A DNA stretch of 61,618 nt, counting the filler. It is 5 parts of 5 records of this genome, joined end to end, with 100 filler letters (N's around TTAATTAATTAA, not from the genome) between each part and the next. Parts side by side here need not be neighbours in the genome. Positions count along the whole stretch, not along the records: positions 37,722 to 55,308 come from SRR20825010_4441; 4 more parts are not named here. The stretch is one strand, 5' to 3'. Below the pieces are notes generated by a model. It searched no databases, was not told where the DNA came from, and saw only the letters and a list, made by a program, of their open reading frames with translations. Positions 1 through 61,618 of the stretch are shown one piece after another. Numbering within the stretch: position 1 is the first letter of the stretch; each line of letters opens with the position of its first letter. The translations under genes were made by a program, and so were the position numbers.

Positions 1-100
1 AGGCGTTTCGTATAGACGGGGGGCTTGGGATTACGATTGCTGGGAGTAAGCGCGATTAGCAGCTTAAATCAACATTATCTCTATTTATTCGTTATATTAG

Positions 101-117
101 CACACATAATATGTGTG
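101..117. promoter_or_regulatory. Palindromic operator upstream of the antitoxin (probable TA autoregulation site)
   Basis: Perfect inverted repeat CACACATA-a-TATGTGTG ending 3 nt before ATG 121. Confidence 0.6.
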
Positions 118-120
118 GTT

Positions 121-345
121 ATGAAAAATATAACACTTTCTGTTCCTGATCAATTATTGACTCGTGCCCGGGCATATGCTCAGGAAAGAGGGGTTTCTTT
201 GAATGAAATGATAAGAACCTATTTGAGGCAAACAGTGGAGTTGGAAAATGAGTCTTTTTCGGAGAACCTGAAGGAAGCTCAAAGCAGAACCAAGATCCAA
301 ACAACCAACTGGAAATTTGACAGGGACGAGGCTAATGAAAGGTAA
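121..345 (+). CDS. Ribbon-helix-helix antitoxin (DUF6364/CopG-like)
   Basis: MKNITLSVPDQLLTRARAYAQERGVSLNEMIRTYL is an RHH pattern; overlaps the downstream PIN gene; ATG 121 preferred over TTG 25. Confidence 0.75.
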   Translation: MKNITLSVPDQLLTRARAYAQERGVSLNEMIRTYLRQTVELENESFSENLKEAQSRTKIQTTNWKFDRDEANER

Positions 346-754
346 AGTGTTCGTGGACACCAATGTGCTCGTCTATCTTTTTTCATCCGATGAGCCAGCA
401 AAGCGGGACTCGTGTTCTAAGATAATCAATGACTTGAATTTGCAAAGCAAGCTGGTGTGGTCCACTCAAGTGATGCAAGAGTTTTGTAATACCCTAATAA
501 AGAAATTTAAAATTGATCCCTTGCAGGTGAAGGCTAACCTGAGGCTGTTCGAAAACTTTGAGATTGTAGTTAATGATAAAAATTTAGTTGAAAAGGCAAT
601 CGACATTCATGGGATTTATCATTTTTCCTTTTGGGATAGTCTGGTGATTGGTGCGGCCTTAGCCAGTCAATGCGAATATCTACTTACTGAAGATTTACAG
701 CTGAATCAAAGCATTCAAGGACTGAAGGTAATCAGCCCATTTCATTCCAATTAA
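335..754 (+). CDS. vapC: PIN-domain (VapC-like) toxin
   Basis: VFVDTNVLVY, STQVMQEF, SFWDSLVI, LLTEDLQ give the PIN acidic residues; ATG 335 overlaps the antitoxin 3' end. Confidence 0.85.
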   Translation: MKGKVFVDTNVLVYLFSSDEPAKRDSCSKIINDLNLQSKLVWSTQVMQEFCNTLIKKFKIDPLQVKANLRLFENFEIVVNDKNLVEKAIDIHGIYHFSFWDSLVIGAALASQCEYLLTEDLQLNQSIQGLKVISPFHSN

Positions 755-1734
755 TTTCCTTTGTCCAAATCAATCTCTCGCTCCACCTCGACCTCAGGTT
801 GAAACCGCGAAAACTTGTGTTTCTTTTCCTCTCCAAACGCATCGATCACAGACTCAAACCAGCGCATACGCCAGTTGAAATTGTCCCACGTTAAGGATAC
901 ATTTTTTGGAATGTCGTTTAGCGGATAGGCAATTTGTATGTTGACTAGGGATCGTTCGCTCAGATCATGTTTGTCATTCAAAAGTGTGACCGAACTGATA
1001 AGGGGTGAAATTTCAACTCCGTTTACTACTATCGAGCTGCTTTCTTCAACAAATTTTTCCATCAAAGCCAGCTGATCTACTGAATCGACTGCAACAAATG
1101 ATCGTAGCAATTGCCAGGGTAAGGTAAGCTCATGCGTGAGTCGCGTGTCGCTTAGCGTAAAGTATGAAACTATGAATGCTTCTTCACTGGAGGAACCCAC
1201 GCTTAGGGCATCCCGGCTTATTGTGAAGGGTTTCGATTTGCTTAGCTCAACTTTTTCTATCAACGTATTCCCGTTTTTGTAAATGGACAGAAAAGAGACG
1301 GCAGGCACGCCGATCAGATTTTGTGTAAATGTTAGCAATGTGGAGTTCTCATTCAGTCGAAACACAAGCGTATAATACAAGGGGAACTTAAGTAAGTCCA
1401 TAACATGAACGGTTTTTGCTGTTTCCAGGCTCTGAAAATTACTCGAAGTAATTTTTGATGGCAATGTGCCTTTCTGGTCTGCCAGCATGAACGCCTTCAG
1501 GATAATTGATTCATGTGCTTTGGCGTAAGTTTTTAATGTCTCAGCTTGTATCTCATGCTTCGAATGGTGATGGAGATCATGAAAGTATAACAGATCTTCC
1601 GCGTTGATTTTTACTTTCAAAACAACACGTTCATCCTGCAGGTCTGCGCTCAGCCATGAAATGGAAACAGGATGCGGTGTGGCATTGGAATTCAGTGCCA
1701 GCAAGAAACAAATCAAAAGGTAAGCAATACGCAT
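751..1734 (-). CDS. Exported hypothetical protein
   Basis: Signal peptide MRIAYLLICFLLALNSNA followed by HPVSIS; start lies 2 nt beyond the GH38 stop; short His patch HDLHHHSKHE. Confidence 0.7.
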   Translation of the reverse strand: MRIAYLLICFLLALNSNATPHPVSISWLSADLQDERVVLKVKINAEDLLYFHDLHHHSKHEIQAETLKTYAKAHESIILKAFMLADQKGTLPSKITSSNFQSLETAKTVHVMDLLKFPLYYTLVFRLNENSTLLTFTQNLIGVPAVSFLSIYKNGNTLIEKVELSKSKPFTISRDALSVGSSSEEAFIVSYFTLSDTRLTHELTLPWQLLRSFVAVDSVDQLALMEKFVEESSSIVVNGVEISPLISSVTLLNDKHDLSERSLVNIQIAYPLNDIPKNVSLTWDNFNWRMRWFESVIDAFGEEKKHKFSRFQPEVEVEREIDLDKGN

Positions 1735-1736
1735 AT

Positions 1737-4700
1737 TTATTCTATCCAAATGGTTTTTACTTCCTGGGGATCGAGTATAATGGGTGAATCAATTTGTGTC
1801 CCTTTAATATCCTTGGTTCCGCATTCGAAGATTTTCATTTCCTGAGTGAATGAAAAACTGGCTTGTCCCTGTTCGTCGGTAGGATTGAATAACCGAACCA
1901 CAAAGCCTTCTGCATCACGTGATTTTTTTAAGGATGTGATCAATACATTTTCGAAAGATCCAATCTCAATAGGTGACGAAAAGGTCGCTGCGTTTTTATC
2001 TATTGGCCGCACGAGCAAGGGTTGGGTCAATGCCATTCCCCATTTTTTGGTTTCGAAAACATCAAATTCTTCATGCGGCCGGATCACATACTCAAAAGGG
2101 ATTTTTCCTTCCTGAAAAGCTTTGTAGTTCACAAACCAGGCATTGTTCATCACCCAGCTAATCAAAGTGGTCGACGGTTCATATTTTTTGATCCAGGGTC
2201 GTATATCCATGTCAGCCATCCATTTTTGTCCGTTCAAGTCGCCTATTTCTAGCAGAGGTGCTTCTATAGGCGCAATGGTTACACCAGTGTTTTCGTTGGA
2301 AATATCTACCCAGCGTTGAACGGAGTAAAAGTTCTTGTTGGCACCTTTCAGTTGCCCTTCTTCCGGCTGGATGGTTGCCCAGGGGATGTCGATGCTTACT
2401 TGTCCTTCGGGAATTTCAAAAGGAAAAGTGAAACGCACATTTTCATCTTCAGTTATTCGGGTTTTATCCACTTCATTTTTGACAAATACTTCCTCCATGC
2501 CGCTCACCAAAGTGATTTCCCGGGTCAGGTTTTTACTTCCAGGTGCGTCTGAGCTAATCCGGATTCGCTTCAATACGGAACCTGATTCCACCATTTCAAT
2601 TTTAGCTCCGGTTTGTTTGCTCAAGTTTGATTTAATCAGTCCACCATACCAATAAGCGTTGAAACCGAGCGAGTCTTCAGCATTTACCAATTGTTTTCCA
2701 TTGAAGGATATACCCGAAATATCACCATTCTCTTCATTGATCGAAACCGAAATCCGTTCATTCGAAATGCCATTACCACTTTTCTCGTTCGGTAAAATGC
2801 TTTTTGCTTTCTCTTTTTTGAGGAAATACTTCCGGGCTCCAATAGCCGGAATATCTGTTGCCACAAAAACCAACTCACCTGTGCTCAGTAATTGGCTTGG
2901 TATAACCTTGCCATTTTCGTTCGTGATTTTTGTTCCTTTCAGGTTCCAGTCAGAAGGAATTGAGACCAGTTCGGAACGCGACCAGGACGTGGTGTTAATT
3001 ATTTGGATGGCTTCCACAACGTCTGTGCCTGAAGTCGGAAGGGCTGCTTCTATTAAATCGATCGATTGCTTTTTGGCATCCAGGGCAAATCCTTGTTTCA
3101 CATCCCAGAGCGACTTGGTAAACTCACTGTCCGGCTGGGCTTTACTGATATTGGCACCCCAGGTGTGTTCGGAGTATAGCAAGACGTTTCGCCAGGCCGC
3201 ATCAAACTGCTCTTGAGGAAAAACTGAATTCGGTTGGGCCAACGCCCAAAGTGTTTCTGCCTGAGTCAACCGATCAGAGGTTTTGCGATTCATTCCTGTT
3301 TCCAATGCTGAGGAGGCGGCTCCATCTTCCCAGTACGGAGTGAAATCGCCCTTATGCACGGGTAGCACGTCTGCATATCTTTTTTCGAATGCCGTCATCA
3401 TTTCCTTGTTGGTGGCGATTCGCATTTTCGGCCACTCATAAGTTTCGTTCCACTCTTTGATGAAGTCCGGCATGGTTTCATCCGGCGGGCCATTGTCATT
3501 TCCTACTGTATATCGCAGTTGAACCAAATCATACGGATATCCTTGATTTTCCAGCTCACTCAAATGACGCAGGATCGGGTCACCACCGGCTTTGCTCAAT
3601 ATATCCACCGACCAGCTATGAAACCACGAATATCCATGAGAAGTCATCCAAAAAAGTACTTTTTCTTTGCCCGAGGCGGAAGCCCAATAAAAAGGCACGT
3701 CACCCCAGGCTTCCATGGTGTAACCAACCTGATAACCACCATGAGGCAAATGAGGCATGTGATTGGGGCCGGATGAAAAATACTTTACCCCACTTTTGGC
3801 CAGCGACTCCACCGAACCCCAGGAGTAGCCGGGCACATCACTGATCATGGCTGTGTTCACATCGAAACCATATTTATCAGAAAGTTCGATGGCAAAGCGC
3901 TGATTGTTCATCATTTCCTCTTCCCGTTGTAGTCCGGTGAGCTGGCTCCCGATCAAGGCATCCAGACCGATCCACCCTTTACGAACGGCATTGAGGAAGC
4001 GTTCTTTTTGCTCGGGACTGGCTTGTTTCAGATAGCCAGCTATCGCCCAGGTGATCTCCGCATTCCATTTGAACTGTGCTCCGTCTGGGTAGTTTTGAGT
4101 TTTTTCAGCCAATTCGATCCCAAGCTCGAAGTTTCGCCACTGAAGCTTTTCCACATCATCCTGCGTGTGGGTGAAACCAATATCCACGTGTGAATGTGCC
4201 AGAAAATACACCTCATAGTTCCGGACGGGAACGAGTTTGACCTCATGAATTGTCTTGGAGTTTCCTGCAATGGAGATCTCAAGATTCATCCGTTTTTCTT
4301 CTTTTACCGGATCAACATGTAGATAAAAAATCCGCTTGCCTGGTTTTAGCTGTTCGGTTCTGACCGTTTTCCCATCAATCTTAAATGTGGCCATGGCCGG
4401 AGCGCCTGCATGATAGAGTTCCACCCGGATTCTTTGCTTGGGACCCGTGCTTGTTTTGGCAATAGCCGGTTCTGCCAGTACATCTTGCCTCGAAACAACC
4501 GGTACACCGAAGTGCATGATCCAGTCCATGCTTTGTTGCGGCTGACCCACAATTTTGATTGTTTGCCTATTACCGGGTTTTATTATGGATTTGGGAACGT
4601 TCAGAAACATGTAACCAAAAGCGTCTTCTGTTCCTTTTGCAAATTCCGTGGTTATAAAATAGAGCGTTGCATCACCGTTTTTTAGAGACCAATCGGTAGC

Positions 4701-5099
4701 GTTTGAGTCGGTATGATTTTGGAAGGTGAAAAGCTTTTCTTCATTGAAGAAGAGATCAAATTTTCCTGGATTGTCTGTTAGGCTTTTTGAGGCTGAGGCA
4801 CTCCACACGAACGATGCGATTGCATTTTCAAAAGTTGATGGAATAGTTGAAGTTTTAAATTCCAGTATATTTTCACCATCCTTTGCCCTGGCCAAAAGAG
4901 CTACCTGACCATTGGTGAGACCGGGAAGAAAATCAAGTTCAGTCCCGCTTACCTTTTCTTCGAAACCCTGGAAAAAGGGAGTGGTTTTGACAGGCCATTG
5001 ATTACCCGGTTGGGCGAGTAGGCGGTGGCTGGTAATCAAGGCCAGAAATGTAAATGCTAAAATTCTTAATGAAAAAATATTGTTCATATGTTTAAACAT
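1737..5099 (-). CDS. Secreted GH38-like alpha-mannosidase-family glycoside hydrolase with an extra N-terminal domain
   Basis: Zn-binding AHSHVDIG, nucleophile-like ISDVPG, SEHTWG, GH38 C-terminal RLFNP; signal peptide; true start may be ATG 5087. Confidence 0.8.
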   Translation of the reverse strand: MFKHMNNIFSLRILAFTFLALITSHRLLAQPGNQWPVKTTPFFQGFEEKVSGTELDFLPGLTNGQVALLARAKDGENILEFKTSTIPSTFENAIASFVWSASASKSLTDNPGKFDLFFNEEKLFTFQNHTDSNATDWSLKNGDATLYFITTEFAKGTEDAFGYMFLNVPKSIIKPGNRQTIKIVGQPQQSMDWIMHFGVPVVSRQDVLAEPAIAKTSTGPKQRIRVELYHAGAPAMATFKIDGKTVRTEQLKPGKRIFYLHVDPVKEEKRMNLEISIAGNSKTIHEVKLVPVRNYEVYFLAHSHVDIGFTHTQDDVEKLQWRNFELGIELAEKTQNYPDGAQFKWNAEITWAIAGYLKQASPEQKERFLNAVRKGWIGLDALIGSQLTGLQREEEMMNNQRFAIELSDKYGFDVNTAMISDVPGYSWGSVESLAKSGVKYFSSGPNHMPHLPHGGYQVGYTMEAWGDVPFYWASASGKEKVLFWMTSHGYSWFHSWSVDILSKAGGDPILRHLSELENQGYPYDLVQLRYTVGNDNGPPDETMPDFIKEWNETYEWPKMRIATNKEMMTAFEKRYADVLPVHKGDFTPYWEDGAASSALETGMNRKTSDRLTQAETLWALAQPNSVFPQEQFDAAWRNVLLYSEHTWGANISKAQPDSEFTKSLWDVKQGFALDAKKQSIDLIEAALPTSGTDVVEAIQIINTTSWSRSELVSIPSDWNLKGTKITNENGKVIPSQLLSTGELVFVATDIPAIGARKYFLKKEKAKSILPNEKSGNGISNERISVSINEENGDISGISFNGKQLVNAEDSLGFNAYWYGGLIKSNLSKQTGAKIEMVESGSVLKRIRISSDAPGSKNLTREITLVSGMEEVFVKNEVDKTRITEDENVRFTFPFEIPEGQVSIDIPWATIQPEEGQLKGANKNFYSVQRWVDISNENTGVTIAPIEAPLLEIGDLNGQKWMADMDIRPWIKKYEPSTTLISWVMNNAWFVNYKAFQEGKIPFEYVIRPHEEFDVFETKKWGMALTQPLLVRPIDKNAATFSSPIEIGSFENVLITSLKKSRDAEGFVVRLFNPTDEQGQASFSFTQEMKIFECGTKDIKGTQIDSPIILDPQEVKTIWIE

Positions 5100-5101
5100 A
5101 T
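5080..5101. promoter_or_regulatory. GntR/HutC-type operator 1
   Basis: 16-bp perfect palindrome ATATGTTTAAACATAT (5086-5101); GT-N-TA-N-AC core; reverse complement of 5080-5100 matches 7041-7061 at 20/21. Confidence 0.7.
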
Positions 5102-5140
5102 TGATAGAATGTGCAAATTAGAGAATTGAAATGTGAATCT

Positions 5141-5148
5141 TAAATTTG
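5141..5148 (+). promoter_or_regulatory. Bacteroidota -7 promoter element for gntR
   Basis: TAAATTTG matches TAnnTTTG, 20 nt before ATG 5169. Confidence 0.55.
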
Positions 5149-5168
5149 CCGTCTAATAACTGACAGCC

Positions 5169-5900
5169 ATGAAATTAGAAATTGACCACAGCAGCGCGAT
5201 ACCGTTACATATTCAAGCCGAGGAATTGCTTCGAAAAATGATCGCTATGCCGGAATACCAAAAAGGGAAACTCTTTCCGAATGAGGTGCATCTTTCCCGA
5301 CAATTGGGAATTTCGCGCAATACCCTGCGGCAAGCCGCCAATAAACTTGTAATAGAAGGACAGCTTTTAAGAAAAAAAGGGGTTGGCACTATTGTGTCCA
5401 AACCGGTGAGCAGCAAGGCAAAAAACTGGATGAGTTTTAGTCAGGAAATGAAATCGCGCGGGGTGAAGGTTGTTAATTATTCCATAACCTTAGAAACGGC
5501 AACACCACCGGATGAGGTGATGGATTTCTTTGGTTTGAAGGGCAAGACCAAAGTATTGAGAATGGAAAGGGTTCGCGGAGATGACAAACATCCATTCGTA
5601 TATTTTGTTTCTTATTTCCATCCAAACATCGGTCTGACTGGCAAAGAGGATTTTTCCCGACCGCTCTATGAGTTGTTGGAGCAGGATTTTTCTGTAGTGG
5701 CAAAGCTGAGTCAGGAGGAAATCACAGCAGAGGCCTCCGATGCGGATTTGGCGAGAAAATTACATATTCATGCCGGTGAGCCCATCTTGAAAAGAAAGCG
5801 AATGGTCTATGATCCCGGCAGACGACCGATTGAGTACAATCTAGGTTATTATAAATCCGACAGTATTGTTTATACGGTAGAAAGCGAAAGAGAAATATGA
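5169..5900 (+). CDS. GntR family, HutC/UTRA subfamily transcriptional regulator
   Basis: wHTH FPNEVHLSRQLGISRNTLRQA...KGVGTIV; C-terminal UTRA-like domain. Confidence 0.9.
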   Translation: MKLEIDHSSAIPLHIQAEELLRKMIAMPEYQKGKLFPNEVHLSRQLGISRNTLRQAANKLVIEGQLLRKKGVGTIVSKPVSSKAKNWMSFSQEMKSRGVKVVNYSITLETATPPDEVMDFFGLKGKTKVLRMERVRGDDKHPFVYFVSYFHPNIGLTGKEDFSRPLYELLEQDFSVVAKLSQEEITAEASDADLARKLHIHAGEPILKRKRMVYDPGRRPIEYNLGYYKSDSIVYTVESEREI

Positions 5901-7012
5901 GAGGGCAAGCTATAATCATTCTTGTGGCCTTGTTCGTTTTGGGGTGTGAGCCTTCACAAAAAGGAGTAGAGGATAAACCTATCAAAACACGCAACGTAAC
6001 TGTAGATTCAGTTTTTAACAGCTATTTTATGCCTCGTGGAGATGGCTTTACCGGCGGTGATGGAACCTACTCGGTGGTACTGCCGGATGGGCGGGTGGTT
6101 TGGATTTTTGGAGATACCTTTCTTGGCAATGTCACTCCAGATCAAAAGCGCATCAAAACGGATCCTCAGTATATCCGAAATAGCTTCGTCACGGTTAATG
6201 CTGATGGAACAATAAATACGCACCATCTGGGTGAACCATCCGAGTTTAAATCCATGATGATCCCACCCGAAGTGAGTAACCCCAATTCCACATTAAGTGA
6301 ACATGAGGTTTGGTACTGGCCTGGTGATGCGTTTGTGGAGAATGACCGACTCATGGTTTTTGCATCGAAGTTTTTTCAGGAAGAAGAGGACATGTGGGGC
6401 TTCAAATTTCTAGGCACTGAGCTGCTTGAGTTTTCGCTTCCCGATTTGGAAGTTAAAAATATATTCCGGTTTGATTCGCTGAACGAAATCCACTTTGGCC
6501 ATGCAGTTTGCCGGACGGCTACTTACACCTATATCTATGGACTTAAGGAAATGAAACCATATGTAGCACGTGTGTCGGCTGAGAATGTGAATGATATGTG
6601 GGATTTCTTAGGCGAATCGGGGTGGAGTTTGAATGTGAGCGATGCTTCCCCAATACTCAACGGTTTTTCAGGGTCAGAACAATTCAGTGTTTTTTCTTGG
6701 GAGGATCGGTACATCATGATCATGCAGGAGGGAGATCTTGGCAAAGGAATTTATTCGTTTACGGCAAAGTCGCCGGAAGGCCCCTGGGGCAACAAGAAAT
6801 TGCTTTATGAAACGCCCATTCCATTTGAAAACCCGAGAGCATGGACATATAATGCGTTGGCCCATCCTCAATACATAGAGGATAACATGTTGCTGATATC
6901 CTACAATACGAATAGTATGGAGATGGAGGATCATTACGAAAACGCGCTTATTTACCGCCCGAGATTCATTCGAGTGCCGATGGAAATGATTTTAATGAAG
7001 GATGAAAAATGA
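5897..7012 (+). CDS. DUF5005/DUF4185-like beta-propeller lipoprotein (putative glycoside hydrolase)
   Basis: Lipobox LFVLGC; motifs GGDGTYS, WIFGDTFLG, WYWPGD, PEGPW, YNALAHP, YRPRF; ATGA overlap with gntR. Confidence 0.7.
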   Translation: MRGQAIIILVALFVLGCEPSQKGVEDKPIKTRNVTVDSVFNSYFMPRGDGFTGGDGTYSVVLPDGRVVWIFGDTFLGNVTPDQKRIKTDPQYIRNSFVTVNADGTINTHHLGEPSEFKSMMIPPEVSNPNSTLSEHEVWYWPGDAFVENDRLMVFASKFFQEEEDMWGFKFLGTELLEFSLPDLEVKNIFRFDSLNEIHFGHAVCRTATYTYIYGLKEMKPYVARVSAENVNDMWDFLGESGWSLNVSDASPILNGFSGSEQFSVFSWEDRYIMIMQEGDLGKGIYSFTAKSPEGPWGNKKLLYETPIPFENPRAWTYNALAHPQYIEDNMLLISYNTNSMEMEDHYENALIYRPRFIRVPMEMILMKDEK

Positions 7013-7040
7013 AATACTTGATAAAATTCTTGAACATTAC

Positions 7041-7071
7041 TATGTTCAAACATATGAACAACCTATATTTG
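7041..7071 (+). promoter_or_regulatory. GntR operator 2 with adjacent Bacteroidota -7 element
   Basis: TATGTTCAAACATATGAACAA (7041-7061) followed by TATATTTG (7064-7071). Confidence 0.7.
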
Positions 7072-7095
7072 ATCAATAACTAAAAAATTAACCCG

Positions 7096-7974
7096 ATGAA
7101 AAGAAAATATCTAGCCGCTCTTACTCTTGTTGGACTCATGGGAAGCGTGGGTCTTTTAATGTCTTGCAGCGATGACGAAAGCTTCAAGGATCCTGAAATA
7201 TCACTTTCGAGCAATGCGGATACTGCCGCACCAGGAGAGGTGGTGACTGTTACCGTTACTGCCATTCTTGATGCTGATTTTGAAAGTATCGTGGTGACCA
7301 AACTTTGGGATGGTGCTGCGCAAGGCACGGAGACCATTACTGATTTAACGTCAGAAACGTTTACTTACAGCTACACCGTTTTGGACACTGATGCTGATCA
7401 CATTCTTTCTTTCAATTTCCTTATTACCGACAGTGAAGGGAAGACAGCTTCGATTGATTGGATCATTACTGTAGAACTCACCGCTAAGCAGCTTTTGCTT
7501 AAGTACAACTGGAGGTTGGATAAAGAAATCCGGAAAAAGACAAATACCAACGACATCAATTCAGCATATGTGGATGATGTCTATAGCTTCAATGCGGATG
7601 GAACTTATGCCAAAAACAACAACGATACCAAGGATGATTTTAATGATAGTTGGTACAATTACTGTTTCTACGACCTGAATGAAACCACATTGAGATTGTT
7701 GATGAGTAGAACTGGTGCTTTTGGAGAAGATGAGGTAGATACTTTAAACATTACTACCATCACCGATTCTCAGTTGATTGGAGATGTGACTTATTATGGG
7801 CTGGATGAACTCAACACAGGCGAGGAGACCACTCCATATGAGGCTGTAGAAGAGTTCGAAAAACAATTTGTAGCGGTAGCCAAAACAGGCACTTTCGATC
7901 CTTATGGAAGTGGCGCTGAAGATGATGCAGGTCCTGCAGGTATGGATTGCATAGCAAAGACCTTTGATAATTAA
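7096..7974 (+). CDS. Surface lipoprotein of the PUL (putative glycan-binding)
   Basis: Lipobox LLMSC followed by acidic SDDES; beta-rich acidic sequence; lies upstream of susC. Confidence 0.7.
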   Translation: MKRKYLAALTLVGLMGSVGLLMSCSDDESFKDPEISLSSNADTAAPGEVVTVTVTAILDADFESIVVTKLWDGAAQGTETITDLTSETFTYSYTVLDTDADHILSFNFLITDSEGKTASIDWIITVELTAKQLLLKYNWRLDKEIRKKTNTNDINSAYVDDVYSFNADGTYAKNNNDTKDDFNDSWYNYCFYDLNETTLRLLMSRTGAFGEDEVDTLNITTITDSQLIGDVTYYGLDELNTGEETTPYEAVEEFEKQFVAVAKTGTFDPYGSGAEDDAGPAGMDCIAKTFDN

Positions 7975-7991
7975 GTCAAAAACAACCTAAG

Positions 7992-8019
7992 AACCCTGAG
8001 TAATGCTCAGGGTTTTTTT
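7992..8019 (+). terminator. Intrinsic terminator between the lipoprotein gene and susC
   Basis: AACCCTGAGT-aat-GCTCAGGGTT followed by a T-run. Confidence 0.75.
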
Positions 8020-8036
8020 ACCCTCCCCATTGAAAT

Positions 8037-11000
8037 ATGGCCAAGCAAATCACCTTGATCTTCGCAAGTTTTTGGCTTGTTGTATCATCATTTGCCCAAA
8101 CATTTACAGTCTCAGGCACGGTTCGTGATTCCAATGAATCGCTCATAGGAGCTAGTGTTCGTGTCATGGGTACCACCAACGGAGTAATCACGGATCTCGA
8201 AGGCAAGTTCACGCTTCAGGTAGAAAAAAACGCCACGATATCGGCATCCTTCATTGGATACAAGCCAAAAGAGTACGTCATCACTTCCGATCAAAATCTG
8301 GCTATAGTGCTGGAGATGGATTATAGTGAACTTGATGAAGTGGTTGTTGTTGGTTACGGTTCGATGAAAAAGAGTGACCTGACAGGTTCTATCTCTTCCA
8401 TTAAATCCGAAGATTTCATAAAAACGGTTGTCTCCTCACTCGATCAGGGGATTCAGGGAAAAGCTGCCGGTGTGGTTGTTTCCATGGGTTCCGGACAGCC
8501 GGGAGCAAAATCTTCTACAAGAATCCGGGGAACCACTTCCATTCTTGGCGACAATGAACCTCTTTATGTCATTGATGGGGTTATTATCATACCACAAAAT
8601 TCGGGTGTTGGTGCTGTCACAGGCCCTTCTATCAATCCATTAGAAAGCATTAACCCATCGGATGTAGAATCAATAGAGGTGCTTAAAGATGCATCGGCTA
8701 CAGCCATTTATGGTGCTCGGGGTGCAAACGGGGTGATTTTGGTCACAACCAAAAGAGGGAAAATGGGTAAATCGGAAGTGAATCTGAGCTATGCGCATAG
8801 CTGGCAGGAACTTCGATATAAAATCCCACTTCTCAATGCGGGTGAATTGGCCATTCTCGGAAACGAGGCTGCCGATAACGCAGGAGCGCCAAGACGCGTA
8901 ATCTATGCCAGTCCGACCAATTTAGGTGTGGGGACCGATTGGCAGGATGCAATATTTGACATTGCTCCTATGAAAAACATCCAGCTTTCGGCACGGGGTG
9001 GAACCGAAAAATCCACGTTTTCAGTTTCAGGAGGCTTAATAGACCAGGAAGGTATCCTGATCAATTCTTCCTATCAACGGGTCAACGTTCGAATCAATCT
9101 TGATCGGGAATTGAATGATAAAGTTTCTATAGGTACCAGCACGAACCTCAGCAGGAGCCAATTGAAAGGTACGGTAACCGATGCTGAAGGGGCCACTCCA
9201 TCGAGTGTTACCTCATGGGCGCTTTCCTTCAATCCGGGATTGGTTGTGAAAGATCAAAATGGTGATTTCACTTTTGAAAATAACACCGCCCAGCCCTCAG
9301 TTGGAAATCCGGTTCAGGATGCGCTAAGAACAAAACAACAAACTACTTCAGACCGATTGCTAGGAAATATTTTCGTGAAATGGGACATCACAAAAGGGAT
9401 GAGTTTCAAAACTTCTGTGGGAACGGAAGTTGCCTTTATCGATGAAAAATCCTTTGTACCCAATGACATCTTGAGAGGTGAAGCGAGTCATGGGCAAGCG
9501 GCAATAGGAGAAAGTAAAGGAATCAATCAACTGTTGGAAAACACCCTAAGTTTCAATAAAAAATTTGGATCACATGCTTTCAGTGGGGTGGTAGGCCACA
9601 CGCTTCAGAAGTACGAAAGCGAGTTTATATTCCTGGCCACATCAGACTTTGACGATAATAGGTTGGGTTTCAATGCGGTGCAGGTTGGTAAATTGAAGAC
9701 CTTGGTTGTGAATGGTTCTTCAGCAGAACAGATGCAATCATTTCTTGGCAGGGTCAACTATAATCTGAACGAAAAATACCTGATCACAGCTTCTGCAAGA
9801 GTGGATGGATCGTCCAAGTTTGGGGCTGGCAACAAATATGGGTTCTTCCCGTCTTTCGCTGTGGCGTGGCGGACGAAGGAAGAGTCGTTTATGCAGGGAG
9901 TTGAAATGATCAGTGAGTTGAAAATTCGCGCTGGTTATGGGGCTGTTGGTAATCAAGGGGTTGCCCCTTACAGCTCGCTTGGTTTGTTAGTTACTACGGA
10001 AGCGTACTACGGTGAAAACGAGATAGCGAAAGGGGCTGGTCAGCAGACAAGACAAAACAATAATTTGAAATGGGAAAGTACCGATCAATACGATATTGGT
10101 TTTGACCTTGGTTTGTTCGATAACCGATTGATGCTTACAGCCGACGCATATTACAAAAAAACGACAGACCTATTGATCAATGCGCCCTTACCATATACAT
10201 CCGGGTTTAAGGAAAGCACTTTGAATGTCGGTTCCATGGAAAATAAGGGTCTGGAACTATCACTTACCAGCGTGAATACGACCGGAAAACTCGATTGGCG
10301 AACCACTATCACCATGGCATGGAATAGAAATAAAGTGCTAAACATCAATAGGGAAGAAGGAATCATATCCGAAAACATGCTTGGGATTACAGGGTGGACG
10401 TCCGTTGAGGAGGGCATGCCAATCAATACTTTTTACGGCTATGAAACTGATGGAATTGTTCAAACATCTGATGACCCAACAACGATTCCCAATTTTTCAA
10501 CCCGGTTACTTCAACCTGGTGATAGAAAATATAAAGATCAAAACGAAGATGGCCTGATCGACGAAAACGATATCGTTGTTTTGGGCAATGCGCACCCGGA
10601 TTATTCCTTTGGTATAGGAAATACGTTCCAGTATGGTGCGGTTTCATTGAGTGTGTTTATCCAGGGTGTAGTAGGCAATGAAATTGTGAATTTCAACAAG
10701 TTTGGATTGGAAAGCTTTGACGGAAATCAAAACAACTCCAGAGCAGCATTGAACCGTTGGACTCCTGATAACCCAAGCAATACTTATCCCAAAGCTACTG
10801 TTGAGGCCAGGCCCAATATCCTTTCCGATCATCAGGTGGAAGACGGGTCTTACCTGAGGGTGAAAGATATCACACTTAGCTATGATTTGAGGAAATTGCT
10901 GGCATCTGCCAACATTCCGGTAGGGATGTGCCGATTTTATGTGAGTGCCAAAAACCTGATTACGCTTACGCGCTACTCGGGCTATGATCCGGAAATCAAC

Positions 11001-11093
11001 CGGTTTATCAACGCACCGTTAATGTTTGGAGCCGATTACGGCTCTTATCCATCTGCAAAAATTTATACTACGGGCTTAAACATTACTTTCTGA
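8037..11093 (+). CDS. susC: SusC/RagA TonB-dependent transporter
   Basis: LDEVVVVGYG, plug PLYVIDG, VLKDASATAIYGARGANGVILVTTKRG, NLKWE, C-terminal Phe. Confidence 0.95.
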   Translation: MAKQITLIFASFWLVVSSFAQTFTVSGTVRDSNESLIGASVRVMGTTNGVITDLEGKFTLQVEKNATISASFIGYKPKEYVITSDQNLAIVLEMDYSELDEVVVVGYGSMKKSDLTGSISSIKSEDFIKTVVSSLDQGIQGKAAGVVVSMGSGQPGAKSSTRIRGTTSILGDNEPLYVIDGVIIIPQNSGVGAVTGPSINPLESINPSDVESIEVLKDASATAIYGARGANGVILVTTKRGKMGKSEVNLSYAHSWQELRYKIPLLNAGELAILGNEAADNAGAPRRVIYASPTNLGVGTDWQDAIFDIAPMKNIQLSARGGTEKSTFSVSGGLIDQEGILINSSYQRVNVRINLDRELNDKVSIGTSTNLSRSQLKGTVTDAEGATPSSVTSWALSFNPGLVVKDQNGDFTFENNTAQPSVGNPVQDALRTKQQTTSDRLLGNIFVKWDITKGMSFKTSVGTEVAFIDEKSFVPNDILRGEASHGQAAIGESKGINQLLENTLSFNKKFGSHAFSGVVGHTLQKYESEFIFLATSDFDDNRLGFNAVQVGKLKTLVVNGSSAEQMQSFLGRVNYNLNEKYLITASARVDGSSKFGAGNKYGFFPSFAVAWRTKEESFMQGVEMISELKIRAGYGAVGNQGVAPYSSLGLLVTTEAYYGENEIAKGAGQQTRQNNNLKWESTDQYDIGFDLGLFDNRLMLTADAYYKKTTDLLINAPLPYTSGFKESTLNVGSMENKGLELSLTSVNTTGKLDWRTTITMAWNRNKVLNINREEGIISENMLGITGWTSVEEGMPINTFYGYETDGIVQTSDDPTTIPNFSTRLLQPGDRKYKDQNEDGLIDENDIVVLGNAHPDYSFGIGNTFQYGAVSLSVFIQGVVGNEIVNFNKFGLESFDGNQNNSRAALNRWTPDNPSNTYPKATVEARPNILSDHQVEDGSYLRVKDITLSYDLRKLLASANIPVGMCRFYVSAKNLITLTRYSGYDPEINRFINAPLMFGADYGSYPSAKIYTTGLNITF

Positions 11094-12583
11094 TGAAAAC
11101 CAGCTCACACATATTCCTATTTTTAACTGTTTTATTAGGTGCTGTTTCCTGCGATTTTCTGGATGAAGATCCGCAATCGCAGATTAACACGGAAACCTTT
11201 TATAAAACAGAAAGCGATGCAATAGCCGCTACCAACGCACTCTACGACTACCTCACCGTTGGTACGGAGGGTATTTTTGAAACCGGATTCGGAGGTATCT
11301 TCTTCAATGACTATTGGGTTCTCAAAGACATCCTTTCGGATAATTGTTTTACCAACATTGCCTCAAACGAATACGCTACTATCGATCAATTTACCTTCAA
11401 TTCCGAAAATGTACGAATTGAATTGTATTGGCAAGATCTCTATAAAGTAATTCATCATGCGAATGTCGTTATTGATCGTGTGCCAGCGATTAGTATGGAT
11501 GTGGCTCATCAGGATCACTTGTTGGCGGAAGCTCGATTCATACGTGCGATGATGTATTTTGAGGCAGTCAGACTTTTTGGTGAGGTACCATTGATATTGG
11601 GAGAAACACTTGTGTTGGAGGATGCGCTGATTCCTCGTACCGCCACGACTAAAATATATGCTGCGATTGTCACCGATCTTCAATGGTCACTCGACCACCT
11701 GACTACTTCTTTTCGTGTTGGGATGGGGCGGCCGACACCCATGGCTTGTCATGCGCTTCTATCTAAAGTCTATCTGGAGATGGGCCAATATCAGGATGCT
11801 GCAGATGCTGCGAAAATACTGATTGAATCTGGTGAACATCCACTCTTTCAAGACTTTGCAGAACTATTCAAACTTGAAAACGCGAATTCAGGAGAAATCA
11901 TTTTGGCGATCAATTATAGTGGAACATTGAGTCAGGGCTTCAAGCCGAACCAATACCACGTGCGGTTGTTGCCGTCTGGTTTGGCCAACTTCGGTGGACC
12001 GGAAAATGCCTGGGGGTGGGAAAGACCGACAGATAATCTTTATGATAGTTTTGATCCGTCTGATCGAAGACGGGCGGTTACATTCCTAACATCCTTTACT
12101 CCCGAGTCGGGCCCGGCGATCACTTTTGATCCGCATATAGGTAAATTTTGGGATCAGGTAAATGAACCAAGAGGAAACAACACGAACTCAGATGTAATCT
12201 ATTTACGTACCGCAGATATCATGCTGGTATATGCGGAGGCGCTCAACGAGATCAACAATGGTCCGAATGCAGTTGCCTATGATATGATCAACAAGGTTCG
12301 TGAGCGTGCCCGGTTTGACGGGAATGGCTACCAATCCATTTTACCCGATTTGGCCGGCCTTAGTTACCAGCAGTTTAAAGACGCAGTTTTGGAAGAAAGA
12401 CGCTGGGAGTTGGTTATGGAGGGTCAACGCTACCATGATTTAGTTAGGATGGGAAAACTTGTTGAGAAAGTAAACGCCTCAGGCAAGACCAGTTCAAATG
12501 CCCAAGTCTTTCATAACCTGCTGCCCATACCTCAACGCGAGAGAAATCTCAATTCCAAGTTATCACAAAACATAGGATATTAA
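11093..12583 (+). CDS. susD: SusD/RagB lipoprotein
   Basis: Lipobox AVSC-DFLDE; AEARFIRA, LRTADIMLVYAEA, ERRWELVMEGQRYHDLVR, LPIP...QNIGY. Confidence 0.95.
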   Translation: MKTSSHIFLFLTVLLGAVSCDFLDEDPQSQINTETFYKTESDAIAATNALYDYLTVGTEGIFETGFGGIFFNDYWVLKDILSDNCFTNIASNEYATIDQFTFNSENVRIELYWQDLYKVIHHANVVIDRVPAISMDVAHQDHLLAEARFIRAMMYFEAVRLFGEVPLILGETLVLEDALIPRTATTKIYAAIVTDLQWSLDHLTTSFRVGMGRPTPMACHALLSKVYLEMGQYQDAADAAKILIESGEHPLFQDFAELFKLENANSGEIILAINYSGTLSQGFKPNQYHVRLLPSGLANFGGPENAWGWERPTDNLYDSFDPSDRRRAVTFLTSFTPESGPAITFDPHIGKFWDQVNEPRGNNTNSDVIYLRTADIMLVYAEALNEINNGPNAVAYDMINKVRERARFDGNGYQSILPDLAGLSYQQFKDAVLEERRWELVMEGQRYHDLVRMGKLVEKVNASGKTSSNAQVFHNLLPIPQRERNLNSKLSQNIGY

Positions 12584-12585
12584 TT

Positions 12586-13017
12586 ATGCCTTTTAATAAG
12601 TTACCATCGGTAAAAGTAGAATCATCCGAACCATGTGATGTGGGGTGGAAAACGGTGGGTAAAAAAATCCAGACAGAAGCCCAAGGGAAAAAAGTACTGG
12701 TTTTGGAATGTTATCAAGGCGTCCTGATCGATCAGGTGGTCGCTTGGATAGGGGAATTATTTCCTATGGCTGCCATCTACGAGTCGAGCCAGGTTTTCAA
12801 GCCGGAAAAGGAGGTTTTGCAATTGACTCACCCGGATGTTACCGATGATCGCATTTTCGGATTTTTAACTCAAAAGTCTTTAAACGAGTTTGTCGAAAGT
12901 GATAAAATCAGTGCACTAAGAGAAAGAATTGAAGCTGATCAAGGGATCTCTGTTGTCGTAGGCACAGGAGCTAGTTTGGTTATGGAAAACCCGGATTTAC
13001 TTATTTATGCAGACATG
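12586..13017 (+). CDS. Partial; N-terminus resembling the long Bacteroidota class I mannose-6-phosphate isomerase-like (cupin) proteins
   Basis: VLVLECYQGV, VTDDRIFG, VVGTGASL, LIYADM; truncated by the contig end before any cupin domain. Confidence 0.5.
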
Positions 13018-13117
13018 NNNNNNNNNNNNNNNNNNNNNNNNNNNNNNNNNNNNNNNNNNNNTTAATTAATTAANNNNNNNNNNNNNNNNNNNNNNNNNNN
13101 NNNNNNNNNNNNNNNNN
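13018..13117. other. Artificial contig linker
   Basis: 44 N + TTAATTAATTAA (stops in all six frames) + 44 N; composition changes across it. Confidence 0.97.
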
Positions 13118-13152
13118 GGATGTGCCGAAGGAGCGTGTTTTGGAAAGCCCTT
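13118..13152. repeat. Truncated dispersed repeat at contig end
   Basis: GAGCGTGTTTTGGAA (13131-13145) is the reverse complement of TTCCAAAACACGCTC (37590-37604). Confidence 0.6.
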
Positions 13153-13164
13153 CCTGAGCCGTTC

Positions 13165-13815
13165 TTACTCCGAAACCTGCCGACGTTTTTCGACGGCGAT
13201 CGACATTTTCTCAATTATGGGATTAATGCCCTGGTGTTTCATCTTCATCGAGGCACGGTTAACCACAAGGCGAGAACTGATGTTTTCAATCAGCTCGCGA
13301 GCCTCAAGACCATTCGCTTTCAGGGTATTGCCGGTATCAACGATATCGACAATCTCGTCGGCGAGCCCAAGAATCGGAGCAAGCTCCATCGCACCGTAGA
13401 GCTTGATGATATCGGCCTGCCGCCCCTGGGCCGCGTAATAGCGCCGAGCCAAGTTTACGAACTTGGTCGCCACACGCAAACGGCCCTCTGGCGCTTTGCA
13501 GTCTTTCTTCCCGGCCGTCATCAACCGACACCGGGAAATATTCAGGTCCAGTGGCTCATACAGCCCCTCACCGCCGTGCTCCATCAGCACATCCTTACCG
13601 GTTACCCCCAGATCCGCTCCTCCGTATTGCACATAGGTGGGCACGTCGGTGGCCCGAAGGATCAAAACCCGTACGTTCGGGTCCGTGGTGGGAAACACCA
13701 GTTTCCGGGACTTCTTAACATCGTCGACCAGCTCGATACCCGCTTCTTTTAACAGCGGCAGGGTCTCGTCGAGGATTCGCCCCTTCGACAGCGCGATGGT
13801 GATGGAATCGGTCAT
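13165..13815 (-). CDS. hisG: ATP phosphoribosyltransferase, short form
   Basis: [55 protein letters not shown] 13815. Confidence 0.95.
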
Positions 13816-13837
13816 GCGTCTTTCCGGTTCAATGTGT

Positions 13838-15127
<1,290 letters not shown>

Positions 15128-15370
15128 TCAGCCCTGGCGCGCGGCCCATTCAGCCGGTGTAAAGGCCTTGGGGTGCAGGGCATGAATGGTACCGTCCAGA
15201 ATGTGCTGGAACAGCGCCTTGTTGATCAGTTGCTGCCGTTTGATGGTTGGCAAACCCTCGAATACATCGCCCACTACAACAACAAGATAGTGATTGCCAT
15301 CGACCTGCACTTCGACCTCACAGCCGGGCAGCGCCTCTTTAACCAACTCGGCAACTTCGGTGGCTTCCAT
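15128..15370 (-). CDS. ibaG: BolA/IbaG family protein
   Basis: DGNHY, F.GL..IKRQQ, GTIHAL; lies between mlaB and murA. Confidence 0.85.
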   Translation of the reverse strand: MEATEVAELVKEALPGCEVEVQVDGNHYLVVVVGDVFEGLPTIKRQQLINKALFQHILDGTIHALHPKAFTPAEWAARQG

Positions 15371-15430
15371 AAATAATCCTCGGGCGTTTTTAAATCAGGG
15401 GCGAGATTGTAACCAATTATGGCATTCGGG

Positions 15431-15772
15431 TCAGCTATGGTGCAGGTTTTCAGAAGAGGACTGGGCGGAAAAACCCGGCAAATGGCGATCAAGGCCGCTC
15501 AGGGCCGCCAAAGAGTTCAGCCGTTCACTTACGCCGGTAAATCGCAGAGCCTGACTGCGGGCAACTGCAAGGCGGTGCCAACACAGCAGCAGAGACAGCA
15601 CCACGCTGTGCGCGGTGCCCATGGCGGACAGGTCCACCTGTAAATCCGCCTTGCTCGCCCGTATCCACTTCTCGCCTTCCTGCCTGACGGAGATCACGGT
15701 GAGCGGATCAACCGCGCCGCTCACCAATAACGTGTCGCCATCAAGAGTCACCACGGGCCGGCTCGCATTCAT
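15431..15772 (-). CDS. mlaB: STAS-domain protein MlaB
   Basis: VDLS, LSLLL, LAALSGL pattern; last gene of the mla operon. Confidence 0.8.
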   Translation of the reverse strand: MNASRPVVTLDGDTLLVSGAVDPLTVISVRQEGEKWIRASKADLQVDLSAMGTAHSVVLSLLLCWHRLAVARSQALRFTGVSERLNSLAALSGLDRHLPGFSAQSSSENLHHS

Positions 15773-16452
15773 GATTTGTCGACTTCACCTTCGAGGTTCA
15801 GCGATTCCACTGCATCGCCCCAGTCGTTGATAACAGCCTGGACCTTGCCGCCGCTCTTCTCCATCTCCTGGCTGAAACGATCACGGAAAGCCAGCCCGAT
15901 GTTCACACCTTCGACGATCACGTTTTCCATCATCCAGCGACCTTCATCCGTTTCGTACATGGAATAAGTCACAGGGTAGCGGTTGCCAGAGGCACTGATC
16001 ACCTCCATACGCACAGACGCCCGACCGTCGTCATTCGGGTTGATCGTGGCTTCCTTTACCTCGATGGTAAAATCGTCAGCACTCACCAGAGCCTGAGCGT
16101 AACTGTCGAAAAGACTGCGCTTGAACTTCTCAACAAACTCGTCGCGCTGCTCCGGTGATGCCTGCCTTGCATAGCGACCCATGACCCGGGCGGCAATTCG
16201 GCGAAAGTCGACGAAGTTCTTCAGCTCCTGATCCATGCTCCGATAAAACGCCTGTGGATTCTGCTCGTACAGGCCCTTTTCCTGATGGAGTTTGTCGACC
16301 AGGCGCTGGGTATTTTTATCCACATACGTGCGGAGGTCCTCCTCCGGTCCGGCGTAGGCCGGTGCTGCCAGCGCCACCATCAGCAACGCAACAATCATCA
16401 GGCTATGTCTGATCAGAACCATGGTTTTCTCCCGTGAACCACTTTCTTTCAT
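15769..16452 (-). CDS. mlaC: Periplasmic phospholipid-binding MlaC/Ttg2D
   Basis: VDFRRIAARVMG, NVIVEGVNIG; signal peptide; start 16452 or 16422. Confidence 0.92.
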   Translation of the reverse strand: MKESGSREKTMVLIRHSLMIVALLMVALAAPAYAGPEEDLRTYVDKNTQRLVDKLHQEKGLYEQNPQAFYRSMDQELKNFVDFRRIAARVMGRYARQASPEQRDEFVEKFKRSLFDSYAQALVSADDFTIEVKEATINPNDDGRASVRMEVISASGNRYPVTYSMYETDEGRWMMENVIVEGVNIGLAFRDRFSQEMEKSGGKVQAVINDWGDAVESLNLEGEVDKS

Positions 16453-16904
16453 TGTGACTGCCCGGAGGCAAAATTGGATATGAGCCGCTCAAGATTCATG
16501 GCGGATTGGGTGGAATAGAAGGTATCCCCGTCCCCCAGGGACTCCATATCTCCGCCCACCGATATATCAATGTACTGTTCACCAAGCAGCCCGGATGTAC
16601 GTATTACTGCTGAGCTGTCAGCCGGAATATTATCCACACTGGCGTTCACATCAATGGTCACGTGGGCCTGGTAGGTTTCCCGATTCAGGGTTATCTCCCG
16701 GATCTTGCCGACCGTGACACCAGCCATGGACACTTTTGCCCGGGGCGTCAGCCCGCCAGCGTCGTTAAAATTGGCGTAGAGCGTGTACGAACTTTCCGGG
16801 GCCTTCGGTGTCAGCCCGCTGACCTGCAACGCCAGGAACATTATGGCGGCGATGCCTGCGATCATGAACAGCCCCACAATCACTTCTGTTGTTCTCTGTG
16901 CCAT
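16449..16904 (-). CDS. mlaD: MCE-domain protein MlaD
   Basis: VGLF, GGL..AKVSMAGVTVGKI, TSGLLGEQYI, TQSAMNLERLI. Confidence 0.95.
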   Translation of the reverse strand: MAQRTTEVIVGLFMIAGIAAIMFLALQVSGLTPKAPESSYTLYANFNDAGGLTPRAKVSMAGVTVGKIREITLNRETYQAHVTIDVNASVDNIPADSSAVIRTSGLLGEQYIDISVGGDMESLGDGDTFYSTQSAMNLERLISNFASGQSQ

Positions 16905-16942
16905 TCCGGCCCCCTGTTTCCTGACGTTTCAGTATACCGCGG

Positions 16943-17725
16943 TCAGAAGTCACCAAACATGACGGCGGTAAGCACAAAATCCAGCCCGAGTACGGCCAGC
17001 GACGAATACACCACGGTTTTCGTGGTTGCGGCACTGATACCAGCTGAGGTGGGCACACAGTCGTAACCCTGATAGACCGCAATCCAGGTACAGACGAACC
17101 CGAACACAAGACTCTTGACGACACCGTTCAGAACATCGGCGGTGAAGCTTACGGAAGACTGCATGTTGCCCCAGTAAGAGCCTTCAAACACGCCCAGCCA
17201 CTCCACACCCACGAGCATGCCGCCCCAGATACCAACCACAGAGAACACCGCAGCCAGCACGGGCACTGAGATAAAACCCGCCCATAACCGCGGGGCAATC
17301 ACCCGGCGCAGCGGATCAACACCCATCATTTCCATGCTGGAAAGCTGCTCGGTGGCTTTCATCAACCCGATTTCCGCCGTTAGTGCGGAACCCGCACGGC
17401 CGGCAAACAACAGCGCAGTCACTACGGGGCCCAATTCCCGCACCAGAGTCAGGGCAATCATCTGACCGATCGCGGCCTCAGACCCGTAGTCACTGAGAAT
17501 GGTGTATCCCTGCAACCCCAGAACCATCCCGATAAACAGGCCGGACACCACAATGATGGCCAGGGACAGAACTCCGACCGAGTAAAGTTGCTTCAGCAAC
17601 AGCGGAAAACCAACCGAGGGCCGCGGAACACCTGCCAGGGCACCGACAAGGAAACGCCCGGAGCGGCCCAGCGATGCAATCACGTTCATCCCCAATCGGC
17701 CAAAAGCCGCCAGCCGGTCCATCAA
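16943..17725 (-). CDS. mlaE: ABC permease MlaE
   Basis: [32 protein letters not shown]. Confidence 0.95.
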
Positions 17726-18534
17726 TCCCCCCTCCCGGCAACACTCCAGTCCTGAGCCGCATCGGCAGCCGGATAGTGGAACGGCACCGGACCATCCGGA
17801 TGACCACGCAGGAACTGCTGAACCTGCTCCGATGGGTGCGCCCTCAATTCCTCGGGCGTGCCGTCGCCGATAATACGACCGTCCGCAACGATACAGGCGT
17901 AGTGGCAGATACTCAGGGACTCCGGCACATCATGGGATACCAGCACACTGGTCAGGCCCATGGAGCTGTTGAGATCCCGGATCAGCTTCACCAGTACACC
18001 CATGGCAATCGGATCCTGGCCGGTAAAGGGCTCGTCGTACATGATCAGCTCAGGGTCCAGCGCGATGCTGCGGGCCAGGGCCACGCGCCGGGTCATACCA
18101 CCTGACAGCTCTGCCGGCATCAGATCCCGGGCTCCGCGAAGCCCCACAGCTTCGAGCTTCATTAGAACGATGTCGCGGATCATGTCCTCCGGCAAGGTGG
18201 TATGAACCCTGAGCGGGAACGCCACGTTTTCAAAGACACTGAGATCCGTGAACAGCGCTCCACTCTGGAACAGCATCCCCATCTTTTCCCGCAGACGGTA
18301 AAGCGCCTTGCGCTTGAGCTGAGGAACGTTCTCCCCCGCTACGAATATGCTGCCCGAATCTGGTTTCAGCTGGCCGCCGATCAGCCGCAACAAGGTAGTC
18401 TTGCCAGTGCCACTCGGCCCCATGATGGCGGTAATCTTGCTGCGGGGAATGTCCAGGCTGACGCCATCAAAAATACGACGATTCCCGCGACTGAAAACCA
18501 CGTCTCTCAATTCAATGTAGGGGGATGTGTCCAT
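17722..18534 (-). CDS. mlaF: ABC ATPase MlaF
   Basis: [30 protein letters not shown]. Confidence 0.95.
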
Positions 18535-18760
18535 ACCTGCTTCCAAAACCGCCTGAGTGTCGGTGAACCCGCATTCCCAGCCTTTAATGAGTGCGCTACA
18601 TTATGTCAACCTGCCGTGAACCTCAATCCATCCTTCACAAAATGAACTGATGTCAATGATCAGTTTTGCTGAACGTCTTGTCATGAAGGGCAGCCAAAGC
18701 CCTTGAAGTGATATACTTTTGCCACGACGAAAGCATCAACATTTCGAACCCGGAAGCCAG

Positions 18761-19741
18761 ATGAACACCGAAACCAGCCAGACCTTCAAAGAATCCGCCC
18801 TCCGAGCCATCGAGATCGAGCGTGAGGCCATTCACGCCCTGACCGACCGGATTGATGACCGTTTCGTCCGCGCCTGCGAAGTAATCATGGCGTGCAAGGG
18901 GCGTGTTGTCGTGACCGGCATGGGCAAATCCGGCCATATCGGCAACAAGATCGCTGCCACCCTCGCCAGCACCGGAACGCCCTCGTTCTTCGTACACCCG
19001 GGCGAGGCCAGCCACGGTGACCTGGGCATGATCACCAGTCAGGACGTGGTCCTGGGCATTTCCAACAGCGGCAACACCAGCGAAGTGCTGACCATTTTGC
19101 CGTTAATAAAACGCATGGGAGCCCCGCTGATCAGCATGACGGGCAACGAGAACTCCACCCTGGCTCGGGAGGCCGTTGCCAACCTGGATATCAGCGTTGC
19201 CCAGGAAGCCTGCCCCCTTGGACTGGCCCCCACCTCAAGCACCACGGCCACTCTGGTGATGGGCGATGCCCTGGCCGTGGCACTGCTTGAAGCCCGGGGG
19301 TTCAGCACCGAAGACTTTGCGCTCTCACACCCCGGTGGCAGTCTGGGCCGCAGGTTGCTGCTGCGTGTCAGCGATATTATGCACACTGGGGACCAGATTC
19401 CCCGAGTGCAGGAAGACACCACCCTCAGCGGCGCATTGCTGGAAATTTCCCGCAAGGGGCTGGGTATGACGACGGTCATTAATGCCGAGGGCGACCTGGT
19501 CGGTGTATTTACAGACGGCGACCTGCGCCGCACCCTGGACCGCTCCGTGGACATTCACAACACGCCGATTGCCGAGGCCATGACCCGCAACGGTCGTGTG
19601 ATCCACGATGACCAACTGGCCGCCGAGGCACTGAACATGATGGAAGAGCTGAAGATCAACGCCCTGCCCGTCATCAATCGTGACGGCAAACTGACCGGCG
19701 CTATCAACATGCACGACCTGTTGCGGGCGGGAGTGATCTGA
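18761..19741 (+). CDS. kdsD: Arabinose-5-phosphate isomerase
   Basis: SIS domain GMGKSGHIG, HPGEASHGDLG, plus a CBS pair. Confidence 0.95.
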   Translation: MNTETSQTFKESALRAIEIEREAIHALTDRIDDRFVRACEVIMACKGRVVVTGMGKSGHIGNKIAATLASTGTPSFFVHPGEASHGDLGMITSQDVVLGISNSGNTSEVLTILPLIKRMGAPLISMTGNENSTLAREAVANLDISVAQEACPLGLAPTSSTTATLVMGDALAVALLEARGFSTEDFALSHPGGSLGRRLLLRVSDIMHTGDQIPRVQEDTTLSGALLEISRKGLGMTTVINAEGDLVGVFTDGDLRRTLDRSVDIHNTPIAEAMTRNGRVIHDDQLAAEALNMMEELKINALPVINRDGKLTGAINMHDLLRAGVI

Positions 19742-20298
19742 TGGCCGACACTCTGCGCCCTCAATGGCCAGCGGAGCTGATTGAAAAAGCCGCTGCCATT
19801 CGCCTGTTGGCCCTGGATGTGGACGGCATCATGACCGACGGCACGCTGCTGTTCAGCGCTTCAGGCGATGAGATGAAAGGGTTCAATATTCTCGACGGCC
19901 TGGGCATCAAACAGGTTATGGCTGCTGGCATCAACGTTGCCGTCATTACCGGACGGCGCTCGCCGCTGACAGAGAAACGCATGAATGACCTCGGCATCCC
20001 ACACCTGATGCAAGGCCGAGAGGACAAGAAAATCGCCCTGCGGGAACTGGCGGCACGGCTGGAGATCGCGCCACACCAGATTGCCTACATGGGTGATGAC
20101 CTGCCGGACCTGCCCGCAATCCGTTACGCCGGACTGGGCATAACAGTACCCAACGGCTACTGGCTGGTGCGCCAGCACGCGGATTTTTGCACGTCGGCCG
20201 CAGGGGGTAGCGGCGCGGTCCGTGAAGCCTGCGAACTGCTGCTCTGCGCCTGCGGGCAGCTCAACGCAAGCCTGCAACCCTACCTGGAGCAGGACTGA
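19741..20298 (+). CDS. kdsC: KDO-8-phosphate phosphatase
   Basis: HAD motifs LDVDGIMTDG, YMGDDLPD, GAVRE. Confidence 0.93.
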   Translation: MADTLRPQWPAELIEKAAAIRLLALDVDGIMTDGTLLFSASGDEMKGFNILDGLGIKQVMAAGINVAVITGRRSPLTEKRMNDLGIPHLMQGREDKKIALRELAARLEIAPHQIAYMGDDLPDLPAIRYAGLGITVPNGYWLVRQHADFCTSAAGGSGAVREACELLLCACGQLNASLQPYLEQD

Positions 20299-20889
20299 AT
20301 GGCCGCTGAAGCCCTCTTTACCCGGCCCTGGGTACGAACCCTGGGGCTGGCTGTCACGATAGTGGCACTGTTTTTCCTGCTCTGGCAAAGTGACGAGTCA
20401 TCAGAGCCGGTGGATGCCGCCGCGCTGAGAGGCGAATCGGAACCAGACGGTTTCGTGGTCAATGGTCGCTATCTGTCTTTCGACGAGACCGGGCGGCTTA
20501 CCGCACACTTCGAAAGCCCACGTATCGAGCAATTCGAGGCCCGCAACGAAACCATTATGGAATCGCCGAATGCGACGCTCTACGGCGACCCCGGCAACGC
20601 ACCCTGGCAAGTCCAGGCCAACAAAGGCCAATTCATGGAAGCTGACGACCTGGTCCACTTGACGGGGGATGTTCGGGTGTCCCAGCAAGCCCAAGGTGGG
20701 CGCCCCCTGACATTAACCACGTCAACGCTGACACTGGATAACACAGAGCGTACTGTTTACACAGACGCCCCGGTGGAACTGACCGACTCGTTCAGCCTGA
20801 CCCGCGCAACCGGCATGAAGGCATGGATTGATGACCGAATCCTCGAACTCGACTCTGACGTGGAAGGACGCTATGAGACCGGCAAGTAA
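20299..20889 (+). CDS. lptC: LPS export protein LptC
   Basis: N-terminal TM helix plus beta-jellyroll; lies between kdsC and lptA. Confidence 0.88.
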   Translation: MAAEALFTRPWVRTLGLAVTIVALFFLLWQSDESSEPVDAAALRGESEPDGFVVNGRYLSFDETGRLTAHFESPRIEQFEARNETIMESPNATLYGDPGNAPWQVQANKGQFMEADDLVHLTGDVRVSQQAQGGRPLTLTTSTLTLDNTERTVYTDAPVELTDSFSLTRATGMKAWIDDRILELDSDVEGRYETGK

Positions 20890-21505
20890 ATTCATGCCCA
20901 ACCCTCACCGCAATAGGCACCAACCGGTGGCATCGCGCCCGGCAGTCTCAGCGATTGTCCTGGCGCTGACAATGACCGTGGGCATGCCGTTCGCCGCGGC
21001 CTTTGATCTTGAGTCTGACCAACCCATCAGGGTCAATGCCGACAACGCGCGGCTCGACGAAGGCCAGGGCATTGCAACCTATACCGGCTCGGTTGAAATG
21101 AGCCAGGGCGATGCCAACCTTATCGCGGACAAAGTTGTACTCCACCGGGATGAGAATGGCGTCAGCCGCATTGAAGCCACCGGTACCCCGGCACGCTACC
21201 GCCAGCCTGCCATGGAAGGCCAGGGCGAAACCGACGCCCGTGCGCTAACGATCACCTGGTCCGCCTCCGACAACCGGGTTACCTTTCAGCGCGAAGCTGT
21301 GATCGAACAGGGCGGCAACCTGTTCCGGGGCGACGTCATTCATTATGACAGCGCCGAACGCGTGGTGACCGCAGAAGGCTCTGCTGACCAGGGCGATGGC
21401 AGCGGTCGCGTCGAAATGGTCATCCAGCCGCGCGGCAACGCCGGTAGCAATCCAGATAACAACCCTAACGGACAGGATATCGATGGCAGTTCTCAGGGCC
21501 AGTAA
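20873..21505 (+). CDS. lptA: LPS transport periplasmic protein LptA
   Basis: [32 protein letters not shown]; start uncertain. Confidence 0.9.
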
Positions 21506-22208
21506 CCTCGCAAAAAGCTACAAACAGAAGAAGGTCGTCATCGACGTTTCCCTGGAAATTCGCAGTGGCGAGATCGTCGGCTTACTCGGCCCCAATGGCG
21601 CGGGCAAAACGACGTGTTTCTACATGATTGTTGGCCTGGTTCCCGCCGACAACGGTCGAATCACCATCGACAATCAGGACATAACGCCGCTGCCCATGCA
21701 TGGTCGTGCCCGCAAGGGAATCGGGTACCTGCCCCAGGAAGCATCCGTGTTCCGCAAGCTTACCGTACGCGACAACATACTGGCGATCCTGGAAACCCGC
21801 CGCGAACTCAAACGCGCTGACCGGGAGGCCAAGTTAGAGGAACTGCTTGAAGAGTTTCACATTACCCACATCCGCGATAGCGTCGGCATGGCCCTGTCAG
21901 GCGGCGAGCGACGACGGGTGGAAATTGCCCGGGCGCTGGCGATGGAGCCGGCGTTCATCCTGCTGGACGAACCCTTCGCCGGAGTCGACCCGATCTCCGT
22001 GAGCGACATCAAGCAGATCATCCGACACTTGCGGGACAAGGGTATCGGCGTACTGATCACCGACCACAACGTGCGGGAAACCCTCGACATCTGCGAGAAT
22101 GCCTACATTGTCAGCGGCGGCCACATCATTGCCTCTGGTAATTCGGACGATATACTGGCCAACCAGCAGGTCAAGGAAGTGTATCTGGGCAACGAGTTTC
22201 GCCTGTAG
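21483..22208 (+). CDS. lptB: LPS export ABC ATPase LptB
   Basis: [43 protein letters not shown]. Confidence 0.97.
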
Positions 22209-22214
22209 TACACT

Positions 22215-22230
22215 CGGCAAAGAACTTGCT
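22215..22230 (+). promoter_or_regulatory. Sigma54-type -24/-12 box upstream of rpoN
   Basis: CGGCAAAGAACTTGCT has GG-N10-GC spacing. Confidence 0.5.
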
Positions 22231-22354
22231 TGGTGCGGCAAGTAGCCAGCATACAAAGAGTTTTTGTGCAACCCCGGCTCCAGAAAGCGCCCTGATGACG
22301 TAAAGAGAGAGCCTGAGTGACGGAAGAGAGAGACCGAGTGACGGATCCTGAACC

Positions 22355-23887
22355 ATGGTTATGAAAGCCTCACTACAGTTAAAGCTGGGCCAAAGCCTGA
22401 CCATGACGCCCCAGCTGCAACAGGCTATCAGGCTTCTGCAGCTCTCCACCCTGGACCTCCAGCAGGAAATCCAGCAGGCATTGGAATCCAACCCAATGCT
22501 GGAAACCTCCGAAGACGACGACAACCAGAATCCGGAATCAACGGACAGTGACAACGAGTCGTCTGAAACAGCGTCAACCGAGGAATCCAACACCACCTCA
22601 GACACCGCTACCGAGTGGGACGAATCCGAAAACGGACCTGACTGGTCATCAGAAACGGACAGCCCCGACACCATTCCCGACGATCTTCCCGTCGACACCG
22701 CCTGGGATGACATTTACCAATCAGCCCCCGCGTCAGCAGCCCGTAACGACGACGAAAACGACCACGACTTCGAAACCCGCAATTCCCCCACTGAAACACT
22801 TCAGGACCACCTGGAATGGCAACTGAACCTGACACCCATGAGCGAGCGGGATCAGGCCATCGCCCACGCCCTGATGGATGCGGTCGATAACCACGGCTAC
22901 CTGACCTCTCCGCTTGAGGAAATTCATTCAGGTATGGTGGACGAGTCCGATGAAGACCCACTGGAACTGGACGAAGTGGAAGCCGTTCTTCATCGCCTGC
23001 AGCACTTCGATCCACCCGGCGTGTTCGCCCGTAATCTGCAGGAATGCCTGCTGATCCAGCTGAATCAGCTGCCCCCGGAAACACCCTGGCTGGCTCAGGC
23101 GCGACTGGTGATTACCCACTACATAAACCTGCTGGGCAACCGTGATTACGCCCAGCTGTTACGCCGCAGCCGCCTGAAAGAAGAGCAGCTACGGGATGTC
23201 CTGGCACTTATCACCGGTTTGAACCCCCGCCCCGGCGACACCCTGGACCAGGCCGAGCCAGACTATGTCATCCCGGATGTGATCGTGCGCAAGCACAATG
23301 AGCGCTGGCGCGTGGAACTGAATCCTGAAATTGCACCGCGCATTCGTGTGAATGCAAGCTATGCTTCTCTTATAAAGCGTGCGGACAGCAGTGCTGACAA
23401 CACCTACCTGCGGGACCAGTTGCAGGAGGCAAAGTGGTTCATCAAGAGCCTGCAGAGCCGCAACGAAACCCTGCTTAAGGTGGCCACGCGCATTGTCGAG
23501 CACCAGCAGGGATTCCTGGATCATGGCGAGGAAGCCATGAAACCATTGATTCTCTCGGATATTGCCCAGGCGGTGGAAATGCACGAGTCGACCATTTCAA
23601 GGGTCACCACCCAGAAATACATGCACACGCCGCGGGGCATATTTGAACTTAAGTATTTTTTCTCGAGCCATGTCAGTACCGACGAGGGTGGAGAGTGCTC
23701 ATCCACGGCAATCCGCGCGATGATCAAGAAGCTGATTGCAACGGAAACTCCGAAAAAGCCATTGAGCGATAGCAAAATTGCAGCCATGCTAGGAGACCAG
23801 GGTATCAAGGTGGCTAGACGAACCGTGGCCAAGTATCGCGAGGCAATGCACATTCCTCCGTCCAACGAGCGAAAGCGATTGGTGTAG
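22355..23887 (+). CDS. rpoN: RNA polymerase sigma-54 factor
   Basis: [21 protein letters not shown], RpoN box [10 protein letters not shown]. Confidence 0.98.
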
Positions 23888-24011
23888 GAAGCGTCTGTTC
23901 CCGGCCTCACGGGGAGAGCCCTTTCCTGAAAGTATACCGCCTGCAGCATAACGCTGTGGCACACAGCCGGTATCCTAACGGGTGCCGGCAAGCTGAAAAC
24001 AGGAGAAGCCT

Positions 24012-24320
24012 ATGCAACTCAATATTTCAGGCCATCACGTAGAACTGACTCCCGCACTGAAAGATTACGTATCAGGCAAATTTGAAAAGCTTGAGCGGCA
24101 CTTCGACCATATCAGCAATTGCCAGGTTACCCTTGAGGTGGAAAAAGTGCGCCAGATGGCGGAAGCTACGCTTCACGTGATAGGTGGTGAGATTCACGCA
24201 AAGGCCGAAAACAGCGATATGTACGCTGCCATTGATGCACTGGTAGACAAGCTGGACAGGCAGATCCTGAAGCACAAGGAAAAGAACGTAGACCGGATGC
24301 ACGGGAACGGCGCCCGCTAG
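24012..24320 (+). CDS. hpf: Ribosome hibernation promoting factor
   Basis: MQLNISGHH, DMYAAID, KLDRQ; follows rpoN. Confidence 0.95.
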   Translation: MQLNISGHHVELTPALKDYVSGKFEKLERHFDHISNCQVTLEVEKVRQMAEATLHVIGGEIHAKAENSDMYAAIDALVDKLDRQILKHKEKNVDRMHGNGAR

Positions 24321-24415
24321 GACGACGCCCCCGGCATGACAGTTAATCGAGCTGCGGCACTGGCTAACCATGCAACACGTGCCGCAGCCTTTTTTTACGG
24401 AAATGCAGTCGATTC

Positions 24416-24886
24416 ATGACCGACACATCCCTGACTATCGAGAACATTCTCGCGCCGGAGCTAACCCTTTGCCGGGTGCCTGCCTCCAGCAAAAAGCGGG
24501 TTATGGAAACCATTGCCGAGCAGATCCAGCAACACGACGCTTTGCTCAGCGACACCCAGATATTCACTAATCTGGTCGCACGGGAGCGACTGGGGAGCAC
24601 GGGTATCGGACAGGGCATCGCGATCCCCCACTGCAGACTGGAAGGGCTGGATCACGTGGTTGGCGTTTTGCTGACCCTGGAAGAAGGCGTTGCGTTCGAT
24701 GCTATTGACAACCAGCCGGTGGACCTCGTCTTCACCTTGATTGTCCCCAAGGAAGCCACCAGCGAGCATCTTGAGCTTTTGAGCCAACTTGCTGAGAAGT
24801 TCAACGAACGTGCATTCTGCGACCAGCTGCGTCAGTGCACTGATGCAGGCTCTCTCTATCGCCGGATGACAGCCGAAACAAGCTGA
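24416..24886 (+). CDS. ptsN: PTS EIIA-Ntr
   Basis: SKKR, ARERLGSTGIGQGIAIPHCR, FDAIDNQPVD. Confidence 0.95.
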   Translation: MTDTSLTIENILAPELTLCRVPASSKKRVMETIAEQIQQHDALLSDTQIFTNLVARERLGSTGIGQGIAIPHCRLEGLDHVVGVLLTLEEGVAFDAIDNQPVDLVFTLIVPKEATSEHLELLSQLAEKFNERAFCDQLRQCTDAGSLYRRMTAETS

Positions 24887-24914
24887 ACAACTCCACATCC
24901 AAGGTGAACGGGCT

Positions 24915-25796
24915 ATGAAACTGATCATCGTCAGCGGCCGATCAGGTTCCGGGAAAAGTACCGCGTTACATGTTCTGGAAGACCTGGGCTTTTACTGCAT
25001 TGACAACCTGCCCATTGGCCTCCTGTTCCCCCTCACACAGGAAGCCACCAACCAGAACTCTCCCAGCCGGCTGGGAAAGATGGCGGTCAGCATCGATGCC
25101 CGTAACCTTTCCGGAGAATTGAGCAACTTCGAGGATATCTACCGCAGCCTTCAGGATACTGGCGTAACCATCGAGATCATCTATCTCGACGCCGATGAAC
25201 AGTCTCTTCTGCAGCGCTTCCATGCCACGCGCCGAAAGCATCCACTGAGTGATGACAAGACCTCCCTGAGGGAGGCCATCGGTAACGAAAAGAAGCTTCT
25301 GGAGCCGCTTTCCAAGCTGGCAGACCTCTACATCGACACCACGGGGCTGTCCATGTACGAGCTCCGGGATATGGTAAAGCAACGAGTCGCGGGCAGGCGC
25401 CACCAGGAACTGGCACTGCTATTCCAGTCATTCGGATTCAAGCACGGCGTGCCGTTGGATTCGGACTATGTGTTCGATGTGCGCTGCCTGCCCAATCCCT
25501 ATTGGGACACCAGCCTTCGGCAGTTTGTGGGCACCGACCAGCCGGTTATCGATTTCCTGGAAAAGGAGCCGTTGAGCCGTAAGATGGTCGAAGACCTGAC
25601 CCAATTCCTGGAAAACTGGCTACCCTCGTTCGCAGACAGCAACCGCAGCTATATGACCATATCCATCGGCTGCACCGGTGGCCAGCATCGCTCGGTTTAT
25701 ATCTGCGACCAGCTCGGCCGCTATTTCTCGGGCAAATACAGCAATGTGCAGGTTCGCCACACCGAACTGCCCCACCTGCAAAGCAGGGAAAGCTGA
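24915..25796 (+). CDS. rapZ: RNase adapter RapZ
   Basis: SGRSGSGKS, YCIDNLP, SFGFKHG, DVRCLPNP, IGCTGGQHRS. Confidence 0.95.
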   Translation: MKLIIVSGRSGSGKSTALHVLEDLGFYCIDNLPIGLLFPLTQEATNQNSPSRLGKMAVSIDARNLSGELSNFEDIYRSLQDTGVTIEIIYLDADEQSLLQRFHATRRKHPLSDDKTSLREAIGNEKKLLEPLSKLADLYIDTTGLSMYELRDMVKQRVAGRRHQELALLFQSFGFKHGVPLDSDYVFDVRCLPNPYWDTSLRQFVGTDQPVIDFLEKEPLSRKMVEDLTQFLENWLPSFADSNRSYMTISIGCTGGQHRSVYICDQLGRYFSGKYSNVQVRHTELPHLQSRES

Positions 25797-25803
25797 ACCG
25801 CCT

Positions 25804-26073
25804 ATGATCCGCCGCCCCATTACCATCATCAACAAACTTGGGCTCCATGCCCGGGCCGCAGCCAAACTGGTGGGCAAGGCATCTGAATTCGACAGCAGCA
25901 TTCAGATCAGCCGCAAAGGGCGACAGGTGGACGCCAAAAGCATCATGCCAGTCATGATGCTCGCCGCCAGCCAGGGATCAGAGGTAGAGCTGATTGTAGA
26001 CGGTCCGGATGAGTCCGAAGCTGTCGATGCGCTGGTTACGCTGATCAACGACTACTTCGGGGAAGGCGAATAA
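25804..26073 (+). CDS. npr: HPr-family phosphocarrier NPr
   Basis: INKLGLHARAA, VDAKSIM; ATG 25804. Confidence 0.9.
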   Translation: MIRRPITIINKLGLHARAAAKLVGKASEFDSSIQISRKGRQVDAKSIMPVMMLAASQGSEVELIVDGPDESEAVDALVTLINDYFGEGE

Positions 26074-26185
26074 CCACCTCCACACTGGACATCCTTGCCC
26101 GTCTACGGCATTCACCTACAACTCTTCCTCACCTATGTTGCCTAACTCCGCTATAATACGAGGGTTTTCTGACCGTGGGTGATCC

Positions 26186-27547
26186 ATGACCGATATTCTG
26201 GAGAAAAGCCAAGCGCGCCAACGCCTTCGCTCCCTGAGCGAAGCGCTGGACAGTGGCGCCCTGAAACAGGTTGCCCGCATCCTGAATGGCGGCCTGAGCC
26301 CCAGTGACATCGCCCACCTGCTGGAGTCATCACCACCCCGCCAGCGTGCCCTGCTCTGGAACCTGGTCGACAAGCAGCTTGAAGGCGAAGTCCTCCAGTA
26401 TCTGAATGACGATATCCGAGGTTACTTCCTGAGCCAGCTGAACGCTCAGGAACTGGCTGACATCATCGAGGATTTCGAGTCGGACGATCTGGCCGACTTA
26501 CTGCAGCAGTTGCCCGACACGGTCATCCAGGAAGTCCTGGACACCATGGACGAGCAGGATCGCCAACGTGTCGAAGAAGTCCTCTCCTACCCGGAAGATA
26601 CCGCCGGCGGCCTGATGAACACGGACACCATTACGGTGCGCCCGGACATCAGTATCGACGTGGTTTTGCGCTACCTGCGCCGTCATCGCAACCTGCCGCC
26701 GATGACGGATAGTCTTATCGTGGTCAGCCGACGCGACGAGTTCATCGGCATGTTGCCTATCACCAAAATGCTCGTATCCAACCCGGCGGCAACCGTGCGG
26801 GAGGTGATGGACACGGACATCGAACCGATACCGGTTACGCTGTCCGACACCAAGGTGGCAACCCTGTTCGAACGGTACGACCTGATCTCAGCACCCGTGG
26901 TCAGTGAGGAAGGCCGACTCCTGGGCCGAATCACCATCGATGACGTGGTTGACGTTATTCGCGAAGACGCAGACCACTCCCTGATGAGCATGGCCGGTCT
27001 TGATGAAGACGAAGACACCTTCGCACCGATTCTGAAGACCACCCGGCGCAGGGCCGTGTGGCTGGGCATCAACCTGCTTACGGCCTTTACCGCTTCGGCC
27101 GTGATCGGGCTGTTTGAGGCGACCATCGAAAAGGTTGTGGCGCTGGCGGTATTGATGCCCATCGTGGCATCCATGGGCGGCATTGCCGGCAGTCAGACCC
27201 TGACCCTGGTCATCCGTGGCATGGCCGTGGGACAAATCAGTGGCGCCAACGTGGGCTGGCTGCTAAACCGCGAATTTATTGCGGGTGCCCTGAACGGATT
27301 GCTCTGGGCAGTGGTGGTTGCGTCAGCGGCAACCCTCTGGTTCAGCGACATCATGATTGGCGCCATTATCGCCGCCGCGCTGATTATCAACCTGATCGCT
27401 GCGGCACTCGTGGGCACCGTGCTACCTCTGTTCCTGAAGTCCCGCAACATTGATCCGGCACTGGCCGGTAGCGTTATACTGACAACGGTCACGGATGTGG
27501 TCGGCTTTATGGCCTTCCTTGGTCTGGCGACGATATTCTACGGATAA
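26186..27547 (+). CDS. mgtE: Magnesium transporter MgtE
   Basis: YPEDTAGGLM, CBS pair, MPIVASMGG, DPALAG..LTTVTD. Confidence 0.95.
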   Translation: MTDILEKSQARQRLRSLSEALDSGALKQVARILNGGLSPSDIAHLLESSPPRQRALLWNLVDKQLEGEVLQYLNDDIRGYFLSQLNAQELADIIEDFESDDLADLLQQLPDTVIQEVLDTMDEQDRQRVEEVLSYPEDTAGGLMNTDTITVRPDISIDVVLRYLRRHRNLPPMTDSLIVVSRRDEFIGMLPITKMLVSNPAATVREVMDTDIEPIPVTLSDTKVATLFERYDLISAPVVSEEGRLLGRITIDDVVDVIREDADHSLMSMAGLDEDEDTFAPILKTTRRRAVWLGINLLTAFTASAVIGLFEATIEKVVALAVLMPIVASMGGIAGSQTLTLVIRGMAVGQISGANVGWLLNREFIAGALNGLLWAVVVASAATLWFSDIMIGAIIAAALIINLIAAALVGTVLPLFLKSRNIDPALAGSVILTTVTDVVGFMAFLGLATIFYG

Positions 27548-27573
27548 CCTGTATCCGACAACACGGACTGAAA

Positions 27574-28104
27574 ATGAACGACTCCCAAGACGACGCCCCG
27601 GAATACCTCGGCCCGAGCAAATCCCAACTCAAGCGCGAAATGCACCAGTTGCAGGATCTTGGCAGGCGTATGCTGGATCTGAGTAACGATCAGCTCAATA
27701 CCCTGCCGATCAGCGACACCCTGCGGGCGGCCATCGAGGAATCCCGTCGCATTCGCCAGAACGAAGCCCGTCGCCGCCACCTGCAGTACATCGGCAAGAT
27801 TATCCGCCAGGAAGACGACCCGGAAGGGCTGACTCGAGCCATTGATGCTTTCGATGCCGGAAGCGAAGAGCACACCCGCCGACATCACCTTGCTGAACGT
27901 TGGCGAGACCGGATGATTGAGGAAGGCGACTCGGCCGTCGGCGAATTCCTGAACTACTGCACAACGGCGGATATACAGCATCTGCGCAACCTCGCGCGCA
28001 ACGCTCGCCGGGACGTGCAGAAAGAAAAGAATACCGGCCAGCCACGAAAGCTGTTTCGCTACCTCAGAGAGTGCATCGACGACGCGGAAGCCGCCGGAAA
28101 CTAA
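27574..28104 (+). CDS. yjgA: Ribosome biogenesis factor YjgA/DarP
   Basis: SKSQLKRE, RRHLQYIGK, ERWRDR, RKLFRYL. Confidence 0.93.
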   Translation: MNDSQDDAPEYLGPSKSQLKREMHQLQDLGRRMLDLSNDQLNTLPISDTLRAAIEESRRIRQNEARRRHLQYIGKIIRQEDDPEGLTRAIDAFDAGSEEHTRRHHLAERWRDRMIEEGDSAVGEFLNYCTTADIQHLRNLARNARRDVQKEKNTGQPRKLFRYLRECIDDAEAAGN

Positions 28105-28961
28105 AGTCTCCGGTGCTCCCAGACGGGCATCCGTGTGCGGATGTCCTTGAGTGTTTCGCGATCAAGCTCTCCAACGACGACACCCGGCCCTTCATCGATC
28201 TCGGATAGTATTCGGCCCCAGGGATCGACGATCGCGCTGTGCCCATAGGTGCGCCGGCGCTCACTGTTCTGCCCACCCTGGGCCGCTGCCACAAGCCAGA
28301 ACTGATTCTCAATCGCACGGGCACGTATCAGCGCATGCCAGTGGGCGTCACCGGTATACCAGGTAAAGGCACTGGGCAGGGACACCCATTCTGCGTCCTG
28401 CTCCCTGAGCTGTCGGAACAGCTCGGGAAAGCGCAGGTCGTAACAGATGGCCATGCCGAGTCGGCCTGCCGGTGTATCAATCACAACCACGTCTTCACCC
28501 GGCTCGAAGGTATCCGACTCACGATACTGCCCCTGGGCATCTTCAACGGTGGCGTCAAAAAGATGAATCTTGTCGTAGCGGGCAACCTCACGGCCCCGGT
28601 CATCGTAGACATAGCAGCAGGCACGAACCCGATCGGTCACAGTGGACCAGTCCGGCCTCGCCGCAATGGGTAGCGAACCACCGACCACCCAGATGCCAAG
28701 TTCGGTCGCCTGCTGTGCGAGGAATTGCCGAATCACGTTGTCCGGTTCCGCTTCCCGGCGGCCACAGCCGATCATCTGTTTTGTGGCCAGTACCGCAAAG
28801 TTTTCAGGCAGCACTGCAATGCTGGCACCTGCGTCGGCCGCCTCCTTCAGCAGTCTTGCTGCCTCGTTGAGGTTGGCGGCGATGTCATGGGTACTCACCA
28901 TCTGTATCGCCGCTACCCGACTTGCCTGCCATTTGACGGGATTGTCTCTTTGCGTTGACAT
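28101..28961 (-). CDS. Carbon-nitrogen hydrolase (Nit1-like)
   Basis: LPENF, YDKIHLFD, ICYDLRFPE give the E-K-C triad; ARAIEN. Confidence 0.9.
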   Translation of the reverse strand: MSTQRDNPVKWQASRVAAIQMVSTHDIAANLNEAARLLKEAADAGASIAVLPENFAVLATKQMIGCGRREAEPDNVIRQFLAQQATELGIWVVGGSLPIAARPDWSTVTDRVRACCYVYDDRGREVARYDKIHLFDATVEDAQGQYRESDTFEPGEDVVVIDTPAGRLGMAICYDLRFPELFRQLREQDAEWVSLPSAFTWYTGDAHWHALIRARAIENQFWLVAAAQGGQNSERRRTYGHSAIVDPWGRILSEIDEGPGVVVGELDRETLKDIRTRMPVWEHRRL

Positions 28962-28983
28962 TACGGCCCTCCTGCCAAAACCA

Positions 28984-31900
28984 TCAATTGCCGGTATCGA
29001 ATACCCGCCTCAGTCGAACGTCTGGTTCGTCCCAGCTTCCACTTACACTATAGGTCGCACTGGTGAGTTTGCTCAATGGATCACCCAACACTTTGTCGAG
29101 AACAAACAACGCGCCGCCAATCGGAGCACCTGCCCCCATTAACAAAGCGGCCAGTGGCAGGTTCTGGGTCAGAGGCAACACCACCACCATTCTCATATCG
29201 AGGGTTTCCTCAATCATGTTGGAGGTGCCCGTCAGCTTGAACGCGCCGGAAGGCCCTACCACCTGCAGCTCTGGATCCAACGTCAGCAGGCCGTTAATCA
29301 TGCTGGCCTTGCCGGAGATGGCATCGAAGGCGACACCCGCTTCGTACAGATCGGAGAAATCGAGCTTCAGGCGTCGCCAGAGCGTGTCAGCATTGAGCAG
29401 GTTGAACACCCGGAACAGCTGAGCCGTATTGTTGCCCTCAAGGATGACACCGTCATCAAAACGCACACTGACCGAGCCACTAAGGCCCGAAACGTCAAAC
29501 TGATCCGGGCGGCCGGGCCAGTCAATATCAAGCTTGACGGCCGTGTTCTTGCTGCGGAAGGGAATCTCAGCGCCAACCAAGGTGTCCAGGTCTGCCAGCG
29601 ACTTACCGTTGATATCACCGGTAAAACGGGTGATTTCCCGCCCGGCTGCAATGCTCCAGGACAGCTCCCCGGTCAGGGTCAAGGATTTGAGAGTGCCAAC
29701 AATGTCCTGTACTAGCAGTTGTGTGGCTTCGGGCCTCAGTTGGAACGACCAGCTACCGGCGTTTTCCCCATCCATGTTGAGAGCGGCAATACGGACATCC
29801 ACGTCCGGCCAGTTGCCGAGGCCCAGGTCACGGAATGTCTGTGCCTGCTGTTCGGGCTCCTGTTCATCGCCCGACTCACTATTGCCCCTGGAGAGCATCA
29901 GGCGCTCAAAGTCGACGCTGACCGGTCGATCGTCCTGGGGCCAGAGCACATGGCCTGACGCCCATTCCGAGTCGGTAGTGATCAACCACTCACTGTCACT
30001 TTGCCGCGCAGACACCGTAATATCAGTCAGTTGGCGGTCGCCCAGAAACAGTTCGTTCAGGGCAACGTCTACCATTCCCGACTCCCAGGTCATATCCAGG
30101 TTGGCGCGATCTTGCCAGTCGACTGACATATCAACGCCGGACTCTTGTCGGGGCGTGACTGTTACCCTCAGGGGCGCTTCATCATCAATGTCTTTTGCCA
30201 GCGGTTCAGGCCAGTCAACCGAGAGCCCGGCCAGATCCGAATACAGCGTAACGGCAGAAGCGGTGTCCGTTGAGACGTCCAACGTTGCCTGGTAGCCAAT
30301 GTCACCACTGAGCCCCATGTCCATGCCCTCCGGCAACTCAGTTCGATCCAGGAGCTGGCGAACGTCAAGGCGACCATATTGACGGATATTGAGCGATTGA
30401 CCGTTCTCACTCCGCCGCATCAGAACCGTGACCGGAGCTCCCATAAACCGAGCCTGCAGGGGGTTCTCGGAAAATCCCTCATCGCTGTTAAACCCCAGCT
30501 CCCCATTGACCTGGGTCCACTGTAGATCGGCTTCGGGATAAGTCAGGGTACCGGAATCGGCTCTGACGCTGGCGTTGATGGTGGGCGGCGCATCGGATAT
30601 CAATGGCAAACCAAGCCCGAGATCCAGGTGAAAATCGCCATCCAGGACGATGCTCCGCCCTGCTTCTCCCGCCAGCTCACCCAGGGGGCTGTTGTCCATC
30701 CAGAAAGCCAACGCTGACCCGGGAACCGGGGCTGACGCATCGACGTACACCTGAATATCCTCACCCTCCGGGACAACCCTCACCTCGCCGGGCTCCAGTT
30801 CCAGCCCTCCCGTTCGTCCTGCGCGGATGTCGACCCGGGTGCGACCATCCTGAATAAAGACTTCACCACTGGCATCCGCCACCTCGGGCCATCGCTCGTC
30901 GTAGCGGATACTGGCTTCTTCGAATCGGTAAACCATTGAGGACGAGAAAGAATTTTCCGGGGCGTCACGATCAATCTGGCCATGACCGTAAAACTCACCG
31001 CTGGAGATATCGGCCTTGGTGATCGACGTCGTCAGCCATTGGTAGAGGTCAGGGTCGACAACCTTCATTGGCACGAAGTCGGCAAGCATATCGGCCGTAC
31101 CATCCCGCACACCGACCCTCAGCCCCAAATTGTCCTCCCCGCCCTGATCCATTCGCAGGTCAAAGGCACCTGTCAGCCGGGTGTTGGCGCCATAAACCAT
31201 ACGGATATCATCCGCGTATACGCGGGTTACCCCTCCCTCAAAACGCCAGGCCACACCTGCGCGGACGTCGCGGAGGCTCCAGAACCCCCGGAACAGCTCC
31301 GGAAAACCGAGTGACAGCCCCTCGCTATTCACTCTGACGAAACCGCCTTCCCGGTCAATAAACAGGCTACCATCAAGACCAGACACACCCGGCGCACCGT
31401 CATGGGCCCTGACGCCAATATTGTTCAACGCTGCCGTCAGCTCAAAGCCACCGCTATCATCCGTGGGCAGGTTAAGCATCACCCGGTCCAGGCGGCCGGT
31501 GGGGCGATAATTCTCAAGGGCCCTTTCAACCCTGCCTGGCAACAGGTTCATGCCTGCGACCAACCGTCTAAGGGGTTGGAGTGGAAGCGCATCAGCGATC
31601 AATCTTCGGCCCCCGTCGCGATGACTGAACCGGAGGCTGAACGGAGAAACCGTATTGCCGTTCCACTCCCACTCAAGTTCCTTTACGTGAAACTCACCGG
31701 TGGCGTACCAGGGCTTAGCCGCCGCTTCTGGCTCACGCTCGCCCAACGTGTCGTGCCTGCGCCAACCAAATTTCGCCCTGATGTTCTCTAGTGGGGCCAG
31801 GGATTGGAGACCGACACCGAGTTGCAGATACGGCGTTTCCAGGTTGCCACTGACTTGCTCGATGTGCCCATCCCGAAACGTCATCCAGACCTGACCTCCG

Positions 31901-32715
31901 AGATCAAAACCTTCCGCCCGAATGTTCCGCCAGGCGTACTCCTCTGCGAGTCCATCAAACAACCGGCCGGAGTTAATATCTGCATAAACCTGCCCCGTGA
32001 AGTCACCACGGAAGAAGTGCCGACCAACCAGCTCGAAGCTGGCCAGTTGTTCGGTCGTTCCCGGCCGCATGGCACGGCCTGATGCATGAAACAGCCCGCG
32101 CCGGTAGATCAGGTCCAACTGGGGCACCTCTACATGCCGCAGGGTGCCATTGGCGTCGCGAATACCAAGGTCCAGGCGTGTAATCTTGACGGAAGGGTCG
32201 GACAGCCATTCGCCGGCAATATCCAGCCAGAGTTCCAGGTCGCTTGCCACGGGATCGGGAATATCGACACCTTCGACGGTCACCGCCCCCCTCGGAGTCT
32301 GGTTGATCGTCAGTTCCAGCCCATCGGCGTCAAAATCAGCGAACACAATACGCAGGCGCATGAGCGAGGCGAGAAAATCGAGGCCAATGCGGACGCTCTT
32401 CAGTGACCCGGCAACGTCACTACGGTCGTTTTCGGAGACGACCACGATATCGCGGGCGACAATGGTTGGATCCAGCCAGTTCCAGCTAGAGGAGAGCGAA
32501 CCAATACTGACCGGCTGGCCCAGCTCAGACGACAACCGTTGTTCAATCGAAGAGCGATATTCGTTGATGTTCTGAGTAACCTGGCGCCCTATTCCGGCAT
32601 AAAGTGCAAGCAGGACGACGACCGCCAGCAACAACCACCAGATCAGACTGGCGGCGCCCGAGACGATTCGAAGTAACAGATGTTTCAGAGTTTGATCAGC
32701 CACACTGGATGCCAT
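28984..32715 (-). CDS. yhdP: AsmA-like phospholipid transport protein YhdP
   Basis: 1243 aa; N-terminal TM; C-terminal RRLKLDFSDL; lies downstream of rng. Confidence 0.88.
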   Translation of the reverse strand: MASSVADQTLKHLLLRIVSGAASLIWWLLLAVVVLLALYAGIGRQVTQNINEYRSSIEQRLSSELGQPVSIGSLSSSWNWLDPTIVARDIVVVSENDRSDVAGSLKSVRIGLDFLASLMRLRIVFADFDADGLELTINQTPRGAVTVEGVDIPDPVASDLELWLDIAGEWLSDPSVKITRLDLGIRDANGTLRHVEVPQLDLIYRRGLFHASGRAMRPGTTEQLASFELVGRHFFRGDFTGQVYADINSGRLFDGLAEEYAWRNIRAEGFDLGGQVWMTFRDGHIEQVSGNLETPYLQLGVGLQSLAPLENIRAKFGWRRHDTLGEREPEAAAKPWYATGEFHVKELEWEWNGNTVSPFSLRFSHRDGGRRLIADALPLQPLRRLVAGMNLLPGRVERALENYRPTGRLDRVMLNLPTDDSGGFELTAALNNIGVRAHDGAPGVSGLDGSLFIDREGGFVRVNSEGLSLGFPELFRGFWSLRDVRAGVAWRFEGGVTRVYADDIRMVYGANTRLTGAFDLRMDQGGEDNLGLRVGVRDGTADMLADFVPMKVVDPDLYQWLTTSITKADISSGEFYGHGQIDRDAPENSFSSSMVYRFEEASIRYDERWPEVADASGEVFIQDGRTRVDIRAGRTGGLELEPGEVRVVPEGEDIQVYVDASAPVPGSALAFWMDNSPLGELAGEAGRSIVLDGDFHLDLGLGLPLISDAPPTINASVRADSGTLTYPEADLQWTQVNGELGFNSDEGFSENPLQARFMGAPVTVLMRRSENGQSLNIRQYGRLDVRQLLDRTELPEGMDMGLSGDIGYQATLDVSTDTASAVTLYSDLAGLSVDWPEPLAKDIDDEAPLRVTVTPRQESGVDMSVDWQDRANLDMTWESGMVDVALNELFLGDRQLTDITVSARQSDSEWLITTDSEWASGHVLWPQDDRPVSVDFERLMLSRGNSESGDEQEPEQQAQTFRDLGLGNWPDVDVRIAALNMDGENAGSWSFQLRPEATQLLVQDIVGTLKSLTLTGELSWSIAAGREITRFTGDINGKSLADLDTLVGAEIPFRSKNTAVKLDIDWPGRPDQFDVSGLSGSVSVRFDDGVILEGNNTAQLFRVFNLLNADTLWRRLKLDFSDLYEAGVAFDAISGKASMINGLLTLDPELQVVGPSGAFKLTGTSNMIEETLDMRMVVVLPLTQNLPLAALLMGAGAPIGGALFVLDKVLGDPLSKLTSATYSVSGSWDEPDVRLRRVFDTGN

Positions 32716-32758
32716 CAGGGGTAATCGCCACGCCTAACCAATGCCTGCCGGGCCGGCG

Positions 32759-34240
32759 TTACAGCAGTACCACATCATACTGCTCCTGACTGTAGAATGG
32801 CTCAACTTGAAAACGGATGGTTTTGCTGATAAACGTCTCAAGGTCTGCCACGTTGTCGGACTCTTCATCCAACAGCCGATCCACCACGCTCTGGGACGCC
32901 ATCACCAGATAGCTTTCCGCGTCATAGGCGCGATTGACCCTGAGAATTTCACGGAATACTTCATAACAGACCGTTTCGCTGGTCTTGAGAAAGCCGCGTC
33001 CATCACAGATGGGGCAAGGCTCACATAAAATCTGACCAAGGCTTTCGGTGGTGCGCTTACGGGTCATTTCCACCAATCCGAGCTCGGAAACCCCGGTAAT
33101 CTTGGTTTTAGCGTGATCCCGCTCCAGCATTTTCTCCAGCATTCGGTGGACCTGGCGCTGGTGCTCGGAATCCTCCATATCGATGAAATCGATGATGATA
33201 ATACCACCGAGATTCCTTAACCTGAGCTGGCGACTAATGGCACGGGCCGCCTCGAGGTTGGTCTTGAAAATGGTTTCTTCCAGGTTGCGATGCCCCACAA
33301 ACGCGCCGGTGTTGATATCGATCGTGGTCATCGCTTCGGTCTGGTCGATGATCACGTAGCCACCGGATTTGAGCTGGACCTTGCGACTGAGGGCTTTCTG
33401 AATTTCATCCTCAACAGAATACAGGTCAAAAATGGGACGTTCGCCCGGGTAATACTCAACCTTGTCGGAAAACTCGGTCACAAACTCCTCAACGAACTCC
33501 ATCACCCGCTGGTGGCTTTCCCGACTATCGATGCGCACCTTCTCAGTCTGTGGACGAATCAGGTCGCGAATGGTGCGGATAAACAGGGGAAGATCCTGAT
33601 ACACCACCGAAGGCGCCTGACTTCGGGTAATGCGCTCCTCAATGGCCTGGTTCAGACGGTGCAGGTAGGTCATATCGCCGATCAGGTCATCTTCCGAGGC
33701 AGCCTCTGCAGCGGTGCGAATAATGTAGCCGCCAGAGATGTCCGGTTCTGCGGCAGCACCCTCTTCAACCAGCGACTTCAACCGTGAACGTTCGGTCTCA
33801 TCTTCAATTCGCTGGGAAATACCAACATGACGGACGCCAGGCATGAATACCAGATAGCGCGAGGGGATGGATAGCTGGGTGGTCAGCCGTGCACCCTTGG
33901 TTCCAATGGGGTCCTTGGTGACCTGAACCACGAGGGACTGCCCTTCACGGAGCAGGGTGCGGATATCCGGAACCGTTTTCGGCGTTTCGGGGGCTTCGCT
34001 GGCCGGCTGCTGACTGGTGACGACATCAGAGGCATGAATAAACGCCGCACGTTCCAGGCCGATGTCTACAAATGCCGCCTCCATGCCGGGCAATACACGA
34101 ACCACCTTGCCCTTGTAAATGTTGCCCACGATGCCCTTGCGGCTGGTGCGCTCAATGTAGGCCTCCTGGAGCATACCGTTCTCCACGAGCGCCACCCGGG
34201 TTTCCACCGGGGTCACATTGATCAGTATTTCTTCACTCAT
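32759..34240 (-). CDS. rng: Ribonuclease G
   Basis: ETRVA, GNIYKG, KDPIGTKGARLT, IDINTG, IIIDFIDM; ATG 34240. Confidence 0.96.
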   Translation of the reverse strand: MSEEILINVTPVETRVALVENGMLQEAYIERTSRKGIVGNIYKGKVVRVLPGMEAAFVDIGLERAAFIHASDVVTSQQPASEAPETPKTVPDIRTLLREGQSLVVQVTKDPIGTKGARLTTQLSIPSRYLVFMPGVRHVGISQRIEDETERSRLKSLVEEGAAAEPDISGGYIIRTAAEAASEDDLIGDMTYLHRLNQAIEERITRSQAPSVVYQDLPLFIRTIRDLIRPQTEKVRIDSRESHQRVMEFVEEFVTEFSDKVEYYPGERPIFDLYSVEDEIQKALSRKVQLKSGGYVIIDQTEAMTTIDINTGAFVGHRNLEETIFKTNLEAARAISRQLRLRNLGGIIIIDFIDMEDSEHQRQVHRMLEKMLERDHAKTKITGVSELGLVEMTRKRTTESLGQILCEPCPICDGRGFLKTSETVCYEVFREILRVNRAYDAESYLVMASQSVVDRLLDEESDNVADLETFISKTIRFQVEPFYSQEQYDVVLL

Positions 34241-34838
34241 TGCGGCTCTCCTGCCTGCTGTTCCAGGTTTCCCATACCGGGTATCCGGCACCGGCCAGTA
34301 ATGCTGCGGTTTCCTGCAGGGGCAGTCCCACTACGGCGCTGTAACTGCCTCGGAGTTCCTCTACAAAAATACCACCCCGCCCCTGAATGCCATAGCCGCC
34401 CGCTTTATCCATGGGCTCACCAGTTGCCACATAGGCATCGATTTCCGCCGCCAGCAGCTCGCGGAAACGAACATTCGCTATCACCAGGCAGGACTCACAA
34501 ATACCCTTGTGAACCACAGCAACACCGGTCATGACCTGATGGGTGGTTCCCGAGAGCGCCTGTAACATAACGGTCGCATCGCCGGTGCTGTCTGGTTTGC
34601 CCAGAATCCGGCCCTCCAGTACAACCGAGGTGTCCGAACCAATCACCAGGCAGCCAGGCTTGGAAGCACTTCCCGCCAGAGCCTTTTCCCGGGCAAGGCG
34701 TTCGACATAGTGTTCGGCTGACTCGTTGCTCGCGGGAGTTTCGTCAATATCCGCCGGCTGAACCAGGAACGACAGACCGATCTGCCTTAACAGTTCGGCT
34801 CTTCGAGGAGACGCTGAGGCAAGAACAATAGACTGCAT
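34233..34838 (-). CDS. maf: Maf/YhdE nucleotide pyrophosphatase
   Basis: LASASPRR, GSDT, GKP, DKAGGYGIQG, VVGLP. Confidence 0.93.
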   Translation of the reverse strand: MQSIVLASASPRRAELLRQIGLSFLVQPADIDETPASNESAEHYVERLAREKALAGSASKPGCLVIGSDTSVVLEGRILGKPDSTGDATVMLQALSGTTHQVMTGVAVVHKGICESCLVIANVRFRELLAAEIDAYVATGEPMDKAGGYGIQGRGGIFVEELRGSYSAVVGLPLQETAALLAGAGYPVWETWNSRQESRNE

Positions 34839-34852
34839 AGCGCCCTCCAATC

Positions 34853-35329
34853 CTAGCCAAGCTTGCGATTCAGGTTATCCAGCAAAACACACAACACCGG
34901 CCAGACCAGAGCACTGGTCAGCGCCGGCCACAAGTAGCTGAAACCGGAGCTGTCAGCTCCCAGTGTCTGCTTGATAAAATGCACCAGCATCTGGTTGATA
35001 CCCAACAAAAGGAACACCATCAGGCACTGCTGCGGCAAAGGGTACATACGCAGCCGCTGGTGAATGGTCAGCACCAGGAACGCAATAACACCCATGGCCA
35101 GGGCATTCACGCCCAGCGGGGTGGCTTCCAGTACGTCCAGCAGCAGACCCAGGCACCAGGCCAACAGGATACCGAACTGGGCCGGTGCCCGGAATGTCCA
35201 GTAGAACACAATCAGGCCCAGCCATTCCGGCCGGAACTCAAACCAGCCCAGCGGAAACAGCGAACTGCTGAGCACCAGGGCAAACAAAACGCTCAGGGCA
35301 AAAACGGGATAACTGATCACCGACAGCAT
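34853..35329 (-). CDS. mreD: Rod shape-determining protein MreD
   Basis: RPEW..L..FYW, GLLLDVL, multi-TM; lies downstream of mreC. Confidence 0.93.
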   Translation of the reverse strand: MLSVISYPVFALSVLFALVLSSSLFPLGWFEFRPEWLGLIVFYWTFRAPAQFGILLAWCLGLLLDVLEATPLGVNALAMGVIAFLVLTIHQRLRMYPLPQQCLMVFLLLGINQMLVHFIKQTLGADSSGFSYLWPALTSALVWPVLCVLLDNLNRKLG

Positions 35330-36228
35330 TAGCGCACCCCATCCTGTTCTGGTGATCCAGCATCGGAGCCTTCGGGCGAGCTTTCAGCGTCATTCGTGGC
35401 GTCGTCCTGTTCCGGTGAAAACACAACCAACACCAGGCGACTTCGGTTCAGTTCCGCCATTGGCGTAGCACGAATTTTCACAAACGGTTCACCCGGCTCC
35501 TTGGAAATCTGGTCCACTTCCGCTACCGGGTAGCCCTTGGGAAAACGCCCCCCCAACCCGGAGCTGACCAACAGATCCCCTTCGCGAATATCGGCGGTAT
35601 CCGGCACATGCACCAATTCAAGCGTGCTGGTGTCCCCATTTCCAAGCAGGATAGCTCGCAAGCCGTTGCGAACCACTTCCACAGGCACCGCGTGGCTGCT
35701 GTCCGATACCAATAGAACCCGTGAGGTAAAACTGCTGGTTTGTTGGACCTGCCCCATCAGGCCGTTGGCATCCAGGATAGCCTGACCGACCACAACACCG
35801 TCGCGACTGCCTTTGTTGATCACCACTTCGTGAGAGAACGGGTCCGGTGAAACACCGACTATTTCGCCAACTATGACCCGGTCATCAAGGACTTCTGAGG
35901 AGTTCATCAGCTTGCGCAGTTCGTTGTTTTCTGAGGCCAGGGCGGCATATTTGAGCGCCCGGCGCTCCAGTATCAGCAAGCGAGCACGCAGCGCTTCGTT
36001 TTCTTCCTGGAGGTCTTCACGGGTGGTAAACAGGCTGGCGACCCAGTCGCTGAATTCGGAGGGTGCATTGCCAAGCCAGTGAACCGGGGCAAGGCCGGTA
36101 CCGATCGCGCTGCGAACCGGCGTTACCTGATCGAAGCGGGCATCCGCAACAATCAGTATCGCAGAGAGCACAATAACCAGTAGCAGCCTGAAACCGGGAA
36201 CGGGGCCTTGGACAAAGATGGTTTTAAT
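35329..36228 (-). CDS. mreC: Rod shape-determining protein MreC, probably ATT-initiated
   Basis: Coiled coil ENNELRKL, INKGSRDG, SSGLGGRFPKGYPVA; frame extends to ATT 36228 with GGAGG 7 nt upstream. Confidence 0.9.
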   Translation of the reverse strand: MKTIFVQGPVPGFRLLLVIVLSAILIVADARFDQVTPVRSAIGTGLAPVHWLGNAPSEFSDWVASLFTTREDLQEENEALRARLLILERRALKYAALASENNELRKLMNSSEVLDDRVIVGEIVGVSPDPFSHEVVINKGSRDGVVVGQAILDANGLMGQVQQTSSFTSRVLLVSDSSHAVPVEVVRNGLRAILLGNGDTSTLELVHVPDTADIREGDLLVSSGLGGRFPKGYPVAEVDQISKEPGEPFVKIRATPMAELNRSRLVLVVFSPEQDDATNDAESSPEGSDAGSPEQDGVR

Positions 36229-36339
36229 AGCTCACCCTCCCGCACTCCATGCAGGTGTCCATACGACAACCGCCGCCGTGATCATTCACGAGCGGCGGCC
36301 GGGTAAAGGCAATGTCGGGGCGTAAAGCCGGAGTCAAGG

Positions 36340-37621
<1,282 letters not shown>

Positions 37622-37721
37622 NNNNNNNNNNNNNNNNNNNNNNNNNNNNNNNNNNNNNNNNNNNNTTAATTAATTAANNNNNNNNNNNNNNNNNNNNNNN
37701 NNNNNNNNNNNNNNNNNNNNN
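37622..37721. other. Artificial contig linker
   Basis: 44 N + TTAATTAATTAA + 44 N. Confidence 0.97.
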
Positions 37722-38137
37722 GGCTTTTTACAACATTGTCTGGCGTGTGCTTGAACCGCTTCGCGGTAGTTGAGGCTTGTTTCTTCGCCCCCGCTGGGGT
37801 CGAGATTTCGAGGGTGCTCGGGTACCGGGGGTGCGCGACGCGACCTCCGGCTACCTTCTATCACCGCTTCGCGGTCATGCCGCTGCACCGATCCCGAAGG
37901 GATCGCAGACGGTAGCCGTGGGTCGCATAGCGCACCCACGGACAACACGTCCCAAAACGGATTTTGACCCCGGAGGGGTCGTGGATGGTAGCCGTGGGTC
38001 GCGAAGCGTACCCACGGATAACGTGAACTAACGCGGCTCTCGACCCCGACGGGGTCGAAGATTCGGTTCGCTTTCTTCCACGGCATCACGGTCGATCGAA
38101 CATTGGCCCCTCGATGGGCGAGAAGATTTTCATTCAT
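37722..38137 (-). CDS. Partial ORF after tadB, mostly REP-derived (possible N-terminus of the next tad gene)
   Basis: ATG 3 nt after the tadB stop; open to the contig end through the whole repeat cluster. Confidence 0.4.
37782..38061. repeat. Composite GTAG-REP element (three REP units plus short hairpins, inverted ends)
   Basis: GTAGCC(G/T)..GGTCGCnnnGCGYACCCnCGG-type units at 37825-37854 (-), 37912-37941 (+), 37988-38017 (+); GACCCC-nnn-GGGGTC hairpins; TCTTCG...CGAAGA ends. Confidence 0.85.
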
Positions 38138-38140
38138 CGC

Positions 38141-39034
38141 TCACGCCTTTGGCCGACTGATCGCGTTCATCCAAACAATTCCGACGGCCTGCAGCACGAT
38201 CGTCGCTGCGATGGCGGCCGATCCAAGTGAACTACTGGCGAACTCCTTCATCACCTCCGGCCGATCCAGCCACAACACCAAGGCAACAAAGTAGATCAGC
38301 AACAAAACCGCGATCGTCGAAAATTGGCTTTGTGCGATGTTGCTGCGAATTCGACGAGCCACCTCCTGCCGGTCTCGAGCGACCCGTGCGACGGAAGCCA
38401 GCACCGGAGCGAGCGAACCACCTGTCTCCCAGTGAACGCTCATCGTCGTGGAAAACAATTCCATCGCATCGATTGGCATTCGGCGGGCCAGTTCACGGAA
38501 AACGCTGCTTCCTGAATCGCCCAATTGGATGCGGCGCACGCACCAATGAATTTGATCTCGCAAAGGCGATGCCGTCACCTCCGATGCAGCCGCCAACGCC
38601 GCCGACGCTCCAGCCCCACTGCGCAACATCGGGATCATCATGTCCAGCAGATCAATCAACTGCCGCTCAATTCGACTGAGTCGCCAAGCGTACCAACCCG
38701 ATTCGAGCTGAGCCAACAACAACGCGATGACGACTCCGATCGCCGCCACGATCGACAACGGAATGGAGGTCAACAGGCCAAGCGTCAACGAAACCAACGC
38801 GCCAATGACGAAGGGGACAAAACGAAGCGGACGCGAGAGTGGTTGAATGATTTGTCGACGGTCCGCGCGTGACGAGCTCGCATCGATCGGCAATGGATCG
38901 CTTGTTTGCGAAAGCAAAGCGATGCTGTCACCGAGCCGATTGCCTGCCGTCGCACCAGCCAACGAACGACGCAGAGTCAGCGTCGCACCGGCGAGCACGA
39001 ACAAGGTAACAGCCAGAATGAGGAGGACCGTCAT
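38141..39034 (-). CDS. tadB: Tad inner-membrane platform protein TadB (T2SSF family)
   Basis: LIDLLDMMIPMLRSG, HWETGGSLAPVL, TM pattern; follows cpaF. Confidence 0.85.
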   Translation of the reverse strand: MTVLLILAVTLFVLAGATLTLRRSLAGATAGNRLGDSIALLSQTSDPLPIDASSSRADRRQIIQPLSRPLRFVPFVIGALVSLTLGLLTSIPLSIVAAIGVVIALLLAQLESGWYAWRLSRIERQLIDLLDMMIPMLRSGAGASAALAAASEVTASPLRDQIHWCVRRIQLGDSGSSVFRELARRMPIDAMELFSTTMSVHWETGGSLAPVLASVARVARDRQEVARRIRSNIAQSQFSTIAVLLLIYFVALVLWLDRPEVMKEFASSSLGSAAIAATIVLQAVGIVWMNAISRPKA

Positions 39035-40440
39035 GACTGCGAACCACCCCCGGTCTCAAACCAAGTCGTCGGCACCTCGATCGCGCGAGCGTGCAACTTT
39101 TCGACCAAGCGAGGCACCGTGCCCGTCGCAACATGAGTTCCTTGCAAACGTTTGCCTTTCCGGCCCGAGACATTGAACCGAAAGATCTGTTGCAACTGCG
39201 GCGTGTTGCCTTCCAACCCAACCAATTCATCCACCGATTCGACACGTCGCACCCCGTCCTCGTAGCGACGAACGTGAAAGATCAGGTCAATCGCAGAAAC
39301 AATCTGCTCCCGAATCGCGGTCGGCGGCAACTCCATGCCACTCATCAACACCATCGTCGACAAACGTGAGATCGCATCGCGTGGGCTGTTCGCGTGGACC
39401 GTCGTCAACGAACCATCGTGCCCTGTGTTCATCGCTTGCAGCATGTCCAGCGTCTCGCCGGCGCGAACTTCGCCGACGATGATGCGATCGGGTCGCATTC
39501 GCAACGCGTTGACGACCAAGTCACGGGCCGCGATCGCGCCTCGCCCTTCGACGTTCGCCGGTCGCGTTTCCATGCGGACAACATGCAATTGATCCAAAAC
39601 CAATTCCGCCGCGTCTTCGATCGTCACCACGCGTTCGTCGTCTGGAATGCTCTCGCAGATCGCACCCAAGAAGGTACTCTTGCCGCTGCCCGTTCCTCCA
39701 CTGATCAGGATGTTCAGTCGGGATCGCACTGCGACGGAAAAGAATTCCGCCATCGTTGGATTGAACATCCCCAGTCGCTGCAATTCTTCCGCTCGCAGCC
39801 GACGCCGGCCAAAGCGACGAATCGAAAGCGTTGGTCCATCCAAGGTCACCGGAGGCAGTGTTGCGTTGACGCGGCTGCCATCGGGAAGCCGTGCATCCAC
39901 CATCGGCTGCGACTCATCGATACGACGTCCCACGCGAGTCGCGATTCGCTGAATAATTCGCGTCAGGTGATCGTCATCGCGAAACTCAACTTCGGTCAAT
40001 TCGAGTTTGCCGTAACGTTCCACAAAAACATGATGCGGACCGTTGACCAAAATGTCGGTGACCGATGGATCGGCCATCAGCGGTGCCAGCGGCCCCAGTC
40101 CGAGCGTTTCCTCCAACAAGTCGTCCGCCAGACGTGAACGTTCCGAATCGTTCAGCGGCAACTGCTCGGTCTCGGCAATCTCGGCTACGAACGCATCGAC
40201 TTCCTCTTTGAGCTGTTCGTTGTTAGCGGTCAGTAAACCGCGTCGGTCGAGATCATCGAGCAACTGACCGTGCAATCGTCCCTTGACCGTCACCGCCCGT
40301 CCACGACGCGCCGGGTCGCTGGCTTGCTTCGCCGTGTCTTCGGTGAGTCGTTCTGGTTGCGGTTTGCTGGTCGTCAACCGAGTCGGGCGGCCAACCTTGC
40401 CCAGTCGCGATCGTAGATTGGATTCATCCATGGCAGTCAC
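39031..40440 (-). CDS. cpaF: Tad assembly ATPase CpaF/TadA
   Basis: GLGPL, GGTGSGKST, IEDAAEL, LRMRPDRIIVGEVR, MNTGHDGSLTTVHAN. Confidence 0.95.
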   Translation of the reverse strand: MTAMDESNLRSRLGKVGRPTRLTTSKPQPERLTEDTAKQASDPARRGRAVTVKGRLHGQLLDDLDRRGLLTANNEQLKEEVDAFVAEIAETEQLPLNDSERSRLADDLLEETLGLGPLAPLMADPSVTDILVNGPHHVFVERYGKLELTEVEFRDDDHLTRIIQRIATRVGRRIDESQPMVDARLPDGSRVNATLPPVTLDGPTLSIRRFGRRRLRAEELQRLGMFNPTMAEFFSVAVRSRLNILISGGTGSGKSTFLGAICESIPDDERVVTIEDAAELVLDQLHVVRMETRPANVEGRGAIAARDLVVNALRMRPDRIIVGEVRAGETLDMLQAMNTGHDGSLTTVHANSPRDAISRLSTMVLMSGMELPPTAIREQIVSAIDLIFHVRRYEDGVRRVESVDELVGLEGNTPQLQQIFRFNVSGRKGKRLQGTHVATGTVPRLVEKLHARAIEVPTTWFETGGGSQS

Positions 40441-41645
40441 CCCGCCGCTATCGGCGTGGTCTCCTCCTTGGATGATGTTGAGCCTGGCTGGACAACCGTT
40501 GGCGTGACGACGGATGTGTCCGTGCCGACACGACGCAGCAATTCATCCGCCAGCTTTCGCATCGCTCCGCCGACACCCCACCAACTACGCGTCGAGACGA
40601 CCGGTCGGCCCAGGTTCGCGGCTTCCAAAACACGGCGGTCATATTTGATTACCGCAGTGACTGGTTCCCCGAGTTGCTCCGCCACTTCGGCCGCCGACAA
40701 ACTGCCCGCACAATTTTGGAACCGATTCAGGATCAACGAGCGGCGATCTCGGCGAACGTCCAATTGGTCCAGCGTCTTCAGCATCGCCGCGGTGCCCGTC
40801 AGTGTGGGCACGACGTTCTCCGTCACCACCGCAACGTGCTCCGCCCGATCAAAAATCGCGAGCGTTGTGGCGTCCAACAAAGGGAACGAATCGACGATCA
40901 CCAAATCGAACGCCGACTTGGCCACTCCCAAAATGATTGACATGCAGGTGTCGTCCACTTCCGACGCGTCCGCCGGTGTCGGAGGTGCACTCAAGACGTG
41001 CAAGCCAGACTCATGCCGCGTGGTGACTTCGCGCAACATCGTCGCATCCAATCGATCTCGCATCGCGGCCACATCGGCGATCGTCATCTCCGGTGTCAGA
41101 TCCAACAGAGACGCCGCCACTCCCAATTGCAACGAAGCATCGACCAGCAGCACTCGTTGATTCGTCGACGCCGCCCAGTGAACGGCGGTGTTGATCGCGA
41201 TCGTTGATTTCCCAACGCCACCCTTGGTACTGGCGACCGCCAACAACCTTCCGCGACGTCCTGATTCGGGACGAGATCGAGCGACGCGTCGGATCACACC
41301 GGCAAGCTCTCCGGCACTGGCTGGACGTCGCAGAAAATCACGAAACCCGATCCGAACGGCTTCCACCAGCAGTCCATCGCTGGGGTCAGCATCGTCATCC
41401 AAAATCCCAATGATCGGACAAGTGATTTGATGCACTTCGATCGCGTGTTGCCAGACATCCAGCGACTCACGCGATCCCGATAGTTCGACGAGCAACAAGT
41501 CCGGTGCATCGTGCCGCATGTTGTGGATTGCGGACGAAAGATCGACGCAGAAATCGACTGCATGATCGCCTTCGAGAGCCGAGGTGGCGGCTTCCAATTC
41601 AATCTCAAGCGAGTCCGACTGAACGACAGCAAGGAACTTGGTCAT
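40437..41645 (-). CDS. cpaE: CpaE/TadZ (receiver-like domain plus MinD-type ATPase)
   Basis: KGGVGKST deviant Walker A; degenerate N-terminal receiver domain. Confidence 0.85.
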   Translation of the reverse strand: MTKFLAVVQSDSLEIELEAATSALEGDHAVDFCVDLSSAIHNMRHDAPDLLLVELSGSRESLDVWQHAIEVHQITCPIIGILDDDADPSDGLLVEAVRIGFRDFLRRPASAGELAGVIRRVARSRPESGRRGRLLAVASTKGGVGKSTIAINTAVHWAASTNQRVLLVDASLQLGVAASLLDLTPEMTIADVAAMRDRLDATMLREVTTRHESGLHVLSAPPTPADASEVDDTCMSIILGVAKSAFDLVIVDSFPLLDATTLAIFDRAEHVAVVTENVVPTLTGTAAMLKTLDQLDVRRDRRSLILNRFQNCAGSLSAAEVAEQLGEPVTAVIKYDRRVLEAANLGRPVVSTRSWWGVGGAMRKLADELLRRVGTDTSVVTPTVVQPGSTSSKEETTPIAAG

Positions 41646-43141
41646 GGCGTGCCTCCGTGGATCTGTTGGCTGCGAACAAGGACGGGAGCGTGCAACAGAC
41701 GTTTACGAATCAATGGCGTTGTTGCCAGCGAACGGTTTGTTTCAACGATCTCACGACTCGCGTCCAAAGATCGTGCACGCAACGTGTCCCAAGCAAGCTG
41801 TAAGTTTGACGAAGCATTGATGGTCGTCGGATTGATTTCCGCGAGGGAAAGTGGCGTGGCGTTGTTGATGCCATCGAAGCGAATCGTCGTGAACGCTACG
41901 ACATACCAAGGGCCCGTCGAATCAGGTATCTGTTTTGCGATCGGCAGAAACCAGTCGGTCATCAGTGGATCGCGTACGATCACAGGAGGAGACTCCGTCG
42001 CTATCGCTCCGATGTCGAACGGCTCCTCAACGGAAAGCAGTGAATTGAACGGGTAAGTGGGGGAGTCAAGATCTGCGACGCGGACTGCGGCGGTCGTAGC
42101 GGTCATGATTCCTTGTTCGCGATCTGTATGCGTGCCAACGTGGACAACAGGCTGTAGTCTTGCAATCGACTCACTACGCACTGCGATACCGCAGCCTTTC
42201 AACCCAAAGTCGAGTAGCGAGCCGCGACTCCAAAGATAGGTCAGTCGCTCGGCCGAAGTGCCTCCGGCGAGATCGTCTTCGCCAGTCCGACGGAGACGCA
42301 CCAAAACCGAATTCGCAACGTCGAAATCGGTTGGCTCGAACATTTTGCCTCGTCCGTATCCAACAGGTTGGCCTGGCAACGGGTTCAACTGAAATTCCTT
42401 CCAACATTCAGTGTTTTCACGACAATCACAGTACTTACCGAGCACGATGTCGCCTTCGAGATCGTTGTCGACATTCGGATCCAGCATCGGACGAACCGGA
42501 TCGCCGAGCGTGTCTCGATTGATCGTTTGGGAACTTTCAGGCTTGCCACTTCCGCCGAGGTTGTAGCCATCTTCGAGTTCGATGCGATGCGGCCCCCAAC
42601 TCTCGGACATCTCTGCGGCACGGTCGACGACGGCGATACGCGTCGTCGTTTGATCAGCACCCATCGCCAACTGCCACCCACCTTCCAACGCGGCCGCCTC
42701 CGAAACCGACTGCATGTGAGCCTGAGTCAGCCGAGCCATTCCGATATCGATCAACAGCCCCGCAATCGCGAACAACGCAAACAGCAAGATCACGATCAAA
42801 ATCAACACCGCTCCACCCCGAGTTTCTTTGACCCCTCCAGGGTCAAACACGCGAGTTGGTCGACGTCCCGGGGGTGCGCTACGCGACCCCCGGCTACCCT
42901 CTGTCACCGCTCCGCGGTGGGTTGAACTCACGCAATGAACCGCTCCGCAGCGCTCCCACCTCAACGATCCAGAAGGGATCAAAGACGGTAGCCGTGGGTC
43001 GCGAAGCGCACCCACGGATCGTGCGCCCCCAAACAACGCGCGACCCCGGAGGGGTCGAAGACATCCACCCCTCGCACCCGCAGACGACGACAACCAATTC
43101 GCCCCACAACTCCGGATACTTTTACCGACTTCCCACATCAT
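41642..43141 (-). CDS. tadG: TadG-like pseudopilin with a repeat-expanded leader
   Basis: RGG-AVLILIVILLFALFAIAGLLIDIG...MQSVSEAAALEG Tad N-terminal motif; ATGA overlaps with cpaB and cpaE. Confidence 0.75.
   Translation of the reverse strand: MMWEVGKSIRSCGANWLSSSAGARGGCLRPLRGRALFGGARSVGALRDPRLPSLIPSGSLRWERCGAVHCVSSTHRGAVTEGSRGSRSAPPGRRPTRVFDPGGVKETRGGAVLILIVILLFALFAIAGLLIDIGMARLTQAHMQSVSEAAALEGGWQLAMGADQTTTRIAVVDRAAEMSESWGPHRIELEDGYNLGGSGKPESSQTINRDTLGDPVRPMLDPNVDNDLEGDIVLGKYCDCRENTECWKEFQLNPLPGQPVGYGRGKMFEPTDFDVANSVLVRLRRTGEDDLAGGTSAERLTYLWSRGSLLDFGLKGCGIAVRSESIARLQPVVHVGTHTDREQGIMTATTAAVRVADLDSPTYPFNSLLSVEEPFDIGAIATESPPVIVRDPLMTDWFLPIAKQIPDSTGPWYVVAFTTIRFDGINNATPLSLAEINPTTINASSNLQLAWDTLRARSLDASREIVETNRSLATTPLIRKRLLHAPVLVRSQQIHGGTP
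42825..43061. repeat. Composite GTAG-REP element inside the tadG-like CDS
   Basis: REP units at 42868-42897 (-) and 42988-43017 (+); 18/20 terminal inverted repeats at 42825-42844 and 43042-43061. Confidence 0.85.
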
Positions 43142-44910
43142 TCCTGCCCCCGGAACAATTGGGACTGCGACGATCCACCGACATAAATATCGGTTTGCTT
43201 CGTGTCCGCGAGCGGATCGAATCGCATCGCGGTCACTCGGCCGGCGGGTTGCCGTTCGGAGAAAAGCTCCGTCGAATCGATTCGGCCTGACCGGACCGTT
43301 GCCCTCAAGTTCGATCCCACCGCGACGGCGTATTCCAAATGAGCGACTTGCTCGGGGCGGACCGCAACGATCAACTTCGGCGTGGGAGAATCCTTGGAGT
43401 CCTTTGATTTCCTGGCCGTTGGGTTGCCTGGCGATCGGCTCGGCATCATGACGATGACATCGTCGGCAATCGGTTCCACGCTGGTCCGCTGAGCATCGGT
43501 GAGCGTCACGTTGGCAAAGCCACCGCGACTGGCGCCACGTGGTTCATCGGCCGTCCGGCTCGCCACCAGATCCAGGTGCTGACCGAACTCGAATGCATCA
43601 CCACCGATGAGCCCCTCGGTATCCAAGAAGAACAAAACCCTTCCAGGAGGAGTTGCACCGGAAAGCCCCGCCATCGTGCCGACGGGCATCAAGTCACCTT
43701 CTTGGATTGGCACGGTCGCGGGAAGATCGTGACGAGGGATGCGTCCCACCAGCTTCGACAAATCAGTGATCCAATTGGATTGGCTCGCCGTCTCCGCAGG
43801 CACTTGTATCGTTCGCACGTAGGCCGTCGCTGGATCTTCGAAACTGGTCGGACGAATCGTTTGATAGGCCAACAACGTCTGACCTGGAATCGGAACGGCC
43901 ACCATGCCTTCGGGAACATTGGTCGACGGTTGATCCGTGTCGGGTCGTCCGCTGCGGACCAAGACGTTGACCGTTGCTCCCAGCTCCAACGCCGATGTGA
44001 CCGCGGAGACGTCTTCGGCGGCAACTGCCAACACGACTTCCTCGACCGGCACACTCAACAGACGTTTGCCCTGTGACAGCGAAGCCGATGTTTCGGTGCT
44101 GACTCGCTTGATGACCGGCGTCAGCACAACTGCTTGCCGAGCCACCAACCTGGCCGTTGTCTCTTTGTCTTGATCGCGACTGGCTCGTCCCGCATCCGCC
44201 ACCAGCTCCGCACCAGGCGAGTGGCTGCCGGTCGAAAACTCAAAGCGGCTGAGTTTTTGAAGCGGGATGTTCGCCACCAAGTCGATTTGTTCGCCCATGC
44301 TGATACGATGCACACCAGCAAGCTGAGCGGCTTCCAATGTCATCGCTCGCATGCCTGGCGGAGTCGCACCGGCCAAACCGGCTGGTGTCCCACGCTCGAA
44401 GAAGTTGGCTTCGGCGAACGCGAAGCCCGACGACTTATCGCTTTTGACGACTCGTCCAATGATGTCCGTCGCCTGCGTGTATGCACCACCCAATTTCACC
44501 AATTGGCGACTGGTGATGACCGATCCATCCTCGAGTTGCAAAACAATCTTATCGTTGGTCCGCTGAGCGAGTTCAACTCGTTTGTCGATCATCACTCCAT
44601 CGCCATCCATAATCGTTGCACTCATACCGCCCAGTGACGTCAGCGGAATCTCGATTCCTTGAATGCCGCCCGTACGTGGATCGATCAAGTCGTTCCGAGT
44701 GACTTTGCTGTAGGCGGGAATCGTCTGCCAGTTCATCGGCAGTGAAATGGAATCAGGCCGGGTCTCTTCGACCCGCCAAAACGCGAGCCGTTCCATGGGG
44801 ACACCAGATGCCCACAGGGAAGCGATCAAGCCACCGCCGAGAACCAAGACGACCAGCAGCAACGCCAGCAGGATTTTGAATGTCCCAAAAGATGATTTTT
44901 GTTTTCGCAT
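43138..44910 (-). CDS. cpaB: CpaB/RcpC-like protein with two tandem SAF-RcpC modules
   Basis: N-terminal TM; repeated motifs IIGRV/LVGRI, AGLAGATPPG/AGLSGATPPG, GEQIDLVA/GQHLDLVA, VRSGR twice. Confidence 0.75.
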   Translation of the reverse strand: MRKQKSSFGTFKILLALLLVVLVLGGGLIASLWASGVPMERLAFWRVEETRPDSISLPMNWQTIPAYSKVTRNDLIDPRTGGIQGIEIPLTSLGGMSATIMDGDGVMIDKRVELAQRTNDKIVLQLEDGSVITSRQLVKLGGAYTQATDIIGRVVKSDKSSGFAFAEANFFERGTPAGLAGATPPGMRAMTLEAAQLAGVHRISMGEQIDLVANIPLQKLSRFEFSTGSHSPGAELVADAGRASRDQDKETTARLVARQAVVLTPVIKRVSTETSASLSQGKRLLSVPVEEVVLAVAAEDVSAVTSALELGATVNVLVRSGRPDTDQPSTNVPEGMVAVPIPGQTLLAYQTIRPTSFEDPATAYVRTIQVPAETASQSNWITDLSKLVGRIPRHDLPATVPIQEGDLMPVGTMAGLSGATPPGRVLFFLDTEGLIGGDAFEFGQHLDLVASRTADEPRGASRGGFANVTLTDAQRTSVEPIADDVIVMMPSRSPGNPTARKSKDSKDSPTPKLIVAVRPEQVAHLEYAVAVGSNLRATVRSGRIDSTELFSERQPAGRVTAMRFDPLADTKQTDIYVGGSSQSQLFRGQE

Positions 44911-44931
44911 GATGGACTGTTGTCTTCACAT

Positions 44932-44985
44932 TGGGATAGGCTTCCAGCCTGTCAATCGCGAACGACAGGCTGGAAGCCTATCCCA
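44932..44985. repeat. REPIN-like inverted repeat pair
   Basis: TGGGATAGGCTTCCAGCCTGTC, 10 nt spacer, GACAGGCTGGAAGCCTATCCCA (22-bp perfect stem). Confidence 0.85.
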
Positions 44986-44988
44986 CAT

Positions 44989-46107
44989 TCATGGAGTCAA
45001 CGTTTCCTCGGAATCTTCAGTGGAGGGTAAAAACACTTCCCTGCGAAAAATGGCGTGCGAAACCAGCACTCGCCGGTACGGACGAATTCCGATCGCATCG
45101 CCTGTCAATTCGGGGCTGGTCATCGCTCCATGAATGCCGAGCCCATACTTACCCCCGTAAGTTCCTGCGTAGACCGATTCGCCAAGAGTGTTCTCAAACA
45201 CGAGTGGTTTGCTATCGAACAGCGTGCCCTTCATGGCTTCAGGATTGAGTGATTCGACGGCATCATCGTTGGCGACATTGGGGTCACCGCCGTTCGGCAC
45301 AAACGCACCACGGTCTTGATAGCTGCTCAACCAAGTCGACTGGGCGGGGTAGTGAACACGAAGTGCCACGACGCCCTTGTGTGGTTCAGGCTCCGTCGGA
45401 TCAAGTGGGTCGGCGGGAACCGCCGATTCATTGGTCAAAGAAAACGGATCTGGGTTGGCTCCCGAATCGTCGCCCGGCAATTCTTCTGTGTCGATTTCCT
45501 CGACCACACCAACCCAACGAATTCTCTCAGCACCACCACCGTTGTTGTGCCCCTCTTTTCTCTCGACAACGAGAGGGATCTGAACGACGTAATCGTCTGC
45601 GACATAGTCGGGATACTCGATCACCGACTCATCGGGCTCACCTTCAGAGCGTTCCAACAACGCACCGGGATACCGCATCAAACGACGATAGCCACGATCG
45701 TCATCATCGAGCGTTGGTATACGCTTATCGATAACATCGTCACGGATGTAGAGAACCGCCAACTGCTGATTCAACAGAGGCATGCGTGGAACCACATCTT
45801 GGAAAAAGTTGTAGTCAGGATTTTCCTCTTCCAGCTCATCCAAGTCGATCACCAACCAACGATCGTCATAGACACGACGGCGGACAATTTCTTGGTCGAG
45901 TGCATCCTCGAACGTCTCATCAAATGGCAGCGGCGTTTGCGAAAGCTCACGGGCGCCCACATTGGCCGCTTGTTGAATTTGCCCCGCCGCGTAGATCCAA
46001 ATCCCAAACGTGATCGCGCCACCGATGAGCATGTACAGCACCAACGCGACGAGCCCAAACTCGACGAGTGCTTGACCGGATCGTTTGTGGCAGCGACTTC
46101 GCATCAC
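44989..46107 (-). CDS. tadE: TadE-like pseudopilin with a large acidic C-terminal domain
   Basis: KRSG-QALVEFGLVALVLY...AANVGAR prepilin motif. Confidence 0.8.
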   Translation of the reverse strand: MMRSRCHKRSGQALVEFGLVALVLYMLIGGAITFGIWIYAAGQIQQAANVGARELSQTPLPFDETFEDALDQEIVRRRVYDDRWLVIDLDELEEENPDYNFFQDVVPRMPLLNQQLAVLYIRDDVIDKRIPTLDDDDRGYRRLMRYPGALLERSEGEPDESVIEYPDYVADDYVVQIPLVVERKEGHNNGGGAERIRWVGVVEEIDTEELPGDDSGANPDPFSLTNESAVPADPLDPTEPEPHKGVVALRVHYPAQSTWLSSYQDRGAFVPNGGDPNVANDDAVESLNPEAMKGTLFDSKPLVFENTLGESVYAGTYGGKYGLGIHGAMTSPELTGDAIGIRPYRRVLVSHAIFRREVFLPSTEDSEETLTP

Positions 46108-46143
46108 TTCGCGCTCTTCAACATGGAAACGATCCCCTTGGAA

Positions 46144-46569
46144 TCAGACGAGGAAGTGAACGAAACCGACGTAGCCAATGAACCCCGCCGCGATGGCGGG
46201 CACGTAGGCGTAGTCTCGCTCGCCGCGAAGCATCGCGATGAGAGAGAGCACGCCACCGGCGATGGCCATTCCAAACAACACAATCAAAATCCCAACTGGT
46301 CCGACCAACATCCCCAAAGCAATGATGAGTTTGCCATCGCCGCCACCCAGCTTTGCAAATCGAAACAAGGCATATGCGATGGCAAGTCCGACCATTCCGC
46401 CGGCCAGTACCCAAAAGATTGACAACCCAAGCAAGCCAACCAACGAACTTGCGATCGCAACCGTACCGATCAATACGGAGATCCAATCAGGGATCTCGCG
46501 AGTACGCAAATCATGCAAGCAGGCCCAAACCAACAAGCAAGCGCTCATCGATGCGATCAACAAAAACAT
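46144..46569 (-). CDS. cpaA: Prepilin peptidase CpaA/TadV (A24)
   Basis: HDLRTREIPD, LGGGDGKL, YVPAI. Confidence 0.9.
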   Translation of the reverse strand: MFLLIASMSACLLVWACLHDLRTREIPDWISVLIGTVAIASSLVGLLGLSIFWVLAGGMVGLAIAYALFRFAKLGGGDGKLIIALGMLVGPVGILIVLFGMAIAGGVLSLIAMLRGERDYAYVPAIAAGFIGYVGFVHFLV

Positions 46570-46582
46570 TCGGAACCACCAA

Positions 46583-46638
46583 GTGGCATAGGCTTCTAGC
46601 CTGTGGGACAGGACACACAGGCTGGAAGCCTATGCCAC
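46583..46638. repeat. REPIN-like inverted repeat pair (family of 44932)
   Basis: GTGGCATAGGCTTCTAGCCTGTG, 10 nt spacer, CACAGGCTGGAAGCCTATGCCAC. Confidence 0.85.
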
Positions 46639-46653
46639 ATCAAAACAGATAGA

Positions 46654-46686
46654 CCACTCGCGGCGAGCGTGACTCGCCGCGGGTGG
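46654..46686 (-). terminator. GC-rich hairpin downstream of flp (partial terminator or mRNA stabiliser)
   Basis: CCACTCGCGGCGAG-cgtga-CTCGCCGCGGGTGG; weak U-tract on the minus strand. Confidence 0.5.
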
Positions 46687-46723
46687 CTGAAGTATCTACT
46701 TAGCTTTGCGAAGCAAAATCAAA

Positions 46724-47068
46724 CTATGGGGTAGGACCGCCTGATTCGAAGATCAAACCGCCGAAATCAGTTGGAGCGTCCAAGCCCACATTGGCGCCCA
46801 AACGCTCCCCACCGCTGGCGATTGTGGCTGCATCAAGCTCGATTCCTCCTTCAGCCCCAACTGTTGTTTCGATGAGTTTTCCACTCGTAAATGGAGCGTT
46901 GTCATCATCGTGTGCACCCGGCAGAATCGCTGCGGTTGCACCGATCAAATCGCTGGTCTTGTGACCAAACACTGAGATCGCAGCGGCACAAATCAAAGCC
47001 ACACCGGCGATGATCAAACCGTACTCAACCAGGCCTTGGCCCTTCTTGTTACTAAAGAACTTACGCAT
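46724..47068 (-). CDS. flp: Flp-family major pilin with C-terminal extension (114 aa)
   Basis: MRKFFSNKKG-QGLVEYGLII Flp motif; AAGGA upstream of ATG 47068. Confidence 0.9.
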   Translation of the reverse strand: MRKFFSNKKGQGLVEYGLIIAGVALICAAAISVFGHKTSDLIGATAAILPGAHDDDNAPFTSGKLIETTVGAEGGIELDAATIASGGERLGANVGLDAPTDFGGLIFESGGPTP

Positions 47069-47189
47069 TTTGTTTTCCTTTGAGAAAACGGGTTTCAGAA
47101 AAATGTTTTGCCGCCTGACCAAAGGTTCCGCGTGACCAATGCAGGCATGTGCGGCGGCGACGAACAAACCGCACACGATGTCTTTTCTT

Positions 47190-47246
47190 CGTGGTGGACG
47201 AGGCAACGAGGCCTGAGCAAGAGGACTCGTTGCCTCGTCCACTACG
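47190..47246. repeat. GTAG-type REPIN (another family)
   Basis: CGTGGTGGACGAGGCAACGAGGCC, 9 nt spacer, GGACTCGTTGCCTCGTCCACTACG. Confidence 0.8.
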
Positions 47247-47295
47247 ATCTGTCTTGTATCAGGAGCCCCACCGCGCGAAGCACAACCGATCAGGT

Positions 47296-47306
47296 TTGGT
47301 CGGACC
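47296..47306 (-). promoter_or_regulatory. GGTCCGACCAA motif upstream of flp
   Basis: TTGGTCGGACC on +; identical 11-mer also at 47958, 49994 and 50188. Confidence 0.55.
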
Positions 47307-47413
47307 GATTGACCGATCGCACCGCCGCGCGGCGGGACGTATTGGGTCGTGAGTCCAGTTGAATCAGCGCGCACCGATCAACAGCGAGCACCAAGACAAA
47401 CGAGGTGGAGAGC

Positions 47414-47469
47414 GTGAGATTGGCTTGCAAACCGTCATGTGTGGACGACAGGCTGGAAGCCATTCCCAC
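47414..47469. repeat. Degenerate REPIN (family of 44932)
   Basis: GTGAGATTGGCTTGCAAACCGTC ... GACAGGCTGGAAGCCATTCCCAC. Confidence 0.65.
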
Positions 47470-47485
47470 GGACAGAATGCAAAAC

Positions 47486-47914
47486 CTAAGCGGAGATCGC
47501 CGGTGGCCCGCGAGGCTGCGGGATCGAAAGAAGAGTCGCCAACAAAGGGCGAACAGCAGGGACGCTGGTGAGTTCCGATGCATACTCGGTCGGAAGAACA
47601 ACCACCAAGTCCCAAGTCACACCGACTGGGCTCGCCAATGATTGGCAAATCCCGCAGGTATCGTGATCGTGAGGTGCGTCTGAATCTTGCGAGTGAGGAA
47701 CCGTTTCCGAAGCATCTTTGGACGATGCATCTGATTCCGTCACATGGTGATGACACCCGTGCGGACAAACAGAAACTACGTCGCTGGCGTTGTCATCCGC
47801 ATGCGAATGGGACTCGCTATCACAGGTGGCCACATGCAACCAAGCCGGAGCGTGACCAAAAACGATCAAGCTGCAGAGCAGGCTAGCGACGAGGGGCCGG
47901 AACAGCGAAGTCAT
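47486..47914 (-). CDS. His-rich DUF2946-like protein 1 (CxxC and C-terminal RGPP)
   Basis: Hydrophobic N-terminus, CPHGCHHH, HDHDTCGICQS, PRGPPAISA-stop; ATG 47914. Confidence 0.8.
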   Translation of the reverse strand: MTSLFRPLVASLLCSLIVFGHAPAWLHVATCDSESHSHADDNASDVVSVCPHGCHHHVTESDASSKDASETVPHSQDSDAPHDHDTCGICQSLASPVGVTWDLVVVLPTEYASELTSVPAVRPLLATLLSIPQPRGPPAISA

Positions 47915-47955
47915 GAAAGCGACGTTCGATTCAGAGAGTTTTAAATTGTTGCAAA

Positions 47956-47977
47956 GTGGTCCGACCAAAGACGATTG
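47956..47977. promoter_or_regulatory. TGGTCCGACCA palindromic motif upstream of DUF2946-like gene 1
   Basis: GTGGTCCGACCAAAGACGATTG, 20/22 identical to 49992-50013. Confidence 0.65.
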
Positions 47978-48151
47978 CTGCCTAGTACGATGACTACACC
48001 CCATCCGTTCGTCAAGTTCATCGTCGAAAACTTTAAAATTTCGACGTTTTTACGCCGCACGTTCCTTGGTCACCATGTTGGGCCGTCAGCTCAAACCGGA
48101 CGTTGGCCAATCGTCTTTGCCTACCACTTGCTGCCACGTTGAATTCGGTGA

Positions 48152-49729
48152 TCAATCGCCGATGACAAACAACCGAGTGCCGGTTCGAACAATGATTTGC
48201 TCACCCGATGCCGCGACTCCGTACACAATCGGATCACGGGAGGAGGCCGCGGAGTTCTTCCGCCGTTCAGCGAAACTCTTGGCCATCGCATCGATCTCCT
48301 GCTCATCGAGCTTGCCATCGGCGTTGGTGTCGATTCGCCCGATCATGCCTCGAAACATCTCGGGAATTTCGTCGCCTTCCAAGACACCATCCCCGTTCTG
48401 ATCGCCGGCCTTGATCCGGGCGGCCATGCCTCCACCGGGACCTCCGGAAACTGGCGAAGCCTTTTCGCCACCACCATGTTGCCCACCATGCCCGTGCGAG
48501 CCACCGGGCTCACCCGAAAACTCCTGGTACGTTTCGGGCGTTGGCGGAGTGTCTTGATCCCACAACCAATTGCTGGCCAGCTTTCTGAACTCGGGCCCCG
48601 CAGCGATCACATGACACTGACCGTTCTTGCAAAAGAAGTAGAGCGTTCCATCGGAGACAATCGGAGTCGCCCAACAATCTCCATCGATCCGTTGGCGGTA
48701 GATGATCTCTCCGCTTTCCACGTCCAAGCAATGCAGAACATTGGCCTTGTTCAAGAAATACGCGTGCCCACTGGCAACGACCGGGCTGGCGTATTCGCAG
48801 ATCGCTTTGTCCGCACGCCAGGCAACATGAGGCTGTCCATTTTCGATTCTAGAAAGATCCAAACAGCAGTTGGACCGCACGTCCCCATCACCGGTAAACT
48901 CTGGCAATCGGGCGCCAATCAGCAACAAATTGCCAGCCAAAGTGGGCGAGGGCACCGAGTTGCCCTCCAGGCCATCGAGCGACCACAACACGTCGCCGTT
49001 GGACGCGTCATAGCCGGTCACGCTTCCTCCGCTGCTGACGATCAGTTGCTCCACGCCATTCACTTCAGCGACAATCGGTGACGACCAGGACTTCGACGAT
49101 TCGCGATCGACGGTCCACGACGACTTGCCCGTCCGTTTCTCGATGGCGGTCAAAAAAGATGGTCCACCATGCTCCAAATTGAGAAACAAATGGGTGGCGT
49201 TCTGGGCCAACGAAGCTCCCACACCGTGCGAATTGTCGAACTTGCCAGTCGATTTGGATACATCGCGAGCCCAAAGCAATTTGCCTTGCAGATCAACGGC
49301 AACCAAATCTCCCGTTTCGAAGAAGGCATACACTCCTTCGTCGTCCACCACTGGCGTGGGAGCCGCACGAGCGTTCATGTAATTGGATGGATGCCCGTGC
49401 GTGGATTCTTTGACATAGGTCCAACGAAGAGCCCCCGTCGCGAGATCGTGACATTGCACCAAGCAGGATTCTGACATCGAGCCTTTGACGCTGGTCGTGT
49501 AGACAGCGTCCTTGTGAACGATAGGAGCCGACTGCCCATATCCATCAAGCTCCCGCTGCCAAGCGATCCCTGAATCTCCGGCCCACTTTGTGGGAAGGGA
49601 GGCGGTTCCATGCGAGGAACCGCCGCCCCGAAAAGAGGTCCACTCGGCATGCGAGTTGGTTGTCAAAACCAAGGCGAATGGCACCACGCAAAGCGTCACC
49701 ATCGCGAAACAGATGTTGTTCCGTTCCAT
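48152..49729 (-). CDS. Secreted PQQ-like (BamB-type) beta-propeller with a Gly/His and EF-hand insertion
   Basis: Signal peptide, EWTSFRG, GQSAPIV, WSSPIV, YASPVV repeats; DQNGDGVLEGDE and DTNADGKLDEQE; ATG 49729 with AGGAAG upstream. Confidence 0.85.
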   Translation of the reverse strand: MERNNICFAMVTLCVVPFALVLTTNSHAEWTSFRGGGSSHGTASLPTKWAGDSGIAWQRELDGYGQSAPIVHKDAVYTTSVKGSMSESCLVQCHDLATGALRWTYVKESTHGHPSNYMNARAAPTPVVDDEGVYAFFETGDLVAVDLQGKLLWARDVSKSTGKFDNSHGVGASLAQNATHLFLNLEHGGPSFLTAIEKRTGKSSWTVDRESSKSWSSPIVAEVNGVEQLIVSSGGSVTGYDASNGDVLWSLDGLEGNSVPSPTLAGNLLLIGARLPEFTGDGDVRSNCCLDLSRIENGQPHVAWRADKAICEYASPVVASGHAYFLNKANVLHCLDVESGEIIYRQRIDGDCWATPIVSDGTLYFFCKNGQCHVIAAGPEFRKLASNWLWDQDTPPTPETYQEFSGEPGGSHGHGGQHGGGEKASPVSGGPGGGMAARIKAGDQNGDGVLEGDEIPEMFRGMIGRIDTNADGKLDEQEIDAMAKSFAERRKNSAASSRDPIVYGVAASGEQIIVRTGTRLFVIGD

Positions 49730-49991
49730 TGAAGTTCTTCCTGCATCGTTGGAGCTGAGCGGGCAAATCGCACCGCGTGAAAAAGGGGTTGACCGGCAGT
49801 ACTGAGCTGCCGGAGTGTTCAGATTCGCAACGCCATTGCCTGGCAGCACGAACGCCAATTCCAACATCGCGAGGCGTGATTCGCGTTCAGGCGGAAGCCC
49901 GGGTACGAGTCGCTTTGCAGCAAAAATGCGTAAGAAGTGGGTCGGAACATGACAGCCGCAAGGAGCGAAAAAGTCGACGAAGTCGTGTCAG

Positions 49992-50013
49992 GTGGTCCGA
50001 CCAAGGACAATTG
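49992..50013. promoter_or_regulatory. TGGTCCGACCA motif upstream of the beta-propeller gene
   Basis: GTGGTCCGACCAAGGACAATTG. Confidence 0.65.
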
Positions 50014-50185
50014 AAGAGTTTCGGTACGATTGCGACCGGAGCGAAATTCGTCAACCGTTTGAGATGAAATATGTGTGTGGTTTTCAAGCATGCTCCCATT
50101 TCTTGCACGGATCAAAATCGATCTGACGGACGCTGCGAACCTTTTCGATTGACAAGCCGTAACGTCGCGAGAACAATCATTGCAT

Positions 50186-50198
50186 CCTTGGTCGGACC
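50186..50198. promoter_or_regulatory. Same motif upstream of DUF2946-like gene 2
   Basis: CCTTGGTCGGACC is the exact reverse complement of GGTCCGACCAAGG at 49994-50006. Confidence 0.65.
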
Positions 50199-50206
50199 GT
50201 TGATTC

Positions 50207-50761
50207 ATGCCTGAATCAATCTGCAGTGCATTCAGGCTTCTTCCGCTTTTCAACGTTGGCAACCGACCCTTGGCGTCGTTTCGGATCCTCACCGTCTACC
50301 TCACACTGGCTGCCTTGCTGTTTGGCAATGTTGCAGGTTGGGTTCACGTTGGATGCTCGTCGCACCAATCGGGTTGCTGCGTTTCTCACTGCGACTTGTC
50401 AGCACGATCGCATGACAAATCGCATCGCCACACGCACGCCAGCCACACGCACGATCACGGTGAGCACGGCTGTTGCCACCACGCTCACACCAGCGCGGAC
50501 GAACACGAAACAACCTGCCAAAGCGACACAAGTTGCGTTTCGACCGAGTCAGAATCGGATCAGCCGTCCGAGCCACATGACTCGGATCGTTGTTCGATTT
50601 GCCAGAGTTTCTTTGCGTCGCGTCATGCCGTCTTTCTTTGGGACACCACGGTTCAACTGGAACCGTTGACCGCCAACCGCGACGTGACGATTGCGGAAAA
50701 CGCATTCGTCCCGCAAGCGATTTGCCATCTTCATCGGGTACGGGGTCCGCCCAGCGTCTGA
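50207..50761 (+). CDS. His-rich DUF2946-like protein 2 (CxxC and C-terminal RGPP)
   Basis: TM segment, HRHTHASHTHDHGEHGCCHHAH, PHDSDRCSICQS, RVRGPPSV-stop; start may be TTG 50270. Confidence 0.8.
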   Translation: MPESICSAFRLLPLFNVGNRPLASFRILTVYLTLAALLFGNVAGWVHVGCSSHQSGCCVSHCDLSARSHDKSHRHTHASHTHDHGEHGCCHHAHTSADEHETTCQSDTSCVSTESESDQPSEPHDSDRCSICQSFFASRHAVFLWDTTVQLEPLTANRDVTIAENAFVPQAICHLHRVRGPPSV

Positions 50762-50803
50762 CGCTGCGCGATTGTTTTCCCTGTTTCGCTTCCGTACCCG
50801 AGG
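50734..50803 (+). promoter_or_regulatory. Predicted SD-sequestering mRNA stem
   Basis: TCGGGTACGG (50734-50743) pairs with CCGTACCCGA (50792-50801); GAGG at 50800-50803; ATG 50813. Confidence 0.65.
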
Positions 50804-50812
50804 CGCGTTTCC

Positions 50813-52063
50813 ATGGCAGTTGTCCATGAAATGCCTAGGTCCGTGAGTTGGTTGTCTCGTGTGATGACAACCGACTTTTGTCCCTGGGCGAATCGTTTTG
50901 TTTATTGGCTCAAAGAGCCGATCGGTTGGTTCGTTCTCGCAACCGCAATCAGCGTGATCGTTGGTCTGTACCTCAGCCCAATCGGCTGGGTCCTGGCCGC
51001 TGCGTTGACCGCGATCATCGTTGTCGGCATGGCGTGGCCTTTGGTCGCCGTGCACGTCACCACATGTGAGTTGCGTCCCGAGGCGGACTCCGTTCACGAA
51101 GGCGATGCATGCCGAATGCTCGTCGCCGTCCGCAACCGACTTCCCATTCCAGTTTGGGGATTGGCCGTCGAAGGCTACCTGGACTGCGAAGGCGATGAAG
51201 CGGTTCCTACCGTGGGACTGGCGTGCGTCGCACCGTTGTGTGTCAGTGAATATGGAATCACCGTCCATCCGTCGTTGCGAGGTCACTACCCCATTCAGTT
51301 GCCACAAGTCGCTTGTTCCTTTCCATTTGGAATTTGGACGGCGCGTCGCAACTTGACGACGATGAAGTCGCTCACCGTCTGGCCCAAGATTTATCCGGTG
51401 CAGGGCGTGTGCCCCATCATCGGACTGACCAGCACCGATCAGGGCGACGGCAATCGCGGCGGTCGCAGCGGAGACTTCATTGGAGTACGCGACTATCGAC
51501 GTGGCGATTCAGCGAAACACATCAACTGGGTCGCATCCGCCAAGGTGGACTCGTTGGTCGTGACGGAACGTGGTGGCCCGCAGTCGGTTGAACTCGATGT
51601 CTTCATCGACACCACGATGCATCCATCCACCGCGATGTCGCTCTCGTGTGACGAACACGCCGGGCCAACTGGACGCGAACTGCTGGCCAATCGAATTCGC
51701 ATGGCCGCCAGCGTCTTGATCAACCTGCAGCAATCCGGTGTCCCGATGCGAGTGACGATTGGTTCGCAAAGCCTGCGACTGGCGAGAGGCAGCCAAGGCA
51801 GGCAGCAAATCCTCAACGCTCTCACCGAGATTCCCGCCGATGGAACCGCCGCTTTCGCCCAGCGGAAACGGACCGGCAAGAACGCAAGGATCGAGTTTTC
51901 ATCCGATCGTTTCGGCAGCGAAATCGTGCAAGTGATCGATCCTCGCGGCGGACGCCGAGCTGGCGGGCGATCGGTGATGAAACAGATCGAATCGTGCGAT
52001 GCACTGGCCGACCAGATTTTGTGTTTTTGGACGGAGGTGCGTGATGCAGACGCCGCCGCGTAG
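50813..52063 (+). CDS. DUF58 family protein (MoxR-associated)
   Basis: GDFIGVRDYRRGDSAKHINWVASAK; FPFGI; two N-terminal TMs. Confidence 0.9.
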   Translation: MAVVHEMPRSVSWLSRVMTTDFCPWANRFVYWLKEPIGWFVLATAISVIVGLYLSPIGWVLAAALTAIIVVGMAWPLVAVHVTTCELRPEADSVHEGDACRMLVAVRNRLPIPVWGLAVEGYLDCEGDEAVPTVGLACVAPLCVSEYGITVHPSLRGHYPIQLPQVACSFPFGIWTARRNLTTMKSLTVWPKIYPVQGVCPIIGLTSTDQGDGNRGGRSGDFIGVRDYRRGDSAKHINWVASAKVDSLVVTERGGPQSVELDVFIDTTMHPSTAMSLSCDEHAGPTGRELLANRIRMAASVLINLQQSGVPMRVTIGSQSLRLARGSQGRQQILNALTEIPADGTAAFAQRKRTGKNARIEFSSDRFGSEIVQVIDPRGGRRAGGRSVMKQIESCDALADQILCFWTEVRDADAAA

Positions 52064-54260
52064 ACGAAGAGAAACCATCCTTCTAGCGATCCTGGCGATC
52101 GCCTCCGTGCTGCCGTTGCGATTCTATGTTGAGTCGCGACCTTGGTTCCTGGCCGAATTCGGAACGCTGCTAGCACTCTTTGTTGCCGTGGAACTCGTCA
52201 AGACATTCGGTGCGGGATCAGGCAGATCGAAACTCTTGATGAGTTCCGCGACGACGCTGCTCGCGATTGCGCCCATTCTCTTTGCATTCTTCGCTCGATC
52301 GTTCGGCTCACCAATCGCGTTTGAGATGTCGACTCTATCGGCCTTTGGTTCGGTCTCGCTCGCCGTCGCGATCGCAGCCAAGACCGACCGCACTCGAGCC
52401 ATGTCATTGGTCGCCAGTGGCTTTCTGGTGTTGTTCGCCACATCCATCTCCGAACATTCGCAAGCGGTTTGGATCGCGGTTGCTTGGATGAGCGTTTGTG
52501 TTTGGCACTTGGTCGCCAATCACTGGGAGAAACTGGATGTCTGTTTGCCTGACTCCGTACGCCCCACCGTGGGAGTTCGCCCGGCCAGCGTGCTGATAGC
52601 GGTCGTCTTATGCATCGCCGGTGGACTGGCGGTTCGAAATCATGTCGGTCCCGCCAACCGAATGACCAACGGTGTGATGCCCACCAGTGGCGGTTCCAAA
52701 TGGTCGGACCCTGCGGCACGTTCCGGCGTTGGATCCGGCGACGCAGCCATCGCGGCGAAAGATCATGCCGAGTCCTTTGGAGCAGTCGAGTCTGAGATCT
52801 TTTTGGAATCCACCGAGTCGTCACTCTTCGACATGGTCAACGAGATGATCGGTGAACCCAAACAGAAAATGAAGTGGGACCGTCGCCAAGCGATGGGGAA
52901 CGAAAACTTCATCCCCATGCACGATCAAGCCGCCAAAAGTGAAAAAGGAGGCTCTTCATTCAGCACCGATCGCATGCCACCGAAGAAACATCGACACTTT
53001 GAAGATGCGAAAGAGAACGCGGTGATTCAGTGGGATGGCCCGACTGGCATTCGTCTGGCAATGCAACGTTTTGACACCTTCGATGGCGTCGACTGGACCA
53101 ATTCCGTCGATCGCTCCAACGACAAACTGAGCCAGCGAGAGATCGACCAAAACGTTTGGTTCTTCGATCCCAAGTTGGAATCCAGAGCACTGAGCGACAG
53201 CGATCTGGTGACGGTCAACTTGTTGAAAGTCCTGCGTCTGGATTCGACACGGTTCCCCGCGCCGATGATGACGGCGGGACTCCATATCAAGGACGTGAAC
53301 CGTCAAGACTTCTTCGGGATCGAACACGATGGTTCGTTGTTCATGCCCGAACGAGACAAGATCCCGCCGTTGACAGTGGTGAACTTGGCTTCGATCCAAG
53401 TGATGGAAGACGAACTGTGGAATCGGCTTCCCAATTGCCAAGCCAAGGTGGATGCAAGCGAACAGCCAACATCCGATTCCACCCAACACCCTTACCAACA
53501 ACTGCAGGACATCGTCGAACAATTGCGAACCGAGTTCACTTTCGATCGCAACACACCAACCCATACAGACAATCCCGTCGAGGAATTTTTGCAAACACGT
53601 CGCGGCAGCGATCATCTGTTCGCAACCGTCGCGGCATTGAAGGCACGTGAGATCGGACTGCAATCTCGATTGGTGACGGGGTTCTATGTTCCGCCAGACG
53701 CCTACGACATCTCGGCGGGGCATGCGAACATCACTCCCGAAGACATCCACTTCTGGGTCGAAATCAAGCTCGATGATGGACGTTGGTTTGAACTGGAACC
53801 GACGCCCGGATACCAGCAACCCGTTTACACACCCTCGTTGTGGCTGAGCACCAAACGCTTTGCCGCGGCTCATTGGATGCACGGTCTGCTGATGGTTGCA
53901 CTGGGCGTGGTGACATTCCTCACACGACTGATCTGGATCGATTGGCTACTGACGGCAGCCTGGTCACTTTCGCTGCTGCTGCCTTCTCGAAAACAGCTCG
54001 GAATCGCGATGCGAATTGTGGAAACCCGTGCGAGCTTGATCGGCAAGGCTCGCCCGACCGGGAAACCACAACGCGATTGGCTGGAAGCTCTCGTCGTTCG
54101 CGATCTGCAAATGCGTGATCACGTCCAGCAATTCTGTGACGTCGCCGACCAAGCCATCTTTGGAAACCCCGCACCGATCGATCGGCGCCGACTCAATTCG
54201 CTGGTCCGTGCCTTGAATACAAAACAACTGAAATCGATGACAAACGAGACAATGGCATGA
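52044..54260 (+). CDS. Membrane transglutaminase-like (TgpA-like) protein lacking the canonical Cys
   Basis: Multi-TM N-terminus; FDTFDGVDW, FL..RRGSDHLFA, RLVTGF, HFWVEI, WFELEPTPG; GGAGG before ATG 52044. Confidence 0.8.
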   Translation: MQTPPRRRRETILLAILAIASVLPLRFYVESRPWFLAEFGTLLALFVAVELVKTFGAGSGRSKLLMSSATTLLAIAPILFAFFARSFGSPIAFEMSTLSAFGSVSLAVAIAAKTDRTRAMSLVASGFLVLFATSISEHSQAVWIAVAWMSVCVWHLVANHWEKLDVCLPDSVRPTVGVRPASVLIAVVLCIAGGLAVRNHVGPANRMTNGVMPTSGGSKWSDPAARSGVGSGDAAIAAKDHAESFGAVESEIFLESTESSLFDMVNEMIGEPKQKMKWDRRQAMGNENFIPMHDQAAKSEKGGSSFSTDRMPPKKHRHFEDAKENAVIQWDGPTGIRLAMQRFDTFDGVDWTNSVDRSNDKLSQREIDQNVWFFDPKLESRALSDSDLVTVNLLKVLRLDSTRFPAPMMTAGLHIKDVNRQDFFGIEHDGSLFMPERDKIPPLTVVNLASIQVMEDELWNRLPNCQAKVDASEQPTSDSTQHPYQQLQDIVEQLRTEFTFDRNTPTHTDNPVEEFLQTRRGSDHLFATVAALKAREIGLQSRLVTGFYVPPDAYDISAGHANITPEDIHFWVEIKLDDGRWFELEPTPGYQQPVYTPSLWLSTKRFAAAHWMHGLLMVALGVVTFLTRLIWIDWLLTAAWSLSLLLPSRKQLGIAMRIVETRASLIGKARPTGKPQRDWLEALVVRDLQMRDHVQQFCDVADQAIFGNPAPIDRRRLNSLVRALNTKQLKSMTNETMA

Positions 54261-55204
54261 GTGTGGCAACCCAACAAGAAGATCGAACACAAATCGCGTT
54301 GCAAGCAATACGCGACCAATTGGGAAGCGTCCTGCTGGGCAAATCTGAGCAGATCGAAATGGTCATCGCCTGCTTGCTCGCACAAGGCCACCTGCTACTG
54401 GATGATTTGCCGGGCACGGGCAAGACAACGCTGGCAAAAGCGCTCGCCGATTGCCTCGGTGGACGATTGGCCCGAATCCAGTGCACGCCGGATTTATTGC
54501 CAACCGACGTGACGGGATTCAACTTGTTCAATCAAAAGACCCGCGAGTTCGAGTTCCATCCCGGACCGGTCTTCGCCGATGTGCTGTTGGCAGACGAACT
54601 GAATCGCACCACGCCTCGGACTCAAAGCGCGTTGCTGGAGGCGATGGCGGAACGGCAGGTCACGATTGATTCGGTACCGCATTCGTTGTCCGAGACCTTT
54701 CTCGTCATCGCGACGCAAAACCCGATTGACTCACACGGTGCTTATCCGCTGCCCGAAGCTCAACTGGATCGCTTCACCATCAAACTTCAGATCGGATACC
54801 CCGACCGCGAAGCTCAACTTGGAATTCTTGAAAACGCAGCACGAGCCGACAGCGTCAACGAGCGAGCATGCAACACGTTGTCGTTGACGGAACTGAGGCA
54901 GATTCAACAGCAAGTGCAAACGACATCGGTTCATCCGAAGGTCCAGGGATACTTGGTCGACTTGGTCGAGGCGACTCGCAACGACCCGGCCATTCAGCTG
55001 GGAGTGAGTCCGCGAGGCATGCTGCTGTGGCAACGAATTGCCCAAGCCTGGGCGGTGCTCCAAGGACGCGACTTCGTGACACCCAGTGACGTTGCCAAAG
55101 TCGCTCGCCCGGTATTGTCGGTGCGATTGCTGACCATGGCGGACGACTCCGATTCGGTGATCGATCGAATCATGACCCAAGTTCCCGCGCCGGAGTACAA
55201 GTGA
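54257..55204 (+). CDS. moxR: MoxR-family AAA+ ATPase
   Basis: PGTGKT, RIQCTPDLLP, DELNRTTPRTQSALLEAM, ATQNP, LPEAQLDRF. Confidence 0.95.
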   Translation: MSVATQQEDRTQIALQAIRDQLGSVLLGKSEQIEMVIACLLAQGHLLLDDLPGTGKTTLAKALADCLGGRLARIQCTPDLLPTDVTGFNLFNQKTREFEFHPGPVFADVLLADELNRTTPRTQSALLEAMAERQVTIDSVPHSLSETFLVIATQNPIDSHGAYPLPEAQLDRFTIKLQIGYPDREAQLGILENAARADSVNERACNTLSLTELRQIQQQVQTTSVHPKVQGYLVDLVEATRNDPAIQLGVSPRGMLLWQRIAQAWAVLQGRDFVTPSDVAKVARPVLSVRLLTMADDSDSVIDRIMTQVPAPEYK

Positions 55205-55280
55205 TGACTCGAAACCCCAAGCCATTGCAACGTCAGACGGCTACGTGCCGGAGAGGGCTACATGCTGACTCCAATGCCGA

Positions 55281-55308
55281 ACCCTCCCCTCGCTTCGCTC
55301 GACCCTCC
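55281..55308. repeat. Truncated CCCTCC-type repeat at contig end
   Basis: ACCCTCCCCTCGCTTCGCTCGACCCTCC, cut by the linker. Confidence 0.45.
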
Positions 55309-55408
55309 NNNNNNNNNNNNNNNNNNNNNNNNNNNNNNNNNNNNNNNNNNNNTTAATTAATTAANNNNNNNNNNNNNNNNNNNNNNNNNNNNNNNNNNNN
55401 NNNNNNNN
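55309..55408. other. Artificial contig linker
   Basis: 44 N + TTAATTAATTAA + 44 N. Confidence 0.97.
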
Positions 55409-56368
55409 GATCTCGCATTAGCCTTACGACTGGGAGATAAGGAAGCGACCCAACGCGCATTGAAAATCGTTGCCGATAAAAACGCGGACCGTCCGACTCG
55501 TCTGACTTACATCGAAATCCTGGGGCAGTTAAAAGTGAAGGACGCTGTGGGCCCGTTGACGGCAATTCTTTCTTCATCGGGAGCTGACACACACTCATTA
55601 AAACGGGTCGCGTTGCAGGCTCTGATGAACTATGAAAACCCGAGCATCGGAAAAAGTATTCTGGGTCGTTACCACAGTACCCTGCTCGACGAACACGATG
55701 TCCGCAGTACGGCCCAGCGGGTGCTCGCCAGTCGCAAAGCGTGGAGCAAACAGTTCCTTTCAGAAGTTGACGCGTGGCGGATCAAAGCGAATACGATTCC
55801 CCTGGATGTCGTGCAGCAGATGTCGCTGCATGATGATCCCGAGATCAAAGCCAGCATTAAGAAGCACTGGGGCAAAGTCCGCGGTTCTACTCCTGCAGAA
55901 AAACAGCAGGAAATGAAACGGGTGGCCGAGTTGGTCAAAGCGGGTGGCGGTGAATTCTCAGCCGGGAAAGTCCTGTTCAACAAAACATGTGCCGTCTGTC
56001 ATACACTGTACGGCGAAGGGGGCAAAGCCGGTCCCAAATTGACGGGTTACGAACGCGACAACCTGGACTTCATGCTGCTGGCAGTTGTTGACCCGAGTGC
56101 CGCCATTCGTGAAGAGTTCACTAACTTCCTGGTCGTCACAGACGATGGCCGTACGGTGACAGGTCTCATCGATGAGCAGACGACCAAAACACTCACGCTG
56201 CGTGATGTCAAAGGGCAGACCGTGCTCATCAATAAAGACGAGATCGAAATCCTCAAAGCATTGGACCTGTCACTGATGCCTGATGGTCTGACGAAAACCA
56301 TGAGTGATCAGGAAGTGAAAGACCTCTTCAACTATATCATGAGCCGCACACCCAACGGCGGAAAATAA
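55409..56368 (+). CDS. 5'-truncated PVC-type HEAT-repeat / c-type heme-binding protein
   Basis: CAVCH, GPKLTG, DPSAAIREEF, SLMPDGL C-terminal heme domain typical of planctomycetes. Confidence 0.85.
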   Translation, partial: DLALALRLGDKEATQRALKIVADKNADRPTRLTYIEILGQLKVKDAVGPLTAILSSSGADTHSLKRVALQALMNYENPSIGKSILGRYHSTLLDEHDVRSTAQRVLASRKAWSKQFLSEVDAWRIKANTIPLDVVQQMSLHDDPEIKASIKKHWGKVRGSTPAEKQQEMKRVAELVKAGGGEFSAGKVLFNKTCAVCHTLYGEGGKAGPKLTGYERDNLDFMLLAVVDPSAAIREEFTNFLVVTDDGRTVTGLIDEQTTKTLTLRDVKGQTVLINKDEIEILKALDLSLMPDGLTKTMSDQEVKDLFNYIMSRTPNGGK

Positions 56369-56372
56369 CGAC

Positions 56373-56420
56373 CATAAAAATGGGGCGGGCTGCTCCCCTC
56401 GGCCTGCTCCATTTTTTATG
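56373..56420. terminator. Bidirectional intrinsic terminator
   Basis: CATAAAAATGGGGCGGGC...GCCTGCTCCATTTTTTATG between convergent genes. Confidence 0.75.
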
Positions 56421-56434
56421 CGTCAGTTATTGGT

Positions 56435-57238
56435 TTAAAGTTTTTGCCCTGCGGAATTCTGCTGCGCTGCCTGGGCTTGTCTCAAATCCTGTAACAGTTT
56501 CACAATCGCTTCGTGGGCATGATAGGTCTGGCTGATTACCAGCGATTTGCTGGGTCCATGTATGGAAATGGTCCCCCCTTTAAACTGGAAGTTATAAACC
56601 TGGGCATCCTGGCCGGAGGAACCATAAACGGGAGTCAGCTGGTCCATGCCTCTCGGTTTCCAGTCTCCGATACGTGCGTTGCGAATCACCAATTCCAAAG
56701 CGGAATAGCCATCAGGACTGGATCCGCATAAGTCGCCCACGGGATAGACTCGCGTCTTGAACATCCGCGATGCTTTGTCTTTTGATGTGATCAGGACCAT
56801 TTCCTTGTCGACCACATACGTCAGATCGAGCGGGTCCAGGATATAGTCCAGCTCATTTTGCAGGGATTGATCTGTGAATTTGACGTCGATCATTTCTTCC
56901 CGGGTTACCCCGGCCTCTTCCAGATCATTGTCCTGCAGTAGAAAAGGAACAGTAGTCAATGCGGAAAAATATTGCATTGTTTCATAGAGCGGGACTTTGG
57001 GAAAATTTGCATGGGTATCTCTCTTCAACATGCTGTCGATCAGTTCTTCACGTTTGGTTAACACCGGATAAAAGACGGGCTGTGATTTCGCAGCGACTTT
57101 GGGTGGTTCAATCTTCTTATCCGGCGTCACTGTTTTTTCTTCAGCCTGAACTGCCAGCGTTAACACTCCGATTAACACCGTCCCCCATCCCACTGCCAGG
57201 ATACGGGATCGACTATCCTTCTGATTTCTGCTCATCAT
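56435..57238 (-). CDS. Exported protein with secretin N-domain-like motifs (paralog A)
   Basis: Signal peptide; LDPLDLTYVVD, KTRVYPVGDL, GGTIS...LVISQTYHAHEAIVKLLQDLR. Confidence 0.7.
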   Translation of the reverse strand: MMSRNQKDSRSRILAVGWGTVLIGVLTLAVQAEEKTVTPDKKIEPPKVAAKSQPVFYPVLTKREELIDSMLKRDTHANFPKVPLYETMQYFSALTTVPFLLQDNDLEEAGVTREEMIDVKFTDQSLQNELDYILDPLDLTYVVDKEMVLITSKDKASRMFKTRVYPVGDLCGSSPDGYSALELVIRNARIGDWKPRGMDQLTPVYGSSGQDAQVYNFQFKGGTISIHGPSKSLVISQTYHAHEAIVKLLQDLRQAQAAQQNSAGQKL

Positions 57239-57301
57239 TATTGCTCCATTTAACTTAAAACGACTGAAACTTTTTCAGTACCGTTTTTCGAAGAGACCAG
57301 G

Positions 57302-58234
57302 TTATTCACTGTCCTGTTGTGCCTGACGTAATTGTGTCAATAATTCGACAATCGCATTGTGGGCGTGCCAGGTCTGGCTGATCACCAGCGCGTGTGACTG
57401 TTGCACCACGGAGATCGTGCCTCCCGGTTCATCACTGAGATTTACCTGTGATGGTCCTCCTCCAAAACCGCCGCCACCACCCAGGTGACCACCACCCAGG
57501 CCAACACCTAATACGCCCTGGACATTAAAAAATCCTGAGCCGGCATTTCCTTTCTGTCCCTGATTGGGATTCGAATTACTCAATGTGGTATTGATGCGAA
57601 CGGGTTTCCAGTCTCCCAGATTCGCATTCTGGATGGAGGTCCCCAGGACCAGGTAATCTTCATCAATGATGCACAGATCGGCAACCGGGTACACCCGCGT
57701 TTTGAATGTGTTGGCAGCAGTCTCTTTTGACAGTACCTGAATCAGTCCCCGATCGACAATATAGGTTAGATCCAGCGGATCCAGGATCTGCAGCAGGGCA
57801 TCGCTCAGGCTGATTTCAGAGAAATTCGCATCAATGAGCTCATCAGGTGTGATTCCCAGATTATTTTCCAGATCTTTTGCCTGAATCACAATGGGTACTT
57901 TATGTCTGTCGCTGTAATAGGTGATCACATCCTGCAGAGGTGTTTCTACAAAGTCGGCGTCGGTATTCATCTTCAGCGCCACATCAAATGTCTGTTCGCG
58001 GGCGGTGAGCGCCGGGTAGAAAATCGGCTTTGACGCCTTCGCTTTTTTTGGTTCTGCAGGCGCGATCGTTTTCGAAATCGCGTTTACGGTCGGCTTTTTC
58101 GCTGAAGTCTCTTTCGATTTCTGCTTCTCTTCAGCGTTTGCCGTGATGAGAAAACCTGCCGCTACCAGGCAGCTCAACAGTGCAAACGTAATTTTTTTTC
58201 TCCGGTTTCCGATATCGGTTTTCCGTTTCATCAC
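57302..58234 (-). CDS. Exported protein with secretin N-domain-like motifs (paralog B)
   Basis: LDPLDLTYIVD, KTRVYPVADL, Gly-rich loop, GGTIS...LVISQTWHAHNAIVELLTQLR. Confidence 0.7.
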   Translation of the reverse strand: MMKRKTDIGNRRKKITFALLSCLVAAGFLITANAEEKQKSKETSAKKPTVNAISKTIAPAEPKKAKASKPIFYPALTAREQTFDVALKMNTDADFVETPLQDVITYYSDRHKVPIVIQAKDLENNLGITPDELIDANFSEISLSDALLQILDPLDLTYIVDRGLIQVLSKETAANTFKTRVYPVADLCIIDEDYLVLGTSIQNANLGDWKPVRINTTLSNSNPNQGQKGNAGSGFFNVQGVLGVGLGGGHLGGGGGFGGGPSQVNLSDEPGGTISVVQQSHALVISQTWHAHNAIVELLTQLRQAQQDSE

Positions 58235-58313
58235 TTTCTCCTGCTGTTGTCAGTTTTTTGAATTAATCGAATTCTGATTTAAATATCTTTGCGACTGGTT
58301 TGAGATGAGTCGT

Positions 58314-58493
58314 CTATTCACTGGCACGGGCTTCTCTGATTTGTGTTAATAGATCTACAATGGCATTGTGCGCGTGGTAAGTCTGCGTGATGACCAATGC
58401 ATGACTTTGCTGAACAATCGTAATCGTTCCGCCGTTACCGTTTTCATAAAGCAGAGGATCGATACTTTCCGCTCCTTTAAATTTCCCATCCGG
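58314..58493 (-). CDS. 3' end of a third paralog (C), absent from the ORF track
   Basis: Manual translation ...GGTITIVQQSHALVITQTYHAHNAIVDLLTQIREARASE-stop. Confidence 0.85.
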   Translation of the reverse strand, partial: PDGKFKGAESIDPLLYENGNGGTITIVQQSHALVITQTYHAHNAIVDLLTQIREARASE

Positions 58494-58494
58494 T

Positions 58495-58594
58495 NNNNNN
58501 NNNNNNNNNNNNNNNNNNNNNNNNNNNNNNNNNNNNNNTTAATTAATTAANNNNNNNNNNNNNNNNNNNNNNNNNNNNNNNNNNNNNNNNNNNN
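58495..58594. other. Artificial contig linker
   Basis: 44 N + TTAATTAATTAA + 44 N. Confidence 0.97.
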
Positions 58595-58596
58595 GC

Positions 58597-58632
58597 GAGC
58601 CGCTTGCGTTGGGAATTCAGGCGTTTTGATGC
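58597..58632 (+). repeat. Direct repeat, copy 1
   Basis: GAGCCGCTTGCGTTGGGAATTCAGGCGTTTTGATGC; 33/36 identical to 61583-61618. Confidence 0.85.
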
Positions 58633-58824
58633 CAAACATCCCTTGTTTAAAAATCATTAGTGTTCGATCAGCGGAGATTAGAGTTTCCTTGGCCGCTCTG
58701 GCGGAACACTAATCAACTCTGATCGGACACCAATCGTTGGTGTTTCGAGATGTGGGGAATAAAACGGCTGGATGCCGATGCCACTTCGATGCCACCAGCA
58801 GACCAGACAACTCAGAGAAACCAC

Positions 58825-60675
58825 ATGCCCTCCTGCGCCGTCCGAGCACCTCTCTTGCACCACCGGCTTCCCGCATCGTTTATCGTCGTCGCAGCAACCC
58901 TGCTGTCGATCGCAGGTTCAACGGATGCATTCGCAGCCGAACCGCCCACCTTGATCGTACAGAAATGCGAGGACTTCGAGGTCACCGGCCATGGCGACAA
59001 CCAGGCCTGGGAAGCATGCGACTGGGTTTCGTTGAACCGGCGCGGCAACGGGCAACTCGATTACCAATCGCGGTTCAAGATGCTGTACTCGGACAACGGC
59101 GTCTACGTCTTGTTCGACGGTGCTGACCAAAGGCTGACCGCCACGATGCAGGCAGACTTCTTGGACCTTTGGAACGAAGACGTTTTCGAATGTTTCTTCT
59201 GGACCAACGAAAAGGATCCGGTCTACTTCGAATACGAAATCTCGCCGCTCGGGTTTGAGCTGCCGATCCTGGTGCCTAATTTGGATGGGAAGTTCCTCGG
59301 TTGGCGTCCCTGGCACTACGAAGGCGATAAGAAGATTCAAAAGAAGGTCTCTGCAACGGGCGGCAAAAACGAATCGATGAGCACCGTCACCGGATGGCGT
59401 GCTGAAGTCTTCTTTCCTTATGCCGTCTTGGAACCACTTCGAAATGTCCCGCCCAAAACAGGAACTCAGTGGCGGGCCAACATCTACCGCGTTGACTACG
59501 ACCAAAAGAAAACCACCGGTTGGGATTGGGCGCGGGTTGGCCCCAGCTTCCACGACATTGAAAACTTCGGGACCTTGGTGTTCGGCAAAGTCGTCGAATC
59601 CGAAAAGCCCCAGGACAACATCCGTGACTTGAAACTTGCGGACTGGCAGCCAAAGTCGATGCTGAAGACCAAGGTCACTCGCGTCAACACGCCCTCGTAT
59701 CCAGTCATCGACGTTCACAACCATCTCGGCGGCGGTGCCAACGTGCTGACGGAAGAACGCGTCAAACGTTACCTGCAAGTCATGGACGAGGCCAACGTTG
59801 AAACGGTCATCAACCTGGACGGAGGCTGGGATGACAAGCTGGAGGAAACCGTCGCCGCCCTGGACACCGCTCATCCGGGCCGGTTCCTCACCTTCGCACT
59901 GATCAACCTGCGTGATTTTGAAACCGAAGGCTGGTCCGAGCGAGAAACCGCGCGGCTACGCAAAAGTTTCGAAGCTGGTGCGAAGGGGCTCAAGTTCCAT
60001 AAATCATTGGGGCTGTCCTACCGGAACCAAGCCGGCAACCTGCTCACGATCGATGACGAACGGCTGGATCCGATCTGGGAATTGTGCGGAGAGATGAAAC
60101 GCCCCGTGATGATTCATACCGCTGACCCAGCCGCCTTCTTCACGCCTCTGGATCGGTTCAACGAACGCTGGCACGAATTGAACGCGCACCCAGGTTGGGT
60201 GTTCCATGGCGACCGCTACCCGTCGCGTGAAGAACTGCTGGAACAACGCAACCGAGCGATCGCGAAGCATCCCAACACGACCTTCATCGGGGCTCACTTC
60301 GGCAACAATCCGGAAGACCTGGAAACCGTGGGGCAGTGGCTCGACCAGTACCCGAACTTCCACATCGACATCGACGCTCGGATCTCCGAACTGGGACGGC
60401 AACCGTACAGCAGCCGTAAGTTCTTTCTCAAGTACCAAGACCGAATCTTGTTCGGTACCGACACGACTCCGGATCCCAATGCCTACCGGTTGTACTATCG
60501 CTTCCTGGAAACCGACGACGAGTACTTCGACACCGCCGAATCGCACCACCGGCAAGGCTTCTGGAACATCTACGGCATCTTCCTGCCTGACAGCGTTCTT
60601 GAAAAGGTTTACCGCGGCAACGCAGCCCGAATCCTGGGCCTGAAGTCACCTGTCAACGCCGCCAGCAAAAAATGA
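58825..60675 (+). CDS. Secreted CBM9-like domain and amidohydrolase fusion
   Basis: Signal peptide; DLWNEDVFECFF, YFEYEISP, WRANIYRVD; IDVHNH, GLKFHK, IHTAD, AHFG, FGTD; start 58825 assumed. Confidence 0.8.
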   Translation: MPSCAVRAPLLHHRLPASFIVVAATLLSIAGSTDAFAAEPPTLIVQKCEDFEVTGHGDNQAWEACDWVSLNRRGNGQLDYQSRFKMLYSDNGVYVLFDGADQRLTATMQADFLDLWNEDVFECFFWTNEKDPVYFEYEISPLGFELPILVPNLDGKFLGWRPWHYEGDKKIQKKVSATGGKNESMSTVTGWRAEVFFPYAVLEPLRNVPPKTGTQWRANIYRVDYDQKKTTGWDWARVGPSFHDIENFGTLVFGKVVESEKPQDNIRDLKLADWQPKSMLKTKVTRVNTPSYPVIDVHNHLGGGANVLTEERVKRYLQVMDEANVETVINLDGGWDDKLEETVAALDTAHPGRFLTFALINLRDFETEGWSERETARLRKSFEAGAKGLKFHKSLGLSYRNQAGNLLTIDDERLDPIWELCGEMKRPVMIHTADPAAFFTPLDRFNERWHELNAHPGWVFHGDRYPSREELLEQRNRAIAKHPNTTFIGAHFGNNPEDLETVGQWLDQYPNFHIDIDARISELGRQPYSSRKFFLKYQDRILFGTDTTPDPNAYRLYYRFLETDDEYFDTAESHHRQGFWNIYGIFLPDSVLEKVYRGNAARILGLKSPVNAASKK

Positions 60676-61490
60676 AAGACATCCCAGTGCGACGATTTGT
60701 TTGGACATTCTTCATCCTCCTCTTCGCGGCATTCGTCAGCGCAGGCGAACCGCAGTCGCTGACAAACGTCTCGAGCCGCGTCCAAACACCAAAACCGCTC
60801 ACCGAAGGCGGTGTGGTGCTCACCTTTGACGACCGCAACTTCCAGGACTGGATCCAGGCGTTGCCGCTGTTGGATGAGTTTGGCGTCCAAGCCACCTTCT
60901 TCATCAGTGGGAAGATCGACGGCCCGGCGCTCAAAGCAATTCAGAAACTCCAAGCTCACGGGCATGCGATCGGTTCGCACAGCGTCAACCATCTCAAAGC
61001 GGTGGAGTACTTCGAAGAAAACTCCGCCGAAACTTTCTTGCGACGTGAGATCACTCCTCAGCTGAACGAGTTTCAGGTCGCAGGTGTCGCTGCGGTCTGC
61101 TTCGCCTACCCGATGAGTCGCAACAATGCCGCGACGGACGAGGCGTTATTGAACGTTTTCCGGCATTTGCGGACGGGCAAAAGCATTGCGGCCAACGAAC
61201 GACTCAGCGAACAAGATGCCTTCTTCGTTCCAGCGGCCAAGATCGCTGAGCAGGGGTGTTTGCCCGGCAAAGGAATCGACTTCGCGCCGACTCGGCCCGA
61301 TCGAACGTATGAACAGATTGACGGCGCGTTCGATCGCGCTGCCAAAAACAACGAGATCATCGTGCTCTATGCCCATCGCATTGCCGAATCCGGAAACGGC
61401 AATTTCATCACCCCCGAAGCCCTCACCCGCATCCTGCAAAGTGCCAAGCAACGAGGCCGCTGGTTCTACACCTTCAACGACCTGCCCTAA
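60672..61490 (+). CDS. Secreted polysaccharide deacetylase (NodB/CE4-like)
   Basis: LTFDD, ATFFI, HAIGSHSVNH, FAYP; ATGA overlap with the upstream gene. Confidence 0.88.
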   Translation: MKDIPVRRFVWTFFILLFAAFVSAGEPQSLTNVSSRVQTPKPLTEGGVVLTFDDRNFQDWIQALPLLDEFGVQATFFISGKIDGPALKAIQKLQAHGHAIGSHSVNHLKAVEYFEENSAETFLRREITPQLNEFQVAGVAAVCFAYPMSRNNAATDEALLNVFRHLRTGKSIAANERLSEQDAFFVPAAKIAEQGCLPGKGIDFAPTRPDRTYEQIDGAFDRAAKNNEIIVLYAHRIAESGNGNFITPEALTRILQSAKQRGRWFYTFNDLP

Positions 61491-61493
61491 AAA

Positions 61494-61560
61494 GTGGCCT
61501 AGGCTTCTAGGCTGTGATGGAACCTGAACTTCGCCCTTCGTATTCACAAGCTAGAAGCCT
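61494..61560. repeat. REPIN-like pair related to the 46583 family
   Basis: GTGGCCTAGGCTTCTAGGCTGTGA ... TCACAAGCTAGAAGCCT; second arm interrupted. Confidence 0.65.
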
Positions 61561-61582
61561 TTTTGTACCCGACATCTTTTCG

Positions 61583-61618
61583 GAGCCACTTGCGTTGGGA
61601 ATACAGGCGTTTTGAAGC
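61583..61618 (+). repeat. Direct repeat, copy 2
   Basis: GAGCCACTTGCGTTGGGAATACAGGCGTTTTGAAGC, running to the window end. Confidence 0.85.

Follow-up and report, generated by a model that had tools for sequence, protein, structure and literature searches.

Arrest leaders related to the locus

The closest described systems are found in the DUF2946 family (PF11162). CruR (Bp2923) of Bordetella pertussis, described by Roy et al. (mBio 2022, PMC9426467), carries a CxxC motif 45 residues from its arrest motif, give or take one or two residues (PMC9426467). A second report (PMC12992588) confirms the CruR arrest, with Pro3 and Pro4 in the P and A sites, and describes RGPP both as the strongest arrest core and as the most avoided tetrapeptide in bacterial proteomes. 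A second DUF2946 protein, CutF of Rhodobacter capsulatus (Ozturk et al., bioRxiv 10.1101/2022.11.11.516240 and 10.1101/2025.02.05.636593), is proposed to stall near its C-terminus and thereby melt a stem-loop masking the next gene's ribosome-binding site.

The window, i.e. the whole 61,618-nucleotide stretch of DNA analysed here (filler included), contains at positions 50207 to 50761 (+) an ORF that compares closely with these leaders. Like CruR, it heads its operon and encodes a small protein, here presumably exported or anchored, that has an invariant CxxC and, shortly before the stop, an R-x-P-P core; the distance from CxxC to core is about 45 residues in CruR and 46 here. It differs from CruR in its core (RGPP rather than RAPP), in falling below the Pfam threshold, in its spacer (51 nt with a helix near the Shine-Dalgarno (SD) sequence, against 162 nt with Rho-dependent termination) and in its predicted target, which is DUF58-TGase-MoxR (TGase, transglutaminase-like protein) rather than a TonB-dependent transporter. 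CutF resembles it in having a short spacer and a stem-loop that runs from the last leader codons to the next gene's ribosome-binding site, and acts in cis, as the present leader would. However, CutF carries CxxxC and GPPPRL (an EF-P-sensitive polyproline), a cleaved Sec signal and a multicopper oxidase target, CutO, where the present leader has CxxC and RGPP; the leader also has two nested helices plus a hairpin at the AUG, and its conserved helix abuts the SD instead of covering it.

A further likeness is to the Sec/YidC-monitoring peptides SecM, MifM and ApdA/ApdP (RAPP; Fujiwara et al. 2024, PMC10987492), which share a RAPP-like C-terminal core and, as presumed for the leader, a membrane-targeted N-terminus, and in which the stalled ribosome opens a downstream SD-masking structure, as we propose for the leader. 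Unlike these, the leader has a conserved CxxC and a Cys/His-rich region, and the genes downstream of it are DUF58-like, transglutaminase-like and MoxR genes, not components of Sec/YidC.

The leader ORF and its relatives

The ORF encodes 184 amino acids ending HRVRGPPSV, with a TGA stop at 50759-50761. Judged by profile and relatives, it appears to be a divergent member of DUF2946, the CruR/CutF family, and most likely a sensor-leader of the CruR/CutF kind, aimed at a new target, in marine Planctomycetes. Translation bears out the features listed in the preliminary description of this DNA, namely a putative transmembrane segment, a His-rich linker, CSIC and RVRGPPSV before the stop. The hydrophobic N-terminal segment (about I27 to V46, 50285..50344) is a 20-residue stretch that follows an Arg and precedes a conserved GWVHVGC; read from the translation and conserved in relatives, it is presumed to be an N-in membrane anchor or export signal. 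It is followed by a variable Cys/His-rich linker (50345..50590) that holds about 15 His from residue 47 to residue 128 and in which alignment shows H47, C50, C89, H124 and D125 to be conserved, by the CSIC motif (C129-C132, 50591..50602) and by the RGPP arrest-core codons (50741..50752), all on the plus strand.

Kinship with DUF2946 rests on several comparisons. The leader ORF scores 17.3 bits against PF11162 (cut-off 23.7, E=0.0084) in a match that reaches the end of the profile, and PF11162 is the sole recurring Pfam family among the relatives, matched by 51 of 147 at E<=0.01 and by 7 of 23 in a smaller set. A paralog within the window scores 37.5 bits, over the 23.7 cut-off, and aligns to the leader by BLASTP at E=5e-12; in NCBIfam it has a weak match to CopL_fam (17.1 bits, cut-off 40), and an NCBIfam search of the leader ORF itself gave no match. 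The RGPP-only subfamily counts 452 representatives at E<=0.001. A leader profile found no match in 151 genomes (one genome plus 150 of the same family), a set that is probably not kin and hence carries no information.

Six residues are invariant across 147 sequences (C129, C132, R179, G180, P181 and P182), and both Cys of the CxxC are also kept in 23 of 23 sequences of the smaller set. RGPP followed by one to eight residues forms the C-terminus of 154 of 160 relatives (two residues follow it in the window ORF), and in 151 of those 154 the R lies 44-46 residues from the CxxC. Among distinct C-termini taken from loci, the spacing from CxxC to RGPP is 43-46 in 67 of 67, with 46 in the window ORF. 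All four features together, i.e. CxxC, RGPP, the 44-46 spacing and a short tail, occur in about 150 of 160 relatives. The arrest-type leader first proposed from the sequence agrees with the kinship to DUF2946, a family with experimentally demonstrated arrest leaders, with the invariant RGPP, set 1-4 residues from the stop, and with the CruR-like distance from CxxC to R.

Operon and surroundings

Directly downstream of the leader lie three genes on the same strand. The first, at 50813..52063, encodes a DUF58-like membrane protein of 416 amino acids, identified by a weak Pfam match (E=0.015) and by an atlas comparison in which the 30 nearest named clusters are all DUF58 (score 0.98). The second (51999..54260) encodes a transglutaminase-like membrane protein of 753 amino acids (Transglut_core, 2.6e-21) and overlaps the DUF58 gene by 65 nt, and the third (54257..55204) encodes a MoxR-type AAA+ ATPase of 315 amino acids (AAA_3, 3.1e-60), which shares an ATGA overlap with the TGase gene. 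The same three genes directly follow the leader in 49 of 59 planctomycete loci, so the arrangement noted in the window is conserved. No paper linking an arrest peptide to MoxR was found in the literature searched, in keeping with the earlier view that this type of target is new.

By position, the leader is the first gene of the operon. A promoter-like site, TTGACA-17-AACAAT (50149..50177, +; 10 of 12 consensus matches), lies 30 nt upstream of the leader ATG and, by consensus match, is the only one in 49800-51000; a consensus scan found no internal promoter in the spacer between leader and DUF58. Rfam returned no family at E<=1 for 49800-51200. An SD-like GAGG (RAGGTG in most relatives) lies at 50800..50803 (+), 9 nt before the DUF58 ATG at 50813.

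A paralog with the same C-terminus as the leader heads an unrelated Tad pilus locus. This bears on the possibility that the leader product persists in the membrane as an anchored subunit that binds metal, or as a chaperone, and works with DUF58, TGase and MoxR. RGPP would then serve structure or sorting, and the RNA pairing would follow incidentally from the conservation of both sequences. The relatives are larger than typical leaders (140-220 amino acids), and the conserved NVAGWVHVGC together with several conserved Cys and His points to a folded site for a metal; elsewhere, MoxR/VWA systems serve to insert metal cofactors. Against this stand the paralog at the head of a Tad locus and the cis action of the similarly built CruR and CutF as nascent chains, and the synonymous-site covariation and the result of recoding, both given below, are unexpected for a by-product. 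We regard the subunit explanation as very unlikely.

The spacer between the leader stop and DUF58 is 51 nt in the window; among 45 loci it is at most 60 nt in 22 and 94-233 nt in 23. Short spacers are rich in C and U and poor in G (C 31%, G 22%, T 34%, A 12%, against C 27% and G 28% locus-wide), and no terminator-like site was found in 49800-51000. These features would suit a read-out of the CruR type, where an arrested ribosome shields a pyrimidine-rich spacer from Rho and its release leads to Rho-dependent termination before DUF58, with the helices serving pausing or RNA stability. The longer spacers of 23 loci and the lack of an intrinsic terminator agree with such a read-out, and the leader shares the R-x-P-P type of core and the CxxC spacing with CruR, for which this mechanism was demonstrated (PMC9426467). 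Against it, the spacers of the window and of the 22 loci in the shorter group are short for a rut site, compared with 162 nt in CruR, and the covariation of the stall-site codons with the stretch before the SD is left unexplained. Rho-dependent read-out as the main mechanism is improbable; it could coexist with unmasking of the SD.

RNA pairing around the leader stop

A repeat search recovered the two arms that had been pointed out in the preliminary description: 50734-50743 (TCGGGTACGG) and 50792-50801 (CCGTACCCGA) are 100% complementary over 10 nt and lie 48 nt apart, and G50744 and G50745 stand opposite T50791 and T50790 as two further G-U pairs. The 5' arm of this helix (helix 1, 50734..50745, +) comprises codons H176 to G180, i.e. 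the last base of CAT followed by CGG, GTA, CGG and GG. Its 3' arm (50790..50801, +; TTCCGTACCCGA) lies directly 5' of the SD-like GAGG with a 2-nt overlap, and the motif CGTACC-N-RAGGYG occurs once in the window. The overlap with GAGG stands in part, since G50800 and A50801 are in the perfect stem and the other two G are outside it, pairing only in the minimum free energy structure, with the CC of TGCC at 50723-50726.

Nested within helix 1 is an inner repeat (50748-50758 with 50760-50770, 91% complementary) that forms a stop-codon hairpin (helix 2, 50748..50770, +). The predicted core CAGCGT-ctg-ACGCTG is found at 50752-50766 (50752-50757 with 50761-50766), within the RNAfold structure, and the leader stop lies in the loop and 3' arm of the hairpin. 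An intrinsic terminator at this hairpin was considered and rejected, as it lacks a T-run and the region has no terminator-like sites. A pyrimidine-rich linker (50767..50789, +) joins the helices, and in some relatives its CCCC can pair instead with the GGGG of the R-G codons. Further downstream, the DUF58 start codon is held by a small hairpin, CAUGG-N7-CCAUG (50812..50828, +), in which its partner is the codon for His5. This codon is CAT in 38 of the 45 loci and CAC in 1, compared with a ratio of 188:156 in the remainder of these genes.

RNAfold of 50720-50830 returned exactly the two nested helices (-38.7 kcal/mol), with a z-score of only -1.72 against dinucleotide shuffles, 11 of 200 shuffles being equally good; against these shuffles alone, the fold of the window is borderline. 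A better-matched null was synonymous recoding of the last codons (300 recodings), where the native duplex with the region before the ATG reached -27.0 kcal/mol, against -16.5±3.0 for the recoded sequences (p=0.003). The unpaired fraction of the SD window was 0.10 for the native and 0.31 for recoded sequences (p=0.033). On the better-matched nulls, i.e. recoding and the register in relatives described below, pairing in the window exceeds chance.

Partial conservation and covariation of the helices

Recoding gave p<=0.05 in 20 of 45 loci, and only 18 of the 45 have at least 5 of the expected pairs between the stall-site codons and the region before the ATG. The pairing signal is thus seen in about half of the 45 loci (18-21), and it is absent from the most distant of them. 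In a MAFFT alignment of the 22 short-spacer loci, 78.9% of helix 1 cells are paired, against 74.0±1.3 in shuffles (none of 500 as high), and sliding the register by 1-3 columns reduces this to 40-59%. Pairs with changes on both sides number 6 in this plain alignment, where 4.3 are expected (26 of 500 shuffles), and RNAalifold on it gives neither helix; what it returns is the AUG hairpin and a GGGG:CCCC pairing of 4 bp (-1.56 kcal/mol).

Because differences in loop length misalign the stop hairpin in the plain alignment, a covariance model was built. In the resulting alignment of 29 loci, which is fitted to the proposed structure and whose loci are related to one another, 12 of the 20 pairs of both helices change on both sides (3 of 500 shuffles), and the covariation score is 0.251 against 0.175 (0 of 500). 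The third base of the Arg codon forms G-C in 11 of the 29 loci, A-U in 9, G-U in 5 and other combinations in 4; the Val codon has an unpaired third base in 12, and the pair adjoining the SD is mismatched in 18. Individual examples include the sister loci L019 and L029, in which Val GTA>GTG is accompanied by CGTAC>CTCAC in the 3' arm, and an RNA-library contig of a relative with a double change, 50752 C>A plus 50766 G>T, that is compensatory in helix 2. Compensatory change is seen for both helices in the fitted alignment, with the reservations that the signal extends to about half of the 45 loci and that RNAalifold was negative.

An attempt to carry helix 1 over the SD at one constant register failed, the SD-covering extension showing no conserved register; the part of the helix that is conserved is located immediately 5' of the SD, abutting rather than covering it. 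The SD window is less unpaired than in recoded sequences in 25 of 31 loci. The sequencing-run data consist of contigs only, with one metatranscriptome run contributing a small share and parts of the stretch uncovered; a single RNA-library contig, from a relative at about 90%, bridges leader and DUF58, which does not amount to proof of a transcript.

A proposed arrest-opened switch

Set against the observed family features, synteny, helices and partial covariation, we infer leader arrest, its signal and the direction of regulation as follows. The reading that we consider best, and somewhat more probable than all others taken together, is that a ribosome arrested at an R-x-P-P core like that of CruR unmasks the DUF58 start in the manner of CutF. 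The leader product would act as a nascent-chain sensor, Cys/His-rich and anchored at its N-terminus, and its translation would halt at the C-terminal RGPP. In free mRNA, codons 50734-50745 would pair with 50790-50801, directly 5' of and into the GAGG, the stop-codon hairpin at 50748-50770 would close the loop and the small hairpin would hold the DUF58 AUG, so that the initiation region of DUF58-TGase-MoxR would be largely closed. By analogy with the CruR toeprint (PMC12992588), the P site of the stalled ribosome would hold the Pro181 codon (50747-50749) and its A site the Pro182 codon (50750-50752), and the footprint would span about 50732-50762. With the 5' arms of both helices taken up by such a ribosome, the 3' arm and the SD would be free, so that a second ribosome could start on DUF58, and translation of TGase and MoxR would follow through coupling of the overlapping genes. 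On release of the arrest, the leader ribosome would terminate, the structure would re-form and the operon would be turned down. Again by analogy with CruR, the arrest may be released when the CxxC region, having just left the tunnel, binds metal or folds, or else by membrane translocation.

In computed folds, masking the footprint of the stalled ribosome raises accessibility before the ATG from 0.09 to 0.46 in the window, and averaged over loci from 0.28 to 0.36 only. The modest average gain would fit plain translational coupling, where the helices make DUF58 translation depend on passage of the leader ribosome, RGPP takes no part in sensing and the protein serves a different purpose. Any ribosome on the last 10 codons would open helix 1, the bases covered at termination are largely the same ones, and the downstream genes are themselves coupled by overlaps; since a terminating ribosome would open the helices too, arrest adds only time. 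Coupling of this kind does not account for the invariance, one to eight residues from the stop, of a core as strongly avoided as RGPP (PMC12992588), nor for its fixed distance from an invariant CxxC, the signature of an experimentally studied family, and we consider it unlikely. Arrest-dependent unmasking of the DUF58 start is thus the interpretation that we retain. The interpretation first put forward for this DNA is partly supported, the in silico checks having agreed with it within the limits given above.

Implications for the MoxR module and the DUF2946 family

The kind of device is already described, because in CutF a stall already melts an SD-masking stem-loop; what is new is only the target and the subfamily. 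With this leader, the targets of DUF2946 arrest leaders would no longer be confined to metal transporters and oxidases, and the family gains a large RGPP-only subfamily. The locus is also a natural example where the codons of the arrest core would double as the anti-initiation arm, and the covariation at synonymous sites lends itself to direct testing.

MoxR AAA+ ATPases with DUF58 and transglutaminase-like partners occur in many bacterial phyla, and to our knowledge neither the substrate nor the signal of this module is known. A cis-acting sensor-leader from a copper-reading family would indicate the condition under which the MoxR module is required. Mutations of R179, the CxxC or the stems, with DUF58 expression as the read-out, would give a simple genetic entry to the module.

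As a tentative proposal, which we hold to be possible rather than probable, Pirellulaceae may carry two related RGPP arrest-sensor leaders, often divergently transcribed, one gating DUF58-transglutaminase-MoxR via the arrest-opened RNA switch and the other upstream of the Flp/Tad pilus locus. Through the fixed CxxC-46-RGPP geometry, the two may sense one common periplasmic cue, be it metal, the thiol-redox state or the load of membrane insertion, and so form a translational sensing node. If the two leaders do share a cue, this node would tie envelope remodelling by the MoxR module and surface pili to it, and, if true, it would provide the first physiological handle on the purpose of the MoxR-DUF58-TGase module.

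Family membership of the leader

The leader ORF (50207-50761, + strand) encodes 184 residues ending in HRVRGPPSV, with a hydrophobic segment at about I27-V46 (arginines before, GWVHVGC after), a linker rich in histidine (about 15) that also contains several cysteines, CSIC at C129-C132 (50591-50602), RGPP codons at 50741-50752 and a TGA stop at 50759-50761. Its match to Pfam DUF2946 reaches the last positions of the profile and scores 17.3 bits (E=0.0084), below the cut-off of 23.7. A second ORF of 172 residues in the window, the paralog (47486-48004, - strand), ends in PRGPPAISA and clears the threshold with 37.5 bits; the two proteins match at BLASTP E=5e-12 and share a TM segment, W-x-H, HD-x-D-x-CxxC and RGPP. 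Word-indexed searching returned 21 relatives of the leader, those with names all planctomycete, and 1.84 billion representatives searched with a profile yielded 452 at E<=0.001. RGPP plus one to eight residues forms the C-terminal end in 154 of the 160 relatives examined, none of which has a RAPP ending, and the last CxxC lies 44-46 residues from the Arg in 151 of those 154. C129, C132 and RGPP are invariant across 147 aligned sequences; the one Pfam family that recurs among these is PF11162, matched by 51 at E<=0.01.

CruR and CutF, both studied experimentally as arrest leaders, belong to DUF2946. PMC9426467 places the CruR RAPP three residues from the C-terminus and 45 residues from CXXC, a distance kept within one or two, and describes an arrest that prevents Rho-dependent termination and is relieved by copper, with "a few" homologs in Planctomycetes. 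PMC12992588 reports RGPP to be the arrest core that is both strongest and most avoided, and CruR to arrest with its two Pro codons occupying the P site and the A site. The arrest core and CxxC spacing of the leader are CruR-like, with RGPP where CruR has RAPP. Given the DUF2946 matches, the invariant motifs, the spacing and these family facts, the leader is, as judged from sequence, a divergent, RGPP-only branch of the family, in agreement with its preliminary description as an RGPP arrest-type leader.

The paralog lies about 420 nt upstream of genes for a Flp-type pilin (46724-47068), an A24 prepilin peptidase (46144-46569) and a TadE-like protein (44989-46107), all on the - strand, and 10 other loci likewise have a co-directional A24 peptidase homolog after the paralog. 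As at the leader, a local hairpin spans its post-PP codons and stop. It may be a second arrest leader, with the Tad pilus locus as putative target. The strong inverted repeat GTGGACGAGGCAACGAG...CTCGTTGCCTCGTCCAC between paralog and pilin gene (47195-47245, - strand) is a possible terminator or repeat element. The leader and paralog genes are separated in the window by that of a PQQ-like beta-propeller protein ending in an EF-hand (48152-49867, - strand); homologs of this protein are similarly placed in three loci (L002, L010 and L017), and in other loci the RGPP genes diverge directly from one another.

Operon context and distribution

Scanning one genome per species identified 59 loci with a leader homolog, all in Planctomycetota and mostly in Pirellulaceae, and in 49 of them it is directly followed by counterparts of the three genes downstream of the leader in the window. 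These encode a DUF58-like membrane protein (weak Pfam match, E=0.015, with 30 of the 30 nearest named atlas clusters being DUF58), a transglutaminase-like membrane protein and a MoxR AAA+ ATPase (both by Pfam), and they overlap, by 65 nt and then by ATGA. A promoter-like site precedes the leader ATG by 30 nt; 49800-51000 contains no terminator-like site, and no Rfam family is hit in 49800-51200 at E<=1. Just past the MoxR gene is an N run (about 55300-55400, seen as X in ORF translations), beyond which a cytochrome c domain protein is encoded (55460-56368). The leader profile has no match in 151 genomes, namely the one sharing 40% of sampled words with the window and 150 of its family; this nearest genome by shared words is probably misleading as kin of the window.

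RNA structure in the window

The preliminary description had the stall-site codons pairing with the region before the DUF58 ATG (50813, + strand). Its arms proved exact to the base, a repeat search returning 50734-50743/50792-50801 as 10 nt of 100% complementarity; the hairpin that it placed around the stop was likewise recovered (50748-50758/50760-50770, 91% complementary, stop codon inside). Folding 50720-50830 with RNAfold gives both helices, nested (helix 1, 50734-50745 with 50790-50801; helix 2, the stop hairpin, 50748-50770), plus a small hairpin joining the ATG to the His5 codon of DUF58 (CAUGG-N7-CCAUG, 50812-50828). By shuffle control alone this fold is unremarkable: its -38.7 kcal/mol corresponds to z = -1.72 and 11 of 200 shuffles are equally good. 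Among 45 loci, 38 encode His5 by CAT and one by CAC (six have no His), as against a CAT:CAC ratio of 188:156 in the rest of the DUF58 genes, which indicates nucleotide-level selection for pairing with the AUG. The leader sequence TGCCAT (50723-50728, codons C-H) is in addition an exact complement of ATGGCA at the beginning of DUF58 (50813-50818), a match that may be coincidental or may mark another anti-start element.

Conservation and covariation

In 45 loci (the window and 44 homologous planctomycete loci) the leader stop after RGPP and the start of DUF58 could both be placed, with spacers of 45-60 nt in 22 and 94-233 nt in 23. Most carry YCGTACC-N-RAGGTGCGC-N4-5-ATGGC before the DUF58 start, a motif whose exact form occurs once in the window. 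With the 22 short-spacer loci in a plain MAFFT alignment, 78.9% of helix 1 cells form standard pairs (74.0±1.3 shuffled, 0/500), falling to 40-59% when the partner is shifted by 1-3 columns; double-sided changes in 6 of 12 pairs are not significant (26/500 shuffles), and RNAalifold recovers neither helix. The stop hairpin is misaligned in this alignment because its loop lengths differ. With a covariance-model alignment (29 loci at E<=1e-9), 76.4% of cells in both helices are paired (69.4±1.0 shuffled, 0/500; helix 1 79.4%, helix 2 70.1%), 12 of 20 pairs have double-sided changes (3/500) and the covariation score is 0.251 vs 0.175 (0/500). The signal is carried by synonymous positions: Arg codon third base (G-C 11, A-U 9, G-U 5, other 4), Arg codon first base (C-G 17, A-U 4, other 8) and Val codon third base (A-U 13, G-C 3, G-U 1, other 12). 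These 29-locus counts are supportive rather than proof, since the loci are kin and their alignment leans to the model.

Independently of the alignments, 300 synonymous recodings per locus were compared for duplex formation with the pre-ATG region. The window's native duplex reaches -27.0 kcal/mol (-16.5±3.0 recoded, p=0.003), and native duplexes beat recodings at p<=0.05 in 20 of 45 loci. Arms pair more strongly with their cognate partners than with those of other loci, in helix 1 (-14.7 vs -12.4 kcal/mol) and in the stop hairpin (-10.3 vs -7.4 kcal/mol, cognate in the top three in 14/45). Coupled changes are found in the sister loci L019 and L029 (Val GTA>GTG with 3' arm CGTAC>CTCAC) and in a contig of a roughly 90% relative (C>A at 50752 together with G>T at 50766, the two positions that close the stop hairpin). 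Four loci (L004, L006, L012 and L021) have extra hairpins inside the stop-helix loop, with the helix arms kept. Long added hairpins, after the stop hairpin or within its loop, occur in these and in L007, L013 and L015 (GTGGCATAGGCTTC...GAAGCCTATGCCAC in the latter three), with the spacer grown to 100-190 nt; they look like repeat-element insertions tolerated by the switch.

The pairing is not uniform. At least five expected pairs between stall-site codons and the pre-ATG stretch are seen in only 18 of 45 thermodynamic ensembles; in the MFE structures of the clade with Arg = AGG, the R-G codons pair instead with a spacer CCCC run, and the SD with CCTCC about seven codons upstream. Arm-pairing and recoding tests give no signal in the most distant of the 45 loci. 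The proposed overlap with GAGG (50800-50803, + strand) is partial: G50800 and A50801 alone lie within the perfect stem, the conserved core stops just 5' of the SD, and an SD-spanning extension in fixed register is not conserved. The SD window is nevertheless predicted to be mostly paired (unpaired 0.23 native vs 0.32 recoded, lower in 25 of 31 loci; 0.10 vs 0.31 in the window, p=0.033).

Proposed mechanism and novelty

By analogy, the leader most likely works in a CutF-like manner. We infer that arrest with Pro181 at the P-site codon would place the ribosome over about 50732-50762 and, because this footprint contains the 5' arms of both helices, would leave the 3' arm and SD open for DUF58 initiation; on release the structure would re-form. 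Masking the footprint raises pre-ATG accessibility from 0.09 to 0.46 in the window, but only from 0.28 to 0.36 as a mean of all loci. Plain coupling of DUF58 translation to that of the leader is possible, as are a Rho-type read-out acting on the spacer, which is C/U-rich, and a structural role for the leader protein as a stable product. Under the CutF-like mechanism, the CruR-like arrest core and CxxC spacing suggest that the nascent chain senses just outside the exit tunnel, with release by metal binding, folding or translocation, and the releasing cue would turn the operon down.

The CutF text has no mention of MoxR, DUF58, Planctomyc or transglutaminase, and the EMBO J main text has none of MoxR, DUF58, transglutaminase or AAA, with "Planctomyc" once, in a figure legend listing phyla; members might be listed in the supplementary tables of the CruR, CutF and EMBO J papers. 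The literature searched holds nothing pairing MoxR with "arrest peptide", or combining Planctomycetes, DUF58 and MoxR. The preliminary interpretation is supported as far as sequence analysis reaches. The kind of device is already known; the novelty lies in the target and in the large subfamily, RGPP-only and planctomycete, that has it.
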